A stretch of DNA of 63,260 nucleotides, filler included, from Atractiella rhizophila (taxonomy: Eukaryota), in assembly GCA_021432655.1 (NCBI GenBank). It is 5 parts of 4 records of this genome, joined end to end, with 100 filler letters (N's around TTAATTAATTAA, not from the genome) between each part and the next. Parts side by side here need not be neighbours in the genome. Positions count along the whole stretch, not along the records: positions 1 to 30,020 come from MU271714.1; 4 more parts are not named here. The stretch is one strand, 5' to 3'. Position 1 is the stretch's first letter. Every line of letters begins with the position of its first letter. Position numbers and translations under genes: made by a program. Positions 1-63,260 of the stretch are shown here, piece by piece. The notes under the pieces are model-generated. The model ran no database searches. It was not told the origin of the DNA and saw nothing but the letters and a program-made list of their open reading frames with translations.

Positions 1-856
1 TGTTGAACAATCTCAGCCTGTACGTTCTCGCTCTCCAATCCAGTGAAAGCTTTTACGACGAATTTACAGAATCCAGCACACTACGTTCTGTCTTACCTTC
101 TCCATACACGACATCTCTCGGCGTTGATAACTCAAAATGTGGACTCACTTCACCACCGATCTCTTCCCACGTCCTCTCCATCACATTCGTCCATTATCGA
201 GCTCCACGGCACACTCGCAGACATTCATTGCACATCTGAGCAATGTCGGACAGTGTACAAGCGCTCTTGGTTCACAAGCGAAGTGGAGCGCCTCAATCCT
301 ATGTGGGTGGCTTTAGCTGCAGAGATTAGAGAGAAAGGAGAAAAGATTCGGCTAAATCCTGACGGTTTGTCTTCTAGTCTTCTGTTTTACACCCACATGA
401 CGCATCTATTATTTGAGTGTAGGAGATGTGGACCTAGGTCCTATAAACTACAACTCTTTCAACGTCCCTCCCTGCCCGTCTTGCGGTACGGGAATCCTAA
501 AACCGTCCCTAATCTTCTTCGGCGAATCTCTCCCCCAATCCGTCCGCGACGCCGCCCACAACTCCATCTCCTCTTCCTCTCACCTTCTCGTAATAGGCAC
601 AAGTCTCGCAACCTATAGCAGTTATCGACTCTTCCGGCAAGCACTTGACGAAGGAAAGAAGGTCGGTATTTTGAACGTGGGAGAGACGAGGGCGGATAGG
701 GAGGTGGGTGAGGGGAAGGCGTGGAAGGTTGAAGAAGGTGCGACGGAGGTCTTGAGGGAGGTGGGGAGACTGCTGGGGAAGGAAAACGGAAAGGCAGCAG
801 AGCTGTTGCGAATGGGAACGGTGAGGAAGGTGAAAGGAGCAGGATATGCCAGTTAG
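1..856 (+). CDS. Sirtuin (SIR2 family, class II/SIRT4-like), 5' partial
   Basis: Motifs QP|NPAH, LITQNVDSLH, IIELHG, CxxxxC, NPDG|DV, CPSCG-ILKP-FFGE, LVIGTSL and LNVGETRAD. GT-AG introns at about 21-69 and 365-422. Confidence 0.9.
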
Positions 857-983
857 GAGCCCATCCATTGATGGACCCCAGAGAGCTTCCACTCATGCTG
901 GACAGTCTATCCAGATAGCACGTCTTATCCTTGCACTTCATTCATAGATACTTCTCATTTTGTTAGAATCTATTCATGGCACA

Positions 984-1905
984 TTATGACCTGACACTTG
1001 TTAAATGTTGTTCGGCGTCATGTTGATAATTCGTTTCGTCCTCGAGGTGCTCCAAAAATGATTGCAGCACAAACCCAGTCAAATAACCTTTCAGGCCAAT
1101 CACCCTTGTCACACCCAACTTATCCCCTTGTACTGCAGAAGCTTCAACAACTAATGTACTCGCGATCAGATCCACTGTCCCGCCGTGTTGTTCGAGAAGT
1201 TGCTCCATTGTGGTGCTGACCACCTGTTGAAAGGGTTGGCACAATCGGACGTATGTCAAGTCAGACTTCCGAAGTGTTGGATTGTAGCCCGAGGCCGAAT
1301 TTAACCATCCATCACCAGTCCAGCTCATTCTTATATCGAAGCTCTGATCTTGGATCAGTTTGAACCTGTCATTTCCGTTAACCAGTTTTTTGTGGCTTGG
1401 GGATGATATTTACTTACACGCATCTAACGTTTGAGAATCTGTAAATTCGCTGACGAGGTAGGACACCGAGGCTCCTCAAATTTAGGGCTAGATCTGTGAT
1501 GTCGGCAGGGGAGCGAGGAGATCCAGCCAATGCAAGAACGTGTGGTTTAGACAAAATGCTCGAGTTAGCTGCCTGCAACTTCCCCACTTCCTCTTGGAGC
1601 AGTTGCGTGAAGCGGTCTAGGTCAAGAAATGCGGCATCCTTCATGAGATTTTTCAGAGCTGTATCCTTTGACATTGTCGATGGGATGGCGGTATCGGCAA
1701 TCGGAAAGACGTCGTATCCAGAGAGATAGTCTATGACAATCTTGAATAGTTGTGGATGCGCATCGATCCTGACACTGCGAGAGTTCGCTTCTTCGAATTC
1801 GCCAAAGAAGGCGCGCGTGAAGAAATTGGGCGAGTCAAACATGATTTGCGTTTTGCTGAGAGTAAATTCCGACTCTCGCACAAATATTTGAAAGACAGTC
1901 GTCAT
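984..1905 (-). CDS. Fungal BTB/POZ domain protein
   Basis: FQIFVRESEFTLSKTQIMFDSPNFFTRAFFGEFEEA..DAHPQLFKIVIDYLSGY..LMKDAAFL is a typical BTB core. Spliced to downstream exons (ORF 984-1328). Confidence 0.8.
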
Positions 1906-2099
1906 TATGCTCAGTAATTGGACCTTGTTATCCTTGGTGTGAACTAGGCAGACATTCTGTTTACTTTCTCGAGATGAGTCCTAGTATGAGTCATTAGTTG
2001 ATCTGACTGAATATGACGAGCATAACCAGATGTGGTTATAATGCCTGAAAACCAGTGGTAAAACACAAACTGGTTACGAAAAGCTCGATGAGCCTGAGC

Positions 2100-2900
2100 C
2101 CCTAGAGGCTATGCCCTGAAACGAGTAGCCCGCTTGACTGATGCCACATCCCACTCCACGTCGCCAGGTGCAGGTAATGTATACGAATTTGCCATTTCCG
2201 CCTGAAAGTATTGCCAAGAAGCCTGTTGCTTGTTATATTAACATCAGGGTCAACTGCAACCACCAGGGGAGTGATGGCAAAGAATGTCATTCCTTTCGCT
2301 TTAACCTCCTGTCGCTTAAAACATCCATGCTTCGTCGTATAGATATTATGTTTAATCTGGACGCTGATTCTATCCACGTTGTCGAATGATGTCAAACGTT
2401 AAGTTTCCCCCATCCAAGACCAGCCCAACCAATTTCGACAGAAAGTGTCTTCATGAACTTCTCCTTCATGCTTTACACTGCAGAAACGGTGCATAAATGA
2501 GATCATTCTTCTGAAATCTCAAGGAGCCTCACCTTAGACAGACGTTAGCGAATTAAATACTCTAGATCCTGCGATAAGAAAGGTACTTCCACGATGTGTG
2601 ATACTATTGGAGGATTAGGAGTACCTGCAACCAAGGGAGTGACATCATTGGCAGAAAAGGAATCAGAGATTCAAAAGCAGTTGGTACCATGGCGCCGAAC
2701 TGCCTCAGATCGAGAAATGTCGCATTCACCAAAAGGCTCTTTAAGCTGTTTTCCTCGTCGTAGACGCTTTGGCATCTCTTAAGAAGGATTGACTCGCAGA
2801 AATTCGGCGAGTCTAGCAGGACCTGACTTTCAGTCAATACGAAGTCCTTTTTCTTTCAACCAGAACTTGGAATGGTGTTGGTTCCACGTGAATCCGAACC
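2100..2900 (-). pseudogene. Degraded BTB/POZ paralogue
   Basis: FQVLVE..FVLTESQVLLDSPNF..SLKSLLVNATFLDL matches the neighbouring BTB genes, but the middle of the core is missing and the frame is broken. Confidence 0.6.
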
Positions 2901-3209
2901 TGATTGCCTCGTATACTTACGCTTGATTTTGGTCCAACTATCGTTTGGCTAAAGCTTGACTACTTGCGGATGTTCGCGCCGTGGTAACTTAGGATCATTT
3001 CTTTCGCGTAAACAGATATTGTTCCTGTGACTATTGTCACGATTTAGAAGACAGACGATACTGACTCCGATGAACTGATACCAACCCGACTGACCAAACT
3101 CAACGAACATCGCAAATAGAGCTTCATAGCTTGCCAGAGGATACAACCGCAATATCTGGGAATGGTCGAGTGCTCGGAGCAAACTCACAAAGAGTAGTCT
3201 GATGGTGGT

Positions 3210-5139
3210 TTATATCGTAAGGTAAAAAGGAACTGTTAAGGGATCCAACAACTTCCAAATAAAAGGCATCCCTTGGCTCAAACCATTCTCATCGAAAGCA
3301 CGCGCACGCACAACTTTACTAAACGCCAACATTTCGTCCTCGAAATTAGTTGCAGCCTTCCTCGTTGCATCGTTGGAGCGCTCCAACAGTGTAGGATCGC
3401 TAAACATCTGGCTAAGGGTTCGATTGCCTCCTTCGAAGAAAGGGCGGTTGAAAGCACCAAACAGAACAATTTGTCCGAGTGATTGAGTGAGGTTGGGCAT
3501 GAAGGAGAACATTTCGGAGTCAGATAGCCCTTTAGTGATCGGCAGAGGTTGATAAAATGCTGCCGGATGAAGCGGGAGGGTGGCAGTGGTTATCACGGGG
3601 TCACCACCATTCATGACGCCGTGAAGGATGGAGACAAGATATCCGAAGTGAGTGAGGAGATCTACAAGTTCAGAGCGAGAGGAGAGCGAAGTGGGGAAGT
3701 CGACAATCTTGGCTGGCACTGACTCTGCAAGAAAGCTCTGAAGTTCTCCGTCGGAAGAGAGGAGGGATTCGTCGGTATAATACGATTCTACGAACTGTTG
3801 CACAAAGCTTTTGATGGCTGAATAGATGACAGACGCGTCCTCATAGAAAGGAAAGGATTTGAGTTCTGGCCCAATTGGGCTGTTGATCAGTCCACGGTTT
3901 TCAAGGTGGGTAGAAAAATAGTTTGATATCCATGGAGCCGCCCCTTCGTCATAAAGTTTGGTTGCAAAGGCCTCGGCTGTTGAACCGCTCCACGCAAAGT
4001 AAGAATCAACGGGTCCGCCAACGTTAAGAAGAGACTTCAACGCGACAATGGGAAATACGAAGGCTTGGTATGCAACTGTCGTCACATTGTTAGAGTTCAA
4101 TATAGGTAAAGGAAGGAAATGAAAACGCACGCCGGGTCATGAGAGCATGTACAGGGTGGTCGATGCTCAGAGTCCTTACAGCAGCCTCATAAACTAGGTC
4201 GACAACCTCATGCGTGGCTACGAAATGATACCTGCGCATTGTCAGTATTGGAGAGATGGTTACCAAATCAGAGGACTCGCCATTGAACCCACCAGAAATC
4301 GTTAAGTTCAAATAACATTTTTGCCAGCTGCCAGTCATTTGCTGGGTCCGCGGGTGTATATATGAGAGGACTACCGTTGTTGGGGCGGATTGCTAGGGGC
4401 AGAAAATCACCGGACTTGGGATGGATGTAGAAGAAGGCATCGCAGGCACCAGCGTAACGTCCTGTGGTGAGAATGAAATCGGCTTGATTTCTGTAATCGA
4501 CATAGAAAAGTCTCCCAGCTTTTTGAAGTTGAGTCTGAGTTTGCGTCGTCAGTTTCCTAGACGTCTTGTCGTCGACCTTGAAATTGAGCGGGTCCGATTT
4601 TTTGACCCGTCGTATACTGTAAGGCTGCGCAGAGAGGCGTTCCATAGAGAATAGAAGGTCTGATGTGTAGTTAGTCAGCATCCCAGGGGCAACACCATGT
4701 GGGATCGTCGTGTTCCACAGCGAGTCATAAAGCTTCGTAGCATAGTCATTGTAGTTTGTCAATCCCCCTTCCTACCAAGAAAACACTCTTAGTTTCGCTG
4801 TAAAGGAAGCAGTGCGTCTAAACGAACCAAGGTGATAGCAACTGCAGCGGTCTGCGCCTCTGCTTGGACCCCTTGAGTCCATGCTGTATGTTCAGGAAAG
4901 AAAGCATTCGACCAATTCGCGATCAACTCGTCGGCATATGGACCAACTGGAAAAAAGGGTCCACCTCCGTTATCAACGATATTTGGACCATAATTGAAGT
5001 TCTCCCGGATGGCGGCAATAGCTTCCGCTCGAGCAGTTGTGTCGAAATCACCGATTGGGAGAGAATATGGGGTGACTTGAGCAACAGCAATTCGAAGTGA
5101 AATAGCAGCGATGACAGCGGAGGATAGTCGAGCGGACAT
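3210..5139 (-). CDS. Secreted fungal lipoxygenase
   Basis: Hydrophobic signal-like N-terminus (MSARLSSAVIAAISLRIAVAQ), GRLFYVDY, FLPLAIR, DWQLAKM, spliced WYHFVATHE, HGVMN and C-terminal PFYLTI. At least 3 introns. Confidence 0.92.
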
Positions 5140-5624
5140 GATCGCAGAGAACGCAGACACAAGGAGTGCGATCGATTTGAAAGGATTGGCTGGCCTTTTA
5201 TGGATGCCCAGTGTGTTCGGATAAATTGTTCCTTCTTCATTTCGTCAATGCCAACGCCAATCACCGCTGGGCAACAAGAATTGCAATCCCATCGAACAGA
5301 ATGTGTTTCTTGTCCAGTCCCTTCTCCCATGTATGGGCATGTTCACTTAAACGTCCTCTCCATGCGATCGTCTCCTAGTTTTGTGGTCATGTCGGGGGTA
5401 TCGGGTACCGAACGAAGGCTTGGAAAGGCATGCGGTCCGGTTCTGCAGCGGCATAGGGGAGCACCATCTGCATCATAGTGGCTGTAGAGGGCAGAGTTGT
5501 TTGGGATCTGATTTTCCTTCAGCGGGGTGCAAACGAATGGCCGCGATAGAGCTTTGAACTTGCGATCTGCAAAGTTGATAACGGAGAAGGGGGCACAACA
5601 AATGAATTCACAGTATCAAGTCTT

Positions 5625-6528
5625 CTAAGGCAGCTTGAGCTGTTCGCTCCTCATCCAAAGACGGGCTATCTCACTATTATAATACCCCTGCAATCCTCTC
5701 AGTAAGAATATTGGCCGTCCTTCTGCATGGTACGTGAGAAACAGAGCCTCCGTGGCGAAGATGGTGATGTCTTCGTCACGCAGATGTCGAAAAAGAGCAG
5801 TGAGATTCCTGAGAGGTAGTTCGGTTCCGTCAGGATTGAACAGCTGGAGCGGAACCTGACAAGCCTCAATCTCACTTTGAATCCAATTTGTGCCCATCCT
5901 GTCTATCTCACTGCTGCAACGAAAATAAAAGGGGGTGGGCATCTTGGGGTCCCATCTCAACCTGCAATCAAGATCCGATTGTTATTGGAGCAGAAGACAG
6001 CTAGAAGACATACCAAATTTCAACATTGAAAACTCGAGACAAAGTGCCTTTCTTATTGGATTTTAGGACAGGCTGGATGATCAGTTTGGTTGAAATTTGT
6101 GACTCCTTGACCAATGTTTTAGTCCAGCCAGCACTTAGTCCATTGAGATAAGCTTGAATATCCTCCAGCGTCGTTGGTAGGACGAATTTTCGAAATTCGT
6201 TGATACGCTTCTCCAGAACAGTCAATCCTAAATATTCGGCATCCTTTTTCAAATTTTTCAAGACCGTTTCTCGCCCCATGGTTGGCGGAATCATTGTGTC
6301 AGGAATGGGAAGGATCTCATATCCAGAAAGATAGTCGACGATCAATTCAAAGAGTTTGGGGTGGACTTCCGGATAGATGGTGCGGCTTTGCCCTTCCTGA
6401 AAACCCTCGAGAAAGGCGGAAGTAAAGTAGTTAGGGGAATCGAATTCGATTTGCGCTTGACTGAGCGTGAACAACTGTCCTCGAATGTAGACTTTGTACA
6501 TAGGAGGCTGGCTGGATTTATCTGCCAT
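5625..6528 (-). CDS. Fungal BTB/POZ domain protein
   Basis: YKVYIRGQLFTLSQAQIEFDSPNYFTSAF..HPKLFELIVDYLSGY..LKKDAEYLGL. Second exon ORF 5625-5960. Confidence 0.82.
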
Positions 6529-7006
6529 TCCGCCGGCAAAGAGTTGGTGCTACCACAATGTACGTTAGGAACGTCTGTTTCTTCTTGTGCACGAAGTACA
6601 TTAGGAAATCAATGGCCGCAAAAGCAGTTTGTCTGAAAGGGAAATCAATTCAGCGATGCTGCAGCTTGACGAAATTCAAGATCAGCCAACGCTCGTCGCT
6701 GTGCAGTGGTTATGCAGGCATATATAACCGACACCTAGATATAACGCCGTAGCACTGCAAAAAGGTATCATAGTGGGTACACAATCTCGCATTCCCAGTA
6801 TCAAGGACTGAACTCTCACATTTAGCGTGCCAAAGATCTTTGTGATTCACCCAACACTCCTTCTAAATCTCTCTTACAATATCTCTCTTCCAATAAAATC
6901 CGTCCTTTGCCTAACTGCCTAACTTGTTTTGATTTCAGTTGGTGGACGCAAACTAAACCAAACACATTAGCAAACAAACCCAAACCGAAACAACGGCAAG
7001 TTCAAT

Positions 7007-7887
7007 ATGACAGTGCGAGTTCTTTTGTGCTCTACAGGAAGCGTAGCATCGATCAAACTGCCTCTCATTGTCGCCGAACTGCTCAAGGTATGAGGGGTAT
7101 CCATCCCGGATAATGGGCCTGAAGCTGCATATGGGCAGTATGACGGTGTCGAAATTGAGGTCATATCAACCTCTGCCTCTCTGGCCTTCTACGATTTCAG
7201 TAGTGTAGAGAAAAATGTATATGTAACCTCTAGGGGCAAAGAAGAGAAAGTGAAGGTGTGGAAAGACGAGGATGAGTGGCGTGTTTGTCCTTTTCATCTT
7301 CCTTCTTGCTTAGCTAATAATCTGACCCCATAGAAATGGACAAAAGTCGGTGATCCAATCGCTCACATCGAAGTTCGTTTTCTCTCGTCCGAGGCCCAGT
7401 GATCTAACTGATGCTCCATGGGCGATAAAAAGCTTCGACGGTGGGCTGACATAGTCCTCGTCGCACCATGTTCAGCCAACACTTTGGCGAAGATTGCAAA
7501 TGGGATCTGTGACAATTTACTGGTCCACTCTTCCCACTTTCACTTTCGGAGAAATGCATTGACCCAGAGAGTAGACTTCGCTCCTGAGAGCTTTGACGAA
7601 AGAAACTCCAACTTATATATTCCCTGCGATGAATACGCACATGTATGAGCATCCTTTGACCGCGAAACAGATGAAGATCGTTCGAGAGGAAATTGGTTAC
7701 AACATTGTAGGGCCTATCAGTAAAGGGTTGGCCTGTGGAGATCAGGGTGTGTTTTCCTTCAGGCATTGTTAGGAAGCGACTGATAAAAGCTCAAGGGCTG
7801 GGAGCCATGACTGAGTGGAAGGACATTGTTCAACTCGTGGTGGACAAGTTTTCCTTGAAGCTTAAAGTGCAGGATGATGTGGCTTGA
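7007..7887 (+). CDS. PPCDC: Phosphopantothenoylcysteine decarboxylase (HAL3/CAB3-like flavoprotein)
   Basis: Spliced MTVRVLLCSTGSVASIK..DEDEW..HIE|LRRWADIVLVAPCSANTLAKIANGICDNLL..PAMNTHMYEHP..LACGDQG..AMTEW. Confidence 0.9.
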
Positions 7888-8001
7888 ATGTGCTAGACCT
7901 GGATATTTGTTCATTGTACGACTTCTACACTTCATTTGTATTATTACATTCAACATTCACAAATAATATCCTCAAGCCCCGATCGCCTCCCCTTTCACAG
8001 T

Positions 8002-10622
8002 TTATTCCTCTTCTTCATCCCACTCTTCCATCTCCTCAAGCACCTTCTCGCTCTCCTTCTTCAGCTCATCCAACCCCGTCAACTTCTCCAAATACTCATT
8101 TTCTCCGAATGCCTTCTCAAGCATCTCCCATCCTTTCTCTTCGTACGCCTTTAACACCTATTCCTCTGAAACATCAGGACAACCATGCTTGCAGGAATAA
8201 GACCGAGGAACGTACATAATCTGAGCAGGCGGTACATCGGTCATAAGCCCTCCCAGTGATCTTGAGGTTATTGAACTGAGCCAAGTAGCCCCTAATCTGA
8301 TGCGGCACCTCTCCCAGTACGCTCTCCGTCATACTCTTCTTCTCTTCTCCCGGATAAACAATCTCGCTCTGGGCATACGGACCATCTGCGTGCTGGAGCG
8401 TCGAAACCATGAGCTCGACGGCAGTAGCACTAGCGATAGCTGCGAGTCCAGGACGAGTGACGGTGCACATTTGATCCAATGTACGATCAGATAGTGACTT
8501 GATTATCATGGGCAATCATAAGCAATAATAAATGGTAGGAATAGGTGGGAACGAACATCAGCTGGGGCGACAACGTCGTTACAAAAGTAACAACCGAGCG
8601 GTTTCTCGTCTGGGACTGAAGGACGTGCGCGCATACCATGGCGGCCAACGACGTAGGAATCGAACCCTAGTGCAGCGTTCATCACGAGCTACCTTTCGTC
8701 AGTCCTGCTTGTCAATCACGTCTACAAAAGTGCGGACCTTCCCCTTCAGTTTTCCCATCATAGTCGGCAACCAACGGGATTCGCGCGAGTCCATCAATAG
8801 GTAGATGACGTCGTGTGCATCAAACAGTCGTTCTAGCTCAGCAACATCCTCCTTGGTCTGCTCGATCAAAGCCGTAGGTACAGGATGTCCCGGCATTGGA
8901 ATTGACAATGACACTCCAGTAGCGTCCTTCTGTTGTGTTAGCGAGAAGAAGTAAAATAATAGAGGGAGGAACTCACAACGTTGGGATAGATCTTCTTCAG
9001 TGCAGCTGCTGCACATTCAGCCTTTGGTTTGCCACCATCGAGGCAATCCGAGAATTCGAAGAGAGGTTGGCGGACGGGATTGGAGAATGAGACTTTGGCA
9101 GAATCAAGGAGCGTGATTTTTCTGACTCCCCAAGCCTTCTCCAACATCAGAACCACCATATGATCAACGAGAGAAGTTCCAAACCATCAGAGTTCTGGAG
9201 ACATAACAGCCGAGGGTGCCCGCACCAAGGAGCAAGCATTTCGTGTCCTTCACCTTGTCCAAATCAAGGCTAGGGAGGATCCTCCACCTCATCAGCTTCA
9301 AATTCAAATCCACCGCCTGATCCGCCAACCTGGAAGGATCCATAAGAGGTCCAAGATCAGCTACTTTGGGTATCATCTTTCCCTGTGCGTTCTTCTCCCA
9401 TCCCACCGCACTCGGTCGTCCTTCCACCTTCTCCGTGATTGGAAGAATGATGGTGCATTTTCGCGAGCGCACTGTCTGAATGGGACCTTGGAGTGGATCG
9501 CGGAGGGCGTAAACGGTGATTTGTTGAGAGACGAGCGTGGGATAGTGGTGAGCGAGGAAAGTAAGTAGGTTACGGAGTGGCCATCCGGGAGAGGAGGAGG
9601 TTGAAGGATCGAGGAAGGCGATCGTTAGTGGTTGAACAGGAGGTGAGGATGCGAGAGAAAGGATGGAGGAGACTTCGAATATCGTCGAATCGGACATCGA
9701 AGGAGTCAACAACCAAAACGGTGTCGGACTAGTTGAATTACTGGAGAAGGATATATAGGAATCTCGTAGTACAGTCGCCTAAAGGCTTATTGAGGTGAGA
9801 GATAAGGGAGGAATTTAACTGACCTCTGTCTGACTGAGAATTGAGAACTCTCCGTCGATCTCCCATGGTGGTTTTGCCAGGAAGGCAGGAAACGCGAACC
9901 AGTAGAAGTACCTGTATTTCTTCAAGTCGGCGAAGGTGATGAGGAAGAAGCTGACAAGTTTCCGGAGGGATTCTTCAGTTGGAGTGGTAGCGGTCAAGTC
10001 TGTCCATAACTTCCCCCGAACATAAGACAAATCAGAGCATAAAGAAACAAGCTACCTACTTGTTGGCTATGTTCATCGAATAATGCGCTTTTGTTCGAAC
10101 TCTTGAACTCTTCAATCGTATTGAAGTTCTTTGCAGTTCCTTCCACCACGATCTGTTCCCTGTTGGACGTTGCCTCCCTGAGAGAAGGTTCGTCAGCTCC
10201 TGGATAATAGCAGTTCCATGACATGACTTGTATGGTCGACTGAACACAGACTATCATACAGATGATCAGAGATAAATCTTGTCAATTCAACGACGACTTC
10301 CAACAAGAAAGTAACTGATACTGTTTCAGCAAGCAATGCACAACCCGTCCACAGCGAATCGATATAGTTAGAACAGGACTCACGTAGCTGAATCGTCTGC
10401 TCCTGCAATCTTTTCTAAATTGAAAGTACTGGCCATGCCTATATCCCCTCCCGTTTGCCTATCATGCACAAATGTGCCTCTCGAGTAAGATCCAATGACT
10501 GAGAAAGTTGCATCGGAAAGCTTGAGATGGTCGATCTTGTACTTCGTGAGGGAATGCCAGAAAGTGGGGGGGACTGAAGAAGCGAAGGGGTCAAATGTGA
10601 GAATCTGCCGTTTGTTGCTCAT
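8002..10622 (-). CDS. ATG7: Autophagy E1-like activating enzyme Atg7
   Basis: [96 protein letters not shown] and acidic end EEWDEEEE*. Multi-exon. Confidence 0.97.
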
Positions 10623-11034
10623 GATAAGGCTGATAGTAATATAGTACGTATGTCTCACGTTGAATCGCGTATTGGCGATTGCTCAGACTCTTCGAGACTG
10701 ACTCGAATGTGTGGCGAGAAGAAAGCTTTGATACAGACAGTTGACCAAATGTTGGGTTTGTCAGGTGTCAGGTGCGACTAGTGTCTTCAGAACTCTCACC
10801 TCAGGACACCAGGTGAGCACTTCAATACGGAGCCTTTAGCTCTCTTCCGAAAGAGTTCTACTTGGGGCTGAAATTTGTGATGGATAGGTTCCCTTGACGC
10901 TCAGAACACAAACACAATGACGACGACGATCAGATTTGAAAATGTTTTGCGTTCACTTGAATTCCTCCTATCACAAAAATTCTTTACTATCTATTCTAAC
11001 AATTTCTATCCAATTTATCCAATTATGCGTCGAA

Positions 11035-12770
11035 CTAGACCCTCTCGCGTCGTCTCCTCCAATTGTCCTTCTTGATGAAACCATCACCATCAAACCCGAT
11101 CGCTATCAAACCCAACCAACCACAGAACGCCACGGCCATGCGAACCTCTTCTACCTTGACAAACGCCCATTCCACATCGATCTTCTTGCCCTTGCATGTA
11201 ATGCGCATGAGAAGGTTCGCTTTATATCAGTCAGGTGAATGTAATCTGTCTTGTAGTACTGGGTGTACCTCAAGACTTGAGGCATGATGTATTTAAGATT
11301 ATCTGTCGTTGGGATGATCTCATCCCAAAATCCGGCTTGCGGGTTGAGATTACTATTGCTAGGCATCATCCTAGTCAATTTGTGCATATCTTTCTTCCTC
11401 AAGGATCCATATTTCTGTCTTAAAATGTCAGCTTGTGCATCAAAACGGCTAAAGATTTCTTTCTTTGATTTCCTGTAGGATTCTTCTTTTTCACCTGTGG
11501 TTTTGTTTCCCCCGATAATTCCACCACACGGAAAAGATGTATTAAATTGCTTGGGTAGAACATATTTTTATGAACGTCAAGGAAGAGGGCACCTGAACTG
11601 CCATAATTATCTTGTCCTGATCCCGCTGTAATTTCTGCCTTCGCGGACAACGTAGATACCCCCTGGAACAGCATTGCCTACTACATTGACTGTGGTATCA
11701 CCAGGGATACTTTGCCTAACTTCTGAAAAACAGTGGACCGTAGAACAGTCTACATCTCTGCCTGGTATCTTACGTTGTGTCAGTCCAACAAGTGCGTCCG
11801 AAGCAAGTGTAACCGGAGTATTGCAGTCTTTTTCGATCTGCCCCCTTCGCAGTCTTTAATATTGTTCACATCGAAAACGGAAACTCTTACGTCGGCTTCG
11901 TTTCTCCCTTCATCGAAACAGGGATGTCCAGTGCACAGTGGCACCTGCGGACTGTTGGCCTTTTTTGACCTTTTTCTTAAAAATCCGCATATGTAGATGT
12001 GGTTGAGTTCGAGTTCCTCTTGCCCTCAACGTACTTCTCAACGAACTTCCACCATTCTACCTCTTTGAATTTGACATTTTCGCACTTTAGTGATTGCTGC
12101 GCTTCTGCCTTCGTCCCTCTTGGATGAGTAAGATTTTATGGTCGAATCATCCTCAGCTCCAGCGATTGGCGTGAGTCCGGTCGAAAGCGTTTCGAGGATA
12201 GTTTGAGTTATTGTCGGAGGGGGTGTAAATCAATACCGTGGGACGTCGGTTAGTTTGGTGAATCGTGGGAAGACCACACAAAGTTGCCTTCAGTTGTGGT
12301 GGTGGATGTGGTCGACATCTTCGATGAGTAAAGCAGCTTTGGATGGGGTATGGATGTCTTGCAAAGCAACCCGTCGTTTACAATATTGCTGCATGTCCTT
12401 CGGGCCTGTTGTCATTCTTCACGCTACCTTGTCTCAGGCTGCCCTGCTCGCATGTTGCCCTTGTCCGCTTCACAACCTTTCGATTTACCCCCTTTATTTT
12501 TTCAGCTTCCTTTCACCTGAACTGCCAGTCCACAAGGCATGGCGTCGTTATCTCGACAACAAGCGCCTCCAACAAACTTTCCTCTTTCTTTCCTTGTGGA
12601 GACCTTATATCTTCTTCTCGAACAAGGTCGTGAACAACCTTTCCGTATTCTAGAAATGTCACGTCTTCCATGTAGCTGGATAGCAACTAACACTTGCCTT
12701 CTTTGTTCCATAACATAACCAGACTCGGAACATAAGAACCAAAGCACTTTATGTTCGTACATCACTGAAC
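11035..12770 (-). pseudogene. PD-(D/E)xK-type nuclease-like pseudogene, unit 1
   Basis: Reconstructed across frames: ILQEIK|KYGSLRKKDM..KYIMPQVLRYTQYY..YIHLTD..VEWAFVKVEEVRMAVAFCGWLGL. Contains frameshifts. Clear DNA paralogue of 19628-21300. 5' limit approximate. Confidence 0.65.
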
Positions 12771-12850
12771 CACGAAACTTTCCATTGCATGGTCTTTGGG
12801 CAACATCGACCGCAAGGTTAATCTGTTGACAGCTGCTACAGGATCAAAGG

Positions 12851-14990
12851 ATGCAGAACCTGCGACTCGGAGCATTCCTTAGGCCTGACCCATCCGTCTT
12901 GCTTGAGCCGCTTTCTCTGCAACATGCACCGACTCTCATACTTTCCGAAAAAATTAATTATCATCCCGGATGCTTGTGGGAGGAAGTCCAAAAGGACGGC
13001 TTCAATATTCCATCTCGTTCCACTGGAAGACATTATTCTGTGACTTATATGGACGACCTTTTAGCTGAACTTGAAGCCATGAAACGCTATAATTTTGTGG
13101 CATTCAGTGAGTACAGCTGCATCAAAGAGTTACTTGGGTAAGTCCTACAGCAGACACACCATTCGTGGCGAGTTTTTACCTTGATGTAGTGGGGATTCTC
13201 ACCGCTTAAGCTGTTTCTTGGAGGATCTTCAGCGCCTCCTATCCTTCATTCACCCAGCCAATTGTTTAGCGCCGATTCACATTCGTTATCAACCAGCCAG
13301 TGACAGTATGTTCGCCTCTTTGCCTTGCAATTTTAAACCAGAAGTGGTCCGCGTCTTACATCGCGATCATTGCATGTTAACCATCGTTCTTCTGGTAAGT
13401 TGTAACTTACCTCTGACTACAGATATTGACATTTAATGCCACTCCTAGCCGCCTGGATCTCTTCGGGATGATGATTGGGTGGGATTTGAAACGACAGGAC
13501 TCGCTGAAGTGGACGACAAGGCGGTGATTCGAGGACAGTACATGCGATTCCTTTCTGTTGTCATGGCGGAAGAACCTTTAGAATCAATCGCCGTCTTCTG
13601 CGACCTGCAGTCTTCCGTGACATTTCGATTAGACTATGATATCTCCTACGCATTCCATTCGCAGGAGCCTTATCTTCCTTTCTTGACGATGCTTTATGAA
13701 CAGTTGAACAATGGCTGGCATAGCAGGCAGTATTTTCGTCGTACTGGACTGCCTCTTTTCCCGGACGTAGCTGTTTTAGGCTGTCGAAGAGATCCTTCAG
13801 CTGGATTGGAAGTTGATTTAACAGCCATATCCAAATCTTCTGATTTTGACACATTTGATGTTCAGACCGCTGACTACTCTCTACAACAAGCCATTACATT
13901 GTGGCATCAGGAGCGCTTGCAGAAAGGGATTTTATGGCTGGAGAACTTACAAATACCTGGAACAAGCATGACCGTTGTGTCTGTTCTCGAGCCAACGAAC
14001 CCCAGGTCCACTGAACCTCTGCTAATTCTAAGTACCAATGATCCGCTTGTGCTTTTCCGACAGAACGTTATGCTTCACGCCATGTCGAAGCAGCGATCTT
14101 CCCTGCCGGCCCTTGATCTCAAAACCGGCGAATCTATACAGCTTCTTCGTTCTCTCAGGTCCGGCCAACAACTGTGGGGACAAGTTTACGAAGTTACGAT
14201 CCCTGAAAGAGACCTCAACGGCACCCGTCTTGTCCTGAAGATTTATGAAGAACGTTTGTATCCCTTTCCAGCCTGGAACGGAGCAGGGGAGGAAGCTTGG
14301 AAACGCATTCGCCGTTGGCCAGACGCAAACGATTGCTTGACGCGGGAGCAATCTGCATATTCTTGGTTACACCTACTCCAAGGGTCAGCTATACCGAGGT
14401 CTTATGGTTTCTACGAGGTGAGCTTGGTGGGTCGCATCCCGTCGAAAATGAGAGAGAGAGACTAGGTACGGCTGCCGGATGGAAAGGTGGCACCAGCACA
14501 CCTGCTCGAGTTTGTCGAAGGTCCTCATATCGACGAGGTAGATCTGAAATCACTTTCAGCTGAAGATCAACAGGCATTCGTCAGGATTTCCTCATCTACA
14601 TCCTCCTCATTGGCTGATCTCTGTTCAAAGTACATCAACGCGATGACGATGATTGGCGCCATGGTGCTTCTTGGTGTGAATCATACCGACATTGACCAAC
14701 GTCCAGACCAAATTATCTGCCATACCAATGGATCCGGAGTGCCTAATCCCGTCCTGTTAGATTTTGGAATGGCGAACTGTGGCATTTTCATGGACGACAG
14801 CACTCTACTCTCAAAGGATACAGGATGGAACTTTCAACTGATCAAAACTCCAGATTCAATGCACATGGCGTGGACCTTAAACCAATATCTACCTTGGGAT
14901 GTAACAGAACATCCGGAAGTGGTTTCAACTTACGCCTGGAAGTGGATGAAGACGGCAAAATTTGGACCTTTCGACGTGAAGTGGGAATGA
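12851..14990 (+). CDS. Protein kinase-like protein with N-terminal restriction-endonuclease-like domain, copy 1
   Basis: Exons 12851-13137, 13190-13394, 13449-14417, 14466-14579 and 14631-14990 join in frame. Motifs GQQLWGQVY, VLKIYE, REQSAY, LLEFVEG, HTDI and LLDFG. Confidence 0.85.
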
Positions 14991-15069
14991 CTGTTAGGAT
15001 GGATGTCGGACCATTACATTTTAGATTACAAGTAGACAGCACATCAATGCATTTCGTTACGAATCCCAG

Positions 15070-15200
15070 ACACCCCAGTTGCTACAGTTTCATCTCCCTC
15101 TGCCTTACCATAGTCTCAATAAGCAGCAATGGTGGTCTCGGAAGTCTGGTTGCCAGGAACCTTGTGTGGTCGACGCCTTCCGAGATTCCTGACTTCCAAG
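15070..15200 (-). pseudogene. Relic of the 3' end of the RING/TRAF gene
   Basis: ctacagtttcatctccctctgccttaccatagtctcaata..ggaagtctggttgccaggaacctt matches 23628-23730. Confidence 0.6.
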
Positions 15201-16020
15201 CACGCTGATCCAGTTTTAGATCGTTCTGATTGGAAGTGTGTTCGAAGATGTGAGTTGAGGTCTACATGAAATTCGAAAGCATTTATTCTTTTACCGACAC
15301 TCTGGGCACTCAGGTGTCCAAACTGTTCCACGGTTGTTAGGCTCACGCGTTGAGGTTTGGCTTGCGAGGGTTCTGCGAGCCAACGAGAGCTTGTGAGCTT
15401 TGAAAGGAACTCAAACGAGGTGGTAAGTAGAAGCAATGCTCACCCGCCACCTCTAGGGGTTTGGGTAGGAGACAGCCTGAGCTCTGCAGTGGAGGGAGGG
15501 TCGGGCAAAGAGACGATGCAATCAAAGAGAGTTGAAAGGAGAGCTTTGGAGAGCGGTTGGTCGATGAGTTTGGTGATCTCTGTGCGTTTGGACTTGGACC
15601 TGGATCCTTTCCAATGTGTGGTGAGAAGCTGGCTGAAGCTCAAGCTCGACACTAGCTGTTCTGAACTTTGAACCGCATCTCGAAGGAGAGGAACTGGTGA
15701 GTTGGGTTAGTCAAAAGGATATAAACTGTACTCCAGGTGAGCCCTTTCAAGTTGACCCAGTTATTTTGAGCTACTATTATTTCACTCTGCCGTTCATCAA
15801 CTTGCGAAAGCAATCATTTGTTTGTTTTTGAATTCAGATTGGGGCAGAAATGTGTGTACTTTGTTCTGGGTGTCCTCATTCTACCTGTGAGCATGAACAA
15901 GATCTGCTATCAGAGTTTGGTGGTTTGGGTGTTTAAACCTTTCAATTTCTCCGGACAATTTTTCTAACCTATCCAGTTTTTCCAATTCTACACAATTCAT
16001 TCATAGAGCCTTGTGCGTCC

Positions 16021-16150
16021 TTATCTTAAACTCCCCGCCTCCACGAAGCCATCGCCATCAAACCCGATTGTTATCAAGCTCAACCAGTCGCAGAATGCCG
16101 GGGCCATGGCAACCTCTTCTAACTTGACAAACGCCCATTTCCACGTAAAG
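16021..16150 (-). pseudogene. C-terminal remnant of the nuclease-like gene, unit 2
   Basis: Encodes WAFVKLEEVAMAPAFCDWLSLITIGFDGDGFVEAGSLR*. The rest of the gene is deleted, so the remnant ends about 35 nt before the kinase copy 2 ATG. Confidence 0.7.
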
Positions 16151-16184
16151 ATTTATCTATTGACGGCTGCTGTAGGATTGGAGA

Positions 16185-18295
16185 ATGGAGAACGTTCGTC
16201 TTAGAGCTTTCCTTCGGCCAGATTCCTCCGTCCTGCTTGAGTCGCCTCCTCAACACGCCTCGAGTTTCTCACAACAAATTGATTACCACCCCAAATGCTT
16301 GTGGAAGGAAGTCCAAAAGGATGATTTCAATATTCCGTCTCGGAGGACTGGAAGATTCTTTTCGGTGACGTATATGGACGACCTTAGGGCTGAACTAGAA
16401 GCCCTAAAACGCTATAATTTTGTGCCATTTGATGACCACAACATGGCCAGAGGGCTGCTTACGTAAGTCTAATAACTGGTGTGGCGAATTTTGATCCCGG
16501 CGTAGTGGTGATTCGCATCGTTCAAGCTGCTTCCTGGAGGATCTCCAGCGCCTTCTGTCCTACATTCATCCGGCTAATTGTCTAGCAACAGTTCAGATTC
16601 AGCGTCAATCACTAACTAGCATTGATACGCTCGCCTCCTTGCCTTACAACTTGAAACCAGAAGTTGTCCGGGTTAGACATTATGACCATTGCATTATGAC
16701 GATTGTCCTTTTGGTGAATTGTCATTTGCCCTAACTACAGACATCTAATGAATCTTCTAGTCACCCGGATCTCTTCGGGATGAGGATTGGTCAGGATTTG
16801 AAAAGACAGCATTCGCTGAAGTGGACGACAAGGCAGTGATTCGGGGGCATTTCATGCGACTTCTTTCGTTTCTGATGGCTGAAGATCCGCTGAAATCCAT
16901 CGCTGTCTTCTGTGACATGCAGTCTTCTGTGACCTTTCGGTTGGCTTACCGGGTTCTCTATGCTTTTCATTCGCAGGAGCCATATCTTCCTTTATTGACC
17001 CTGCTTTACGAGCAATTTGATATCGGCTCGCGTTGCAGGCAGTACTCCCGCCGTACTGGGTTGCCTCTTTTCCCAGACGTAGCGGTTTCAGGATGTCGAA
17101 GAGATCCATCAGCTGGATTGCATATTGATTTAACAAACATATCCAAATTCTCCGAGTTTGACCCATTTGACGTTCAGACAGCTGGCTATGCTTTCCAACA
17201 AGGGATTCTATCGTGGCATCAGGTGCGCTTGCAGACAGGGCAATCATGGCTTGATAATTTGCTACTGCCGGGAGAGAAACTACCTGTTGTCTCTGTTCTC
17301 AAGGCAACGGAGTCCATGTCCACTGAACCAATGCTGATTCTCAGTACCACTGATCCTCTTGTGCTCTTTCGACAGAATGTCATGCTTCATGCCATGTCGA
17401 AGCAACGATCTTCCTTACCTGCCCTTGAGCTCAAAGTTGGCGAATCTATACAGCTTCTTCGTTCGCTCAGGTCTGGGTCACAACTATGGGGTCAGGTCTA
17501 TGAAGTTACGATCCTCGAAAGGAACCTCAGCGGTACACGTCTTGTTCTGAAAGTTTATGAAGAACGCTTGTACCCCTACCCAGCATGGGAGGCACCCGAT
17601 GAGGAAGCTTGGAAACGAATTCGGCGCTGGCCGAACGCAATGGATTCCTTCACACGGGAACAATCCGCTTATTCTTGGTTACACCTACTCCAAGGGTCAG
17701 CTATACCGAGGTCTTATGGTTTCTACGAGGTGAGCTTGGTGGGTCCCATCCTATCGATACTGAAGAGAGACTAGGTACGGCTGGCTGATGGAACGGTGGC
17801 ACCGGCACACCTGCTCGAGTTCGTAGAAGGTCCCCATATCGACGGGGTAGATCTGAAATCACTTTCAGCTGAAGATCAACAGGAATTTGTGAGCATTTCC
17901 TCATCTATCCCCTTCCCATTTGCTGATTTTGGTAGTACATCAACGCAATGACGTTGATTGGCGCAGTGCTACTTCTGGGTGTGAATCATACTGACATTGA
18001 CCGTCGTCCAGACCAAATTATCTGCCATACCAATGGATCCGGAGTGCCTAGCCCCGTCCTGTTGGATTTTGGAATGTCGAACTGTGGCATTTTCATGGAC
18101 GACAGCACTCTACTTTCAAAAGATACAGGATGGGACTTTCAACTGATGTCCACTCCAGATTCAATGCATATGTCGTGGACTTTGGAGGAGTATCTACCTT
18201 GGGATATAGCAGAGCATCCAGAAGTGATTTCGACCTATGCCTGGAAGTGGATGAAGACGGCCAAATTTGGACCTTTCGACGTGAAGTGGGAATGA
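16185..18295 (+). CDS. Protein kinase-like protein, copy 2
   Basis: Same 5-exon structure as copy 1 and splices in frame. Motifs VLKVYE, HTDI and LLDFG. Same C-terminus KFGPFDVKWE. Confidence 0.85.
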
Positions 18296-18399
18296 CGCTT
18301 CGTTTTAGGTTAAATGTCTGGTCATTACATTTAAACTACAAGTAGGCAGTAAGTACCACAACACCACAGCGCATTTTGTTACGCACCTTCAGTTGGTAC

Positions 18400-18780
18400 A
18401 ATGTCATTTTCCACCTGCTCCCAGCACCGTTAGTCCCAATACCCCAATTGGCCATGGGAACGACCTTTGACGGCGCAGGAGGAGAGGCCGATTGTCATGG
18501 TCGCTCCTTTTTTCTTGTGCATTCCAAGGTGGATTCCAAGGTGGAATAGACCCAGGCTGCGAAGGCGACAAGGACCAAATTGTACCCTTCTTGCATCTCA
18601 TCCCCTTCGAGCTTCGTTTGCGCATAGTCACACCGTTGTCTTCCTGTCTCCTTAACGGCCTCGTCAGAATCTAACCACCAACCCTCTCAATGCAACTTCC
18701 TGTCCCCTCTCACCCGCTGATGGGACACTCATCCTTCAAGACTTCCTCAAGCGTCATGGCCTCAGGCCCGTAAATTACAT
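18400..18780 (-). pseudogene. Degraded relic of the RING/TRAF gene
   Basis: tagtcccaataccccaa matches about 23660. ttgcatctcatccccttcgagcttcgtt..cacaccgttgtcttcc..gacactcatc matches 24320-24470. Confidence 0.65.
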
Positions 18781-18839
18781 TGAAACACGCCGGGAAATTG
18801 GGTAATCGAGTTTCCCTGACGGAGCAATAGAGGCAAAAG

Positions 18840-19360
18840 TGGATGTGAGGCAGGTAGCAACCTGCTGGCTGTAGAGAATGTACTCTGCTTCGGCCGTTGA
18901 ACTTTTCAATCGTATTAAACCATTTTATATATGATCATCGCGGGTGGATCAAGCGGGGCGATGGGCTCCGAGCCAGCTGAGCCGAGATAAGTCTCTCAAC
19001 AGACAAAACAGTGACGAACCGTCCAAGCATGTCACAAAGTACATGATGAAGTTGGGCAGTAAGCATCAATGCATGTACGTATCTGAAGCGCAAGTCAGGG
19101 AGAGGTAGAGCAGTACTCACGTAACGGCATCATCTGCTCTTGCAATCTGATATGTACCGACTCCACTTTGGCTATCATGCACAATATCCTACCTAAGAAC
19201 TTGAGAGCTGCGTCAGTGGCTAAACTTGAAATGGTGAGGGAAGTGCCAAAAGGTAGGACGTAAAGCTGACGAGAGGTCAAACACGAGGGCATGTGAGGAG
19301 GATTCATAATTTCTTTTAGCTGGCGCATGATGACAAAATGACTTTGAGGTGTGGCGAGAA
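18840..19360 (-). pseudogene. Degraded relic of the ATG7 5' region
   Basis: ttgaacttttcaatcgtatt matches about 10103, actcacgta..tctgctcttgcaatc about 10378, ctatcatgcacaa about 10459 and gtgtggcgagaag about 10709. The blocks are colinear. Confidence 0.65.
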
Positions 19361-19627
19361 GCAACGGACGGAGAAAGAGTAAACTTCACTTCTCCAGACC
19401 AGACCAGACGGGGGCTTCAGTAATTACTGATAGATACTTCTTTCAAGGTGAGCCCTGAGCACTTCAATATCCGCTTTGTCTTTCGCTGCAATTCAGAAGG
19501 GAAAAATTCTTTTGAGTTCGGCTTGCGCGACATCATTTCTGCCTTCTTGTGGCCCTTTACAAGTTTATAAGCTCTTGAAACATTGTCTAAGATTTCACTT
19601 CACCCTATTCACTTCCTCCCATTACTC

Positions 19628-21300
19628 TTAATACCTGGCTTTCCCCAACTTTTCCTTCTTGACGAAGCCATTGTTGTCAAAGCCGATTGATTTCAAGCCC
19701 AACCAGCCACAGAATGCTACGGCCATTCGAACCTCTTCTACGTCAACAAACGCCCATTCTACGTAGATTTCATCATCCGTATGTATGATACGCATGAGGA
19801 GATTTGATTTGTGGTCAGTCAGGTGGATGTAACGTGCCTTGTAGTACTTTGTATACCGGAAGACTTGAGGCATGATGTATTTGAGTTTGTTTGTCAATGG
19901 AATCATCTTATCCAAGATCGAATATGTACTTTGAGATTCTCGCTAGGAGGCATCATCCGAGTTAGTTCGACAATGTCGCTCTGCGTAAACGCCCCATGTT
20001 TCTGTGTCAAACTGTCAGCAATTGCCCACAGAGTTAACGAATTATCTTTCTTTGATTTCCTGTAGCAAGAAGTTTCGTTCTTGTTTTTCCTGATTCTTTT
20101 CGTCGCCATCGAGAAGTTCTACGACGCGGAAGAGATAATCCACTCGCACTGAAGCTGTCTTGTCAGAAATCTGCGAAATGGAAGCATGTGCGTACCTGAA
20201 CTCCCGTGATTGTCTGCCCCAGATGCACCGAATGCAGCTGTAGCTTCTTTGTTCTTTTGCATCGTGGATACTTCTGAACCAGCTTTGCTCGCTGCATTGA
20301 CTGCATTATCTTTGGCAATGCTCTGTCGGACTTCTGCTTAACAGTGGACCGTAAACCGTGTTACGTGCCTACTGTTTGATCTGTGACTCTATCTGTACGT
20401 GGCCATGGCGTTCAGAGAAAGAGTAACAGGTGTGTTACAGTCTTTTATGATCTGCCCGCTTCGTATTTTAAGAATGCTTGTCCTTGAAAAGTGAACATTC
20501 TTACGCAATGTCAGCTTCATTTCTCGCTTTATCGAAACAGGGGTGGGCAGTACACAGAGGTAACTGAGGTGGCGCTGGCTTCCCACAGCCGGGGCTGGAA
20601 AATTCCTTGACGTCTTCCTCAAACTTCGTATATGTTGAATGTTCGCCCTGCTTATCCAGTGGCTCTTCCGTGAAATGCCGCCAGTTTACCTTCTTGAATT
20701 GAATTTGTTCACATTTTAGAACCTCTTTCGCCTCTCTTTTCGTCCCATTGGACGAGTAAGACCCTGATGTCGAATCGTTGGATCCTGGATGGCCAAAGAT
20801 TGGAGTGAGTTTGGTCAAAAGCGTGTCGAGGATGGTCTGAGTAAGACTGTCTGGAGGAGGTCTAAAGTAAGTACCGTGCGACGGCAGCTGATCTTGTGGA
20901 CAATACTCGGAAGACCAGACAAATGGCATCTTGGTTGGCAGGGGTGTGTGGGATATGGTACGAATGTTTCATCAAGCAAACCCATTTTTATATGTTGCCC
21001 TCATCCCTTTCTGACATGCTGCCTTTCTCCATGCTGCCGTTATCTCGTTTTAATTTGAGACACACGACACTTCTTTCGCCTTTGTCTATCTTGTTCTTGG
21101 GTATGGCACGTCACAAGTCGCCATTGTTCCAACGATACGCCTTCTTCGCGCACAAGGAAGCTCTTCGCAGGATCTTTGTGCCTTATTCTCACATACATTT
21201 ATCGTCAAGCCTTGTTAACATTCTCGAATTCTATTCTTCAACGTTTAAGCCTCAACTCTGACCGATAGACTTGTTGCCAATCTGGCTTTATGTTCTCATC
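19628..21300 (-). pseudogene. PD-(D/E)xK-type nuclease-like pseudogene, unit 3 (best preserved)
   Basis: Spliced SS|ASVRVDYLFRVVEL..NFLLQEIK|KHGAFTQSDI..KYIMPQVFRYTKYYKARYIHLTD..EWAFV..RMAVAFCGWLGL. In-frame stop at about 20338, frameshifts at about 19915 and 20505. 5' limit approximate. Confidence 0.7.
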
Positions 21301-21395
21301 GATTAGGCGATTCAAACTTTCAAATTCGTAAACTTCATCCATCTGACTTCAAACCTAGGACAAGCTGAATACTAAACGGAGTTCCGGATTGAAGA

Positions 21396-23522
21396 ATGCA
21401 GTATCTACGCCTTACAGCATTCCTCAAGGCCGATCCGTCTGTGGGATTGTTGAAATTGCCCTCACTTCAGCTTAACACCGCAATTTCATTTTCAGAAAGC
21501 GAATATCACTGCGAATGTTTGTGGAAGAGAGTCAGAAAGGATGATTTCAATGTCCCTTCTCGCGACACTGGAAGATTTTTTAGCGTGACTTATATGGATG
21601 ACCTCCGAGGCGAACTGGAAACGCTGCGTCACCACGCGTTTGCGCCGTTTAACAAGGACATCAAGGTCACAGGTTTACTTGCGTAGGTTTGCCACTGGTG
21701 CGTCAATCGTAACGAGTTTGATTTGGATGTAGCAGCGATTCACATCACTTAAGATCTTTTATACAAGACCTCCAGGGACTTCTCCCATACCTTCACCCAG
21801 CGAGTTGTCTGGTACCTGTTCACATCCAATGTGAATCACCTTGTGACCGTACTCTTGATTTCATGCCTTGGAGTTTCGAAGCGGAAGTTGTACGCATTTT
21901 ACATGGTGACCATTGCATGATGACGATTGTGGTTATTGTACGTTGTGATCTACCTGTGGCCACGGAGCTGATCCATAACCATCCTAGCCACCGGGATCCC
22001 TTTGTGAGAAGGATTGGTCGGGATTTGAAAAGGCAGAATATGATGCGATCACCAGCACCACGTCGATTTCAGGGAAATACATGCGACAACTTTCACTTTT
22101 CATGAAAGAAGAGCCTTTGGGATCGATCGCTGTTTTCTGCGACCTGCAATCCTCCGTAACCTTCCGATTGGGTTACTCCATTTACTATGCTTTTCATTCG
22201 CAGGAGCCTTATCTTCCTTTCTTGACGATGCTTTATGAACAGTTTAACAATGGCTTGCAGAGCAGGCAGTATTTTCGTCGTACTGGACTGCCTCTTTTCC
22301 CGGACGTAGCTGTTTTAGGATGCCGAAGAGATCCTTCAGCTGGATTGCAAGTTGAATTAACGACTGTCGCCAAATCTTCTGATTTTGACACATATGACGT
22401 TCAGACCGCCGACTATACTTTACAACAAGCCATTATATTGTGGCATCGGGAGCGCTTGCAGAAAGGGGCGTTATGGCTGGAGAGTCTGCAAGTACCTGGA
22501 GCAAGCATGACCGTTGTGTCTGTTCTCGAACCAACGAACCCCAGGTCCACTGAACCTCTGCTGATTCTCAGTACCTCTGATCCTCTTGTGCTTTTCCGAC
22601 AGAATGTCATGCTTCACGCCATGTCGAAACAACGATCTTCTTTGCCGGTCCTTGCTCTCAAAACCGGCGAATCTATACAGCTTCTTCGTTCTCTCAGGTC
22701 CGGCCAACAACTGTGGGGACAGGTTTACGAAGTTACGATCCCTGAAAGAGACCTCAACGGTACCCGTCTTGTCCTGAAGATTTATGAAGAACGTTTGTAT
22801 CCCTTTCCAGCCTGGAATGGAGCGGGGGAGGAAGCTTGGAAACGCATTCGCCGTTGGCCAGACGCAAATGATTGCTTGATGCGGGAGCAATCTGCATATT
22901 CTTGGTTACACCTACTCCAAGGGTCAGCTATACCGAGGTCTTATGGTTTCTACGAGGTGAGCTTGGTGGGTCCCATCCTATCGATACTGAAGAGAGACTA
23001 GGTACGGCTGCCGGATGGAACGGTGGCACCAGCACACCTGCTCGAGTTCGTAGAAGGTCCCCATATCGACGAAGTAGATCTGAAGTCACTTTCAGCTGCA
23101 GATCAACAGGAATTTGTGAGCATTTCCTCATCTATCCCTTTCCCATTCGCTGATTTTGGTAGTACATCAACGCAATGACGATGATTGGCGCCATGTTACT
23201 TCTAGGTGTGAATCACACTGACATTCAGCAACGTGCAGACCAAATTATTTGCCATATTAATGGGTCCGGAGTGCCTAACCCCGTTCTGCTAGACTTCGGA
23301 ATGTCTAATTGTGACATATTCATGGACGACAGTACTTTACTATCAAAAGAGACGGGATGGAACTTCCAATTGATAGGGACTCCAGATTCGATGCACATGG
23401 CGTGGACTTTAAACCAATATCTACCTTGGGATATAACAGAACATCCGGAAGTGGTTTCAACGTATGCCTGGAAGTGGATGAAGACAGCAAAATTTGGACC
23501 TTTCGACGTGAAGTGGGAATGA
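21396..23522 (+). CDS. Protein kinase-like protein, copy 3
   Basis: Same 5-exon structure and splices in frame (exon 2 from 21733, exon 3 from 21988). Kinase motifs conserved, N-terminus more diverged. Confidence 0.85.
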
Positions 23523-23627
23523 AAGTTTCATTTTGGATTCGATGTCTGGTCATTACATTTAAACTACAAATAGACAGTACAAATACACAACAATGCATTT
23601 CGTTTCGCATCTCAGACCCCTCAGTTA

Positions 23628-24817
23628 CTACAACTTCATCTTCTCCCTGCCTTTAGCACCATAGTCCCAATACCCCAACGGTGGAGGCGGTCTGGGAAGT
23701 CTGGCTGGCGGAAATCTTGTTGTCCAGACCTTTGGCTCCCCTACATGTGTTGTCCAGACCTTTGGTTCCCCTACATGCTTCACACTCTTGTCTACATTCA
23801 GCTCGTCCTCTTCCCCTTCACTCCCTCCACTGCTAGCACTGCTCGTATTTGCTAAAGACGGCAGGAGAGTTTGTTGAGTTCGCAAGAGCTCCATTTCCAT
23901 CCGTAAATCGTGGGCCAGGTGTCGAAATGACTCTAGTTCCTCCCGAATTGCAATGGCATCCTCATCTCGACACCCTTTCAGCAGCGACATCTCCTCGCGA
24001 AGAGTTCGGATTTCGTCTTGAAGAGAGTGTACAGACGTTTCGTACTGTTTGCCGAGGCTGAGGCGGGAGGATCGTTCGATGGATAACTCCATGGAAAGAG
24101 AAGAAAGAGATTGGCGATGTCTGCGGAGCAATGTCGAGAGCTTGTTGTAGATACACGAACGGAGGTGAACAGACAGCTCGTCCATGGTGTCCGTGGCAAT
24201 GGGTTTTGGTGACGGAGGCGGGGAGGTAGATGTCGAGGCATCGCTCCTTTCTTCTCGCTCGCTCTGAGGCGGAATAGCAGGCGGCGAAGGAGATGATGAC
24301 CAATTGCAACCTTCCCGCCACCACTTGCATCTCGTCCCCTTCAAGCCTCGTTCCGGCGCAGCCACACCATCGTCTTCCGTCTCCTCAGCCCCTTCTTTAG
24401 AAACAAAGCACCCACCCTCTACATGTTGCTTCAAGTCTCCTCTCCTCCCGGTCCAGTGACACTCATCTCTCAAACATTCCACCTCCAAATCATCCAGCAT
24501 GCCGCGCACCAAAGTTGGGGCAGGAGTAACAGTCTCTTCCAGGAACAATTTCCGATCGATGGGACACTTCAAAAATGCACCTTCTTCTTCAGCGGTTGTG
24601 CATAGTTTCTCGAGGCAAAAGCTGCAGAATATGTGCAAACATGGAAGCATTGTTGGTTCGACCATTGGATCTCTACAAATGTCATCAGCTGGGAACGGAA
24701 ATCACATCAAAAAACGCACCGGCATATTGGGCATTCAAGGTTTTGTGGCGGAGCGGAGGTGTAAACATAGGCGCCAGGATGTGAGAGTGCCAACAACAAC
24801 GAGGCGGAATCCGTCAT
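23628..24817 (-). CDS. RING-finger (C3HC4) / TRAF-zinc-finger coiled-coil protein, putative E3 ligase
   Basis: First exon MTDSAS..QNLECPIC|RDPMVEPTMLPCLHIFCSFCL..CPIDR, then VEC..CHWTGRRGDLKQHVEGGC and a coiled coil. Confidence 0.85.
23719..23778. repeat. 30-bp tandem duplication inside the RING gene (HVGEPKVWTT x2)
   Basis: gttgtccagacctttgg(c/t)tcccctacatg occurs twice in tandem. Confidence 0.9.
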
Positions 24818-25143
24818 GGTGGATGGGTTTTGCTGCAGGACACGTCCGAACCCTAACCTAATTACCGATGCGTTTTGTTCTTTACTGCGCTAAACATTGA
24901 CAATACTACAACCTTATTGCTTATCCACTATTTCGAGTCAACAGGTGTCGGGTGATGTTAGTTGTCAAATTATTGTGCTCTTTCAGACAGCACGATCCCA
25001 CAGCATCTCGTCACACCGGTAGCACCCTAATCTATAGTAGCAACGGTTCAGGCCTTACTCTGAAATTCTGAGGTGCCAGCTAAGTTTGCCTTGAAATTGC
25101 ATCTCGCCGTTGCTCACACAATGACCACGCGGCTAGTCTAAAC

Positions 25144-26537
25144 TCAAGAAGTCGGAGCGATAGAAGAGATCTCCCAGCTCCGAACAACGCCTTCCTCTCC
25201 ACCAGCAGCAATCATCGACCCATCCCTGCTCCAATCTGCACACAACAGCTTCTTCCCCCCAGCCTGTCCCTTGCCGCCTGTTCCGACTGTGTACAAGCTT
25301 TGTTTGCTGGACCGTAGGTCCCACACTCGAAGTTTGCCATCATACGAGGCGGAGAGAAACATTGTCGTAGAATTCGGTTGAGCGCGCACTGTGGCTACGG
25401 GAGAAGATGATGGCAGGAGGATGGATGGCGTCGTTGTGGAAGACCTGATGTCCCACGCTGCTATCGGGCCTTCAAACCCTCCAGAGAGGAGAACTGATGA
25501 TCCGGGCATTTGATCGAGGTCAAGAATGACTTGATTCCATTTCTAAATTTCATACGTGAATTTCGCCGGACGACTGTAAGGATGGAAAGAGACTCACCCG
25601 AACGAAGAGCTCTGAGCCACTCTCCAACTCGTACCCACGGATCGACCAATCCCACCCAGCGCTGTAAATCAATCCCTCGTCACGCTCGTCAAAGATAGCC
25701 CGACTTATACGGACGTTGCCGCTCTTCCACTTCGTGAGAGGCTCGAGAACTTGAAGCGAAGTTGAGGTCCCATTGGAACTGGCAGTGCGGCGTTTCTTCG
25801 TTGGGGGAGCGGAAATAGATGGGCCGGACGAGATCTGGTAGCAAGATAGGTGTCCTGAGTTGTCACCAGTTACTATTTGGGTCTTGGAGGAGCGGATGGT
25901 CGAGATATGATGGGTGTGAGGAAGGGTATGTGTTTCGGTTAGGGAGGAGCAGTTGGTATCCGTCTGACACAAGTATAAGCGTTAGTTTGTCCGAGGAGAA
26001 TGTCGGGAATCGTACCTTGTATATCCTCACATTGCAATCTATTCCCCCAGCAGCAAGTTGTGCCTCTCCTTGGTTTGGGTCTCCAATCCAACAAGTCGAC
26101 AGAACTGCTTTCTTTCCTAGCAAAGACGTTTTCTCCTCCTGGTTCAACGAAGCATTATTCAAAGCAACCTCTCCCCCATAGTTTGCGCTCAAGATCCATC
26201 CATCCCTCCTGCAGCTAATATCCGAAATCCAATCCTCGAAAGTCCACTCGTTCCTTTTCTCTGGCGGTAAAACGCTAGGCAAAAACTCGATCTCAAGCAC
26301 ATCTTCAAAACCAAGCGCGTTTTTCTTCAAATATTCCTCGATCGTTCCGCTCAGAAGCTCGTTCGTAGACGGCAGGACAAAGTCGAAGGGGACAGGTTCA
26401 GGGGACGAGACGAGCTTGTTGATGAGCTCGGATAGATGAAATCGTCGCCAGTCAACTGGTATGAGATATGTCGAGTCCGGTATAGAATACAAGGGGGACT
26501 TAGAGACCAAGCGAGCTCGCACGGAGGCAGCAGACAT
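25144..26537 (-). CDS. YTM1: Ribosome biogenesis WD40 protein Ytm1/WDR12
   Basis: NLE-like N-terminus (IPVDWRRFHLSELINKL..PVPFDF..EDVLEIEF), DWISDI and WD repeats (FLSASYDGKLRVWDLRS, KLLCADW, AGGEEG). Confidence 0.9.
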
Positions 26538-27389
26538 CTTGAACGAGTTCGCCAAAAATTTGGGAACGGGAAAGGATTAGATGCAGGATTAGAGCTTAAA
26601 CTCTAGTGCAGCATTTTTCCAGAACTCAGTCATTGCACTTCCTCCTTCACTAATTTGTTTTGGACTGATTTTCAAAATTTTTCTTCGCCACTTTACCAAC
26701 TTGGATACCCACTGTCGTGCTCGAAGTAATGCTGGACGCAAGGTTTGAGCGTGAATATTGCCTGTGCCATTCGACCGCTGTGTCCTACTGCGTTCATTAG
26801 GTTGCTTCAAAATCTTTGTCTCTACGATTGCGAAGAAACGCACGGCGCCTCCTCTCTGAACTCCAGAAAGGGAACTATTAAGCAGCGCTATTAAACGCCA
26901 ATTGTCTTCTCTCTGATCGTCATTTACATGAACAGGAAACACATGCTGACAAAGATGACGATAGAAATGAAACTATAGGGACAGGAAAGAGGAGTCTGGG
27001 TTACAACAAGGGACTAGAGGCCCTTCTTGTGCTGTACATCTCCACTTGGCCCGTCTGCTCAGCAGACGACTCGTACGGATTTCCCATAAAATTTCAATGA
27101 AGCGTTTTTATTGCTTGTGAACGGCGTGGTACGAAGTCCTTGTGAACGACTTTGCGGTGGCAGCATGTGCGGTAGCTGGTGCGTCCAAGATGTAAGATGC
27201 AATCACATGCGCAGCTAAACAGCGGAAATATCACATTCAGATCAGATGATTATCCTACAGGCATTGTCACAAGAACGGGCATGTTTCGCGAAAACAGTCA
27301 ATGCAATCAGTTTCTTTGACTGATCCTTCAAAAGCGACCAGAATTCGGTGAGGTATTCATTAGTGTTTCTGAAGTTCATCCCACAGTAA

Positions 27390-28480
27390 TTAAGCCAACG
27401 TCTTTCCGAATCGTTCGAATAGCTCCTCAGCCACTTGCTCAATCAGCTCCCTCTTTCGCAATCCATCGAGCCACTCTTGGGGTATCTGTTCTACTCCATA
27501 GAAAGCGCCAGCCAATCCACCAAACACACATCCAATGGTATCGGCGTCGTCGCCTGAGTTTAACTTTAGACATTGAGATGTGGTACATAATAGAACGCAT
27601 ACCCAGATTGACAGCCTTGATGGCTCCATCCCGGAAGGAATCAGTTGTGAAGAAAGCCCAAAGTGCCGCAATAAGAGTATCGAAAATGTATCCCGTCGAT
27701 TTGACCCTCTCTCTAGGCCAATTTTCCCACTCCATCCCTTTCACAACTTCGACCAGCTCTGCATCGTCAACGCCTGGAGCAACCTCAAAAGATCTGAGGA
27801 CATTCTTGAGATCATCCTTGCTCCGCCCAAGCATTGCACCTTGGACGATCAAGCTATACAATGCGCACAATTCACCATTCAAGCTGTAAGGATGAGTCGT
27901 CCTGCTGCTCTCCCTTGCGTAGTGCTCCACCTCGCTGCAACTTCGATTCCAGTATGCGGCACCGATAGGAGAGCAGCGCATCAAGCTCCCATTTCCAGCG
28001 TAGTTTTCCTGATCCAATTTTTCCCTAACCCGTTCCAAGGCATCCTCGAATTGACCACCGTTCCTTAATACACTCGAGTACGTTAATAAGGCGAGCCGTG
28101 TGGAAACCCCAATATCGAAACAGCCTGGAGGGTCAGTGGAAGTTAGATAGCCTTCTTTCCACCATTTGACGTAGTTGGAGACTTGGGAAGAGAGGGAGAA
28201 TCCGTCAGTTGAGGACGAGGATGAGAGGGAACTGGAGAGGCAGAGCGTTTGAGACGTGTCGTCGGTCCAGTGCCCTGCAGACAGCTTGAAGTGTCGGATC
28301 GGAAGCAAAGTAGTCACTAGGGAATTGAGCGGAATACGAGGGCCGAATTCGAGAGGAGCTCCTACATGCTCATGAAATTCTCACAGATGAGTGTCACAGA
28401 TTGGACTCACCGAGAGCATCTGCCACTGCACATCCGAAATGTAATCCTAAGAAGCGAGAATGCAGTGTATTCTGTGTCAT
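27390..28480 (-). CDS. ADP-ribosylglycohydrolase (ARH/DraG family)
   Basis: AVADAL|GAPLEF, GHWTDDTSQ, CFDIG, AGNGSLMR, SRTTHP, AVNLG|DDADT..GGLAGAFYGVEQIPQEW. Confidence 0.93.
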
Positions 28481-29522
28481 GGCTCCCCCATCCATTGATC
28501 TGCCAAATTTGAAAACTGTCACTCAGGAATTCAGAGCTTTGGGCATCTCAGACCTAGCGAACGAGGATAAACGTAGAGCACGATCACCGCTTCGACGACA
28601 TCAGGAGTTTCCGCTTACCTAACGCAGAAAGCCGTGGAACTGCAAGAACAATTGCAGCGCGTCGTCTTTACTCTACCATGAATGGTTGGTCCGCAGGAGC
28701 AAAAGCGGAGCCGCGACGTCCGCGACTCTGATCCAAGAGTTCGATTCGACGCGCCACCATCTATTCAACTCTGCTACATCCACCTCTCTTCCTTCCTGTC
28801 GATTGTCCGTTCAGACTGTATTTTGGTGTTGAAACTGCCTAGAGGCAGACTCGGACTGCAGCGTGTGGTGCACTTTTAAGTTCCTTCAGTTCAGTTAACG
28901 GTTGATTGAAGAATTTCACCACCTAGTTGAGATTGTTCACAATGCTGTCTTTCTGAGCATCACCAAATCTGAATATAGAGCTGACAGCCAACTAAGCAGG
29001 AACCAATCAAGACAGACAAACACATCATTATAAAATTTTGCATCAGTTGCATACGAAAGAGTGCTGAACATAGATAAAAGCCACCACAACGGCAACGAAG
29101 TGTCGTTGCCCTGAAGAAAAGTGCAGAGCTATAAAAATCCACATCGTCAGAATGCAAAAAGCTTTTTGTCCAACAGCGTGCTCCAGACGGTGGCCATGGT
29201 TGTGACCTTTATCGTGCCTCGCAATTTTTTCGCGCTTCAGTTCGATACGGGATTCGCCTTCTGCAACTGACACAGCCACTCTCCCAGAGCACCTCTCTTG
29301 TCTTCCACCTCCATCTCCTAAACCCTGTCCATGTTGTATGTTGTGCTGACTGAAAGACCGAAGACCAAAGTTTGTGACCATCAGGATGGGATGTCTTCGC
29401 AGTTTCGAGAATGGCACATCGTTTTTTGGTAGAAAACAGCAAATGAGTGCATCAGGTCTGAAAGAGGTTTGTATTATCAGCTCGAATACGACGTTATCAA
29501 TTCACTTTTCATTATCACGCGG

Positions 29523-30020
29523 TTACGACTTCCTCAATGTAAAACGTTCGCCATCAGTGCCGTCCTGAGGTTTTAATCCATCTATCCAGTCCACAGATAA
29601 CTGACGGACAATCCCTCTTACACGAACTTCTTCGTCTTGCGTCCATTCTGCGAAGAAAAGTTGGAGATCGAGATCACGCCGATAAGGTTTACTAGAGGAA
29701 AAAAAGCGAGGAATGAAGTCAAGGAACTTGCTAAACGTGAAGAGGCAATAGTGCAAGTCAAGTCCCCGTAGTTGTGTGGTGCTAAGGGGGAGAAAGAAGT
29801 TCTCCGACAAGATATTGCAATTTTCATGTCCTCCATCAATCTTCAGCCACGTAAGTTGACAGCCGGATAGCATCAGAGGTTTTCTGAAAACAACTTGCGT
29901 TATATCAAAGCCTGAATTGAGTCCATAGCAGATGTAGAATGAGTTGAGAGCTTGTAGCTGTTGAGCTGAGAGTGGAGAGAGTGCGGCATGAGGATAGATG
30001 TCTAGCCTCCCTGTCTGCAC
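29523..30020 (-). CDS. Hypothetical protein fragment (possibly an LRR-like C-terminus), truncated by gap
   Basis: 165-aa ORF running into the N gap, with LxxLxI/L spacing (LTWLKI, LRGLDL). Confidence 0.35.
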   Translation of the reverse strand: MQTGRLDIYPHAALSPLSAQQLQALNSFYICYGLNSGFDITQVVFRKPLMLSGCQLTWLKIDGGHENCNILSENFFLPLSTTQLRGLDLHYCLFTFSKFLDFIPRFFSSSKPYRRDLDLQLFFAEWTQDEEVRVRGIVRQLSVDWIDGLKPQDGTDGERFTLRKS

Positions 30021-30120
30021 NNNNNNNNNNNNNNNNNNNNNNNNNNNNNNNNNNNNNNNNNNNNTTAATTAATTAANNNNNNNNNNNNNNNNNNNNNNNN
30101 NNNNNNNNNNNNNNNNNNNN
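30021..30120. other. Artificial contig-join spacer (N run with TTAATTAATTAA). The same spacer occurs at 47170-47269, 56753-56852 and 60842-60941
   Basis: Identical 100-nt N/all-frame-stop linker. Confidence 0.95.
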
Positions 30121-30809
30121 TGACGTCGTACCCCCGACATTATACGTTGGAACCTCGACAGGACACATCCTCACTTTCGCCAGCGATGGAAGGCTAGAGA
30201 ATGCTTGGAATGTGGCAGAGCTTATGCATGTTGGGTCAGGGATATCTGGTGGGAGCGGAGGAAAAGGTGTCAGTCGACTGAAAGTGGTTAAGGAGATCGG
30301 AATTGTTGTCATACTGAGCGGTGAGTCTCTTTCGTTAGCACTCTAGGTTAGAGGAACAGTCAGCTTCATTTTATCTACCCAACTGGGTTTTCGTGATTGC
30401 AATCAGGCGTACTCCTTATTGCCCTTTCTGGGACACAATTGTGACGTTGTATATCCCCTTTTGCCAAAGTTAACAGCCGCACCGGTTGCTTGTGTGTTGA
30501 ATACACTGACTTTTTTGCAATTTGGCCTCGGCACAAGGTCGTCGAAAGGGCCCCACTGAACACTTATTGTCACACTATTTCGTCCTTCGTTTGGCTGTTG
30601 GGACACATTCCTCACGCCGGCCTAACGCAGTTCAATGAATTAGAAGATGGACTGCTGCAGTTTAGTCAAGCTTCTTCTTCATAGCGATAGCGGGTAAAGA
30701 CCAAATTTACACCCTTGCAAATACCATATGTCTGCTCGTTTGGTTCTAAAGTCTGAACATCGTAGGTGATGGAGAGGATTCAAGGGAGCCGTGGCAGAGA
30801 AGGAGAGAA

Positions 30810-33800
30810 ATGGCTGCGTTCTTACTCGTTCGGCTCAGAAGACCAATCCTTTCGCCCTTTCGGTGATGCTTGCTGCCAGAGCACACTGCCTAGATTCCTT
30901 CATCCCAGCCAATTTCAGCTATGGCAGGAGCTCTGAGGAGAGTTCCCATAACTCACCAACAGTACGGACAATGCGATTGGGATAGATATTTTCTATTCGC
31001 GGTAGCGATGATTCGTACAGTCTGAAGAGGTTACTGAAGCCTAAACTTGTTTCTTTCAAAAAATCGTTGCACTCTACGACATTTCATTTGCTCTCCGCCT
31101 GACATCAAATGCTAACCGTCCACTAGGCGGAATTCTTTCCTTTCACTCCTTGTCAGACTTCTCCTTACTCCCCGCCTCGACATTTCCAACTTTTCGGAAT
31201 GTGCAAACCTTCGCCTTCGATGATTCCGAGTTGTACAACGCGACGTTAGTCAAGGACAAACAAGCAGCTGAAGGGATGAGCTTCGCACTCTGCATAATTA
31301 GGAAGAAGAGGGTGTGGTACGGTCGTATGGCTATTGAGGGACTTCGACCTATGCTTCCTGATGTACGAATTCTGGTCATTGAGCGACCAGCCGTAGCTGT
31401 AGCTGAGAAGGAAAATAGGAGGTCTCGATACCACAGGAGGGCTTTCTGTGTCGCTTGACGCTCTCGACAGTCTGTCTGGCTGATACAGACAGCTATGGCC
31501 TGCTCGAGCTTTCGAGCGGCACATTTACAGCTCTCATGCCGGTTTCATCGATCCCGTCTGGCACGCCACAACGACCGTGCATAGCTGTGGTCATCCCTGG
31601 ACAAGAAGAAGACGAGGACGGAGACGCAGCATTTCTGATGGCCACTCATAACGCCGAGAGCGGAACTTTGGGCATGTTCATGAATGAAAATGGCGAACCA
31701 TGTCGAGGTACGATGGAATGGGAAAGCAACACTATTGCTGTCAGTACGTATTCTTCCATCCCATCTCATAACTCAACGAGTCGTAATTGATGGCCCCCCA
31801 AAGCTGTCGATGCTCAATACGTCGTTTCCTTACTCAAGAATTCCACTCTTCAAATCCATCGCTTATCAAACCAAAGGCTCTCGCAAACTCTTCCAATAGC
31901 GGCAGATGTGAAACCGCGATCTATCGCGCACACTTACACGCCACTCTATATCCCTACACCGCAGTCCCAAAACACGCCACGTCCCTCTTCCACCGTCGGC
32001 TCACCAAAATCACCACCCACACCACCTCTTTCCCCACCTCCATCCGCGATGAGTGCAATGTACCCGTCACGGCCACCATCTTCCACTTCCTCCTCTCGAC
32101 GGCCAATGATTGAAGAACCGCTCAGGCCAGTCAGATTCCTTCTATCGCCTATGATCCCTCGTTCCTCTCCTGGACCACGATCTCAGACGTCATCACCTTT
32201 ACCATCGCGTTCTAGGAGACGGGGACACCAACGCCCTCTTTCTGTTGCTTCTGCCTCATCCCTGACTACGACTTTCACACTTGGCGGTGTTGCGAAACTA
32301 GGAGGTGGAGGGATGGCTAAAACTTTTGTCATTGGGAAAGATACAGTGTGGGCAGTTTGGAGAATGGGACTCGTCGGTAGGGTTGAAGAAATGATGGGAA
32401 CGGGGAAGATGGACGAAGCCGTGGAATTGTTGGAGCGCGAGGGTGATGATTCGCCCGAAGAGGTAAGCTGATGTCGTCTCTTTCCGCACAGCAGCTTACA
32501 GATAAACCAGGCGACGGAGAAAAGTTTCCTTTACCAAAGAGCCCTCTGGTTTTATCTTCTCCAGACTGAGTTCGTGAAAGCCAGCAAACTTCTGATGAAG
32601 TCAAAAGTCGACCCTAGGCTTATAATCCGCCTCTTTCCCGACATGGTCGGCGGCTTATTACAAAACGGAGAAGAGACTGATGTTTATGCTGGCATCGTTC
32701 CTGTTATCGCTGAAACCGGAAGCATCGAGGATATAGGTGCGATTTTTTATGACATAGGGGTGGTGGTTGCTAACAGTGTATACAACCCCAGTCGTTGGCA
32801 ATCTACAAAAGAATTATGCTCCACACATCAAACCTGATGTTGAGTCCGCACCAGCCACATCAGAGCTGAAGGGCGCATTGATGACCAACGCTGCCAACAT
32901 GCTGAGCGGTTACCTCCAGCAATGGAGGAGTCGGCGACGACGGAAAGATGCCCGTATAGTTGAAGGGTATACGCAAGAGCAGCTCAAGTCGATTGATGAG
33001 GTCTGTCATCATCCCATACTCACTCTTGATTTCTGACTGTTGCGAAACTCACAGTTGGTTGATACTACTCTCGCCAAACTTTACATCGACGGCAAGTTGG
33101 ATGAAGATCTTCATCAGCTGCTTCGCACGTCAAATGACTGTATCCTCTCTGAGCTCGACACCTTCTTAAAGGACTGGGGACGATATAACTTGCTATCGGA
33201 CATCTATCTCCGAGAAGGTGAAATTGCCAAGGTTTTGGAGCTTTGGACAAGGTAAGCTTCACAAATCTGTGATACAAACAAGTCGCTAATGCAGCTGCAG
33301 ACTCCTGGATGGGGTGTGGCGCGATCCAGAATTTGATAAGCAGCCCGAAGACGTCTGTGCTCTCACGTTGAGCACTGACGATTCGAGTTTAATTTGGAAG
33401 TACGCGTTCTGGCTGATGGATAAAGACGAGCAACTATGCCTGAATGTGCGCGGGTTCCCTCTCGTTTTCTGGCTCTGACTCTGGTGCATAGGTTTTCCAA
33501 GACACGAATAAAATGGCACTTTTCAAAACTCGGGATATCTACAACGAGATGAAAGCACGAAATGCGAGCGTAGCGTCGAAATTTCTGGAGTTTCAAATTT
33601 TCCAACCAGACCATCATGTACGTCTCCTCATTGATGCACACGTGCCATATTGAGAGGCCTTGTTAGGACCCTGAACTGCATAATGCGTTGTTGGATCAAT
33701 ACCTGACCGTACTACACAAATTTCTCCAAGAGGATTCCATTACCCAACTGAACAAAACTTTGGGTACTCTTTTCACTTATTACTTATGCCTTTTCTGATT

Positions 33801-34767
33801 CCTTGGCAGCTGCCCAATACACCATCGAGGCATCCTCCCCACCTTCTACATTTTCTGCCTTTCTGCTTCGCGAGGCCTCGAAGCCTAGATCGGCTGAAGG
33901 GTCAAGCTCCTCCTCCACTATTGAATCATACCTAAACGTCCGATTGAAATTTCTGCTTCTCCTCTCTCAAAGTAGCGACTACGATGTTAATAAAGTCCGA
34001 TCCGAACTGGAGCAAGAAATTTTTTCGAGTTTGCTGGTCGAAAGGTCCATCGTCTATGGCAAGGTTTGTATTTCTATCTTCACTTCGATTGGGCTGACCA
34101 AGATCACGTTAGTTGTCCATGGATCCCCAAGCGCTTCGGCTCCTTATCTCCCACCCTCTTCGCGATGTAGTCTCCGCAGAAACATACTGCATCCAACTAG
34201 GCGATCCAATATTACACCAAGATGCGGCCGCGACCGCAAAGCATTTGAGTCTCCCGGTCCCGAATAAAAGGAAAGGAAAGACAGGTCTCAAAGCAGACGC
34301 GAAGAGGAACTTTATGTTGAAGAACTTGGTCAAGATTATGCTTGATGACCAAGATCAAGAGGGGGACGATGAGAAAGAAGGCCTGAGTGAGGGGATGATT
34401 GGCATCGTCGATCGCCAAGGGGTACGATTGGATACGCTCGAGGTTCGCATCGTTCCTCTCACTTCTCCTCCACACTGTGCTAATGGCAAGGATACAGGTG
34501 CTTTCAACAATCCCATCTTCCACACCCCTCAATCCACTACTTTCTTTCTTCTCCCGCTCCATCCGTCGCTCCTTACATGAGAGGCAAGAAGCCTCCCTCC
34601 TGAAATCTCTAGCAATGTTTCAGAATTTAGAGGCAACTGAGAAGTTGTATCAGGAGCAGGAGACTTTTGGACCACAGCGGGTGGAGTCACTCGATGTATC
34701 AGAGACAGGCGAGGCAGGCACCGGAGGGTATGACGGAGAGAAAATCGCAGTGGTGAAGATTCTCTAG
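30810..34767 (+). CDS. Vps39/Vps3 (TGFBRAP1-like) vacuolar tethering protein
   Basis: CNH-like N-terminal part (VCLADTDSYGLL, GMFMNENGEPCRGTMEW), VDPRLIIRLFP, LQKNYAPHIKPD, VDTTLAKLY, KVLELW and LRDVVSAETYC. Many introns. Start uncertain. Confidence 0.8.
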
Positions 34768-34949
34768 GAAGGATATCCGCTTATTATTTGGAATATGTCG
34801 TTCGTTTTGTTCGTTTGATCCATGAAACCATGCCGGAAGTCGCATCCTAACTTATTGCAATATACCACCATGTCCTCGTTTCAAACATTATATCATTAAA
34901 TGGAGCGTACGCGTGAGGTCTACTGTCATTGTACTTGAGTAATCAAGCT

Positions 34950-36263
34950 CTATGCACTTCGAGCCTTCTTTTTCTTACCTCCCTCGCCCTCTACTGCCTT
35001 CTTCCGCTTCCGTTTCTCCTCCTTTTCTGTTCCCAATCCCTGATCTTCCCCATTCCTGGTGTCGGAAACCTGCATTACAGCCTTTGCCTCTTTCTCCCTC
35101 CTCTTCCGTTCCCTCCGCTCTTCCTTCGACTCCGCCACCCCTGCCTCTTTCATCAACGCATCCGAGACAGATGCTCTACGGTTCGCATCCAATTTAGCCT
35201 TAGCCTCCTTCGCTGCCTTTCGTCGTACCCTCCTCTCTTCCTTCGTTTCCTCCTTGCCCCCCTTGCTGCCTTCACCAGGATTCTCGGATGATGGTGCGGG
35301 CCGAGTGTCTGACAATGGGAGTGGATCCTTCTTCGACTTCTTGGATGATTTTGAGGATTTTGAAGACTTAGATGAGGTGCGGATGAGCAGCGAAGGGTCT
35401 TCGTTCGACAACTTGAGCGGAGCGAAGGCTTTCTCTCGTTTCCGTATCGTCGTGACGCTGGAGAGGGAGTTGGAGGAGGAGAAGGTTTGTTGCCTTGTGA
35501 TGGATGGAACGGCGTCAATGTCCTTCTCCTTCTCCTTCTTTTCTTTCGCATTCTTCGGCGCCTTCCTTTCCTCCCCCTCCATATCGGTCTCATCTTTCCG
35601 CCTTCTCTTCTTTCCGCCTCCTTCCTCTCCTTCCGTAGGCTTCCTCCTCTTTTCCTTCCCTCTATCCTTCTCCTCGTCAGCTTCTCCACCAGCGACAACA
35701 GCGGCAGTATCGTCCCTTCCTTTCAACGTCGTTCCACGTATAAATTGAGCATAGAGCATCCGACGCGCCGCCTCCCTCTTCGCCATACCCAACAGATCCT
35801 GCTTTCCTTTCTGTTCTTGCTTCTCAGAAGGAGATTGGGACTCGGAGGCAGGGTTGGGTGGAGGGAGGGGGGATATGATGCCAGTCCGCGTTCTGTGAAG
35901 CTTCAATAAGGGCAAAGTCAGCAAATTGTCCTTAAGCTAGAGAGACGAAAAATCACCTGAGATGGCCCAGCGTTGTTGTTGGAGTTAGAGGCTGCATTGG
36001 TGGAAGTTGACGGTACAGCTAGTTTGGAATTGACGGAAGAATAGATTGAGTCCCACCACTGAAATGCTTCGTCTCTTCAAAATGTTGTCAGAATCCACTT
36101 CTCTACGACCGTAGGAACAATGGACTTGCCTGTTCTTCCCAATCCCACCTTGGTCCCTCTTCTTAACACCCACCAGAGCTTTCTTCAGCGAATCCTTCCG
36201 AAAACCATGGGAGGTGCCTTGCCAGCCTTGCGATTGGAGGTAGGCAGATGGTGAGAAGGTCAT
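34950..36263 (-). CDS. TMA23: G-patch-like, K/E-rich nucleolar protein (Tma23-like)
   Basis: MTFSPSAYLQSQGWQG..L..KKRDQGGIG..|DEAFQWWDSIY, then AKREAARRMLYAQFIRG and a long lysine-rich tail. Confidence 0.7.
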
Positions 36264-37058
36264 CACCACCACGTCGGACGCACCTGAAGGAATTAGGCCA
36301 CTGCAGGTTCGCGTGATTAGCGTGATACTAGTAGAAATTTTGTGGCAAGATCGTGACTCACAATGCTCTGTTTGAACAACGGCGAACTGCTAAAGGCATT
36401 AACGACTGGCTTGATTGAGGAAGGAGTATTGATTACTTTGTAGGATACTTGACCAACGGTGTGCTATCTGCTCTGTTTTACTGATGTGACGACGCGCAGA
36501 ACCTGCTTGTTCAACTATAGAAATTATGATGGCAGCCTTTTAGTTGCAAGTTGGGAAGCACCACGCAGACCTTAAAGCTTTTGCTCATGGTTTTCCTAGC
36601 TATCTATTGGTCTTAAAATCAATACAAGTAACTTTGGCGTGAAGAGTACCTAGTGAAGCTATTTACCATCGTGTAGCTCTCAAATTGAACGACTATTCAG
36701 GTTTGCAAGACGGCTACACTCTGATCACTTCCAATAGCAAAGCAATTCATTGTGTTCGGGTTGTGGCCTGTTGCATTATTGGCACGAAGTCTATGCTTGA
36801 GCGCCATGCATGTCATGGCGTGCGCCAATTTGACGCCTAGTATGTTGTGAAAGTGTTAGACTACGTGAAGTTTTAAGTTGAGGCAGAGCAAAGTGCTGCT
36901 TACAAAAATGCACTTTCGTACAGCATCCAATTGTATTACCTGGCTTGAGAAATGACGTTCCTTATCATAAAGAGGAAAAGTACAATTCCAACTAGGGAAC
37001 GTTGTGGTTGAAACTTGTCGAAAAGGCAAAAATACAACTTCCCGCCCGTATATTGCAA

Positions 37059-38458
37059 CTACCACTTTAATTTTCCCTGTTGTGCGTGAGAAGAGTTCTT
37101 CTCCGCTTCCCATCTCTCTCTCGCTTTCGCTTCACCATACTTCCAGCCCGCTTCCTCCAACTCTGAAACGTGACCTTCAAAAATCCACCAACCAGCCAGA
37201 GGTCGCACTGTATCAGTCGTTGCCTTCGTTCCCACCAATCCGGAAACCATGGTTGTCTTGAATTCCTTTCCATTGTCTACCAATCTAACGGGTACTGTGG
37301 CGAAGGACTTTGTCACCGAAGTTTGCTCCATGGCGGGGTAGAGAATGCCGTCAAGTTCGAGAACAATTTTCTGCTCCTCACCATGGTACCGGTAGTAATA
37401 AAATTCGGGATCACCGCTCTTGACTTTAGACGAGTCAAACTGTCGTTTGCCATCTTTACCCCAAAATGAGAAAGCAGTAATCCAACCTGACGTGGATATT
37501 AGTTTGCTTGCAAAGAAAGGACAAGATGCGTACCAGAGTACTCCGGCTCACCGCTTCCTAATGGGCTGGCGGAATAGATTCTGTTCCAGAAATCCTTATT
37601 CTCTTCTCCTTCTGGATCGTCAAATGCGCCAACGAAACGTCTGAGAATGGGCCGCAGGGATTTGGCGAATTGAAATGGTTCCTCCCCAAACTCATCGAAT
37701 CTGTCCAGTTTAGACAGAAGCATTTCCCAGTCCTCCTTCTTCCCTTCCAACGTGACTTCCGGCAATCCACACCTTGTCATAAAACAAGAAATAAAGTAAG
37801 ACTGTAGCGTAGACATCATAAGCACCGCTGCGACGACTTTGTCATTTTCGGTCGTGGTAGAGAACGAAGGGAGGATCCATGACTTCAAGGTGGGGTCAAC
37901 GATATTATTCTCCATCAGCGAAGTCATCCTTTGCGCCATTAACCCAAAGTCAACAGTATAGCGCGTGGTGTTTTCTTCCACCACCACCAATTCTTTCTGG
38001 CCTTTGTGGGAGACAAAGTAACTCCGAAGATTCTCGGAGTTGGCATTGATGAAGAGATTGAACTGGGATAGAATCGTGAGCCTGCACACGTTGAGATTCT
38101 TCTTACTTCACGACTTCGTAGGGAATGAAGGGGACATACCAAACGTCGTCCGGCCGGATCACAACCTTGTGGTGGTGATTGTACGCCAGGACAAGCGTAT
38201 CCTATCATGGCTTCAGGATTACCAGACGCGAGAAAAGATGAGAATACTTACCACGAATCCATTGGCTTGTGGTAGGATTGTCCCCTCTCTGTACTCAGAC
38301 GGTGGAACGGAGCTTTGAAAGATCTCTGGAACCACAACCTGACCGGCATACGGGAGCTCTCTAAACTGGGTCTGTTGAAGGTGCTCGAGCGGATTGGAAA
38401 CCGGGTGTCCCTTTACAGACTCAACTGGTTTAGAACAAGGGTGGAAAGTGACGGGCAT
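37059..38458 (-). CDS. DUF4419 family protein, copy 1
   Basis: NGFV..AYNHHHKVVIRPDDVW..ILSQFNLFINANSE..WILPSFSTTT..CGLPEVTLEG..GWITAF..RPLAGWWIF. Confidence 0.85.
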
Positions 38459-39003
38459 GATGCTCAGAAGCCATCCAGAGGTGATGCTGGCTCGCTTTAT
38501 AAGGCGAGAGAGTTTACGAACGTACTGTTAGAGCCGCAGAGGATCCCTCATACGTGATACCATTAACCCTCACTGGAGCGACGTTGGCATGCCGCATGAC
38601 AGATGTGTTGACACACCGATAATATGATCCAATAGATCGACAAGCATGACCGGATGACCTCTAGCTGACTCCTTACGCTAGCATACTGACAAGGGACACT
38701 TTTTCTCGAGCCTCTTCAAAGTGCATAAGATGCAATAACTACAAATTAGATTCTTTCGCTTTGTCGAGTTCAACCCTGAATCAGTTCCTGCAACCCAAGG
38801 AGTAGCGTAATTTTCTTCTCTGTCTCACGAAATCAGCTTTGTCACATTGGATAAGGCATTGGTTACATCACAAAGACAGAAAGTACAATTCCAGCAAGAG
38901 AAAATGGAAACATAAGTTGCAGGTCCTAAGAAGTCATTAACTACCACTTCGATCCCCAGGGTGGTACCTTGGACATCCGCTTCTCGACTCTGTATGTTTT
39001 CGC

Positions 39004-40314
39004 TCAAGCATCCTTCCTCATCGCCACTTCTTTCCAATTTGAAACGTCACCTTCAAAAATCCACCAGCCGGCTAGAGGTCGTACAGCGTCCCTCGTTGCT
39101 CTTGTTCCCACCAAACCGGAAACCATGGTTGCGTTGAATTCCGCTCCATTGTCGATCAATCTAACAGGCACACTAGCGAAAGACCTGGTGACTGACTCTT
39201 CGAGCATGGTGGGGTAGCAGATGCCATCTAGTTCCAGGACATTTTGTTGGCCAACACCGACGGGAAAGAAGTCATCATATTTAGGGGGACCTCTCTTGAC
39301 TTTTGAAGAGTCAAACTGTCGTTTGCCATCCTTATCCCAAAAAGAAAAAGCCGTAATCCACCCTGATGTTCACGTTAGCTTGCTGGCGAAAAAAGGTGAA
39401 AATGCCTACCAGAATACTCGGGGTCGCCGCTTCCCAATAGGCTGGAAGAATAGATTCTGTTCCAAAAATCCTTATTCTCTTCTCCTTCGGGATCTTCAAA
39501 AGCGCTGACAAAGCGTCTGAGGATTGGTCTCAAGCATTTAGCAAATTGGATCGGTTCTTCCCCAAACTCATCGAATCTGTCCAGTTTGTCGAGAAGCATC
39601 TCCCAATCCTCCTTCTTTCCTTCTAACGTGACCTCTGGCAGTCCACAAAATGTCATAAAATCATAAGCGAAATAAGACTGCAGGGTCGACATCATGAGCA
39701 CGGCAGAGACAACGGTGTCGTTGTCGGTGGTGGTGGAGAAGGAAGGGAGAATCCAAGCCTTCAGGGTAGGGTCGACGATGCTGGCCTCGATCTGGGAAGT
39801 CATCCTTTGCGCCATTACCCCAAAGTCGACGGTGTAGCGAGTGCCATCTTCTAAAACCACCAATTGTTTCTTGCCTTTGTGAGAGACAAAGTAACTCCGA
39901 AGAGTATCAGAGTTAGCATTGACGAAGAGATTGAACTGAGATAAAATCGTGATCCTGTATAGGTAAGTCCATGTAAATATCATTCGAGATTAATAGGGCA
40001 AACCAAACGTCGTCCGGCCGGATCACTACCTTGTGATGGTAGTTGTATGCTAGGACAAGCGTATCCTACCATGATTGAGCATCATCAGACACGAGGAGGA
40101 TACTGATTACCACAAATCCGTTGCTCTGAGGTAGTATTGCTCCGTCTCTATAATCAGTAGGCGAGACGGAGCACTGAAAGATCTCTGGGACTATCTGATC
40201 TGCATTGTCAATGTCTCCGAACTGTGTCTGCTGCAAATGCTGCAGTGGGTTGGAGACAGAATCAGCATTAACAGGTTCGGCTAGTTTAGAACAAGGGTGG
40301 AAGGTGACAGGCAT
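39004..40314 (-). CDS. DUF4419 family protein, copy 2 (tandem paralogue)
   Basis: Same exon structure and motifs as copy 1. Confidence 0.85.
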
Positions 40315-41654
40315 GACACGCAGAAGTGGTCGGCCCTGGTGGTTATTTCAGGAAGCTTGAGGAGGGTGGCAGTCACCAACGAACGGCCAGAGCCACAGAC
40401 TATAACGGTGATACAATTGATGCAATCACTGACCTGACCTCCCAAACACGGGCCTGTGGATCCTTCTGCAGGGTGCCTGAAATCGGATTCAGGAAGTCAA
40501 TAACATTCCAACATCTGGACTGATAAGGAAAGGTCTGACGTGCGGTTCACTGTCCTCACGACCCTTTGCAAGACAGCAAAGTCCAAACAAATCTCCCTTG
40601 TCCAGAAATTGATTTCTAAGCTGTGTGAGATTAGACACACAGGCTTGCCCTCTTTCACTTCGCCTTTCGTTTGCTTCGTTTCTAGCATCGCAGGTAATGG
40701 TTGAGCTCTATTTTAACTTCGACAGATCATCTATTGCTCACAAGCTCAAAAGCTGCTAGGGAAAGGCACTCTGGCAAGATCATGCAAACGAAACAACTTA
40801 TCCAAGGAAGTCTCAACTTCTCCACCAGGTGTTAATATTCGCACGTGGAGATAAAGGGCTTCTTTTCATAAACACATCGCATGAACGATAAGTTTCAAGA
40901 AGGTCTCAAGCTTCGTCGTTGCTTTGATCTACCTTGCTTTCGACTCCATTCGTCCACATTTGAACGGTCGTATCAAAATCCCTGGTTCTGCTTCTCTCAA
41001 CTCCTTTTGTCCCATTTGTTCGTTAGATTGCTACGGAATCCGTTCCTCACAGCCTGACATACTTCTTGTTTGTCTGAGTTATAGAAGGCGCATCTCTCCA
41101 TAGTGACCTGACTAGATTACGTCGATGACTATCCTTGTTAAACATCCGTCATCCCAACAGATTCTCACTATCATCGTTGTGAGCGCAGCCAAATGGTCTG
41201 CCAGTTGGGGAAAATTCCGCTGGGAGAGGGAAGAGAAGAAAGGAGATCATGATATCCTAATGATCATATAACAGGAGTTGCAAAACGGAACAACCGCACC
41301 ACGGCAAGAAACAGCTGCAACGTTGGCCAGAAGCTTATGATACAGCATGTCATCCTTAAATCAATCAAATCTCCATCTCCATTCCCTCCCCTTGTATGAA
41401 GTTATGCAGTCATCAACACGAATCAAGGATCATCAATAATCATTATTCACTGCTGGCGTTAACGACTCCGCCGGAATTTAACCTGAACCAGATCTGAACG
41501 ACCAGCAGTTCGCTCCCCCCAACTCCTCCACTTGCCAATTCTCCTTCCTGACAGCATCCTTGGCCTGCAGCTGTGCTGCTTCTGAATTTTGGTCAAGTGG
41601 GCTCTCTCCTGCGTAACACAGACACAATCCTCACCAGGACTACTCAGGAATACG

Positions 41655-44600
41655 ATGGAGAAGAAGATGACCCTCCTCGGAAAACTCACCAACTCGCGAG
41701 GGCGAAACCGTTCCGAAGCCCAGGTGGACGACCTTTATCCTCCACCGTCTCGTTCGAGGAAGAGCAGTCTAGACCGTTCGGAAGGAGCGTCGTTCCGGAG
41801 TCGAGCCGCTTCCCTTTTCGGAAAAGTTTCTTCAGATGAGAGGAGGGAGGAAGAGCGCGGAAGGGCCGTATCTCTGATGGGGGACGATTCGAGGGAACGT
41901 CGCCGCCAATGGGCGTCAGAAACCGGAACTGCTTCTTCTACAGCCCTCCCACTGGAAGCGGCCTTCGAATCGATTCCAAGACCTTCGCTGGCGCGAAGTG
42001 GCACGGCGGAGATGGGAGAGGGAGAGCTTAACCTGGAACATTTGGATAGGGCGGGATATGGGGAGGGTTTGGGACTGACGCCGGAGCTCATCATCGCACC
42101 AGGGACACCCTCAGGAAGCGAGATGGAGCTGAAAACTTCCCCCACCCAGGTCCCAGACTCTATGGACCCGCAGGCTCGGAAGGCACCTTCGAGACAGGTG
42201 TCGTTTACAAGGAGTACCGACGGAGGAGGAATGAATTCGCCAACGGGCTCTCTCCCGGCGAAGATGAAACGGTTGGACAGCTCCACCACCAGCCTTTCTG
42301 TAGACACCAACTCTCTCAATCACGACTCCAATGCCAGTTCCCTCCAGTCCCCCGAAACACACATGACCCCCATCTCTCCTCGTCGAAGGCAACCCACAAC
42401 TCCAGCGAGCGCACGTCCCCGATCCAACACCGGGACGAAGACACGAACTCGTGGCCCCTCCATCGCCGGCGCTCTCGCCATGCCGGGAGTCCAGATGGCC
42501 CTATCGAATGTAGCTCAATCCCCGCCGTTCGGCCCTAAAATACCCCAGTCGTCGTCTCCCCCGCCGAAAAGCGATTCGAACGGAAGCGACTTTGACTACA
42601 ACGAGTTTTCGGACGGCGCTCTGAATGGCATGCTCAGTTTGGACGCACTAAGCGATCTTGATGATATTATGGCTCAGTTGGGACCGGGATATGCGTTCGC
42701 CAGCGCGAAGAGGAATACGGATTTTCATAATCTGTTCAAGATCATACCACCCGAAGATTCGTTGATTGAGGATTATGGGTGCGCCTTGCAGAGGGAGATC
42801 CTATTACAGGGACGACTGTACATCTCGGAACAACACCTCTGCTTTCACGCTAATATTTTCGGCTGGGTGACGAATGTGGGTGCTCACGTGCAACCATGCC
42901 TGAACTTTAAAGCTGATGTCATGGTGGGGGCTCACAGCTCATCATCCCATTCGCAGAAGTTGTAACCATCGAAAAGCGGATGACTGCTTTTGTCATCCCC
43001 AATGCGATCCAAATCTCGACTTTGAACAGTAGAGTATGTAATCCTCGCTTTGATATTCTAAGCTTCGCGCCCATTTACCGTTCTGCTTACAGAACACCTT
43101 CGCCTCTTTCCTCTCCCGAGATACGACCTACGATCTCATTAGCAACATCTGGAAGTTCACACATCCTGGCGTCCCCTTCTCCGCTGCTCTCCCAGACACA
43201 GTAGAACCTCAAGCGGATAGTGAGCCGGAATCCGAAGTAGAGGCGGAGGAGGAGCCGAAAAAGAAAGGGAAAAGGAAGAAAGCCCGGCGGAAGAAGACAC
43301 TGATGAATATGGGCGGCGGCTCTAGCTCGAATAACCAGTCGAACGAGCAAATCATCACCCTTGACACCAATCTCAAACCTGCTGGCCAACTCAGCCCTAT
43401 ACTCTCTCCTCGCAAACTGGCTCACCCGGCAACACAGTGTAAATGTATGAAAGAGAAAACTCATTATAAGGAGGTTGCGATGGATGCGACTTGTACGTCT
43501 TTGCACTCGCTCCCTCTTCCTGCTTGCTCCCTTGGCTGAAGGTGCTACACAGTTCCTAGTCCACCAGAGAAAATCTACAACCTCATGTTTACATCTACTT
43601 TCATGTCCGTCTTAACCTCGTACAATGGGCAGCTCTGATAGTTTTGGCTTTCAGGAAGGGTTTCTGGGTCGACAATCAAAAGCTACAAGGTATTATCACC
43701 CTTCCCCGAGAACATCGGAACTCACATGCTGTGTTAGACCTCGAAATATCGGATTGGGCTCCGGAAAAAACAGGTAGTCATTTGCTCGCACGTTCCATGA
43801 GCTACGTCAAACCACTCAATGCACCTGTCGGTCCAAAGTCTACGAAGGTGCGTGTATTACCCATCCTTCAAACAAATCGCGCTTAGCAGAAATACAGTGT
43901 CACATCAAAGATGAGGTATGCGTTTACATGCTCGGCTCACCTTAAATCCTAACATTCCCTAGACCCTCTACGTTGACTTTGACGACTACGTGTCTGTGCT
44001 AACCGTCACCAAAACTCCTGACGTACGCTGCATTGTCCTTTGGTCAATTCTAACGCAGCGCTAAACTGTCGTATAGGTTCCATCGGGGAAGAGCTTCTCA
44101 GTGGAGACGCGAACATGCATGATGTGGGCGAGGAATCAAGGTTGTCGAGTAATTGTGACCACTAGTGTGAAGTGGACTGGAAGCAGTTTCATCAAGGGTG
44201 AGCTTTTTCTATGCTGAGGATCACTGGGCCGAGCAGCATATAGGAATCATTGACCGGTCGGCCGTTGATGGACAAAAAACCTTTCACGCTGAACTAGAAA
44301 AGGAAATGCGAGCCTACATTGCAGCTCACCCTTCTGAGTTCAAGTCCGAAGGTGTAGAAGATGACGGGACCACTCCTAACACTTTCGACGACCTCCTTGC
44401 TCCGTCCAGCAACGACGTCACACCGGCTATTCACGAGGGAACGGCGGGAGACAAAGAACTTCTCGACTCCGAAAAATCAACGTACTCCTTCTTCACCAAA
44501 TGTACCGATCTCATCAATCCCATCGTTGGCTTCATATCCGACGTTGTCAATGGTTTCGGCGACTTATTCGGAATATCACTTTGGAACCTTGCAATCCTCT

Positions 44601-44977
44601 CCCTCATCCTCACTCTCATTGTCAGCAACGTATGGACGCTTTCGTCTCTACGCGTAGTCTCCAGAGCCCAGAAAAGTACTTTAAAGCACCTGTCGCCTGC
44701 TCCAATCGCGCACAAGTCGGGTGCACAGGATTTCTTCAAGGAAGAATTGACGGAATGGCTTAGAAAGCACGACCTCGTCCCTGTTTCCACGTCGATAGAA
44801 GTGATTGCAGCGCCAGAGAGCGAAGTTGGCCCCACACCCCACACTTCGGAAAATCTGAAGGAGGAAGTTCAGGAGTTATTGCGTTTGTTGCAGAGCATCG
44901 AGAATAGGGCAAAGGATCTGAAGGAGCATCTATCTGCTCAGTTGCAAACAGTACCCATCGATTCAGTTAATTCGTAG
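41655..44977 (+). CDS. GRAM + VASt/StARkin domain sterol transfer protein (Lam/Ysp2-like)
   Basis: KRNTDFHNLF..LIEDYGCALQREILLQGRLYISE..FHANIFGW (GRAM), R-MSYVKPLNAPVGPKSTK and TPDVPSG (VASt), and a C-terminal TM segment. Confidence 0.9.
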
Positions 44978-45200
44978 TGTTATACCGTAGTTTTATATAT
45001 CATAATAGCAAATAATTCAGTACAGGCATCTGCTGATTCTGTTCCTCATCTCCAAACGGCGGGGAAAATGCAGTTGAATGCAGCTATGCGCGTTCTAGTG
45101 GTACAATGCGAAGTAATGCGACGACATCGAAACAAGAAGCTGAAAATATACTGAGCACGTCAAAAACGAACTAGAAGCAAAAGGTGATGAACAACCTTGG

Positions 45201-47169
45201 TCAGAGCTTGGGAGTGTAACTCCTACCTGAACTCCCACTCGCTTGCCTCCTTCCGATCTCCTGTTGTCGACGACTCATCCCTAAAGGCTGCATCTGCCAC
45301 TGAACATCCTTCAACGCCTTCGTCACCGGCTTCCAATTCCTATATTGCTCTCGAAGCGTGTTCAGCTCATCACCGAATAGTTCTTGCACTTTCGGATCCT
45401 CTACCAACCCTGTAGAATTCATCAAGACGAGCTCAAGATGGAATCGATTAACCCGTACCTCGAAGGGCCCAAGGGACATTATAAGGGTTCGGTTTAGCGC
45501 GAGGATCGTACGCTTCGAAGATGGGAGATTCCAACCGGGTAGGAGGAGGGATGGACGTCGAAGTTGGTGGTTCAAAGCCGGATGAGCACTCGAAATGATA
45601 TCGGACACAGATGCTACATCGATTCGTCAGTACATCGACATAAACCAAACATGGGAGCTCACTCATAAACTTCTCTTTCCTTATAAATGGTGGAATGTCC
45701 AACACCAGTTAGAGAACCGGAGAGCGCGTCACTGAGATAGAAGATCAAGCCATGATCGTCCAATCCTGCGTTCTTTAGGCGGAGAGCGAAGACAATGAGG
45801 TTGGCGATAAAGTCGATGCTTTGGAAGGCCTCGGCATCAATGAAAACTGCGCGCAGTATGGATGGGTGAGAGACAGATGACAAGACGCCTGACCCTTATG
45901 TCAGCTTCGAATGCTGAAAAGTGACCAAACTGACCAGAATACAAGGGGACGACTTGATCGTTCAAGCTGCCGACCAGGGTTATTTTGACCCTAGAATTGT
46001 GTTCAGAAGCGTTCTTCGACTGACGGATGCAAAAGCTCACCCATTCTGTAGAATGATGTCTAACGAGTTCTTGTAGCTAAGTTGAACCTGACTGTCTGGG
46101 TCCTGAAAAGCGAAGAGTTCCCTAGCTGCATCCGATTCGAACCTGAGATAATTCTGAAAGTAAAAATTCTTGTTCAAATGGGTGACTGTCCGTACGAGTT
46201 CTTGTAGCTAAGTTGAACCTGACTGTCTGGGTCCTGAAAAGCGAAGAGTTCCCTAGCTGCATCCGATTCGAACCTGAGATAATTCTGAAAGTAAAAGTTC
46301 TTGTTCAAATGGGTGACTGTCCGTCGCATCAGCATCGTCAAACTATGCAGTAGTAGGGGACAAGTGACGAACAAGGTCCAGCGGCAACGGCGGCCATGCA
46401 CACCATCGAAACATGCGAAGCCGTAACTTGCTTTTGTTCTATCAACCTTGCCAACAGGTGCGTTGACACGATCGAGCCTTGGGAATGCGTGGCTACGAAT
46501 ACAGCGTCCGCTCTAGCGAGTGCTTCTACCCAGTCTTTCTTCTTTGTCAGCTGGTTGTACAACAAATCGACCTGGACCACCTTCAATCGCTCGCCCAGAA
46601 GCCTGAAATCGAGGACGCACTCGATCATCTACTTTTCCTTCTCCTTCTAAGGGCATCCCGACTATCGCTTCTGGATTGAGCGTCAACCCTCTTTTCTCGA
46701 AGTATATCTGGGAGAAAGTCAACACAGCCGAGGGAGAGGCGAACCACATACTCGGATGGCAGCAATCATCTCGCTCGTGAACTTCACACTCGTTCCCGTC
46801 GGCTCCCCAATGATCCTACTCGCCCACTGCGCAGGGAACCATCCTTTCGCGGACTCTCAGCACTGACCACGATCGAGCCGAAGGAGGGAACTCACCATGG
46901 ATTCCAATGACAACGATCGTCTTCATCTGTGCAAGCTTCGACAAGCTCTCCATCCCCATGACCTCGTAAGCCTTAGGTAAACTCTCCCCCACATGTTTCG
47001 TCAACTTCAACTCCTCCCTTTGCTTCTGCTTCGCCGCCGCCGCATCCTTCAATATCGTCTCGTTCGGAGGCTGAGAGAAGAAATATGAGCCTACGACCGA
47101 GAGCGCTCGAGTGAGTCCGGATTGAGGGATGGGGAACGACCGAGGGGGTTTGAGGAACGTATCTTCGAA
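45201..47169 (-). CDS. YML020W-like uncharacterised alpha/beta-hydrolase-like protein, 5' partial, carrying an internal 131-bp duplication
   Basis: IVVIGIHGWFP, GEPTGTSVKF, PLEGEGKV, VATHSQGSIVS, GSLNDQVVPLYS, LRLKNAGLDDHGL, GVGHSTIY and NPYNVPWALRG. Confidence 0.8.
46063..46323. repeat. Near-perfect tandem duplication, 131-bp unit
   Basis: acgagttcttgtagctaag...ggtgactgtccgt starts at 46063 and 46194. One visible substitution (aaaattct vs aaagttct). Confidence 0.92.
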
Positions 47170-47976
47170 NNNNNNNNNNNNNNNNNNNNNNNNNNNNNNN
47201 NNNNNNNNNNNNNTTAATTAATTAANNNNNNNNNNNNNNNNNNNNNNNNNNNNNNNNNNNNNNNNNNNNGGGAGTTTGAAACGAAGTGGATGAATTGCCC
47301 CATGCAAATTAGGTTTAGCATAAGACGTCGCCCTTCCTCCAGGCACAAAATTCGCAAATTCGCAGCCACGAGCGAGCTCACTCTCCTTAAAGCACCCACC
47401 ACTCTCTGTTCTGTCTGTTTTGTCCCCTTCCTTTTCTTTCTCCAAGCAAGGTCTTTCTCAAACTCTTCCGAGTCCACCCTCGAAGGTTTTCTCTAGACAT
47501 CGTTTTCATAGGGTGCTTGCGCTCCAGAGATCAGAAAGAAAGACAGTCCGCTAGCGGTTTATTGGTCAGTCCTGCTCTCCTCTCCGTTGGTTGCATCTGT
47601 ATCTGGGTGGTGCTTTATTACGTTTTCCTTCCGTGGCTGCGTTCTGCTGCGACGCCCCCACTTGCCACATGACGTTGCAGCCTGCTTCGAGAAGCTTCAC
47701 AGTGTTCTCTCCGCTCCTTCCATGATTTTTCTTCATAGAGGAGAAGGAAAGATGTTTTCAGCTACAGTTTTGATCAAAGTTTGGTTCGGAAAAGATGACG
47801 TTCGGCGAGCGATAAGCAATCTGAGCTCGACAGAAACTAACAGATGGGTTGGGATGGGAAACAGCTTCAGAGCCAGGCGCAAAGTCGCTTTTACCACTTC
47901 CATTTACGAGCCCTACCGTTTCGTCTAATCAAACCAAACAACCCAACCTTCCTTCGTTTCAATTCAATCGATCGAC

Positions 47977-50160
47977 ATGCCTTCCGCATCCAAGATCCTC
48001 GTTTCTGCCCTCCTCTTCCTCTCCTCCACCGTCGCCGCTCAAGACGGAGGCATCGGAGCCAGCGTCCAAGGCTTCTCCACCGTCCAAGGCACTCCCGCCG
48101 CCGCCACCCCCGCCTCATCCTCCTCCGATGACGCCTCCGCCGCGAAGGCCACCCCTGCTCCGATCGTCAACGGTGATTCTGGATCTGGAGGAATCGGCGC
48201 AAGCCCCCTCGGACCCGTTTCCACTGGCGTCTTCCCCGCCTCTGCTTCTGCCGGAGGTGTCCTCGGCGTAGATGGTGGATCGTCTGGAGATAGCTCCTCC
48301 TCGTCCAAGGAGGACCCGAAGGCGACCATCACGGCCAGCGCGAAGGGAAGCGAAGAGACGTCGAGCGAGTCCAGCTCGTGCTCCGGCGATTGCTGTAACA
48401 ACGACTGTGGATCCTCCGATAACAGTGGGATGTCGATGGAGTATGGTGGATGCAGTGGATATGGATGTGATAGCGTTGGATCGTACGACTGTTCCATGTA
48501 CGATTGGTACTGCGACGCGTCTTACGGTTACTCCCATGGATACTCAAAGAACGAGTGTGTCCTATATGTTTTCTCGATATGGACTTATTACTGAACGTTA
48601 CGCAGTTGTTCTTCGTACGGAGAGTCCTGCTCCGTCTCTACCGTCAAGACAGTCTCTGTATGTTCACTTTTTTCGTTGGTAAATGGAGCTCGTCCTGATG
48701 GAAACAATAGATCGTTGAGAAGATCATCAAGACGAAGACACTTCACATCATTAAGACCATGTTCGAGACCATGACCGAGACCAAGAGTACGTCTGAATCC
48801 CCTCAGATATGCATTGAGTAACAATATTGCGCAGCCGAGACCGATACTGTCACTGAAAGTGCGTTGCTCTCGTTACATCCCGGCCTCCCTGCTGACTGTT
48901 GTCTAATAGCTGAGAAGTCCACCGTCACGAAGACGAAGGAGGTTCCCACCACTGTTCATGTCACCGAGACTGCGACCATGAGTTCGTATCCCACGTCCGT
49001 GTTACAATTGTGCTAACCCTCTTTGATAGCTGAGACCGCCACTGAGACTGCCATCAAGAAGGTTGTCCGTAAGCTCCAAATCACTTCTCTAACTTATTTG
49101 CAACACTAATCCAAATGAATCCAGAAACTGAGACCATGACCTCCGTCGAAGTTGTTCCCACCACCATCGTGAAAGATCGCACCGTCACGATGAAAGAAAG
49201 TGCGTGTCCTTCCCTCTCCTTCTATTGCAATTCTGATGCTGTGAGCTTAGCCGATGTTGTCACTGATGTCGAGACCGCCACCAAGACTGAAAAGGAAATC
49301 CATACCGTCATTGAGACCTCCGTCTACGTCGCTCCTACCACCGTCATTTCTCAATGGATCACCACCAAGACCGTTGACAAGACCAAGCTCGTCGAGAGCA
49401 CCGTTGTCAGCACTAGCGGTAGGTCTCCTGACTGCCAACCGTTTCTCCCCACTCATAATTGAATGATACAGTTGCCGACCGCACCGTTACTGAGGAAGTC
49501 ACCAAGACCGAAGTCGTGGATTCTCAACAAACCAGCTCGTACGACAACGGCTACAACAACGGTTACGGCGGCTACAACTCCGAGTACGACTGCACGAAAT
49601 ACGTGACCGTTTGCGAGTCGTGCGTTGTTTTCTCTTCTAATTGAAGAACTCAGCTGATTGACGCGTCCTCTCTGTACAGCTCGTCCTACGGTAAGGGATA
49701 CAGCAAGGAGATCTGCAAGACCTACAAGCAGTACTGCGACTCCTACTACGGCTACAGCTCCTCTGGCTGCTACGAGAAGTCGTGCGGTCACGATGGCAAG
49801 CAGGCTTACCCCATGGACGGCTGCAGTGGATACTGTCCTTCCCACTCCAGCGACTCATCTTCCTACGGCTGCAAGGGTAACGATTGTGCTTCATCCGATT
49901 CCTCTATGAGCTACAACAACGGAGGAGGATCTTATAACTACGGGTGGGTCCCCTCGCCCCCTTTCTCCTGGCTTGATTACTTGTGCTGATTAGTTGTTCG
50001 TAACAGATCTTACAACGGAGAGGGTATCGGAATGTCAGCCAACAAGCCCCCCAGCTGTGACGGTTGCGAGTCCTCCCACGACAACAGCTCTTCCGACTAC
50101 TCCTACAAGAAGTCGAAGCGGACTACCCACAACGGCGTCAAGCTCAACTTTCACTCGTAA
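47977..50160 (+). CDS. Secreted Ser/Thr/Val-rich protein with Cys/Tyr/Gly-rich segments (cell-wall or adhesin-like)
   Basis: Signal peptide MPSASKILVSALLFLSSTVAA, T/V/E/K-rich stalk (TVTET-type repeats), many short exons with GT-AG introns and C-ending codon bias. Confidence 0.75.
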
Positions 50161-53100
50161 TCTGTTCCTCCGGGTCAATCAGTAGACGAGAACGAAATGT
50201 GACGCCTCCTCCGCTCAATTAATTAGACTTCAAGGACGTTTTCGGTTTCGGTAGAGTCGTTTGGCACAGTAATCATTAGTTTAGCATGGTCAAAGAAAGA
50301 AGGCTGGTTTTGCTCTCACAGTCCTTTAGCATCTTCACTTGCTCCTTCGTCTTTCTTTGTCGTTACATCGACCTCATTCAAAAGTTTGGTTTGCATTGGG
50401 ACACTTTCTTTTCATCAACGGGCTCTTTACTCCTTCAATTATTGAAGACAAATTTGGAATTTGTGAGAGTTTTTGTTGTACAATTTACTCGTTCAAAATC
50501 GGTTCTGGAAGGATCGTACCTCTTCATTTTGGCTCTTGATGTTTCTTTGGGGACAAATCGAGGTCGATTCGATCTGAGTCGGTCCTAATCTCTCGCAATC
50601 GCATAGTCAAGGAGCGATGAGAGGATGTTGATATTTTCAGAGATGATTGGGAATGATAACTGAGTTACAATTCCATCACTTCCCATATTGGCAGTAAGCG
50701 TCAGCGTCGAGTCTAGCCATTTTCCTCGTCCTCACCCAAGACTGACCCTGATTCGAACCAGCGTGTCTTAAACAGCGCAAAGAAAACCAACGCCTCTTTG
50801 CTGAGCTTTGATTTCGCAAAGAGGTTTGCATCAATTACTCTATTGCCTCGACACGTAAGAAGGTCTTTACAACGTTTGACAATAACGGTTCATACACACA
50901 CGTCATCGACGTTGATCCAACAAAGAGCGAGCACAATATTTCGTCCTGAATCTACCCAACTACCCTTGTGATTTTTAATCCCTGCGACCAACTCTGGCGC
51001 GTCAGTGCCTGTCCGCCAATTCCGCCAAAGCCACAGAAGAGGTAAGGGATAATCAGACGATCCGAGCGAGATAGTGGCATCGGTCCCGCTCTCACACTTA
51101 AACTCACTCAGACTGAGTACTAGTTTGACTTCTATCCATGGACGAGACGAGCCCCAAATTGCTCACCTTGACCTTCACACGTTGCGTTGTCGCTGTCGTT
51201 AGTGTACATGGATCCTCTTCGGGAGGTTCCTGATCGGACTTTGAGGGAAGAAATTGAGGACAGTTCTGAACCATCTTAAAGGTTAATGGTACGCCTCCCA
51301 GACGCTGCAAACAGCAGGGTGGTATCTTTAGCTCGTGTCCAAGTTTGATTCAAGCTATGTTTTTTCATTTAATATCGCTATCAAAAAGAGTTTCAGACCG
51401 GTCGTCACTATTTTTTGAATTAGTTTGAACATGCATAGAGAGGGCTGTCGCCTCCTTTGATTTGTGGTTATTGATTCATCAGCAAACTAAGTGGGTTAAA
51501 GGCACCAGTTGCCTACCTACGACCAAAGAAGCGTTGATCATCTGTCTTTGATCCATTGCCGAATCAAAATCAAGAGAATAGAGCCAACACCATTTGCCCT
51601 GCTTACGAGATAGATCGAAATGTTCAGCAAACTAAAGCATTTGTCAGAACTCAGCTCAAATTCGTTGCAGAATGAAGTATGAATCATCCCAATGTCCAAA
51701 TCTGACGCCTTACGTCCCCTACCTGGACCTTTCGTGAGCGCTTTTACCCTAGTGGGTAGTAGATGCGAACAAGTCACAATTGCTGCGATGTGCCCTTGTC
51801 CAAAGGGATGGCGCATCCGCTCGCAAATTTTGACTCATTTCTTTTCCCTTGCTCCCATCCTATAAAGGCTGCTCTGCGTTTTCGACCCCTTCAAGTTCCC
51901 ATCAAACCGAGGTGGTGGCAACTATGTCTCAACACTCGAAGTTTGTCAGCCTCCTGCCACGTCCTACATTTACCGTGCTGACATTACTCTCAGGTCTAAC
52001 CTAAGCTCAGACCCTGGTTCTAATAGAACCAGTTCCTATTATGCTGGGTAAGCCGTTGCATTCTGTCCGTCATGTTATCGACGTTCCCACAGACCTGGAT
52101 CCAATCGATCCAGCTCACACTATGGGTTCGTCAGTCTCTCTTTGTTTCTCCCGTATCTCACTGTTCCTTTAGATCCAACCCTTCGTCCAACAGGAACAGC
52201 GTTCAGCAATTTCAGTAAGCGATCCCGATCGCCCCAGAAAGTACTAATGGCATGGTAATACTTTAGATTTAACGTCAACTCGAACCGTTCTAGTTCACAG
52301 TCTGGCATCTCCACCCCTGGGATGTCTATCGCTTCCAGCCAGAGACAAGAGTTTTCCAGGGCAAGCTCTCATGCCAGAGCGTGAACAATATTTCATTCTT
52401 GTCTCTTAAAGCAACACTAACCGAATCTTCTTAGCTCTGCTACTGGAACATCTGGCACTACGCTCGATACCTATCATTCGAGCGTGGGGTCCGCGTCGGT
52501 TTCTCTCGCTTCCGTCATCCTCAAGTCCAGCTAATCAACTTTACAGGGGAAGAGGCAGACCTCCACAAACCGCTTCCCAACTTGGACATGACCGCTACCC
52601 TCCTATCCCCATCGTGAAGGGAGGTGGCGCTCAGGCTGGCGGCCAAGGACAACCCCGGAATGACGACGGGCAGGTCAGTCTAACTGTTGAAATTTGTTTC
52701 CTCACAACGTCACATTGATAACCTGTGCGTAGCATGGTGGAGGAGGGTGCGGATGCTGCGCGATTATGTGACCAAGATCGATTCTCAGGCCAGAACAAAT
52801 TTCAGCTCCTTCGACATACGTCTATGTTTTGTGCTTCCCTAACTCTTTTCCAGTTTGTTGCCTGTAAAACAGAAGGTTGTTTAGTACCAGCAACCAGATA
52901 TATAGCCCTTGTGTTTCCTCTTACATATGACATCGTAGGAATGAATTGAAGAATGTGCATGTGTGTTGTATAGAAGCACGACGAACAATTCACTCATTGT
53001 CTTCTTCTTCATCTTCTTCCACGAGAGTCTCAAGTATAAATTTGTTTGACTTCGGGAGCTCCGAATTTGGATGGAATTCCCTCCACTTCCAATAATCCCT

Positions 53101-53380
53101 ACACTGTTTTGCGGTTTAGATTCTAATTCCGAAGGCTAGAGGAGAAGAAACATACAACGAGCGTCCAGTGATAGTTGAGGATTCCAGCAACTGCCGCACG
53201 CACATAGTTGACCAGAAAATCTTCCTTGGCATCCCTTCCCAACTCAGAAAAGGCAGATAAAACGCAATAAGGGGTGAGACACCGCTTACTCCGCCTATTC
53301 GATTTCGTTCGAAGGCATTCACCGTCGTTTCTTCATTTCGGTAAGCACCTTTGACAGGATTGCTTTGAATGGGACCTTGC

Positions 53381-54714
53381 TTACGATTCTGTCAACTGTT
53401 GCAACGCTTTCTTACACACAGAAGTCGCAAGCAAAAAATCTCGCAACTGACGGTCTTGAGCCCTCTTCATGATCCCGTACCATCTGTCCATCGGCTGACG
53501 TATTGGAGGCGCAATAGAGTCTTGAATCTTTCCAACCAAAGTGTAAGGATTGCGATCACGAAATTTAATGGGAGAAAGTGGGATGTATTTAGCCGGCGCA
53601 GAAACGTCGAGGTAAGAGGAGATTGATGGCAGAGGGCGACTCGACTTCTTCCACCGGGATGTCAAAAGGGTAAACGCCTTGCGGTTTATACGTTGCGTTT
53701 CTGCTTTCGTTAAGGGTTCAAGGCGTCGGGGAAAGTGTTGATAAAGGTCGACGAAGCAAGAAGGGAGATCGCTCGGATTTGGAGGTCCGTCTTTCTCATC
53801 TCGGGTTTGCTTGCTGTGCTGTCGGTGTCTGCCTGGAGACAAAGTAAGTGATGGTAATCACGCGCAAGGAAGATGCTGACTTTTCCTCTTTTCTGGTTTA
53901 CTGCGAGCTTTCAGCTGACGATCCTTGTGACGAGAAGTATCAGAAGCCGTCTTTGGTAAGGTCATTTGCGATCTCTTGAAGGATGGGTCCTATTGTGCAA
54001 ATTGTGACACTGCGCCAAAACGAAAGGAACGGAAATACCTTCCATGCCTAGAATGAGGGTCAGAGTTATTATCAATAGAAGTATGATCATACCATATCAA
54101 GTTCCATCATGTACTTGGCTGACACGGAGGCGTACGAAGTCAAGGTTGCCGAACTGGCACTCTCGCCAAATGCCGCGCAGGCAAGAATAAATGCTCGCGA
54201 GAAGATGTCGTCATTGAGTGCTGAATCCAAGGACCAAAAAGTACTCCTGAAAAATGGTCGGTCAGTGCTGATGGCGAAAAATCAGCAAAACTCACGAGTT
54301 GATAGACTTCCGAGCGGCTTTGGCTTCCTTCAGCTGTCTTAATACCACCAGGACAGCCCACTCCAGTTTACCCCTCAATATTTCCACCTCTTCGCCTGCA
54401 CTGTAATCAGAGGTCTCGGAGGCAGCTTTGACCGCCATGTGATGCACGCTTCGCAGGAGGGATGGATGGCAAGATATTCGTCTGTAGCCTGCATCGTATG
54501 GTGAAACCAAGGATGTACTGAGAGCTTGAGGAAGGAGATTGGCAAAATGGGTTTCAGAAACAGTGGGTATGAGGTGGGCGAGGTGAAGAGAGAGGAGAGT
54601 TTGGCGAAGGCTGCGAGGGAGATGCCAGAAGAGCATGCTGCCGAATGACTTCCTTTGTCCTTTCGGCCCAGAAGGGTCTTGAACCTCTGAAGGCGATTTC
54701 ATATGTGAATCCAT
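53381..54714 (-). CDS. Hypothetical multi-exon protein
   Basis: ORFs 54292-54714 and 53381-53842 are linked by canonical GT-AG introns with branch sites and an open internal exon. No family recognised. Confidence 0.4.
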
Positions 54715-57700
54715 TGCTTAACGCACTGGGAGAGAGCGTAGGGGATGGAGAAAAGGTTCCAGGTAAATTGAGGGAACCGCACTTATTTGTTGCAAGGTTT
54801 GGAAATCTGGCTTTCCCTTGTTAGTCCGCAGCTGCGTCAAGAGCGCTGCGGATACACATTATTTTCAGATCGTTTGCTTCGCATCAAATACAGCGCATGG
54901 AACCCACTACAAATCCAATGAGTGTACATATTGCATGTCACATAGAGTACCCGGAGTGGATGTAGTAGCCCCATGATCAAACTCAATCCTCCAGTTGTCC
55001 ATAACATGTTACCATCCCCGAACTGTCGAACTCATTCTGACACCACGTCCAGTCTTTTTCAGCATTCTTCACAAGACTCCGGAACTTGTAGTTCGTCCAA
55101 GTGGTCAGAAAAAACCTTTTCGATTTGTTTCACCACATAACCCACGTTCCAAATGTCTTCGAGATAACCTCCCTTTAATGCATCGATGTGCCAGTCCATT
55201 AAGACCTATATTTCTTAATCTAAGAAGTGCAGAAGGTCGCAGAGAAACGAGAAGACTTCTGAATAAGTGGTGGAGATGCAAAGAGAGAGAGAGTACTTGA
55301 TAAGCTGTGATACGTATAGAACTTCTCACGGTCCTCATTTCATCAATAGACAGTTCTGGTGAAACTGTTTTGATTGTCTAACAGTGTCGCGGCCATATTC
55401 TGGAGCAATGTTGCATCAAAGTGTTGGACAAGCAAATCACCGATCCCAGACATTGCGAAAAAGACATGCAAGTCGACCAATTCTGACGACTTTTGGCACA
55501 ACAGCGGAACAGATGCCACCCATTGCAATACAACATAGGTGTTGAGACAATTGACGGTCAGGTAAAAACTTCTGACATCTCCAACTTTTCGCCGCTCGGT
55601 GACCAGTGACATGCCAGCAGTTTCCGAAGTCAGAATAATGGTGGAGCACCTTAATATGGCGAAATTCTGTCGTAGATATGTCAAATTGCGGAACAAACTT
55701 CGCCTAAGTCATTAAGGTATTGTCGTTCGAGTCAAGGGACGAGCACGGTGGAATCAGTACTTGAGTTGTTTAAGGCGGCCGAAAGAAAACGTGTGAGGCT
55801 ACGGAGACAAGGAGGGAAAGCAAAACCATTAAATTGGCGCTGCTATCCCAACCGACAGATATGCCAGCCGTTTCAGCAGAGATAGGCTGCTAATCGACAT
55901 TAAAGCAGGAGCAAGGATCCGTCCCGCATCAAAAACACGATAGTTAGTAACTGAGAGCTTCATTTCTGTAATGGTCTTGGCCAGGAATATAAAATTGTTG
56001 GAAAAGTCCAAAGATTCTGATGGAGAGGGATAACACATATCGTTGTAGTGTAATTTAAGTCGTGTCAGGTGGCAGAAACAAGATGTTTGATTCGGTCGCT
56101 GCAGGCTGCGAACGTGGCATGTTCTTGAAAATATTCATCAGGTGGTGGTGGCACACGGAACACGGAACCTTGAAAGCTCTCCAGAAAAACGTTGACAAAG
56201 TCAGAATCTAAACAATTTCACGCGGCGTCACCTTGGGGTCATTTGTGGTGTTCGAGGATTTTTGAGAAAACTGCCGAAGGCAGGCACTGCAGGAGACAGC
56301 AACGATTTGTGGGTTCTAGTCGTCCCTACATCGTCAAGCAGTTGTGACTGGTGCATTTGTTCTGCACACCTAAGAGAAACTGAGCGGACGGCTCTCCGTT
56401 TTTTTCTCCAGCAAAAGTCCAGGAGTCCTTGCAGATGTGCCGTAACTTGATATATTTCGCCTCGCGATCAGCATTCAATCGGTCCTCTAGCAACCCAGCT
56501 GTCCAGCTGTAGCTGTGATGGATTTTGGACGACGGCGGAGTGATGAGATCCCTGTGCAGGTGCAGGAAGAGGGTCGCTTCAGGGTAAAAGCTGGCTGTAT
56601 TGCGTAGTTGAATCAGACCTTCGACACTAATGCAATTACTCTGGCGAGTTCGAGTTCGAAGGAAATATTTGACAAATGACTACAAAATGAAGGGAAATGC
56701 GACACATGGCGACACATTCACTTGAAGCTCAGTCTTCCGCCCGCTCTTCCGCNNNNNNNNNNNNNNNNNNNNNNNNNNNNNNNNNNNNNNNNNNNNTTAA
56801 TTAATTAANNNNNNNNNNNNNNNNNNNNNNNNNNNNNNNNNNNNNNNNNNNNGTTATGAACGATGCAGAATTGGTGGTGATTGAATTGGACGAAGATGGT
56901 GGAGAGATTGACAATGGAGGAGAAAGTGGTGTTGCCGGATGTGGAGGTGAAGACATGTAAATAATGTTCGACGGAGCACGGAGCGTGTGTAAACTGATCA
57001 GTGGAATATTCGGACCTGTAACCACAACCAGAGGTCAGAAAAACGTGCCTTAAAAGGTTTTATGCTCAAAACCCTGCAGAGCATCGATCCAAACAAACAA
57101 CGGGGGCTGACTGCCCAAAGTGGTCGGAAATTCGCTTGCACCCCAGAAATCTGATGGGCAGCAATGCAGCTTGGAATCGCGCCCATTCTTCGCGATTTCA
57201 CGTTTTACAGTTCAAAAAACAACATGCAGGAAAGTTCTGCTAATGGAGAGGCCATATCGGCGACAGGGACACGTTTTTGGTCTACAACCGTCATTCGTGA
57301 AATCCGCGATAACGCGAACAAAAGCGTTCAGAAGCGTATCAGAAAAATCGAGGATGTTCCCACACCCACTGCCATCACCACAGACGCGAAACACGGACCT
57401 AGAGACTCTTGCAAACGAATAGATGAACCCCAAACCCTTCCTTACAGAACCGATGGCAGTTCCTAACGAAATGGCTCCAATCTTTCGCCCCAAAAATACG
57501 TAGGCACCGTCAGAGGGTCAGGAATAAATAGGAAGGTGAGAAGGTAGGAATTCGATGGATATTCGATGCGAGACCTTGGTGTTCGCTCGATGAGTTTGGC
57601 TTGGTCTCCTTCCGTCCAAACAATGAGATCGATCCGGCTCCCGAGGTTGTAAGATCGTAGTGTCGACCTTTTGGGAGGTGTATTGGCGAATTCGTGCTGG

Positions 57701-57918
57701 GTTTTGGGAGTTGAGCGTGATGGGGGGGAAGAGACTTGGTCGATTTAGCTAAAGGAAGCAATGGTTGGCTCACCCTTCCCGGCCCTCGTTTAACCACTCA
57801 AAGTTAAAATGCTTCGATGAGATAAAGCCAGCGTATTGAGTCCCAAAAATTCCATAAGCGGGATATCTAGGCCAGATGAAACCTCTGAAGCCACTCCGAA
57901 AGGGAGGTCAGATGGAGA

Positions 57919-59362
57919 ATGATGGTACAATACGAGAGGTATCAAGGCCAGGAGTTAGTTGATGCCAGTTGATGCTAAAGTAGATGATTCGATTTGGAAC
58001 AGCTTCTACCCCCAAACTGTGAATTTATTTATTGCAAGGTCGAGCGTCAGACTTTTTGGCCTTTGGCAGCAGAATCACGCGATGAGCCTTTGCCTTAAAG
58101 ATCTAGATCGCTTTCCACATAAATACCGCCAAATAAAAGTCTTGCAAATAACTCTCACCCGCACTGCCATGCAGCCCAACTTCGAACTAACGTTTGACCT
58201 GGAAGCCTACGAAACTTCATGTTTGTTATGCGGTGCCACAGAGGGTGTATCTACGGCGCGGATAATACCGCCAGACACCTCAGATTTTCAATATGACACA
58301 AACGGAGATTACGCTTTCTTGAACGAGCTCCCGATTGCTATCTCCCATGCTGGCAATGCTATCATCCGTGCGCTTCTCGTGCTTGCTCCACCAGAAGGAA
58401 AGAATCTCATAAGCTACATGACTTAAAGTGTGTCCCGTCCACTTGGACTCTTTTCGAAACTTCCGAATCGCTCTCGTTCCTCATCTACCAGACCTCGAGT
58501 TGCTGCAGAAGCACGCTTCCATTGCTCTTACAAGCAGCAATATCGCACTCGCGCTTGAGTCGTGGGGTGATTTTCGACCAACAAAGATCAAAGATCTCCC
58601 ATTGAAGTCAGTAAGTTTGACATCTTCACTCCTCAGCAGACCTTAAGCTCCTTCTTTTGCTAGCTATCAGGGGTCTATATCTATTTGAACCTCTCAGCGC
58701 ATCCATCCAAGCTCGGGTTCTATACCGAATCTCTCCTCCCCTCTCCATATCACCACGTTCTCCTCCATCCCAATCCTTCTACACGACTCATATCTCCCGT
58801 GCCGACCTCCCATCAATTCCCATCTTCCCTCTTCTACCACCTCGATCGAGCTCCCATCTCTCCGCTCCACCTCCTCCTACACGCTTACACCGCTTTGAGT
58901 CTCACAGCTGAGCAGTCTGCGAACCGACTTTCTCGAGCAGCCCGAGAGACATGGGAACACCTCTCACAGCTTCACAGCGACCTAATCCTCATGGACGAAG
59001 GATCTATCGCCGCCATCCAGGGTTCCAACGAACTCACAATTCTAGGTCAAGAACCAATAAGTGAGAAGGCAATGGCAGCGATTCGAAGAGAGAGGACGTG
59101 GACTGCGACGGAGGAGGCGCCAGTGAAACTGGTCCGGATGAGCAGCAGTGGCTCGGCTCGACAGGGAACTAGTGAGGAATCCACCTCCACTTCCCCTTCG
59201 CTCGATTCGATAGATATGGACGAGGAAGCTTTGGATTTGGACCTTGGGGACATGAGTGGGACGTCGGGAAGACTCCACGAGCTTTTGATCGGAGGAGACC
59301 TTCAGGCTTTAATGGATGTTGACGCCGATGGCGGGTTTCTCCAGAGGAAGAAGAGGAGATAA
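57919..59362 (+). CDS. Protein with degenerate HNH-endonuclease-like (HNH_2) domain
   Basis: CLLCGA..STARIIP..GNAII|LCPVHLDSF resembles CxxCG..AHIIP..NxIxLCPxH..FD. C-terminal basic RKKRR. Start uncertain. Confidence 0.55.
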
Positions 59363-59521
59363 TTTGGATCTTTGTTTGGCATGGCGTATCTTACCTCCTT
59401 CGATTGATGACATTGCTAGTGATCATCTGTGTCAAGTTCTTTCGTTCCATCAAAATCAACGATTTTGTGTTGTGTAGGCATCAAAGTGGCAGGAACCTAT
59501 TGACCAACGAACTACCGCACT

Positions 59522-60564
59522 TCACAGTTTTGGGGTGGCAGCCTTATCAAACGTTTTCACCTTCCTTCCATCGGGGAAAGGGCCCTTCCACTCTTTCCCA
59601 AGCCTTAGTGTCCCTCTTTAGCCTGCAGTTTTCGGTGAGGAACAAGAACAACGCACCACCAAGCGATAACCTCGAATCTATCGCTCCCAAAGAAACTTGC
59701 CTTAGCCCCATCTTCTCTCGTAATCTCAAACCATGGGAAGCCGAATGTTCTAATAGTCGATTGCTCCTGTTGAGCCACAATTCTAAGAGACGAAGAAAAG
59801 GAACACTAACCCGCGAGCGACCAATTCCTCCGGCAGCTTCTTCACCCTCTCCTTGTTCTCAGGTTCATTCATCTTCTGGATCAATTCCTCTAGTCTCTCC
59901 TTCGAGAACACTGAAGGAACGAGAAGAGAATGCCAGGCGGGGGGTTCAAAAGCTTCGTTATTGAGTTTCACGTGTATTGCTTCCTGTGTTTGCAATGTGA
60001 GCATTCCAACTCCGAAGATTAAGGACGAGGTGAACGAACATTGATTATATCCGTCACCTGAAGAAGCTTTTCCTGCCCTTCTAAGAGGTTGATAACGGTG
60101 AGAAAACGGGAGATGCCCAGAGATTGAGGAGGAAAAGAAGGCGCTTTCGAAGGGTCTGGTCGCCCCATCTAGAGACAGTTCATCAATGCAACAAACTCCA
60201 AGAGAAAATAGAAGAACAAAACGCACCGGAATGCCATAGTAGGTTGCGACCATAGGAATGTCGACTTTGCCCTGTTCGGTTTCTTCAACCATGTTCACGA
60301 CAGCTCACACTGCGGCGCACCATGTATTCACCTGAATCTTTTGGTCAACCATAGTTCGACAAGGACAGAGACAGAAATTGACGTACCCTTAACCCTCACA
60401 GTGACAGGCGGCCTATTCTTTGCAGCGACCATAATCCCTCCCAAAAAAGCTGGACACAACTCAAGGTCTAAGTCCCACGCTTTCGAATACCTCTTCAAAA
60501 CGGTGAGCGCGACATAGGCCCATGGGGAGACAGGGTCATAGTAAAATTTGATTTTTGTAGACAT
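59522..60564 (-). CDS. GST-kappa / DsbA-like (HCCA isomerase family) thioredoxin-fold protein
   Basis: IKFYYDPVSPWAY..PAFLGGIM..NRPP..GSDRFE..WKGPFP. Confidence 0.88.
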
Positions 60565-60941
60565 GTCTGTCGATGCCAATCTGCGTAGCTATGGAGCAGT
60601 GAATCAATCAATAATCAACTGAACCAGGGAAATGAGTTACCTGCCGCTTCAACTTTGAATTTCGTGAAGAATGTCGCAGGACTCCGGCGGTCGTCGTGCT
60701 CCACCTAGCCAAAACTGCTTTTGGGACGCGACCTGACAGAGCAGGGAAGCTGCAGAGCTGGTTTATGAGGTGTTGTCTCTTGGGCGGGAGTCGGGTAGTG
60801 GGGAAGCCGGCTGTACATACTTGCCCCCTACGGTGAGAACANNNNNNNNNNNNNNNNNNNNNNNNNNNNNNNNNNNNNNNNNNNNTTAATTAATTAANNN
60901 NNNNNNNNNNNNNNNNNNNNNNNNNNNNNNNNNNNNNNNNN

Positions 60942-62237
60942 CAAACCTGGGATTGTCGGCTCTGAAATCTCCCTTCGAGAATTCCGTTGACGATTTGTAC
61001 TTGCCAGTCAAGAATCCGCGACCCAAAGGCGCATACCTGTCTTAACACTCAGAGAACTTTACTGAAAAAGGTGTTCACCGCACGCTACGATAGGGATCCC
61101 AAGTTCCTCGCATGCGGCACGAATTCCGTCCTTTTCGATATGTGTACTCCAGGGACTGCAAAAAGTGAGACATTCTAGATAAATGTGACTGTATGGACAA
61201 AGTCACCTGTACTCGAACTGCACAGCGTCGATTTTCGTGACCTCGAACAGCCTGTCAGCTTCTACCCTTTCAGGAGGAAGATGCTCACTTTCGCGGCTCG
61301 TCTCAATGTCGCGACGGCACATTCGCTGATGCCGATGTATTTGAACTTGCCTTGCTTGCGCAGCTCATCCATGGCTCCTGACGTGGTTCGGGTTAGCCCA
61401 CATCCAAACTCCGTAAGATGCACACAAACCAATCGTCTCCTCAATGGGAACATTAGGATCGACTCTGTGCAAGTATACGAGATCGGGCTAAATATCGGGT
61501 TACAACACCTGTTAGGGAGTAAAGGTAAAGCTTACATTTGTTCCCAATCTTTCAATGCTCTCTGTTATTGCTTTCCGAACGTAGTCTGCGGAACCTGCAA
61601 AGATATTAACGAGAGTAACGTGGAATGCAACAGAGGTACCGTTGACTCCCGCCCTTTCTCCCGTCTCACGATTCCAATCATTCCCTAAGCTCAGTTCAAC
61701 AACAACTTTCAGAGATTATTTTGTGAAGCTTGCCAAATTTGGTTGCAAGAAAAACTTTCGATCGATTGTCGCCTTCAGCTAACACTTCTCCAAAAAGCTT
61801 CTCATTGTGGCCTTGCCCTGAGAGCAGTTCAGCTTCCGGAACAATGATCTATTGACGACGATTCGCACCATACATATCTGGATAAAAAAGTCAGCTACGA
61901 TCCAAAAAAAAAGAGCAAATATACCAGCTGTGTCCCAGAAAGTACATCCTAACACGTCGTCGAGGTGGTTCAGCTTTCAGACTGTAGAAAGAGAAAATGA
62001 GGATACCTAGTTCGATCGCCTTCCTTAAAACGTGTTTGCTCCTCTCATCATCTCGCTCTCCGTAATAAGCACTCATGCCCTTTTCCTTCCATTAGTACAT
62101 CAGACGAAGTTCTGTGAAATGTACCATCCCGCCCAACCCTGCAAATCTTGATCGTGAGAGATCGCAATTAATCAAGAGCAGTTTATCTCACCAGGGACAG
62201 GAACTTGTATTTCACTGCTGAAAGCGACTGTCTTCAT
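60942..62237 (-). CDS. Aldo-keto reductase, 3' partial (runs into gap)
   Basis: VPG|LGGMGMSAYYG, CTFWDTA, EKLLGE, FLATKFG, GKFKYIGISEC, RELGI and AFGS. Confidence 0.9.
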
Positions 62238-62383
62238 ACTGTCGTAAATGGTAAAGAGTCTAGGGTAGATGTCGTCGAGCAACCAATGATATTGGGAGCG
62301 GTTGACGGCCCGGCCAAGCCGCTCGCACCTGACTTCAACAAACTGCGCAATTGATCTGATATTACGCCTACAGACCAATCCTC

Positions 62384-63260
62384 ATGGACACAAGCAATCG
62401 ACAACTTGACATTCTACTCAAATGCTATGCTCAGAAGGCACCTTATTCTCCAAAGGCAATTCCTTCAAGCTTCTTTCCAGACCCCATTACGATTACCGCA
62501 GCAGAAATCCAGACAGCTTTCGGGAACTTTTTCAACGTTGACCAGCTAAATGATGGGGGGAAAGGATGGAAGATCGCTTTCTGGAAGCGTGTCATCGATC
62601 TGATAGAAGAGGGTATACAACTTAGAAAGGCAAGAGGGGAGGACACTGATGATTTTGTGAGTTCCTTCCTTCTATGCAACCTAGTCATTGAAATACAAAA
62701 GGCCGTCAGCGACGAAATTGTTGAGGGCTTCAGCAAAATTGTCAATGACAGAAATCCAGGAGATGGCCGGACGCAACGAAGATACCTCTTTCGAACTCAA
62801 GATGAAAAAGCATGCATAGTCATTCGTGAAGACGAAGCCTACATTTCACATGGGACGACGGGATTAGCAACTTGGTGAGCATTTATCGCACAAAATCTCG
62901 GTTTACGGACGAGAGAGCAGGCAGGCTAGGTGATTTTACCTCGACACACTCAACCGGAATCCTCATTGATATGAACATAGCGTACACTTGTCCAATTATC
63001 TACTCTCAAATCCTGGTAAGAAATCAATACGACATTTCGAAAGCAAACAGTGCCAACATAGATATTTTATTATTGTTGCCCTCAACGGCCTCAATAATCG
63101 AGCTAGGCTCTGGAACTGGATTGGTATCTCTCGTGGCGCAGAGGATAATGTCTGATGGCCACCCTACACAAAGGATATATGCCACTGATCTGAACGATAA
63201 CGTTTTACACCGACTGAAGGAAAACATTAGGCAAAGTAAGTTTTTGACTTCGGAGCAAGC
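62384..63260 (+). CDS. EFM3: FAM86/EEF2KMT (Efm3-like) protein-lysine methyltransferase, 3' partial
   Basis: FWKRVI, ISHGTTGLATW, IIELGSGTGLVSL (SAM motif I) and ATDL..VLHRLKENI. Confidence 0.75.

Follow-up and report, generated by a model that had tools for sequence, protein, structure and literature searches.

A tandemly triplicated pair of kinase-like and nuclease-like genes in Atractiella rhizophila: a possible Spok-like toxin-antidote module, split over two genes and decayed

Among meiotic drivers, Spok proteins stand out in that killing and protection come from a single protein, and we know of no account of the mode by which the Spok kinase neutralises the nuclease. Nuclease-kinase pairing is also seen in a fungal conflict system, that of the Crinkler-type effectors, which are eukaryotic conflict proteins comprising a restriction-endonuclease-fold (REase) domain and a kinase domain. 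The HsdR_N domain is bacterial, and is part of a large motor enzyme (type I restriction). As set out in two papers on the family, Spok combines a PD-(D/E)xK/HsdR-like nuclease part, which carries a QxxxY motif, with an atypical (ELK-like) kinase part (PMC6660238, PMC9972908). In the first of these papers the nuclease is reported to kill and the kinase to protect, in trans as well; in particular, Spok3(1-490), which is without the kinase, is toxic, and wild-type Spok3 rescues (PMC6660238). There, the HsdR N-terminal nuclease domain is the top HHpred match to the nuclease domain of Spok, and in SPOK3 the nuclease motif follows a low-complexity linker and has its Lys at K240 and its Gln at Q294 (PMC6660238). 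Spok genes are described as undergoing duplication, divergence and pseudogenisation, in the course of which the killing part may be the first to go (PMC6660238, PMC9972908); Vogan et al. discuss Spok relics that retain the resistance part alone (PMC6660238).

The locus described here lies within a window of 63,260 nucleotides, filler included, which is the whole stretch of Atractiella rhizophila DNA that was analysed. BLASTN of the region against the window bore out the three tandem units proposed in a first-pass annotation of this DNA, at coordinates that are within a few bases of our gene models (plus-strand ATG codons at 12851, 16185 and 21396, with stops at 14990, 18295 and 23522; minus-strand stops at 11035, 16021 and 19628). 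An old tandem triplication has duplicated a two-gene unit, consisting of gene A on the plus strand (kinase-like, with copies k1, k2 and k3) and gene B on the minus strand, a nuclease-like partner situated 5′ of the start codon of gene A. The copies of gene A are 81.1% identical between units 1 and 3 (12959-15165 versus 21504-23720, 2233 nt), 79.6% identical between units 1 and 2 (12814-15039 versus 16148-18349, 2241 nt), and 78.0% identical between units 2 and 3 (16281-18447 versus 21501-23678, 2195 nt). The minus-strand gene of unit 1 matches that of unit 3 with 68% identity over 941 nt (11059-11950 versus 19645-20569, E 9e-70), and in unit 2 it is represented by a remnant of 100-112 nt (16043-16154) that has the place and orientation of the full copies in units 1 and 3 and matches their 3′ ends with 84% and 79% identity. 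The dS of gene B between units 1 and 3 is 1.03, and that of gene A between copies is 0.97-2.07 in the 5′ 170 codons and 0.30-0.49 in the kinase part. Since the divergence of gene B (dS ~1) is like that of the first 170 codons of gene A, and unlike that of its kinase part, gene B was duplicated together with gene A and was not inserted later. A piece of the downstream RING-finger gene was also carried along in the array, and duplication at this locus therefore copies bystanders.

Gene A is a live gene, with three open, constrained reading frames and with spliced contigs in sequencing run X3 (X1 and X2 are DNA runs, whereas X3 is a run whose contigs show splicing). Each copy has five exons and no internal stop, and all three copies are intact. 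The k1 copy (644 aa; 12851..14990, plus strand) has exons at 12851-13137, 13190-13394, 13449-14417, 14466-14579 and 14631-14990; its spliced frame is open, its introns are of 48-54 nt with GT..AG ends and are consistent with those of P0002 and P0003, two gene models from A. rhizophila, and introns 3 and 4 are backed by the X3 joints 14417|23002 (across paralogues) and 14578|14631. The k2 copy (642 aa; 16185..18295, plus strand) has exons at 16185-16462, 16506-16712, 16760-17729, 17775-17888 and 17936-18295, with an X3 joint at 16462|16506 that has GT..AG ends. The k3 copy (643 aa; 21396..23522, plus strand) has exons at 21396-21682, 21736-21937, 21988-22956, 23002-23115 and 23163-23522, with X3 joints at 21682|21736, 21937|21988 and 23115|23163, all with GT..AG ends. 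For gene A as a whole dN/dS is 0.22-0.26, and for its kinase part 0.10-0.19, indicating purifying selection.

The C-terminal domain of the gene A product appears to be an atypical, protein-kinase-like domain, and is preceded by a predicted N-terminal alpha/beta region. A Lys (in VLK), the Asp of HTD and the Asp of DFG are conserved in the C-terminal half of k1-k3 and of the paralogues (Lys428, Asp545 and Asp569 in k1). Asn does not occupy its usual place at D+5 of the catalytic loop, the sequence of which is HTDIDQRPDQII (HTD(I)(D/Q)(Q/R)R(P/A)DQII). Among Pfam kinase-clan models run on the kinase-like proteins, none reached its gathering score (the best were ABC1, E 0.084, and Pkinase, E 0.31), and the PADLOC kinase PD-T4-6 matched a kinase-like protein with E 7.8e-4. 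When a low-confidence model of a gene A paralogue (pLDDT 39) was compared with the PDB using Foldseek, each of the 45 rows listed was a protein kinase, and 3 rows reached E<=1e-3 (best E 4e-4); TMt was 0.30-0.45. In the ESM Atlas, the best ten family-bearing hits of the kinase-like protein all belonged to a kinase family or clan (top score 0.97), and structure rows 2-10 were mostly kinases. The name 'kinase' used in the first-pass annotation is thus upheld by the motifs and by weak, one-sided fold and look-alike evidence, but not by any Pfam hit at threshold.

Gene B, which is now in decay, was for a long time evolving as a coding gene. Comparison of units 1 and 3 gives an overall dN/dS of 0.30 for gene B, with 0.19 for its C-terminal segment. 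None of the 3 units in the window has an intact copy, so that a toxin function, if there was one, would lie in the past. The best preserved copy, that of unit 3 (19628..20929, minus strand; ATG at 20929, first ORF of 142 codons, stop codon at 19628-19630), loses its reading frame at least twice in the window, at ~20051 and ~19925, and contigs from X1 and X2 have one base fewer at 20051. The copy of unit 1 is a pseudogene (11035..12282, minus strand; stop codon at 11035-11037) whose homology to unit 3 is recognisable to ~12282. Read in the frames of unit 3, it has 3 in-frame stops and gaps in 23 of 308 codons; 11 indels with a length that is not a multiple of three separate the two copies, and changes of frame are seen in a three-frame translation of unit 1. 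The relic in unit 2 (16021..16152, minus strand) retains the final 43 codons and the stop, the remaining ~1.6 kb having been deleted, and adjoins the k2 upstream region at 16148, a position whose counterpart in unit 1 is 12814. Residues 1-131 of P0009, an annotated A. rhizophila homologue, are 94.7% identical to 20929-20537 of unit 3. The P0009 gene model is patched, in that it relies on a 23-nt 'intron' and skips conserved coding segments; unit 1 reads straight through at the site of this 'intron', with 8 extra residues there. Dynamic programming also gave a stop-free path through unit 3, from the ATG at 20929 to the stop at 19628 with four GT..AG introns, which we did not accept as a gene model because the conserved D-motif and helix segments are spliced out of it.

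From look-alikes in the ESM Atlas together with a candidate motif, we infer that the gene B product is PD-(D/E)xK nuclease-like and resembles the N-terminal killing part of Spok. The look-alikes, which we treat as leads only, come from one source, in which the Atlas's own model has a pLDDT of 0.40 and all TM-by-query values are below 0.5. The top row of a structure search with P0009 was a cluster with 100% SPOK2_N (TM 0.43, 176 residues aligned), and its six rows included three 100% HSDR_N_2 clusters and one more with HSDR_N_2 in 13% of members, the HsdR_N rows having a TM by row of 0.46-0.56. In the feature search SPOK2_N was present in 4 of 30 hits (score 0.90, 179 shared features), and every family-bearing nearest Atlas neighbour of B was SPOK2_N or HsdR_N. 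The candidate PD-(D/E)xK motif, LLDGD..(13)..LLQEIK, is located in unit 3 at 20051..20110 on the minus strand (Asp codon 20110-20108, Lys codon 20053-20051), and is followed by a QxxxY motif (QVFRY; 19853..19867, minus strand) that lies in the best conserved part of the gene and reads QVLRY in unit 1. P0009 contains the same motif at D181/D183, E197-I-K199 and Q253-x3-Y257. The motif comes after a low-complexity linker, a layout like that of SPOK3, and the K-to-Q spacing in P0009 is 54 residues, a value that depends on the 23-nt 'intron'. In unit 1 the D..EIK stretch is broken by indels, with 6 of 33 codons gapped. The first-pass annotation had taken D..EVR (unit 1, 11700-11760) as the probable motif; we did not prefer it to D..EIK, because it perhaps lies partly inside a 51-nt intron and its unit-3 counterpart has two stops, and the presence of this second candidate makes the catalytic assignment in B uncertain. 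Pfam searches with 17 ORF pieces, P0009 and paralogues returned nothing significant, including no hit of B to PF27653 (SPOK2_N) in the Pfam copy searched, which may not include this model; PADLOC models gave no match to B, and the best match of P0009 in a PDB sequence search was an ABC ATPase (E 0.25) at chance level, as were the matches of profile A1. The earlier description of B as nuclease-like is thus in keeping with the Atlas look-alikes and the motif, and drew no significant support from profile or sequence searches.

Spliced contigs from X3 cover all three A genes. Canonical GT..AG or CT..AC ends were present at 9 of the 15 joints listed, in X3 only, and 6 of these joints are at introns of gene A; among the joints listed, none with canonical ends came from the DNA runs X1 and X2. 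One X3 record (record 17) spans 15735-16462, 16506-16712 and 16760-17189 with 0 mismatches and is spliced at the two predicted introns of k2. The transcribed stretch 5′ of the k2 ATG (15735..16184, plus strand) crosses the unit 2 relic, and the k2 5′UTR is at least that long. The 5′UTR of k3 contains a 1.9-kb intron (19448..21358, plus strand), the joint of which (AG|GTGAGC ... CCTAG|G; 19445>21357, cut +2) was seen in a single X3 contig with a side of 27 letters, a 27-mer that is unique in the window. Since this contig splices 19447 to 21359, the entire unit-3 copy of gene B lies in antisense inside the k3 5′UTR intron. A 'diverging head-to-head' arrangement had been described at the outset, and this is true of the coding parts; however, the kinase transcripts in X3 start beyond the minus-strand gene, so that the A/B pair is nested and antisense rather than simply divergent. 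X3 gave no cover over 10800-11661, and no splice joint inside the minus-strand gene of unit 1 or unit 3 was among the X3 joints listed. The DNA runs contain a variant that is 1-2% diverged over 19.3-22.2 kb.

Word-indexed, phmmer and metagenome searches found no relatives of A or B outside proteins named Atractiella rhizophila. In particular, phmmer with P0009 against 1.84 billion representatives gave 3 hits at E<=1e-3, namely the query and two tandem-repeat proteins (one of them a sea spider protein) that we took to be repeat artefacts, and metagenome scans with A6 and P0009 matched 203 and 193 patterns, none of them encoding a relative. Among the A. rhizophila proteins there are at least 10 distinct kinase-like models, on 4 contigs, and one B model. 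The latter, P0009, is the sole annotated homologue of B; it shares a 66.7-kb contig with four kinase-like paralogues and is six accession numbers from the nearest of them. Within the window, A and B are linked in 3 of 3 units, in one of them as a relic, and the P0009 contig is the only other locus at which B was seen.

Several features of the locus are like those of Spok, including the SPOK2_N and HsdR_N Atlas neighbours of B, the SPOK2_N+Kdo clusters among the Atlas neighbours of the kinase-like protein, and the order and spacing of the motifs; the decay of B beside intact kinases resembles the resistance-only Spok relics. Unlike Spok, which is one polypeptide, the nuclease-like and kinase-like parts are here separate genes on opposite strands, the host is apparently a basidiomycete, and all nuclease-like copies are damaged. 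Searches of Pfam, PDB sequences and PADLOC, and with phmmer, found no significant sequence similarity of A or B to Spok, nor of B to any nuclease. A relaxed pattern for the Cys/His cluster that precedes the Spok kinase (C-x3-C-x13-C-x5-H-x7-H) was matched by 0 of 11 kinase-like proteins, and k1-k3 have just 1-2 Cys in the 200 residues preceding the VLK Lys. The proposal of a two-gene, Spok-like system in the first-pass annotation is thus consistent with the Atlas neighbours, the motif, the co-duplication and the pattern of decay, but not accompanied by significant homology, a Cys/His cluster or an intact B. With HsdR_N (HSDR_N / HSDR_N_2), gene B shares the D..ExK..QxxxY order and three of the six P0009 Atlas structure rows, but has no match at the sequence level, and the locus differs from Crinklers in that its two parts are separate genes. 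The top Atlas neighbours of A are fungal atypical kinase-like clusters (weak Pkinase/APH/Kdo/ABC1, mostly Basidiomycota; scores 0.95-0.97), and the alignment with one of the basidiomycete clusters (471 aa) extends over 388 residues, including the N-domain (TM by row 0.66); however, no HMMER-detectable similarity of A was found outside A. rhizophila. In the literature searched, we found no Spok homologue in Basidiomycota, and no split Spok, described.

The locus may be a Spok-like toxin-antidote module that is split and has decayed, a reading that we hold tentatively and to which we give somewhat less than an even chance. In such a module, B would be a nuclease resembling the killing part of Spok that damages DNA, and the kinase of A, resembling the resistance part, would neutralise B in trans, perhaps by phosphorylating the B nuclease or the target of B (compare the effect of wild-type Spok3 on Spok3(1-490), the truncated form). 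The toxin genes would have decayed after fixation, and the antidote-like kinases would have been retained. A fuller version, which seems to us rather doubtful, is that of a naturally split Spok-type system in a basidiomycete, in which the toxin gene was antisense in the 5′UTR intron of the antidote, so that transcription of the antidote would cross the toxin gene, and in which the toxins would since have decayed, leaving three diverged 'orphan antidotes'. Nearly as likely as the split Spok-like module is an ordinary lineage-specific family, in which A would be a fungal atypical kinase, expanded in tandem, and B a neighbouring gene, unrelated and evolving fast, that was duplicated with A and is disappearing, with no toxin-antidote relation between the two. 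Fungal atypical kinases are a large, poorly annotated set, and the nearest Atlas neighbours of the kinase-like protein (ranks 1-8) are generic basidiomycete or ascomycete 'protein kinase domain-containing' clusters. An ordinary family would also fit with sequence relatives that are confined to A. rhizophila proteins, with the numbers of kinase-like and B models, with the lack of a significant B homologue in the phmmer search, and with the dispensability of B, the copies of which are deleted or broken beside an A that remains under purifying selection; the duplicated piece of the RING-finger gene is a bystander, and tandem duplication copies neighbours regardless of joint function. However, a random orphan would not be expected to have family-bearing Atlas neighbours that are all SPOK2_N or HsdR_N. 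The D..EIK..QxxxY motif of B also has the right order and spacing, and the nested antisense layout couples the transcription of A and B. Moreover, nuclease-kinase pairings recur in fungal conflict systems, as in Spok (PMC6660238).

Two further explanations concern the relation of B to A, and we consider each of them improbable. Were B a selfish or mobile nuclease gene lodged in the 5′UTR intron of kinase-like genes, which would then be landing sites or bystanders rather than antidotes, one could account for the position of unit-3 B wholly within the 1.9-kb intron of k3, for the clean removal of B from unit 2, and for the ~95% identity of P0009 to unit-3 B even though the annotated kinase-like genes of the P0009 contig share just ~40% identity with k1-k3. 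Yet the dS of B between units 1 and 3 matches that of the adjacent 5′ part of A, as expected of joint duplication, no terminal repeats or target-site duplications were noticed in an unsystematic look, and P0009 may be the unit-3 allele on another haplotype contig, with unannotated kinases beside it (compare the diverged variant in the DNA runs). There is likewise a slim chance that A alone is the Spok-like unit, composed of a degenerate nuclease-like N-domain and a kinase and now resistance-only or repurposed, with B a functionless, inverted and diverged partial duplicate of its 5′ half. Atlas features of the full-length paralogue P0005 point to clusters with SPOK2_N in 98% (rank 9) and 44% (rank 14) of members. 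In the AF2 models of P0005 and of the N-domain paralogue P0015 (pLDDT 39 and 42, both low confidence), the N-domain has the order alpha-beta-beta-beta-alpha-beta-beta-beta-alpha, which would be compatible with a restriction-endonuclease-like core, and by eye the N-domain and B have in common the order of a Q-helix, three strands and a helix. Nevertheless, hhalign of B against the A family detected no relation (probability 0.1%), the N-domain model (pLDDT 42) gave generic alpha/beta folds and no nuclease match (Foldseek best E 0.08, VIA-wide Z <=5.2), and no conserved acidic/Lys catalytic triad was found in the N-domain of A.

If the link to Spok is wrong, the locus would hold a kinase-like family that is old, conserved and restricted to one lineage, together with a decaying partner that was duplicated with it; this would be ordinary. 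If, on the other hand, the reading as a split Spok-like module is correct, the killing and the resistance activity of Spok-like proteins would be able to evolve in genes of their own, and Spok-like elements would extend beyond Ascomycota, into Basidiomycota. Each activity could then be expressed and studied alone, using clean toxin-only and antidote-only proteins. The locus would also represent a further case of toxin decay with retention of the antidote, in which the antisense nesting of the two genes may have provided a layer of control.

BLASTN of the 10–24.5 kb region against the window recovered three tandem units, and the coordinates given to them in the first-pass annotation proved accurate. 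Each unit carries a plus-strand kinase-like gene (k1, 12851–14990; k2, 16185–18295; k3, 21396–23522), with 78–81% identity over ~2.2 kb between units, and a minus-strand partner, gene B (unit 1, 11035–12282; unit 2, 16021–16152; unit 3, 19628–20929). Between units 1 and 3, gene B aligns over 941 nt at 68% identity; in unit 2, ~110 nt of the 3′ end is left, amounting to 43 codons and a stop with the frame kept. The window is fungal: its introns are short and bounded by GT..AG, it holds no tRNA genes, and the flanking genes (ATG7, RING finger, NLE-WD40, ADP-ribosylglycohydrolase and DUF4419) are ordinary. Another tandem duplicate, two adjoining DUF4419 genes (Pfam E 1e-67 to 1e-69), lies on the minus strand at 37062–39989.

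The spacer after k2 (18299–18739; also 15002–15165) contains diverged copies of parts of the sequence 3′ of k3, with 23527–23678 matching 18299–18447 at 74% and 24267–24473, a coding part of the RING-finger gene, matching 18539–18739 at 71%. The duplicated unit thus formerly extended into that gene. Two joints in this relic region (18335>18387 and 18649>19120), found in X3, a sequencing run with spliced contigs, have CT..AC ends of the minus-strand type, indicating that something there is transcribed and spliced. At 18448/18449, contigs of X3 and of the DNA run X2 hold 355 letters additional to the window. Summed contig depth over 15110–15540 is far above that of the surroundings in X3 and in the DNA runs X1 and X2 (2106 in X1 versus ~130–490), which suggests a repeat with many genomic copies; within the window, however, the segment is single-copy. 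Its ORFs are rich in Ser and Pro, and one X3 joint inside it (15372>15444) has CT..AC ends.

The kinase-like genes have five exons each and encode 644, 642 and 643 amino acids, respectively, without internal stops. Their intron positions match those of public paralogue gene models and also X3 contigs. X3, a run of unrecorded kind, behaves as RNA: canonical ends (GT..AG or CT..AC) are seen at 9 of the 15 joints listed, all 9 confined to X3 and 6 of them at predicted k1–k3 introns, whereas neither X1 nor X2 holds a canonical joint. Pairwise protein identity among k1–k3 is 71–79%, and dN/dS is 0.22–0.26 (0.10–0.19 in the kinase part). Divergence follows a strong 5′-to-3′ gradient within each gene, such that dS, 0.54–0.69 overall, is 1–2 in the first 170 codons and 0.30–0.49 in the kinase part. 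By these values the array is old, and the gradient raises the possibility that the 3′ halves were homogenized by gene conversion or that parts of the gene differ in age.

The label "kinase" holds with some qualification. Pfam gave sub-threshold matches only (ABC1, E 0.084; Pkinase, E 0.31), and the catalytic loop (HTDIDQRPDQII) lacks its usual Asn. However, the β3 Lys (VLKIY/VLKVY), HTD and DFG are conserved, with an Asp-to-DFG spacing of 24, and the PADLOC kinase PD-T4-6 matched the paralogue P0005 at E 7.8e-4. In the ESM Atlas, P0005 adjoins fungal "protein kinase domain-containing" clusters (scores 0.95–0.97), its 10 best family-carrying matches all fall in one family or clan, and its structural matches are mostly kinases. 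Although the AF2 model of P0005 is poor (pLDDT 39), all 45 listed Foldseek PDB matches are protein kinases (best E 4e-4). The product is thus likely an atypical kinase-like protein, predicted to be probably active. Its N-terminal 330 residues, modeled separately (pLDDT 42), gave generic alpha/beta matches only.

The first-pass annotation had left room for an intact nuclease gene; in the window, three of three copies of B are damaged. Unit 3 begins with a clean 142-codon ORF from the ATG at 20929, downstream of which the conserved coding segments do not share one frame. Introns account for some of the breaks, but not for two of them. That at ~20051 lies directly 3′ of the EIK codons, and X1 and X2 contigs covering the site lack one base, which restores the frame used by P0009, the public A. 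rhizophila homologue. That at ~19925 is crossed in P0009 by a 23-nt "intron", and unit 1 reads straight through it with 8 residues more. Read in the frames of unit 3, unit 1 has 3 stops and gaps in 23 of 308 codons, and 11 indels between the two copies are not multiples of three. Their dN/dS is nevertheless 0.30 (0.19 in the C-terminal part; dS 1.03), and in the alignment, judged by eye, KDCNTPVTL and EVRQSI differ by synonymous changes only. B therefore truly encoded a protein through most of its past, was duplicated along with the kinase gene and decayed recently. One X3 contig at 11806–12230, in the unit 1 pseudogene (depth 47, 6.5% diverged), swaps 423 nt for 34 other letters and probably derives from an additional paralogous unit at another genomic site.

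The two genes had been described as diverging; they do lie divergently on opposite strands, but single X3 contigs, which cannot show strand, reveal an arrangement that is also nested and antisense. One contig joins 19447 to 21359 (AG|GTGAGC ... CCTAG|G; the 27-mer on the left occurs nowhere else in the window), and the downstream exon starts 37 nt ahead of the k3 ATG. Some k3 transcripts, at least, thus begin upstream of B, which is removed from them within a 1.9-kb 5′UTR intron. In unit 2 the transcript is unspliced from 15735 or further upstream, through the relic, into k2.

Across 10800–23700, the contigs of X1 and X2 are of two kinds: one identical to the window (depths of ~130 and ~90, respectively; for example, 11270–12295 and 15395–17399) and one 1–2% diverged with a transition bias (~320 and ~230; for example, 13181–13537, 19336–20674 and 21240–22239). 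Unit 2 is covered by exact contigs only and 19420–20281 by diverged contigs only. The two kinds may be unequal haplotypes with differing unit number, or collapsed paralogues.

All relatives found are proteins named Atractiella rhizophila, and metagenome scans were empty. At least 10 distinct kinase-like models lie on contigs of 129.7, 66.7, 74.4 and 38.4 kb; k1, k2 and k3 are all absent from the protein collection searched. Gene B has a single homologue, P0009, which matches unit 3 at 94.7% identity across 131 residues and shares the 66.7-kb contig with four kinase-like models of a 40%-identity subfamily, its accession six numbers off the nearest. Public kinase-like proteins (P0004–P0020) with mutual identity above 90% sit on different contigs (38.4, 74.4 and 66.7 kb); some such pairs may be haplotigs, and the public assembly is probably haplotype-redundant. 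The public models of this family are poor, several being fragments of one gene, as with P0015 (N-terminal) beside P0006 (C-terminal), which have consecutive accessions.

That B is "nuclease-like" found backing in one source, an Atlas look-up of P0009, with which no sequence method agrees: Pfam, PADLOC and PDB sequences gave no significant match, and phmmer against 1.84 billion representatives returned the query and two repeat artefacts only. By structure, the top Atlas match is a pure (100%) SPOK2_N cluster (TM 0.43 by query, 176 residues); three more clusters are 100% HSDR_N_2 (TM by row 0.46–0.56), another has HSDR_N_2 in 13% of its members (0.50), and the last carries no family (0.44). By features, SPOK2_N appears in 4 of 30 matches (score 0.90, 179 shared features). 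As the Atlas's own model has a pLDDT of 0.40, we treat this resemblance as a lead. Passages of Vogan et al. (PMC6660238) place in SPOK3, a Podospora spore-killer protein, a disordered linker, a PD-(D/E)xK motif (219–240) and QxxxY (294–298), with HsdR leading the HHpred matches. In P0009 and unit 3, a low-complexity linker is followed by LLDGD..LLQEIK (D181/183, K199) and QVFRY (253–257), in the same order and with the same K-to-Q interval of 54 residues, a figure from the patched model that becomes 62 in the unit 1 reading. The lead is coherent with the SPOK3 layout, and we favor a nuclease-like fold for B.

A split Spok would be expected to look like a lone Spok-N-like gene beside a kinase-like gene, and to end with the toxin decayed and the antidote kept. 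In passages of PMC6660238, Spok3(1–490), the nuclease without the kinase, is toxic and is rescued in trans by full-length Spok3, with K240 required for killing and D667 for resistance; this rescue is a direct precedent for a split module. In passages of PMC9972908, Spok1 is toxic to both E. coli and yeast by way of DNA damage. Together with the Atlas SPOK2_N matches and the motif order, the precedent keeps alive the first-pass proposal of a two-gene Spok-like toxin–antidote system, and we tentatively read the array as a split, decayed Spok-like module, at somewhat below even chance.

Homology to Spok is, however, unproven, and the Cys cluster upstream of the Spok kinase is matched in none of 11 kinase-like proteins here. 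A piece of the neighboring RING gene was duplicated too, so co-duplication of the two genes proves little, and an ordinary kinase array beside an unrelated, dying neighbor is nearly as probable as the split module. The 5′UTR intron around B would also suit a mobile nuclease gene residing in an intron, which we consider improbable. It is similarly unlikely that the kinase-like gene alone is the Spok-like unit and B its partial inverted duplicate; hhalign found no relation between the two proteins, which also counts against a split module. In the literature we found neither a Spok homologue described in Basidiomycota nor a two-gene Spok. Should the Spok reading fail, the array would represent a lineage-specific gene family with no role assigned; should it hold, both a two-gene Spok and a Spok in Basidiomycota would be new relative to that literature.

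Follow-up and report, generated by a model that had tools for sequence, protein, structure and literature searches.

In the genome of the basidiomycete Atractiella rhizophila, kinase-like genes (K) stand head-to-head with small minus-strand genes or gene remnants (N) that carry nuclease-like motifs. [quoted passage not shown] An earlier note on this DNA had answered that the region at 13190–13720 is an inactivated copy of a toxin fold, recognisable by a shared motif and a shared intron position, which could act as a decoy by heterodimerising with or sensing its partner nuclease. Here, we examined gene structure, RNA evidence, sequence similarity and predicted structure in the window, i.e. the whole stretch of 63,260 nucleotides that was analysed. 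The reading that we favour, at slightly less than even confidence, is that K has a Spok-type nuclease-plus-kinase architecture in which the nuclease is dead, and that N is a decayed stand-alone paralogue.

Three intact K genes lie beside decayed copies of N

The window holds three intact, spliced and transcribed K paralogues that encode proteins of 642–644 aa and share 78–81% DNA identity. K1 (12851–14990, plus strand; 644 aa) is open from end to end as a spliced model of five exons (12851–13137, 13190–13394, 13449–14417, 14466–14579 and 14631–14990), with four GT..AG introns of 52, 54, 48 and 51 nt; the region 13190–13720 corresponds to exon 2 (13190–13394), intron 2 and the start of exon 3. 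K2 (16185–18295, plus strand; 642 aa) and K3 (21396–23522, plus strand; approximately 644 aa) have the same four introns. RNA evidence, comprising the cover, joints and loose ends of contigs from one run (X1), confirmed 6 of the 12 introns by contig joints, namely intron 1 of K1, introns 1 and 2 of K2 and introns 1, 2 and 4 of K3, and two more (introns 2 and 3 of K1) fit loose ends. The acceptor of K3 intron 1 lies 3 nt later in RNA than in the gene model.

Each K gene is head-to-head with N or a remnant of N, a pairing seen three times within the window, and every one of these N copies is a pseudogene. N1 (11038–12317, minus strand), the neighbour of K1 and a candidate stand-alone nuclease of Spok/HsdR type, has at least six frame breaks or stops, and RNA contigs gave no cover across 10900–13019. 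It is annotated elsewhere as P0004, an 85-aa out-of-frame model. N2 (19631–20929, minus strand), which belongs to the same putative nuclease family (68% DNA identity to N1) and is head-to-head with K3, carries two in-frame stops, at least three frame breaks and, at its first donor, an insertion of 5 nt; parts of it lie under low-depth RNA contigs. Beside K2 there remain only the C-terminal 44 codons of an N gene (16021–16152, minus strand), 33 nt away from where K2 begins with its start codon, and inside the K2 transcript (contig 15735–16462). A Pfam scan assigned no family to the ORFs between the units (14.8–15.7 kb and 18.4–19.4 kb).

Word-based protein searches returned two relatives of K (P0001 and P0002), which with K1–K3 make up the five-member K family considered below, and one relative of N (P0003), and exhaustive HMMER searching with an N profile returned five representatives only, all from A. 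rhizophila. An intact N relative of 365 aa (P0005) is encoded elsewhere in this species. P0003 and P0002, which are N-like and K-like respectively, have nearby accession numbers and lie elsewhere than in the window. Of 249 pattern stretches that the K alignment matched in a metagenome scan, none was confirmed, and in the collections searched the two-domain K protein occurred in A. rhizophila only.

The C-terminal half of K is kinase-like

Judged by its motifs, the C-terminal half of K is a eukaryotic-like kinase with a full set of catalytic motifs. In K1 this predicted domain spans 14142–14990 (plus strand) and contains LVLKIY (425), REQSAY (463), HLLEFVEG (499), NHTDI (542), RPDQII (549) and LDFGM (568), and the patterns LVLK[IV]Y, RE[QE][SR]AY, NHTD[IL], R[PA]DQII and [LI]DFGM were present in all five members of the family. 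The catalytic Asp and DFG that mark a SPOK-type kinase were thereby found, by motif, in the K family. In the relatives P0001 and P0002, kinase HMMs gave weak but concordant matches within a single segment (E 7.8e-4 to 0.8), of which the best was PADLOC PD-T4-6 (E 7.8e-4 for P0002 and 7.8e-3 for P0001), followed by the Bud32 part of PRK09605 (0.22), ABC1 (0.3) and DAPK1 (0.8). No kinase family model in Pfam scored above threshold for the K family, and a PDB profile search with K returned no kinase match.

The N-terminal region of K is a candidate dead nuclease domain

Upstream of the kinase, a putative dead PD-(D/E)XK-like domain occupies 13190–13857 (plus strand) of K1, at about residues 97–300, and reads PEVVRVL..MLTIVLL before intron 2 and PPGSLRDDDW..YMRFLSVV..IAVFCD..VTFRL..ISYAF..YLPFLTMLYEQ after it. 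The Lys of the nuclease motif ExK was found in none of the five K-family proteins; the aligned strand reads IVL, IVL, VVI, IVL and ILE, the first three of these being K1–K3, and the earlier note was right, under its own register, that hydrophobic residues replace ExK in the three kinases. The second nuclease motif, QxxxY, is likewise missing: a Q is present at this site in K3 alone, which reads QLSLF, and in none of the remaining four proteins. The domain is nonetheless under purifying selection, with dN/dS of 0.12–0.33.

Structure-based searches gave leads to a nuclease fold. When residues 1–400 of P0002 were used as an ESM-Atlas query, the top feature match was a cluster in which SPOK2_N is found at 76% (159 shared features); under the rule that the tool sets, its score of 0.86 is no more than a lead. 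Among the structure rows of the same query, a cluster of which 11% of the members carry SPOK2_N aligned over residues 116–253 (TM by row 0.55), and further rows comprised HSDR_N_2, a type I R subunit and a Uma2 endonuclease cluster; TM was below 0.5 in most rows, and 0.23–0.45 in the HSDR_N_2 and Uma2 rows. An AlphaFold2 model of this region (P0002 residues 1–398, alignment A3) had a pLDDT of 36 and was unusable. Searches of Pfam, NCBIfam and PADLOC gave no match to the domain, and sequence searches of PDB with single proteins and with profiles A3, A4 and A6 gave nothing relevant. Most likely, the N-terminal region of K has a PD-(D/E)XK fold of Spok/HsdR type that has lost the ExK lysine and QxxxY.

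N retains nuclease-like motifs

The N family shows the order PD..ExK..QxxxY, in the form SEV..P(G)D..[EQ]-[IV]-K..PQVxRY. By inspection, ExK takes the form EIK in N1, N2 and P0003; in P0005 and in each of the two copies of P0006 it is EVK, and P0007 is without it. The QxxxY motif appears as PQVLRY or PQVFRY in N1, N2, P0003 and P0005, and the P0006 model ends at PQIIN. Even as a pseudogene, N2 retains LLQEIK and PQVFRY. The Atlas structural neighbours of P0005 included SPOK2_N clusters, at TM 0.54–0.56 over 244 residues, and an HSDR_N cluster at row 10; the nearest were stand-alone SPOK2_N proteins. The models that Atlas itself supplies are poor (pLDDT 0.46 and 0.53). PF27653 (SPOK2_N) is known here through Atlas cluster labels alone, and no query matched it in the local Pfam copy, which apparently contains no PF27653 model. 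For N itself, Pfam, NCBIfam and PADLOC gave no match, and PDB searches with single proteins and profiles returned nothing relevant. An AlphaFold2 model of P0005 (alignment A4) was unusable at a pLDDT of 45, and a Foldseek search of the low-confidence N model against PDB found nothing at E ≤ 0.001. In both low-confidence models, of N and of the N-terminal region of K, the secondary-structure elements after the strand run H-E-E-E-H, an order compatible with the alpha-beta-beta-beta-alpha-beta core of the PD-(D/E)XK superfamily. Taken as a lead from motifs and predicted structure, N would be a PD-(D/E)XK nuclease of Spok/HsdR type.

Relationship between N and the N-terminal domain of K

The sequence statistics do not tie N to the N-terminal domain of K. 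Smith-Waterman scores lay within those of 300 shuffles in all 15 pairs (z -1.1 to 2.15), an HMM of the N core gave negative bit scores against K proteins, and the best phmmer and blastp matches were inconsistent in register. Profile-profile alignment, a check proposed in the earlier note, returned probabilities of 0.16%, 0.10% and 0.04% with hhalign. A custom profile alignment reached a z of 2.2 (1 of 60 shuffles attained the score), with LKYIMP against LKYMYP as its best segment, in a register that differs from the one originally proposed. A complex prediction for the N-terminal domain of K (P0002 90–265) with N (P0005 150–365) gave no answer (score 0.01, with alignments unused and the partner fold uncertain) and weighs neither for nor against a link.

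These null results favour the alternative that the N-terminal region of K is an unrelated, lineage-specific domain, that its motif, hydrophobic patterns and intron position match those of N by chance, and that the genes are adjacent for other reasons. We consider this coincidence unlikely, although it is the strongest rival. It gains from a competing register scoring best, from the uninformative AlphaFold2 models and from Atlas evidence that stays at the level of a lead. Against it, two independent Atlas queries, P0005 and P0002 1–400, lead to one and the same Pfam family and have two clusters in common, one of 175 aa (64 members) and the other of 258 aa (60 members).

The junction around the shared motif bears on both readings. 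Each string quoted in the earlier note is present in the window: LTIVLL and PPGSLRDDDW in K1, ILQEIK and KYGSLRKKDM in N1, KYMRQLSLF..IAVFCD..YAF in K3 and YIMPQVFRY..YIHLTD..EWAF in N2 (19631–19906, minus strand). As a sequence alignment, the proposed match between N and K is no better than chance by shuffling and hhalign. The GSLR of GSLRxxD, which had been taken as shared, occurs in N1, K1 and K2 but is not conserved, as the site reads GAFTQSD in N2 and P0003, GVLCEQD in P0001 and GTICEED in P0002, and the confinement of GSLR to three genes favours coincidence. A looser motif, G[SAVT][LIFV]xxxD[WMIF], has 7 occurrences among the 126,516 residues of the six-frame translation of the window, and 5 of these are the sites in N1, N2, K1, K2 and K3; this near uniqueness, of a motif defined post hoc, argues against coincidence.

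The claim of a shared phase-0 intron two codons ahead of the Gly held on the kinase side. K1 intron 2 (13395–13448, plus strand; GTAAGT..CCTAG, 54 nt, phase 0) sits exactly two codons ahead of the Gly in PPGSL; its own RNA support is one loose end at 13391, and the homologous intron is spliced in RNA contigs of K2 (16714–16760) and K3 (21938–21987). On the nuclease side there is instead a GA..AG segment of 49 nt at 11415–11463 (minus strand), which separates ILQEIK and KYGSLRKKDM in different frames of N1 and carries GCTGAC 12 nt before AG, and a homologous segment of 49 nt in N2 (20002–20050, minus strand; GA..AG), where no RNA joint was listed. As it starts with GA rather than GT, the N1 segment is not a canonical intron, and in the relative P0003 the annotated protein continues across it (QEIKKDNSLTLWAIADRLTQKHGAF). 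Several features would fit an ancestral intron: the length falls within the 43–54 nt of local introns, GCTGAC before AG is conserved, the segment supplies the +1 frame change needed in N1 and N2, and P0006 reads EVK-KK-GAVLEKDF, with spacing identical to N1 and N2 minus the 49 nt and no 16-aa insert. The N-side segment thus appears intron-like but is unproven as an intron. The position of the junction at an identical codon and phase argues against coincidence, as do the threefold N-K pairing with its counterpart in the nearby accession numbers of P0003 and P0002, and the precedent of Spok, in which nuclease and kinase are coupled.

Origin and possible function of the K proteins

The paralogy of N and the N-terminal domain of K would explain why, at one codon and in one phase of a shared strand-xxG[SA][LF]xxxD junction, K has an intron and N an intron-like segment. 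The two probably are paralogues, e.g. via an inverted partial duplication, and would both have a nuclease fold of common origin. The earlier view of the domain as an inactivated toxin-fold copy survives in part, as N is nuclease-like by motifs and Atlas neighbours, but no statistic links the two domains. The nearest precedent, which the earlier note did not consider, is SPOK, in which one chain combines nuclease and kinase; the simplest account of a dead nuclease before a kinase is therefore that a Spok-type architecture was inactivated, not that a decoy was newly acquired. The domain order of K would match that of SPOK, with the nuclease as poison and the kinase as antidote, and K may be frozen as 'antidote-only'; a poison-antidote function would follow by analogy with Spok.

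A decoy model, in which K would use its dead nuclease domain to bind active N, either as a heterodimer or as a sensor, and would thereby deliver the kinase to N in a two-gene poison-antidote pair, is improbable in our judgement. Many PD-(D/E)XK enzymes work as dimers, the domain is selected despite its absent catalytic residues, N and K are head-to-head, and the intact P0005 exists in the same species. However, every N copy in the window is a pseudogene, so that K has no nuclease encoded beside it to bind, and the proposed heterodimer with a partner nuclease cannot act on the window neighbours. [quoted passage not shown] We give an equally small chance to a split two-gene Spok system in a basidiomycete, in which divergently transcribed N and K would be poison and antidote, the dead fold of K would recognise or pair with the nuclease, and the array would record decayed poisons whose antidotes are kept by selection against N of the P0005 type elsewhere.

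The shared motifs can also be read as kinase subdomains, with GSLxD for the hinge/subdomain V, YIxxQV for helix E, HLTDHK for the catalytic loop and EWA for DFG, which would make N kinase-like and K a pseudokinase-kinase tandem. This reading fits the order and spacing of subdomains V–VII and the Pkinase domains of some Atlas neighbours of P0005, but was dropped as highly improbable once the top P0005 neighbours proved to be SPOK2_N and HSDR_N, given also that the aligned part of those Pkinase-bearing neighbours has no kinase family, ExK and QxxxY fit a nuclease, Asn lies at D+4 rather than D+5, and no kinase HMM touches N.

If the favoured reading of a Spok-type architecture with a dead nuclease is true, the separate nuclease and kinase genes, with a selected dead nuclease domain in K, would be natural separation-of-function alleles, and would offer the testable idea that the antidote reaches its target via a homologous fold. 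Spok-type elements would also be extended beyond Ascomycota; no basidiomycete case was found in the titles and abstracts searched. If the homology is not real, the K genes are orphan kinase genes beside pseudogenes.

Comparison with known systems

The closest likeness is to SPOK, the products of the single-gene spore killers Spok1–4 of Podospora, in which a eukaryotic-like kinase is preceded by a nuclease region that has ExK and QxxxY. SPOK3 is described in PMC6660238 as a PD-(D/E)XK nuclease (motif 219–240, QxxxY 294–298) followed by a kinase, with nuclease as poison and kinase as antidote; its K240A mutation abolished killing and kept resistance, and HSDR_N was its best HHpred match. Multi-copy families that include pseudogenes are a further likeness (PMC6660238 and PMC12693581), and antidote-only Spok alleles have been reported (PMC12693581). 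How one SPOK protein serves as both poison and antidote is treated as an open question in both papers. SPOK also has the kinase catalytic Asp D667 with DFG, a Cys cluster upstream of the kinase and an N-terminal coiled coil.

Several differences set the present system apart. The active-looking nuclease motifs are here in a separate, divergent gene, and the nuclease-like domain of K lacks them. The SPOK Cys cluster (C-x3-C-x13-C-x5-H-x7-H, searched as a relaxed regular expression) was found in none of the five K-family proteins, and HMMER detected no sequence similarity to SPOK. The host belongs to the basidiomycetes, in contrast to the 282 homologues that PMC6660238 profiled, which come from Ascomycota. 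Drive and toxicity are known for SPOK, whereas the system described here is known from sequence and RNA.

Other systems share single features. Many copies of the wtf genes, a poison-antidote family of Schizosaccharomyces pombe with multiple members, are antidote only (PMC12693581), but their proteins and mechanism are unrelated to K and N. The N-terminal domain of HsdR from type I restriction enzymes (HSDR_N) has D..ExK and a QxxxY helix and appeared as an Atlas neighbour for each of the two queries; it differs in being bacterial and part of a motor subunit, in a TM of 0.28–0.39 and in giving no sequence match. The association of this nuclease class with kinases is described as widespread (PMC12693581, citing Zhang et al. 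2016). A Crinkler+Pkinase cluster, representing the Crinkler-type effectors that combine a restriction endonuclease and a kinase, was row 2 of the P0005 Atlas neighbours. Finally, the stand-alone SPOK2_N (PF27653) proteins of Ascomycota, known here as Atlas labels, are ~340–500 aa long with no kinase, and they are the nearest neighbours of P0005 by structure and of the N-terminal region of K by features.

Transcription and surroundings of the K genes

Three plus-strand paralogues, each with an N-terminal domain and a C-terminal kinase-like half, were modelled at 12851–14990 (K1, five exons, 644 aa), 16185–18295 (K2, 642 aa) and 21396–23522 (K3, ~644 aa), with the four introns of K1 also found in K2 and K3. 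The region 13190–13720 comprises K1 exon 2, intron 2 and the beginning of exon 3. Introns in the window were fungal in type (GT..AG, 43–54 nt). One public run (X1), of unstated kind and behaving as RNA, was mapped to 10900–23600. Its contigs spliced out K1 intron 1, K2 introns 1 and 2, and K3 introns 1, 2 and 4 at GT..AG borders, and loose contig ends fitted K1 introns 2 and 3. Transcription and splicing of the K genes thus follow the models, except at the K3 intron 1 acceptor, which lay 3 nt further on in the RNA.

The array of K genes and N, a small minus-strand nuclease-like gene, sits among ordinary genes, flanked by ATG7 (~8.7–10.7 kb) and a RING protein (23.6–24.7 kb). Farther off were SIR2, lipoxygenase, NLE, ADP-ribosylglycohydrolase, a GRAM-domain gene and a minus-strand tandem pair of DUF4419 genes (37502–38107 and 39378–39989; E 1.9e-67 and 2.9e-69); scanned ORFs contained no transposon signatures. 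A spliced minus-strand transcript between K1 and K2 (14962–15700; CT..AC joint 15373–15443) gave the deepest contigs of the stretch (140–208), and more were observed between K2 and the second N copy at 18142–19372 (minus strand; CT..AC joints 18142–18198, 18335–18387 and 18649–19120), together with an odd CT..GG joint with 2 extra letters at 19319–19372. The ORFs of neither region matched a Pfam family.

Decay of the neighbouring N genes

On the minus strand, N1 (12317 down to 11038) is head-to-head with K1 and N2 (20929 down to 19631) with K3, while a remnant of 44 C-terminal N codons (16021–16152) is separated from the start codon of K2 by 33 nt. The first exon of N2 is open for 142 codons. 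Beyond it, the first donor has gained 5 nt, stops lie in frame at two places (..ATYR*SHRS.. and ..VHC*AEVRQ..) and the frame changes at least 3 times; reading N1 requires at least 6 frame changes or stop read-throughs. These stops and frame breaks make every N copy in the window a pseudogene, which leaves no neighbouring nuclease for the decoy of the earlier note to bind. DNA identity was 68% between N1 and N2, cf. 78–81% among the K genes.

The public 'hypothetical protein' P0004 (85 aa, A. rhizophila annotation) aligned to 11093–11387 at 98–100% identity and puts together two out-of-frame pieces of the N1 pseudogene; its relatives P0003 and P0006 resemble gene models forced over broken or tandem N copies. 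The K2 transcript contig 15735–16462 extends at least 450 nt 5' of the start codon, with the N remnant inside it in antisense, and the promoter region formerly common with N has been deleted from this unit. One RNA contig linked 19445 to 21357 (GT..AG borders; shorter flank of only 27 letters), just 5' of the K3 start codon, skipping all of the N2 pseudogene. The joint may reflect a 1.9-kb intron in the 5'-UTR of K3, or the contig may derive from a paralogous locus that lacks N2.

The earlier note read 'ILQEIK' and 'KYGSLRKKDM' as nuclease sequence split by a phase-0 intron. Both were found in N1, in different frames and 49 nt apart (11415–11463), and N2 has the equivalent arrangement at 20002–20050. 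An ancestral intron whose donor has mutated would accord with the length of the segment, which falls within the local intron range, with a GCTGAC 12 nt ahead of AG in both copies, with the mending of both frames upon its removal, and with EVK-KK-GAVLEKDF of P0006, which has exactly the N1 and N2 spacing once the 49 nt are taken out. However, the segment begins with GA rather than GT, no X1 contig splices it (N1 was without cover; N2 had low cover and no joint listed), and the annotated relative P0003 translates it as 16 codons. The proposed sharing of an intron position holds on the K side, where the phase-0 intron separating '..IVLL' from 'PPGSL..' was RNA-confirmed in K2 (16714–16760) and K3 (21938–21987); on the N side the segment is intron-like but may not be an intron. 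Since the 5' border ATCAAAGAAAGA is common to N1 and N2 and the P0003 protein implies one A less, all three copies probably inherited the broken frame from their ancestor, P0003 being read here from its protein.

Comparison of N with the K N-domain

Direct alignment did not bear out the expected profile similarity. Phmmer and blastp gave no consistent alignment of N with the K N-domain, their best pair (279–321 of the N-family protein P0005 and 81–125 of the K relative P0002, E 0.04–0.1) being in a different register from that proposed; hhalign probabilities were 0.16% with full profiles, 0.10% with cropped cores and 0.04% in global mode; and Smith-Waterman scores for 15 pairs with 300 shuffles had z from -1.1 to 2.15. 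A custom profile alignment reached z 2.2 for the N-region, cf. -0.5 for a kinase control, with LKYIMP/LKYMYP as its best segment, again in another register. With an N-core HMM, the proposed YIHLTD/AAFLD pairing was among the two top segments in P0002, at a negative bit score. AlphaFold2 models of the K N-domain and N were too low in confidence to be used (pLDDT 36 and 45); both showed the same order of secondary-structure elements beyond the strand, namely one helix, three strands and another helix. Using the N model, Foldseek found no match in PDB at E ≤ 0.001. The pattern G[SAVT][LIFV]xxxD[WMIF], set post hoc, occurred only 7 times in all six frames of the window, five of them at the sites in N1, N2, K1, K2 and K3, which all lie two codons past a strand plus the intron or 49-nt segment. 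This near-exclusive placement speaks in favour of a true link between N and K.

For relatives of both families, structural leads pointed in a similar direction. N had no sequence match in Pfam, NCBIfam, PADLOC or PDB, and an exhaustive HMMER search with the N alignment returned five representatives (P0003, P0004, P0005, P0006 and P0007), all from A. rhizophila, among which P0005 (365 aa) appears intact. Family motifs run ..C.SEV..P(G)D.., a strand with [EQ]-[IV]-K at its end, xxG[SA][LFV]xxxD, PQV[LF]RY, ..LTDH.., ..V[EY]W[AS].. and ..AFxxWLxL. Structural neighbours of P0005 in the ESM Atlas were clusters of stand-alone 'Spore killer 2 N-terminal domain' proteins (PF27653; TM 0.54–0.56 over 244 residues), one Crinkler+Pkinase cluster and one HSDR_N cluster; as its own Atlas model is poor (pLDDT 0.46), we treat SPOK2_N as a lead. 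For residues 1–400 of the K relative P0002, the top Atlas feature match was a cluster in which 76% of members carry SPOK2_N (0.86, 159 shared features, under the tool's bar); structure rows included a 175-aa cluster, 11% of whose members carry SPOK2_N (TM by row 0.55, residues 116–253), HSDR_N_2, type I R subunit, MmeI and Uma2 endonuclease (TM 0.23–0.45), and two clusters were common to the neighbours of P0005.

The C-terminal half of K carries LVLK[IV]Y, RE[QE][SR]AY, HLLE[FY]VEG, NHTD[IL], R[PA]DQII and [LI]DFGM in 5/5 family members, and weak kinase matches of the K relatives P0001 and P0002 all fell on one common segment (PADLOC PD-T4-6, E 7.8e-4 and 7.8e-3; the Bud32 part of PRK09605, E 0.22; ABC1, E 0.3; DAPK1, E 0.8). 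In the register of the earlier note, the K strand has IVL, VVI or ILE where N has E-x-K; at the QxxxY place, Q is kept only in K3. Residues 97–300 of K1–K3 had dN/dS of 0.12–0.33, indicating that the N-domain is kept by selection. Across the K1–K3 coding sequences, dS was 0.7 to >2 in the 5' third (exons 1–2) vs 0.3–0.5 in the kinase part, pointing to gene conversion in the 3' halves, or else to 5' parts that are older or of mosaic origin.

Possible relation to Spok-type systems

We lean towards a common Spok/HsdR-type fold and a single origin for N and the K N-domain. More tentatively, and at somewhat less than even chance, K may have the architecture of SPOK, the Podospora spore-killer proteins with nuclease (poison) and kinase (antidote) in one chain, in which the nuclease part would be dead and the kinase kept, and N would be a stand-alone paralogue of that nuclease domain, decayed in the window. 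Because the adjoining N copies are dead, a decoy or heterodimer mechanism, while possible, would require intact N paralogues at other places in the genome, e.g. P0005.

In full-text literature searches, none of the listed titles and abstracts reported a Spok-type system for Basidiomycota, and the SPOK3 profile, according to PMC6660238, was made from 282 Ascomycota homologues. The Spok Cys cluster is absent from the K family (5/5). The N motif order D..ExK..QxxxY is that given for the SPOK3 nuclease domain and HsdR in PMC6660238. The nearest precedents for the state of K are SPOK3 K240A (PMC6660238) and natural Spok2 alleles (PMC12693581), in both of which killing is lost and protection is kept.
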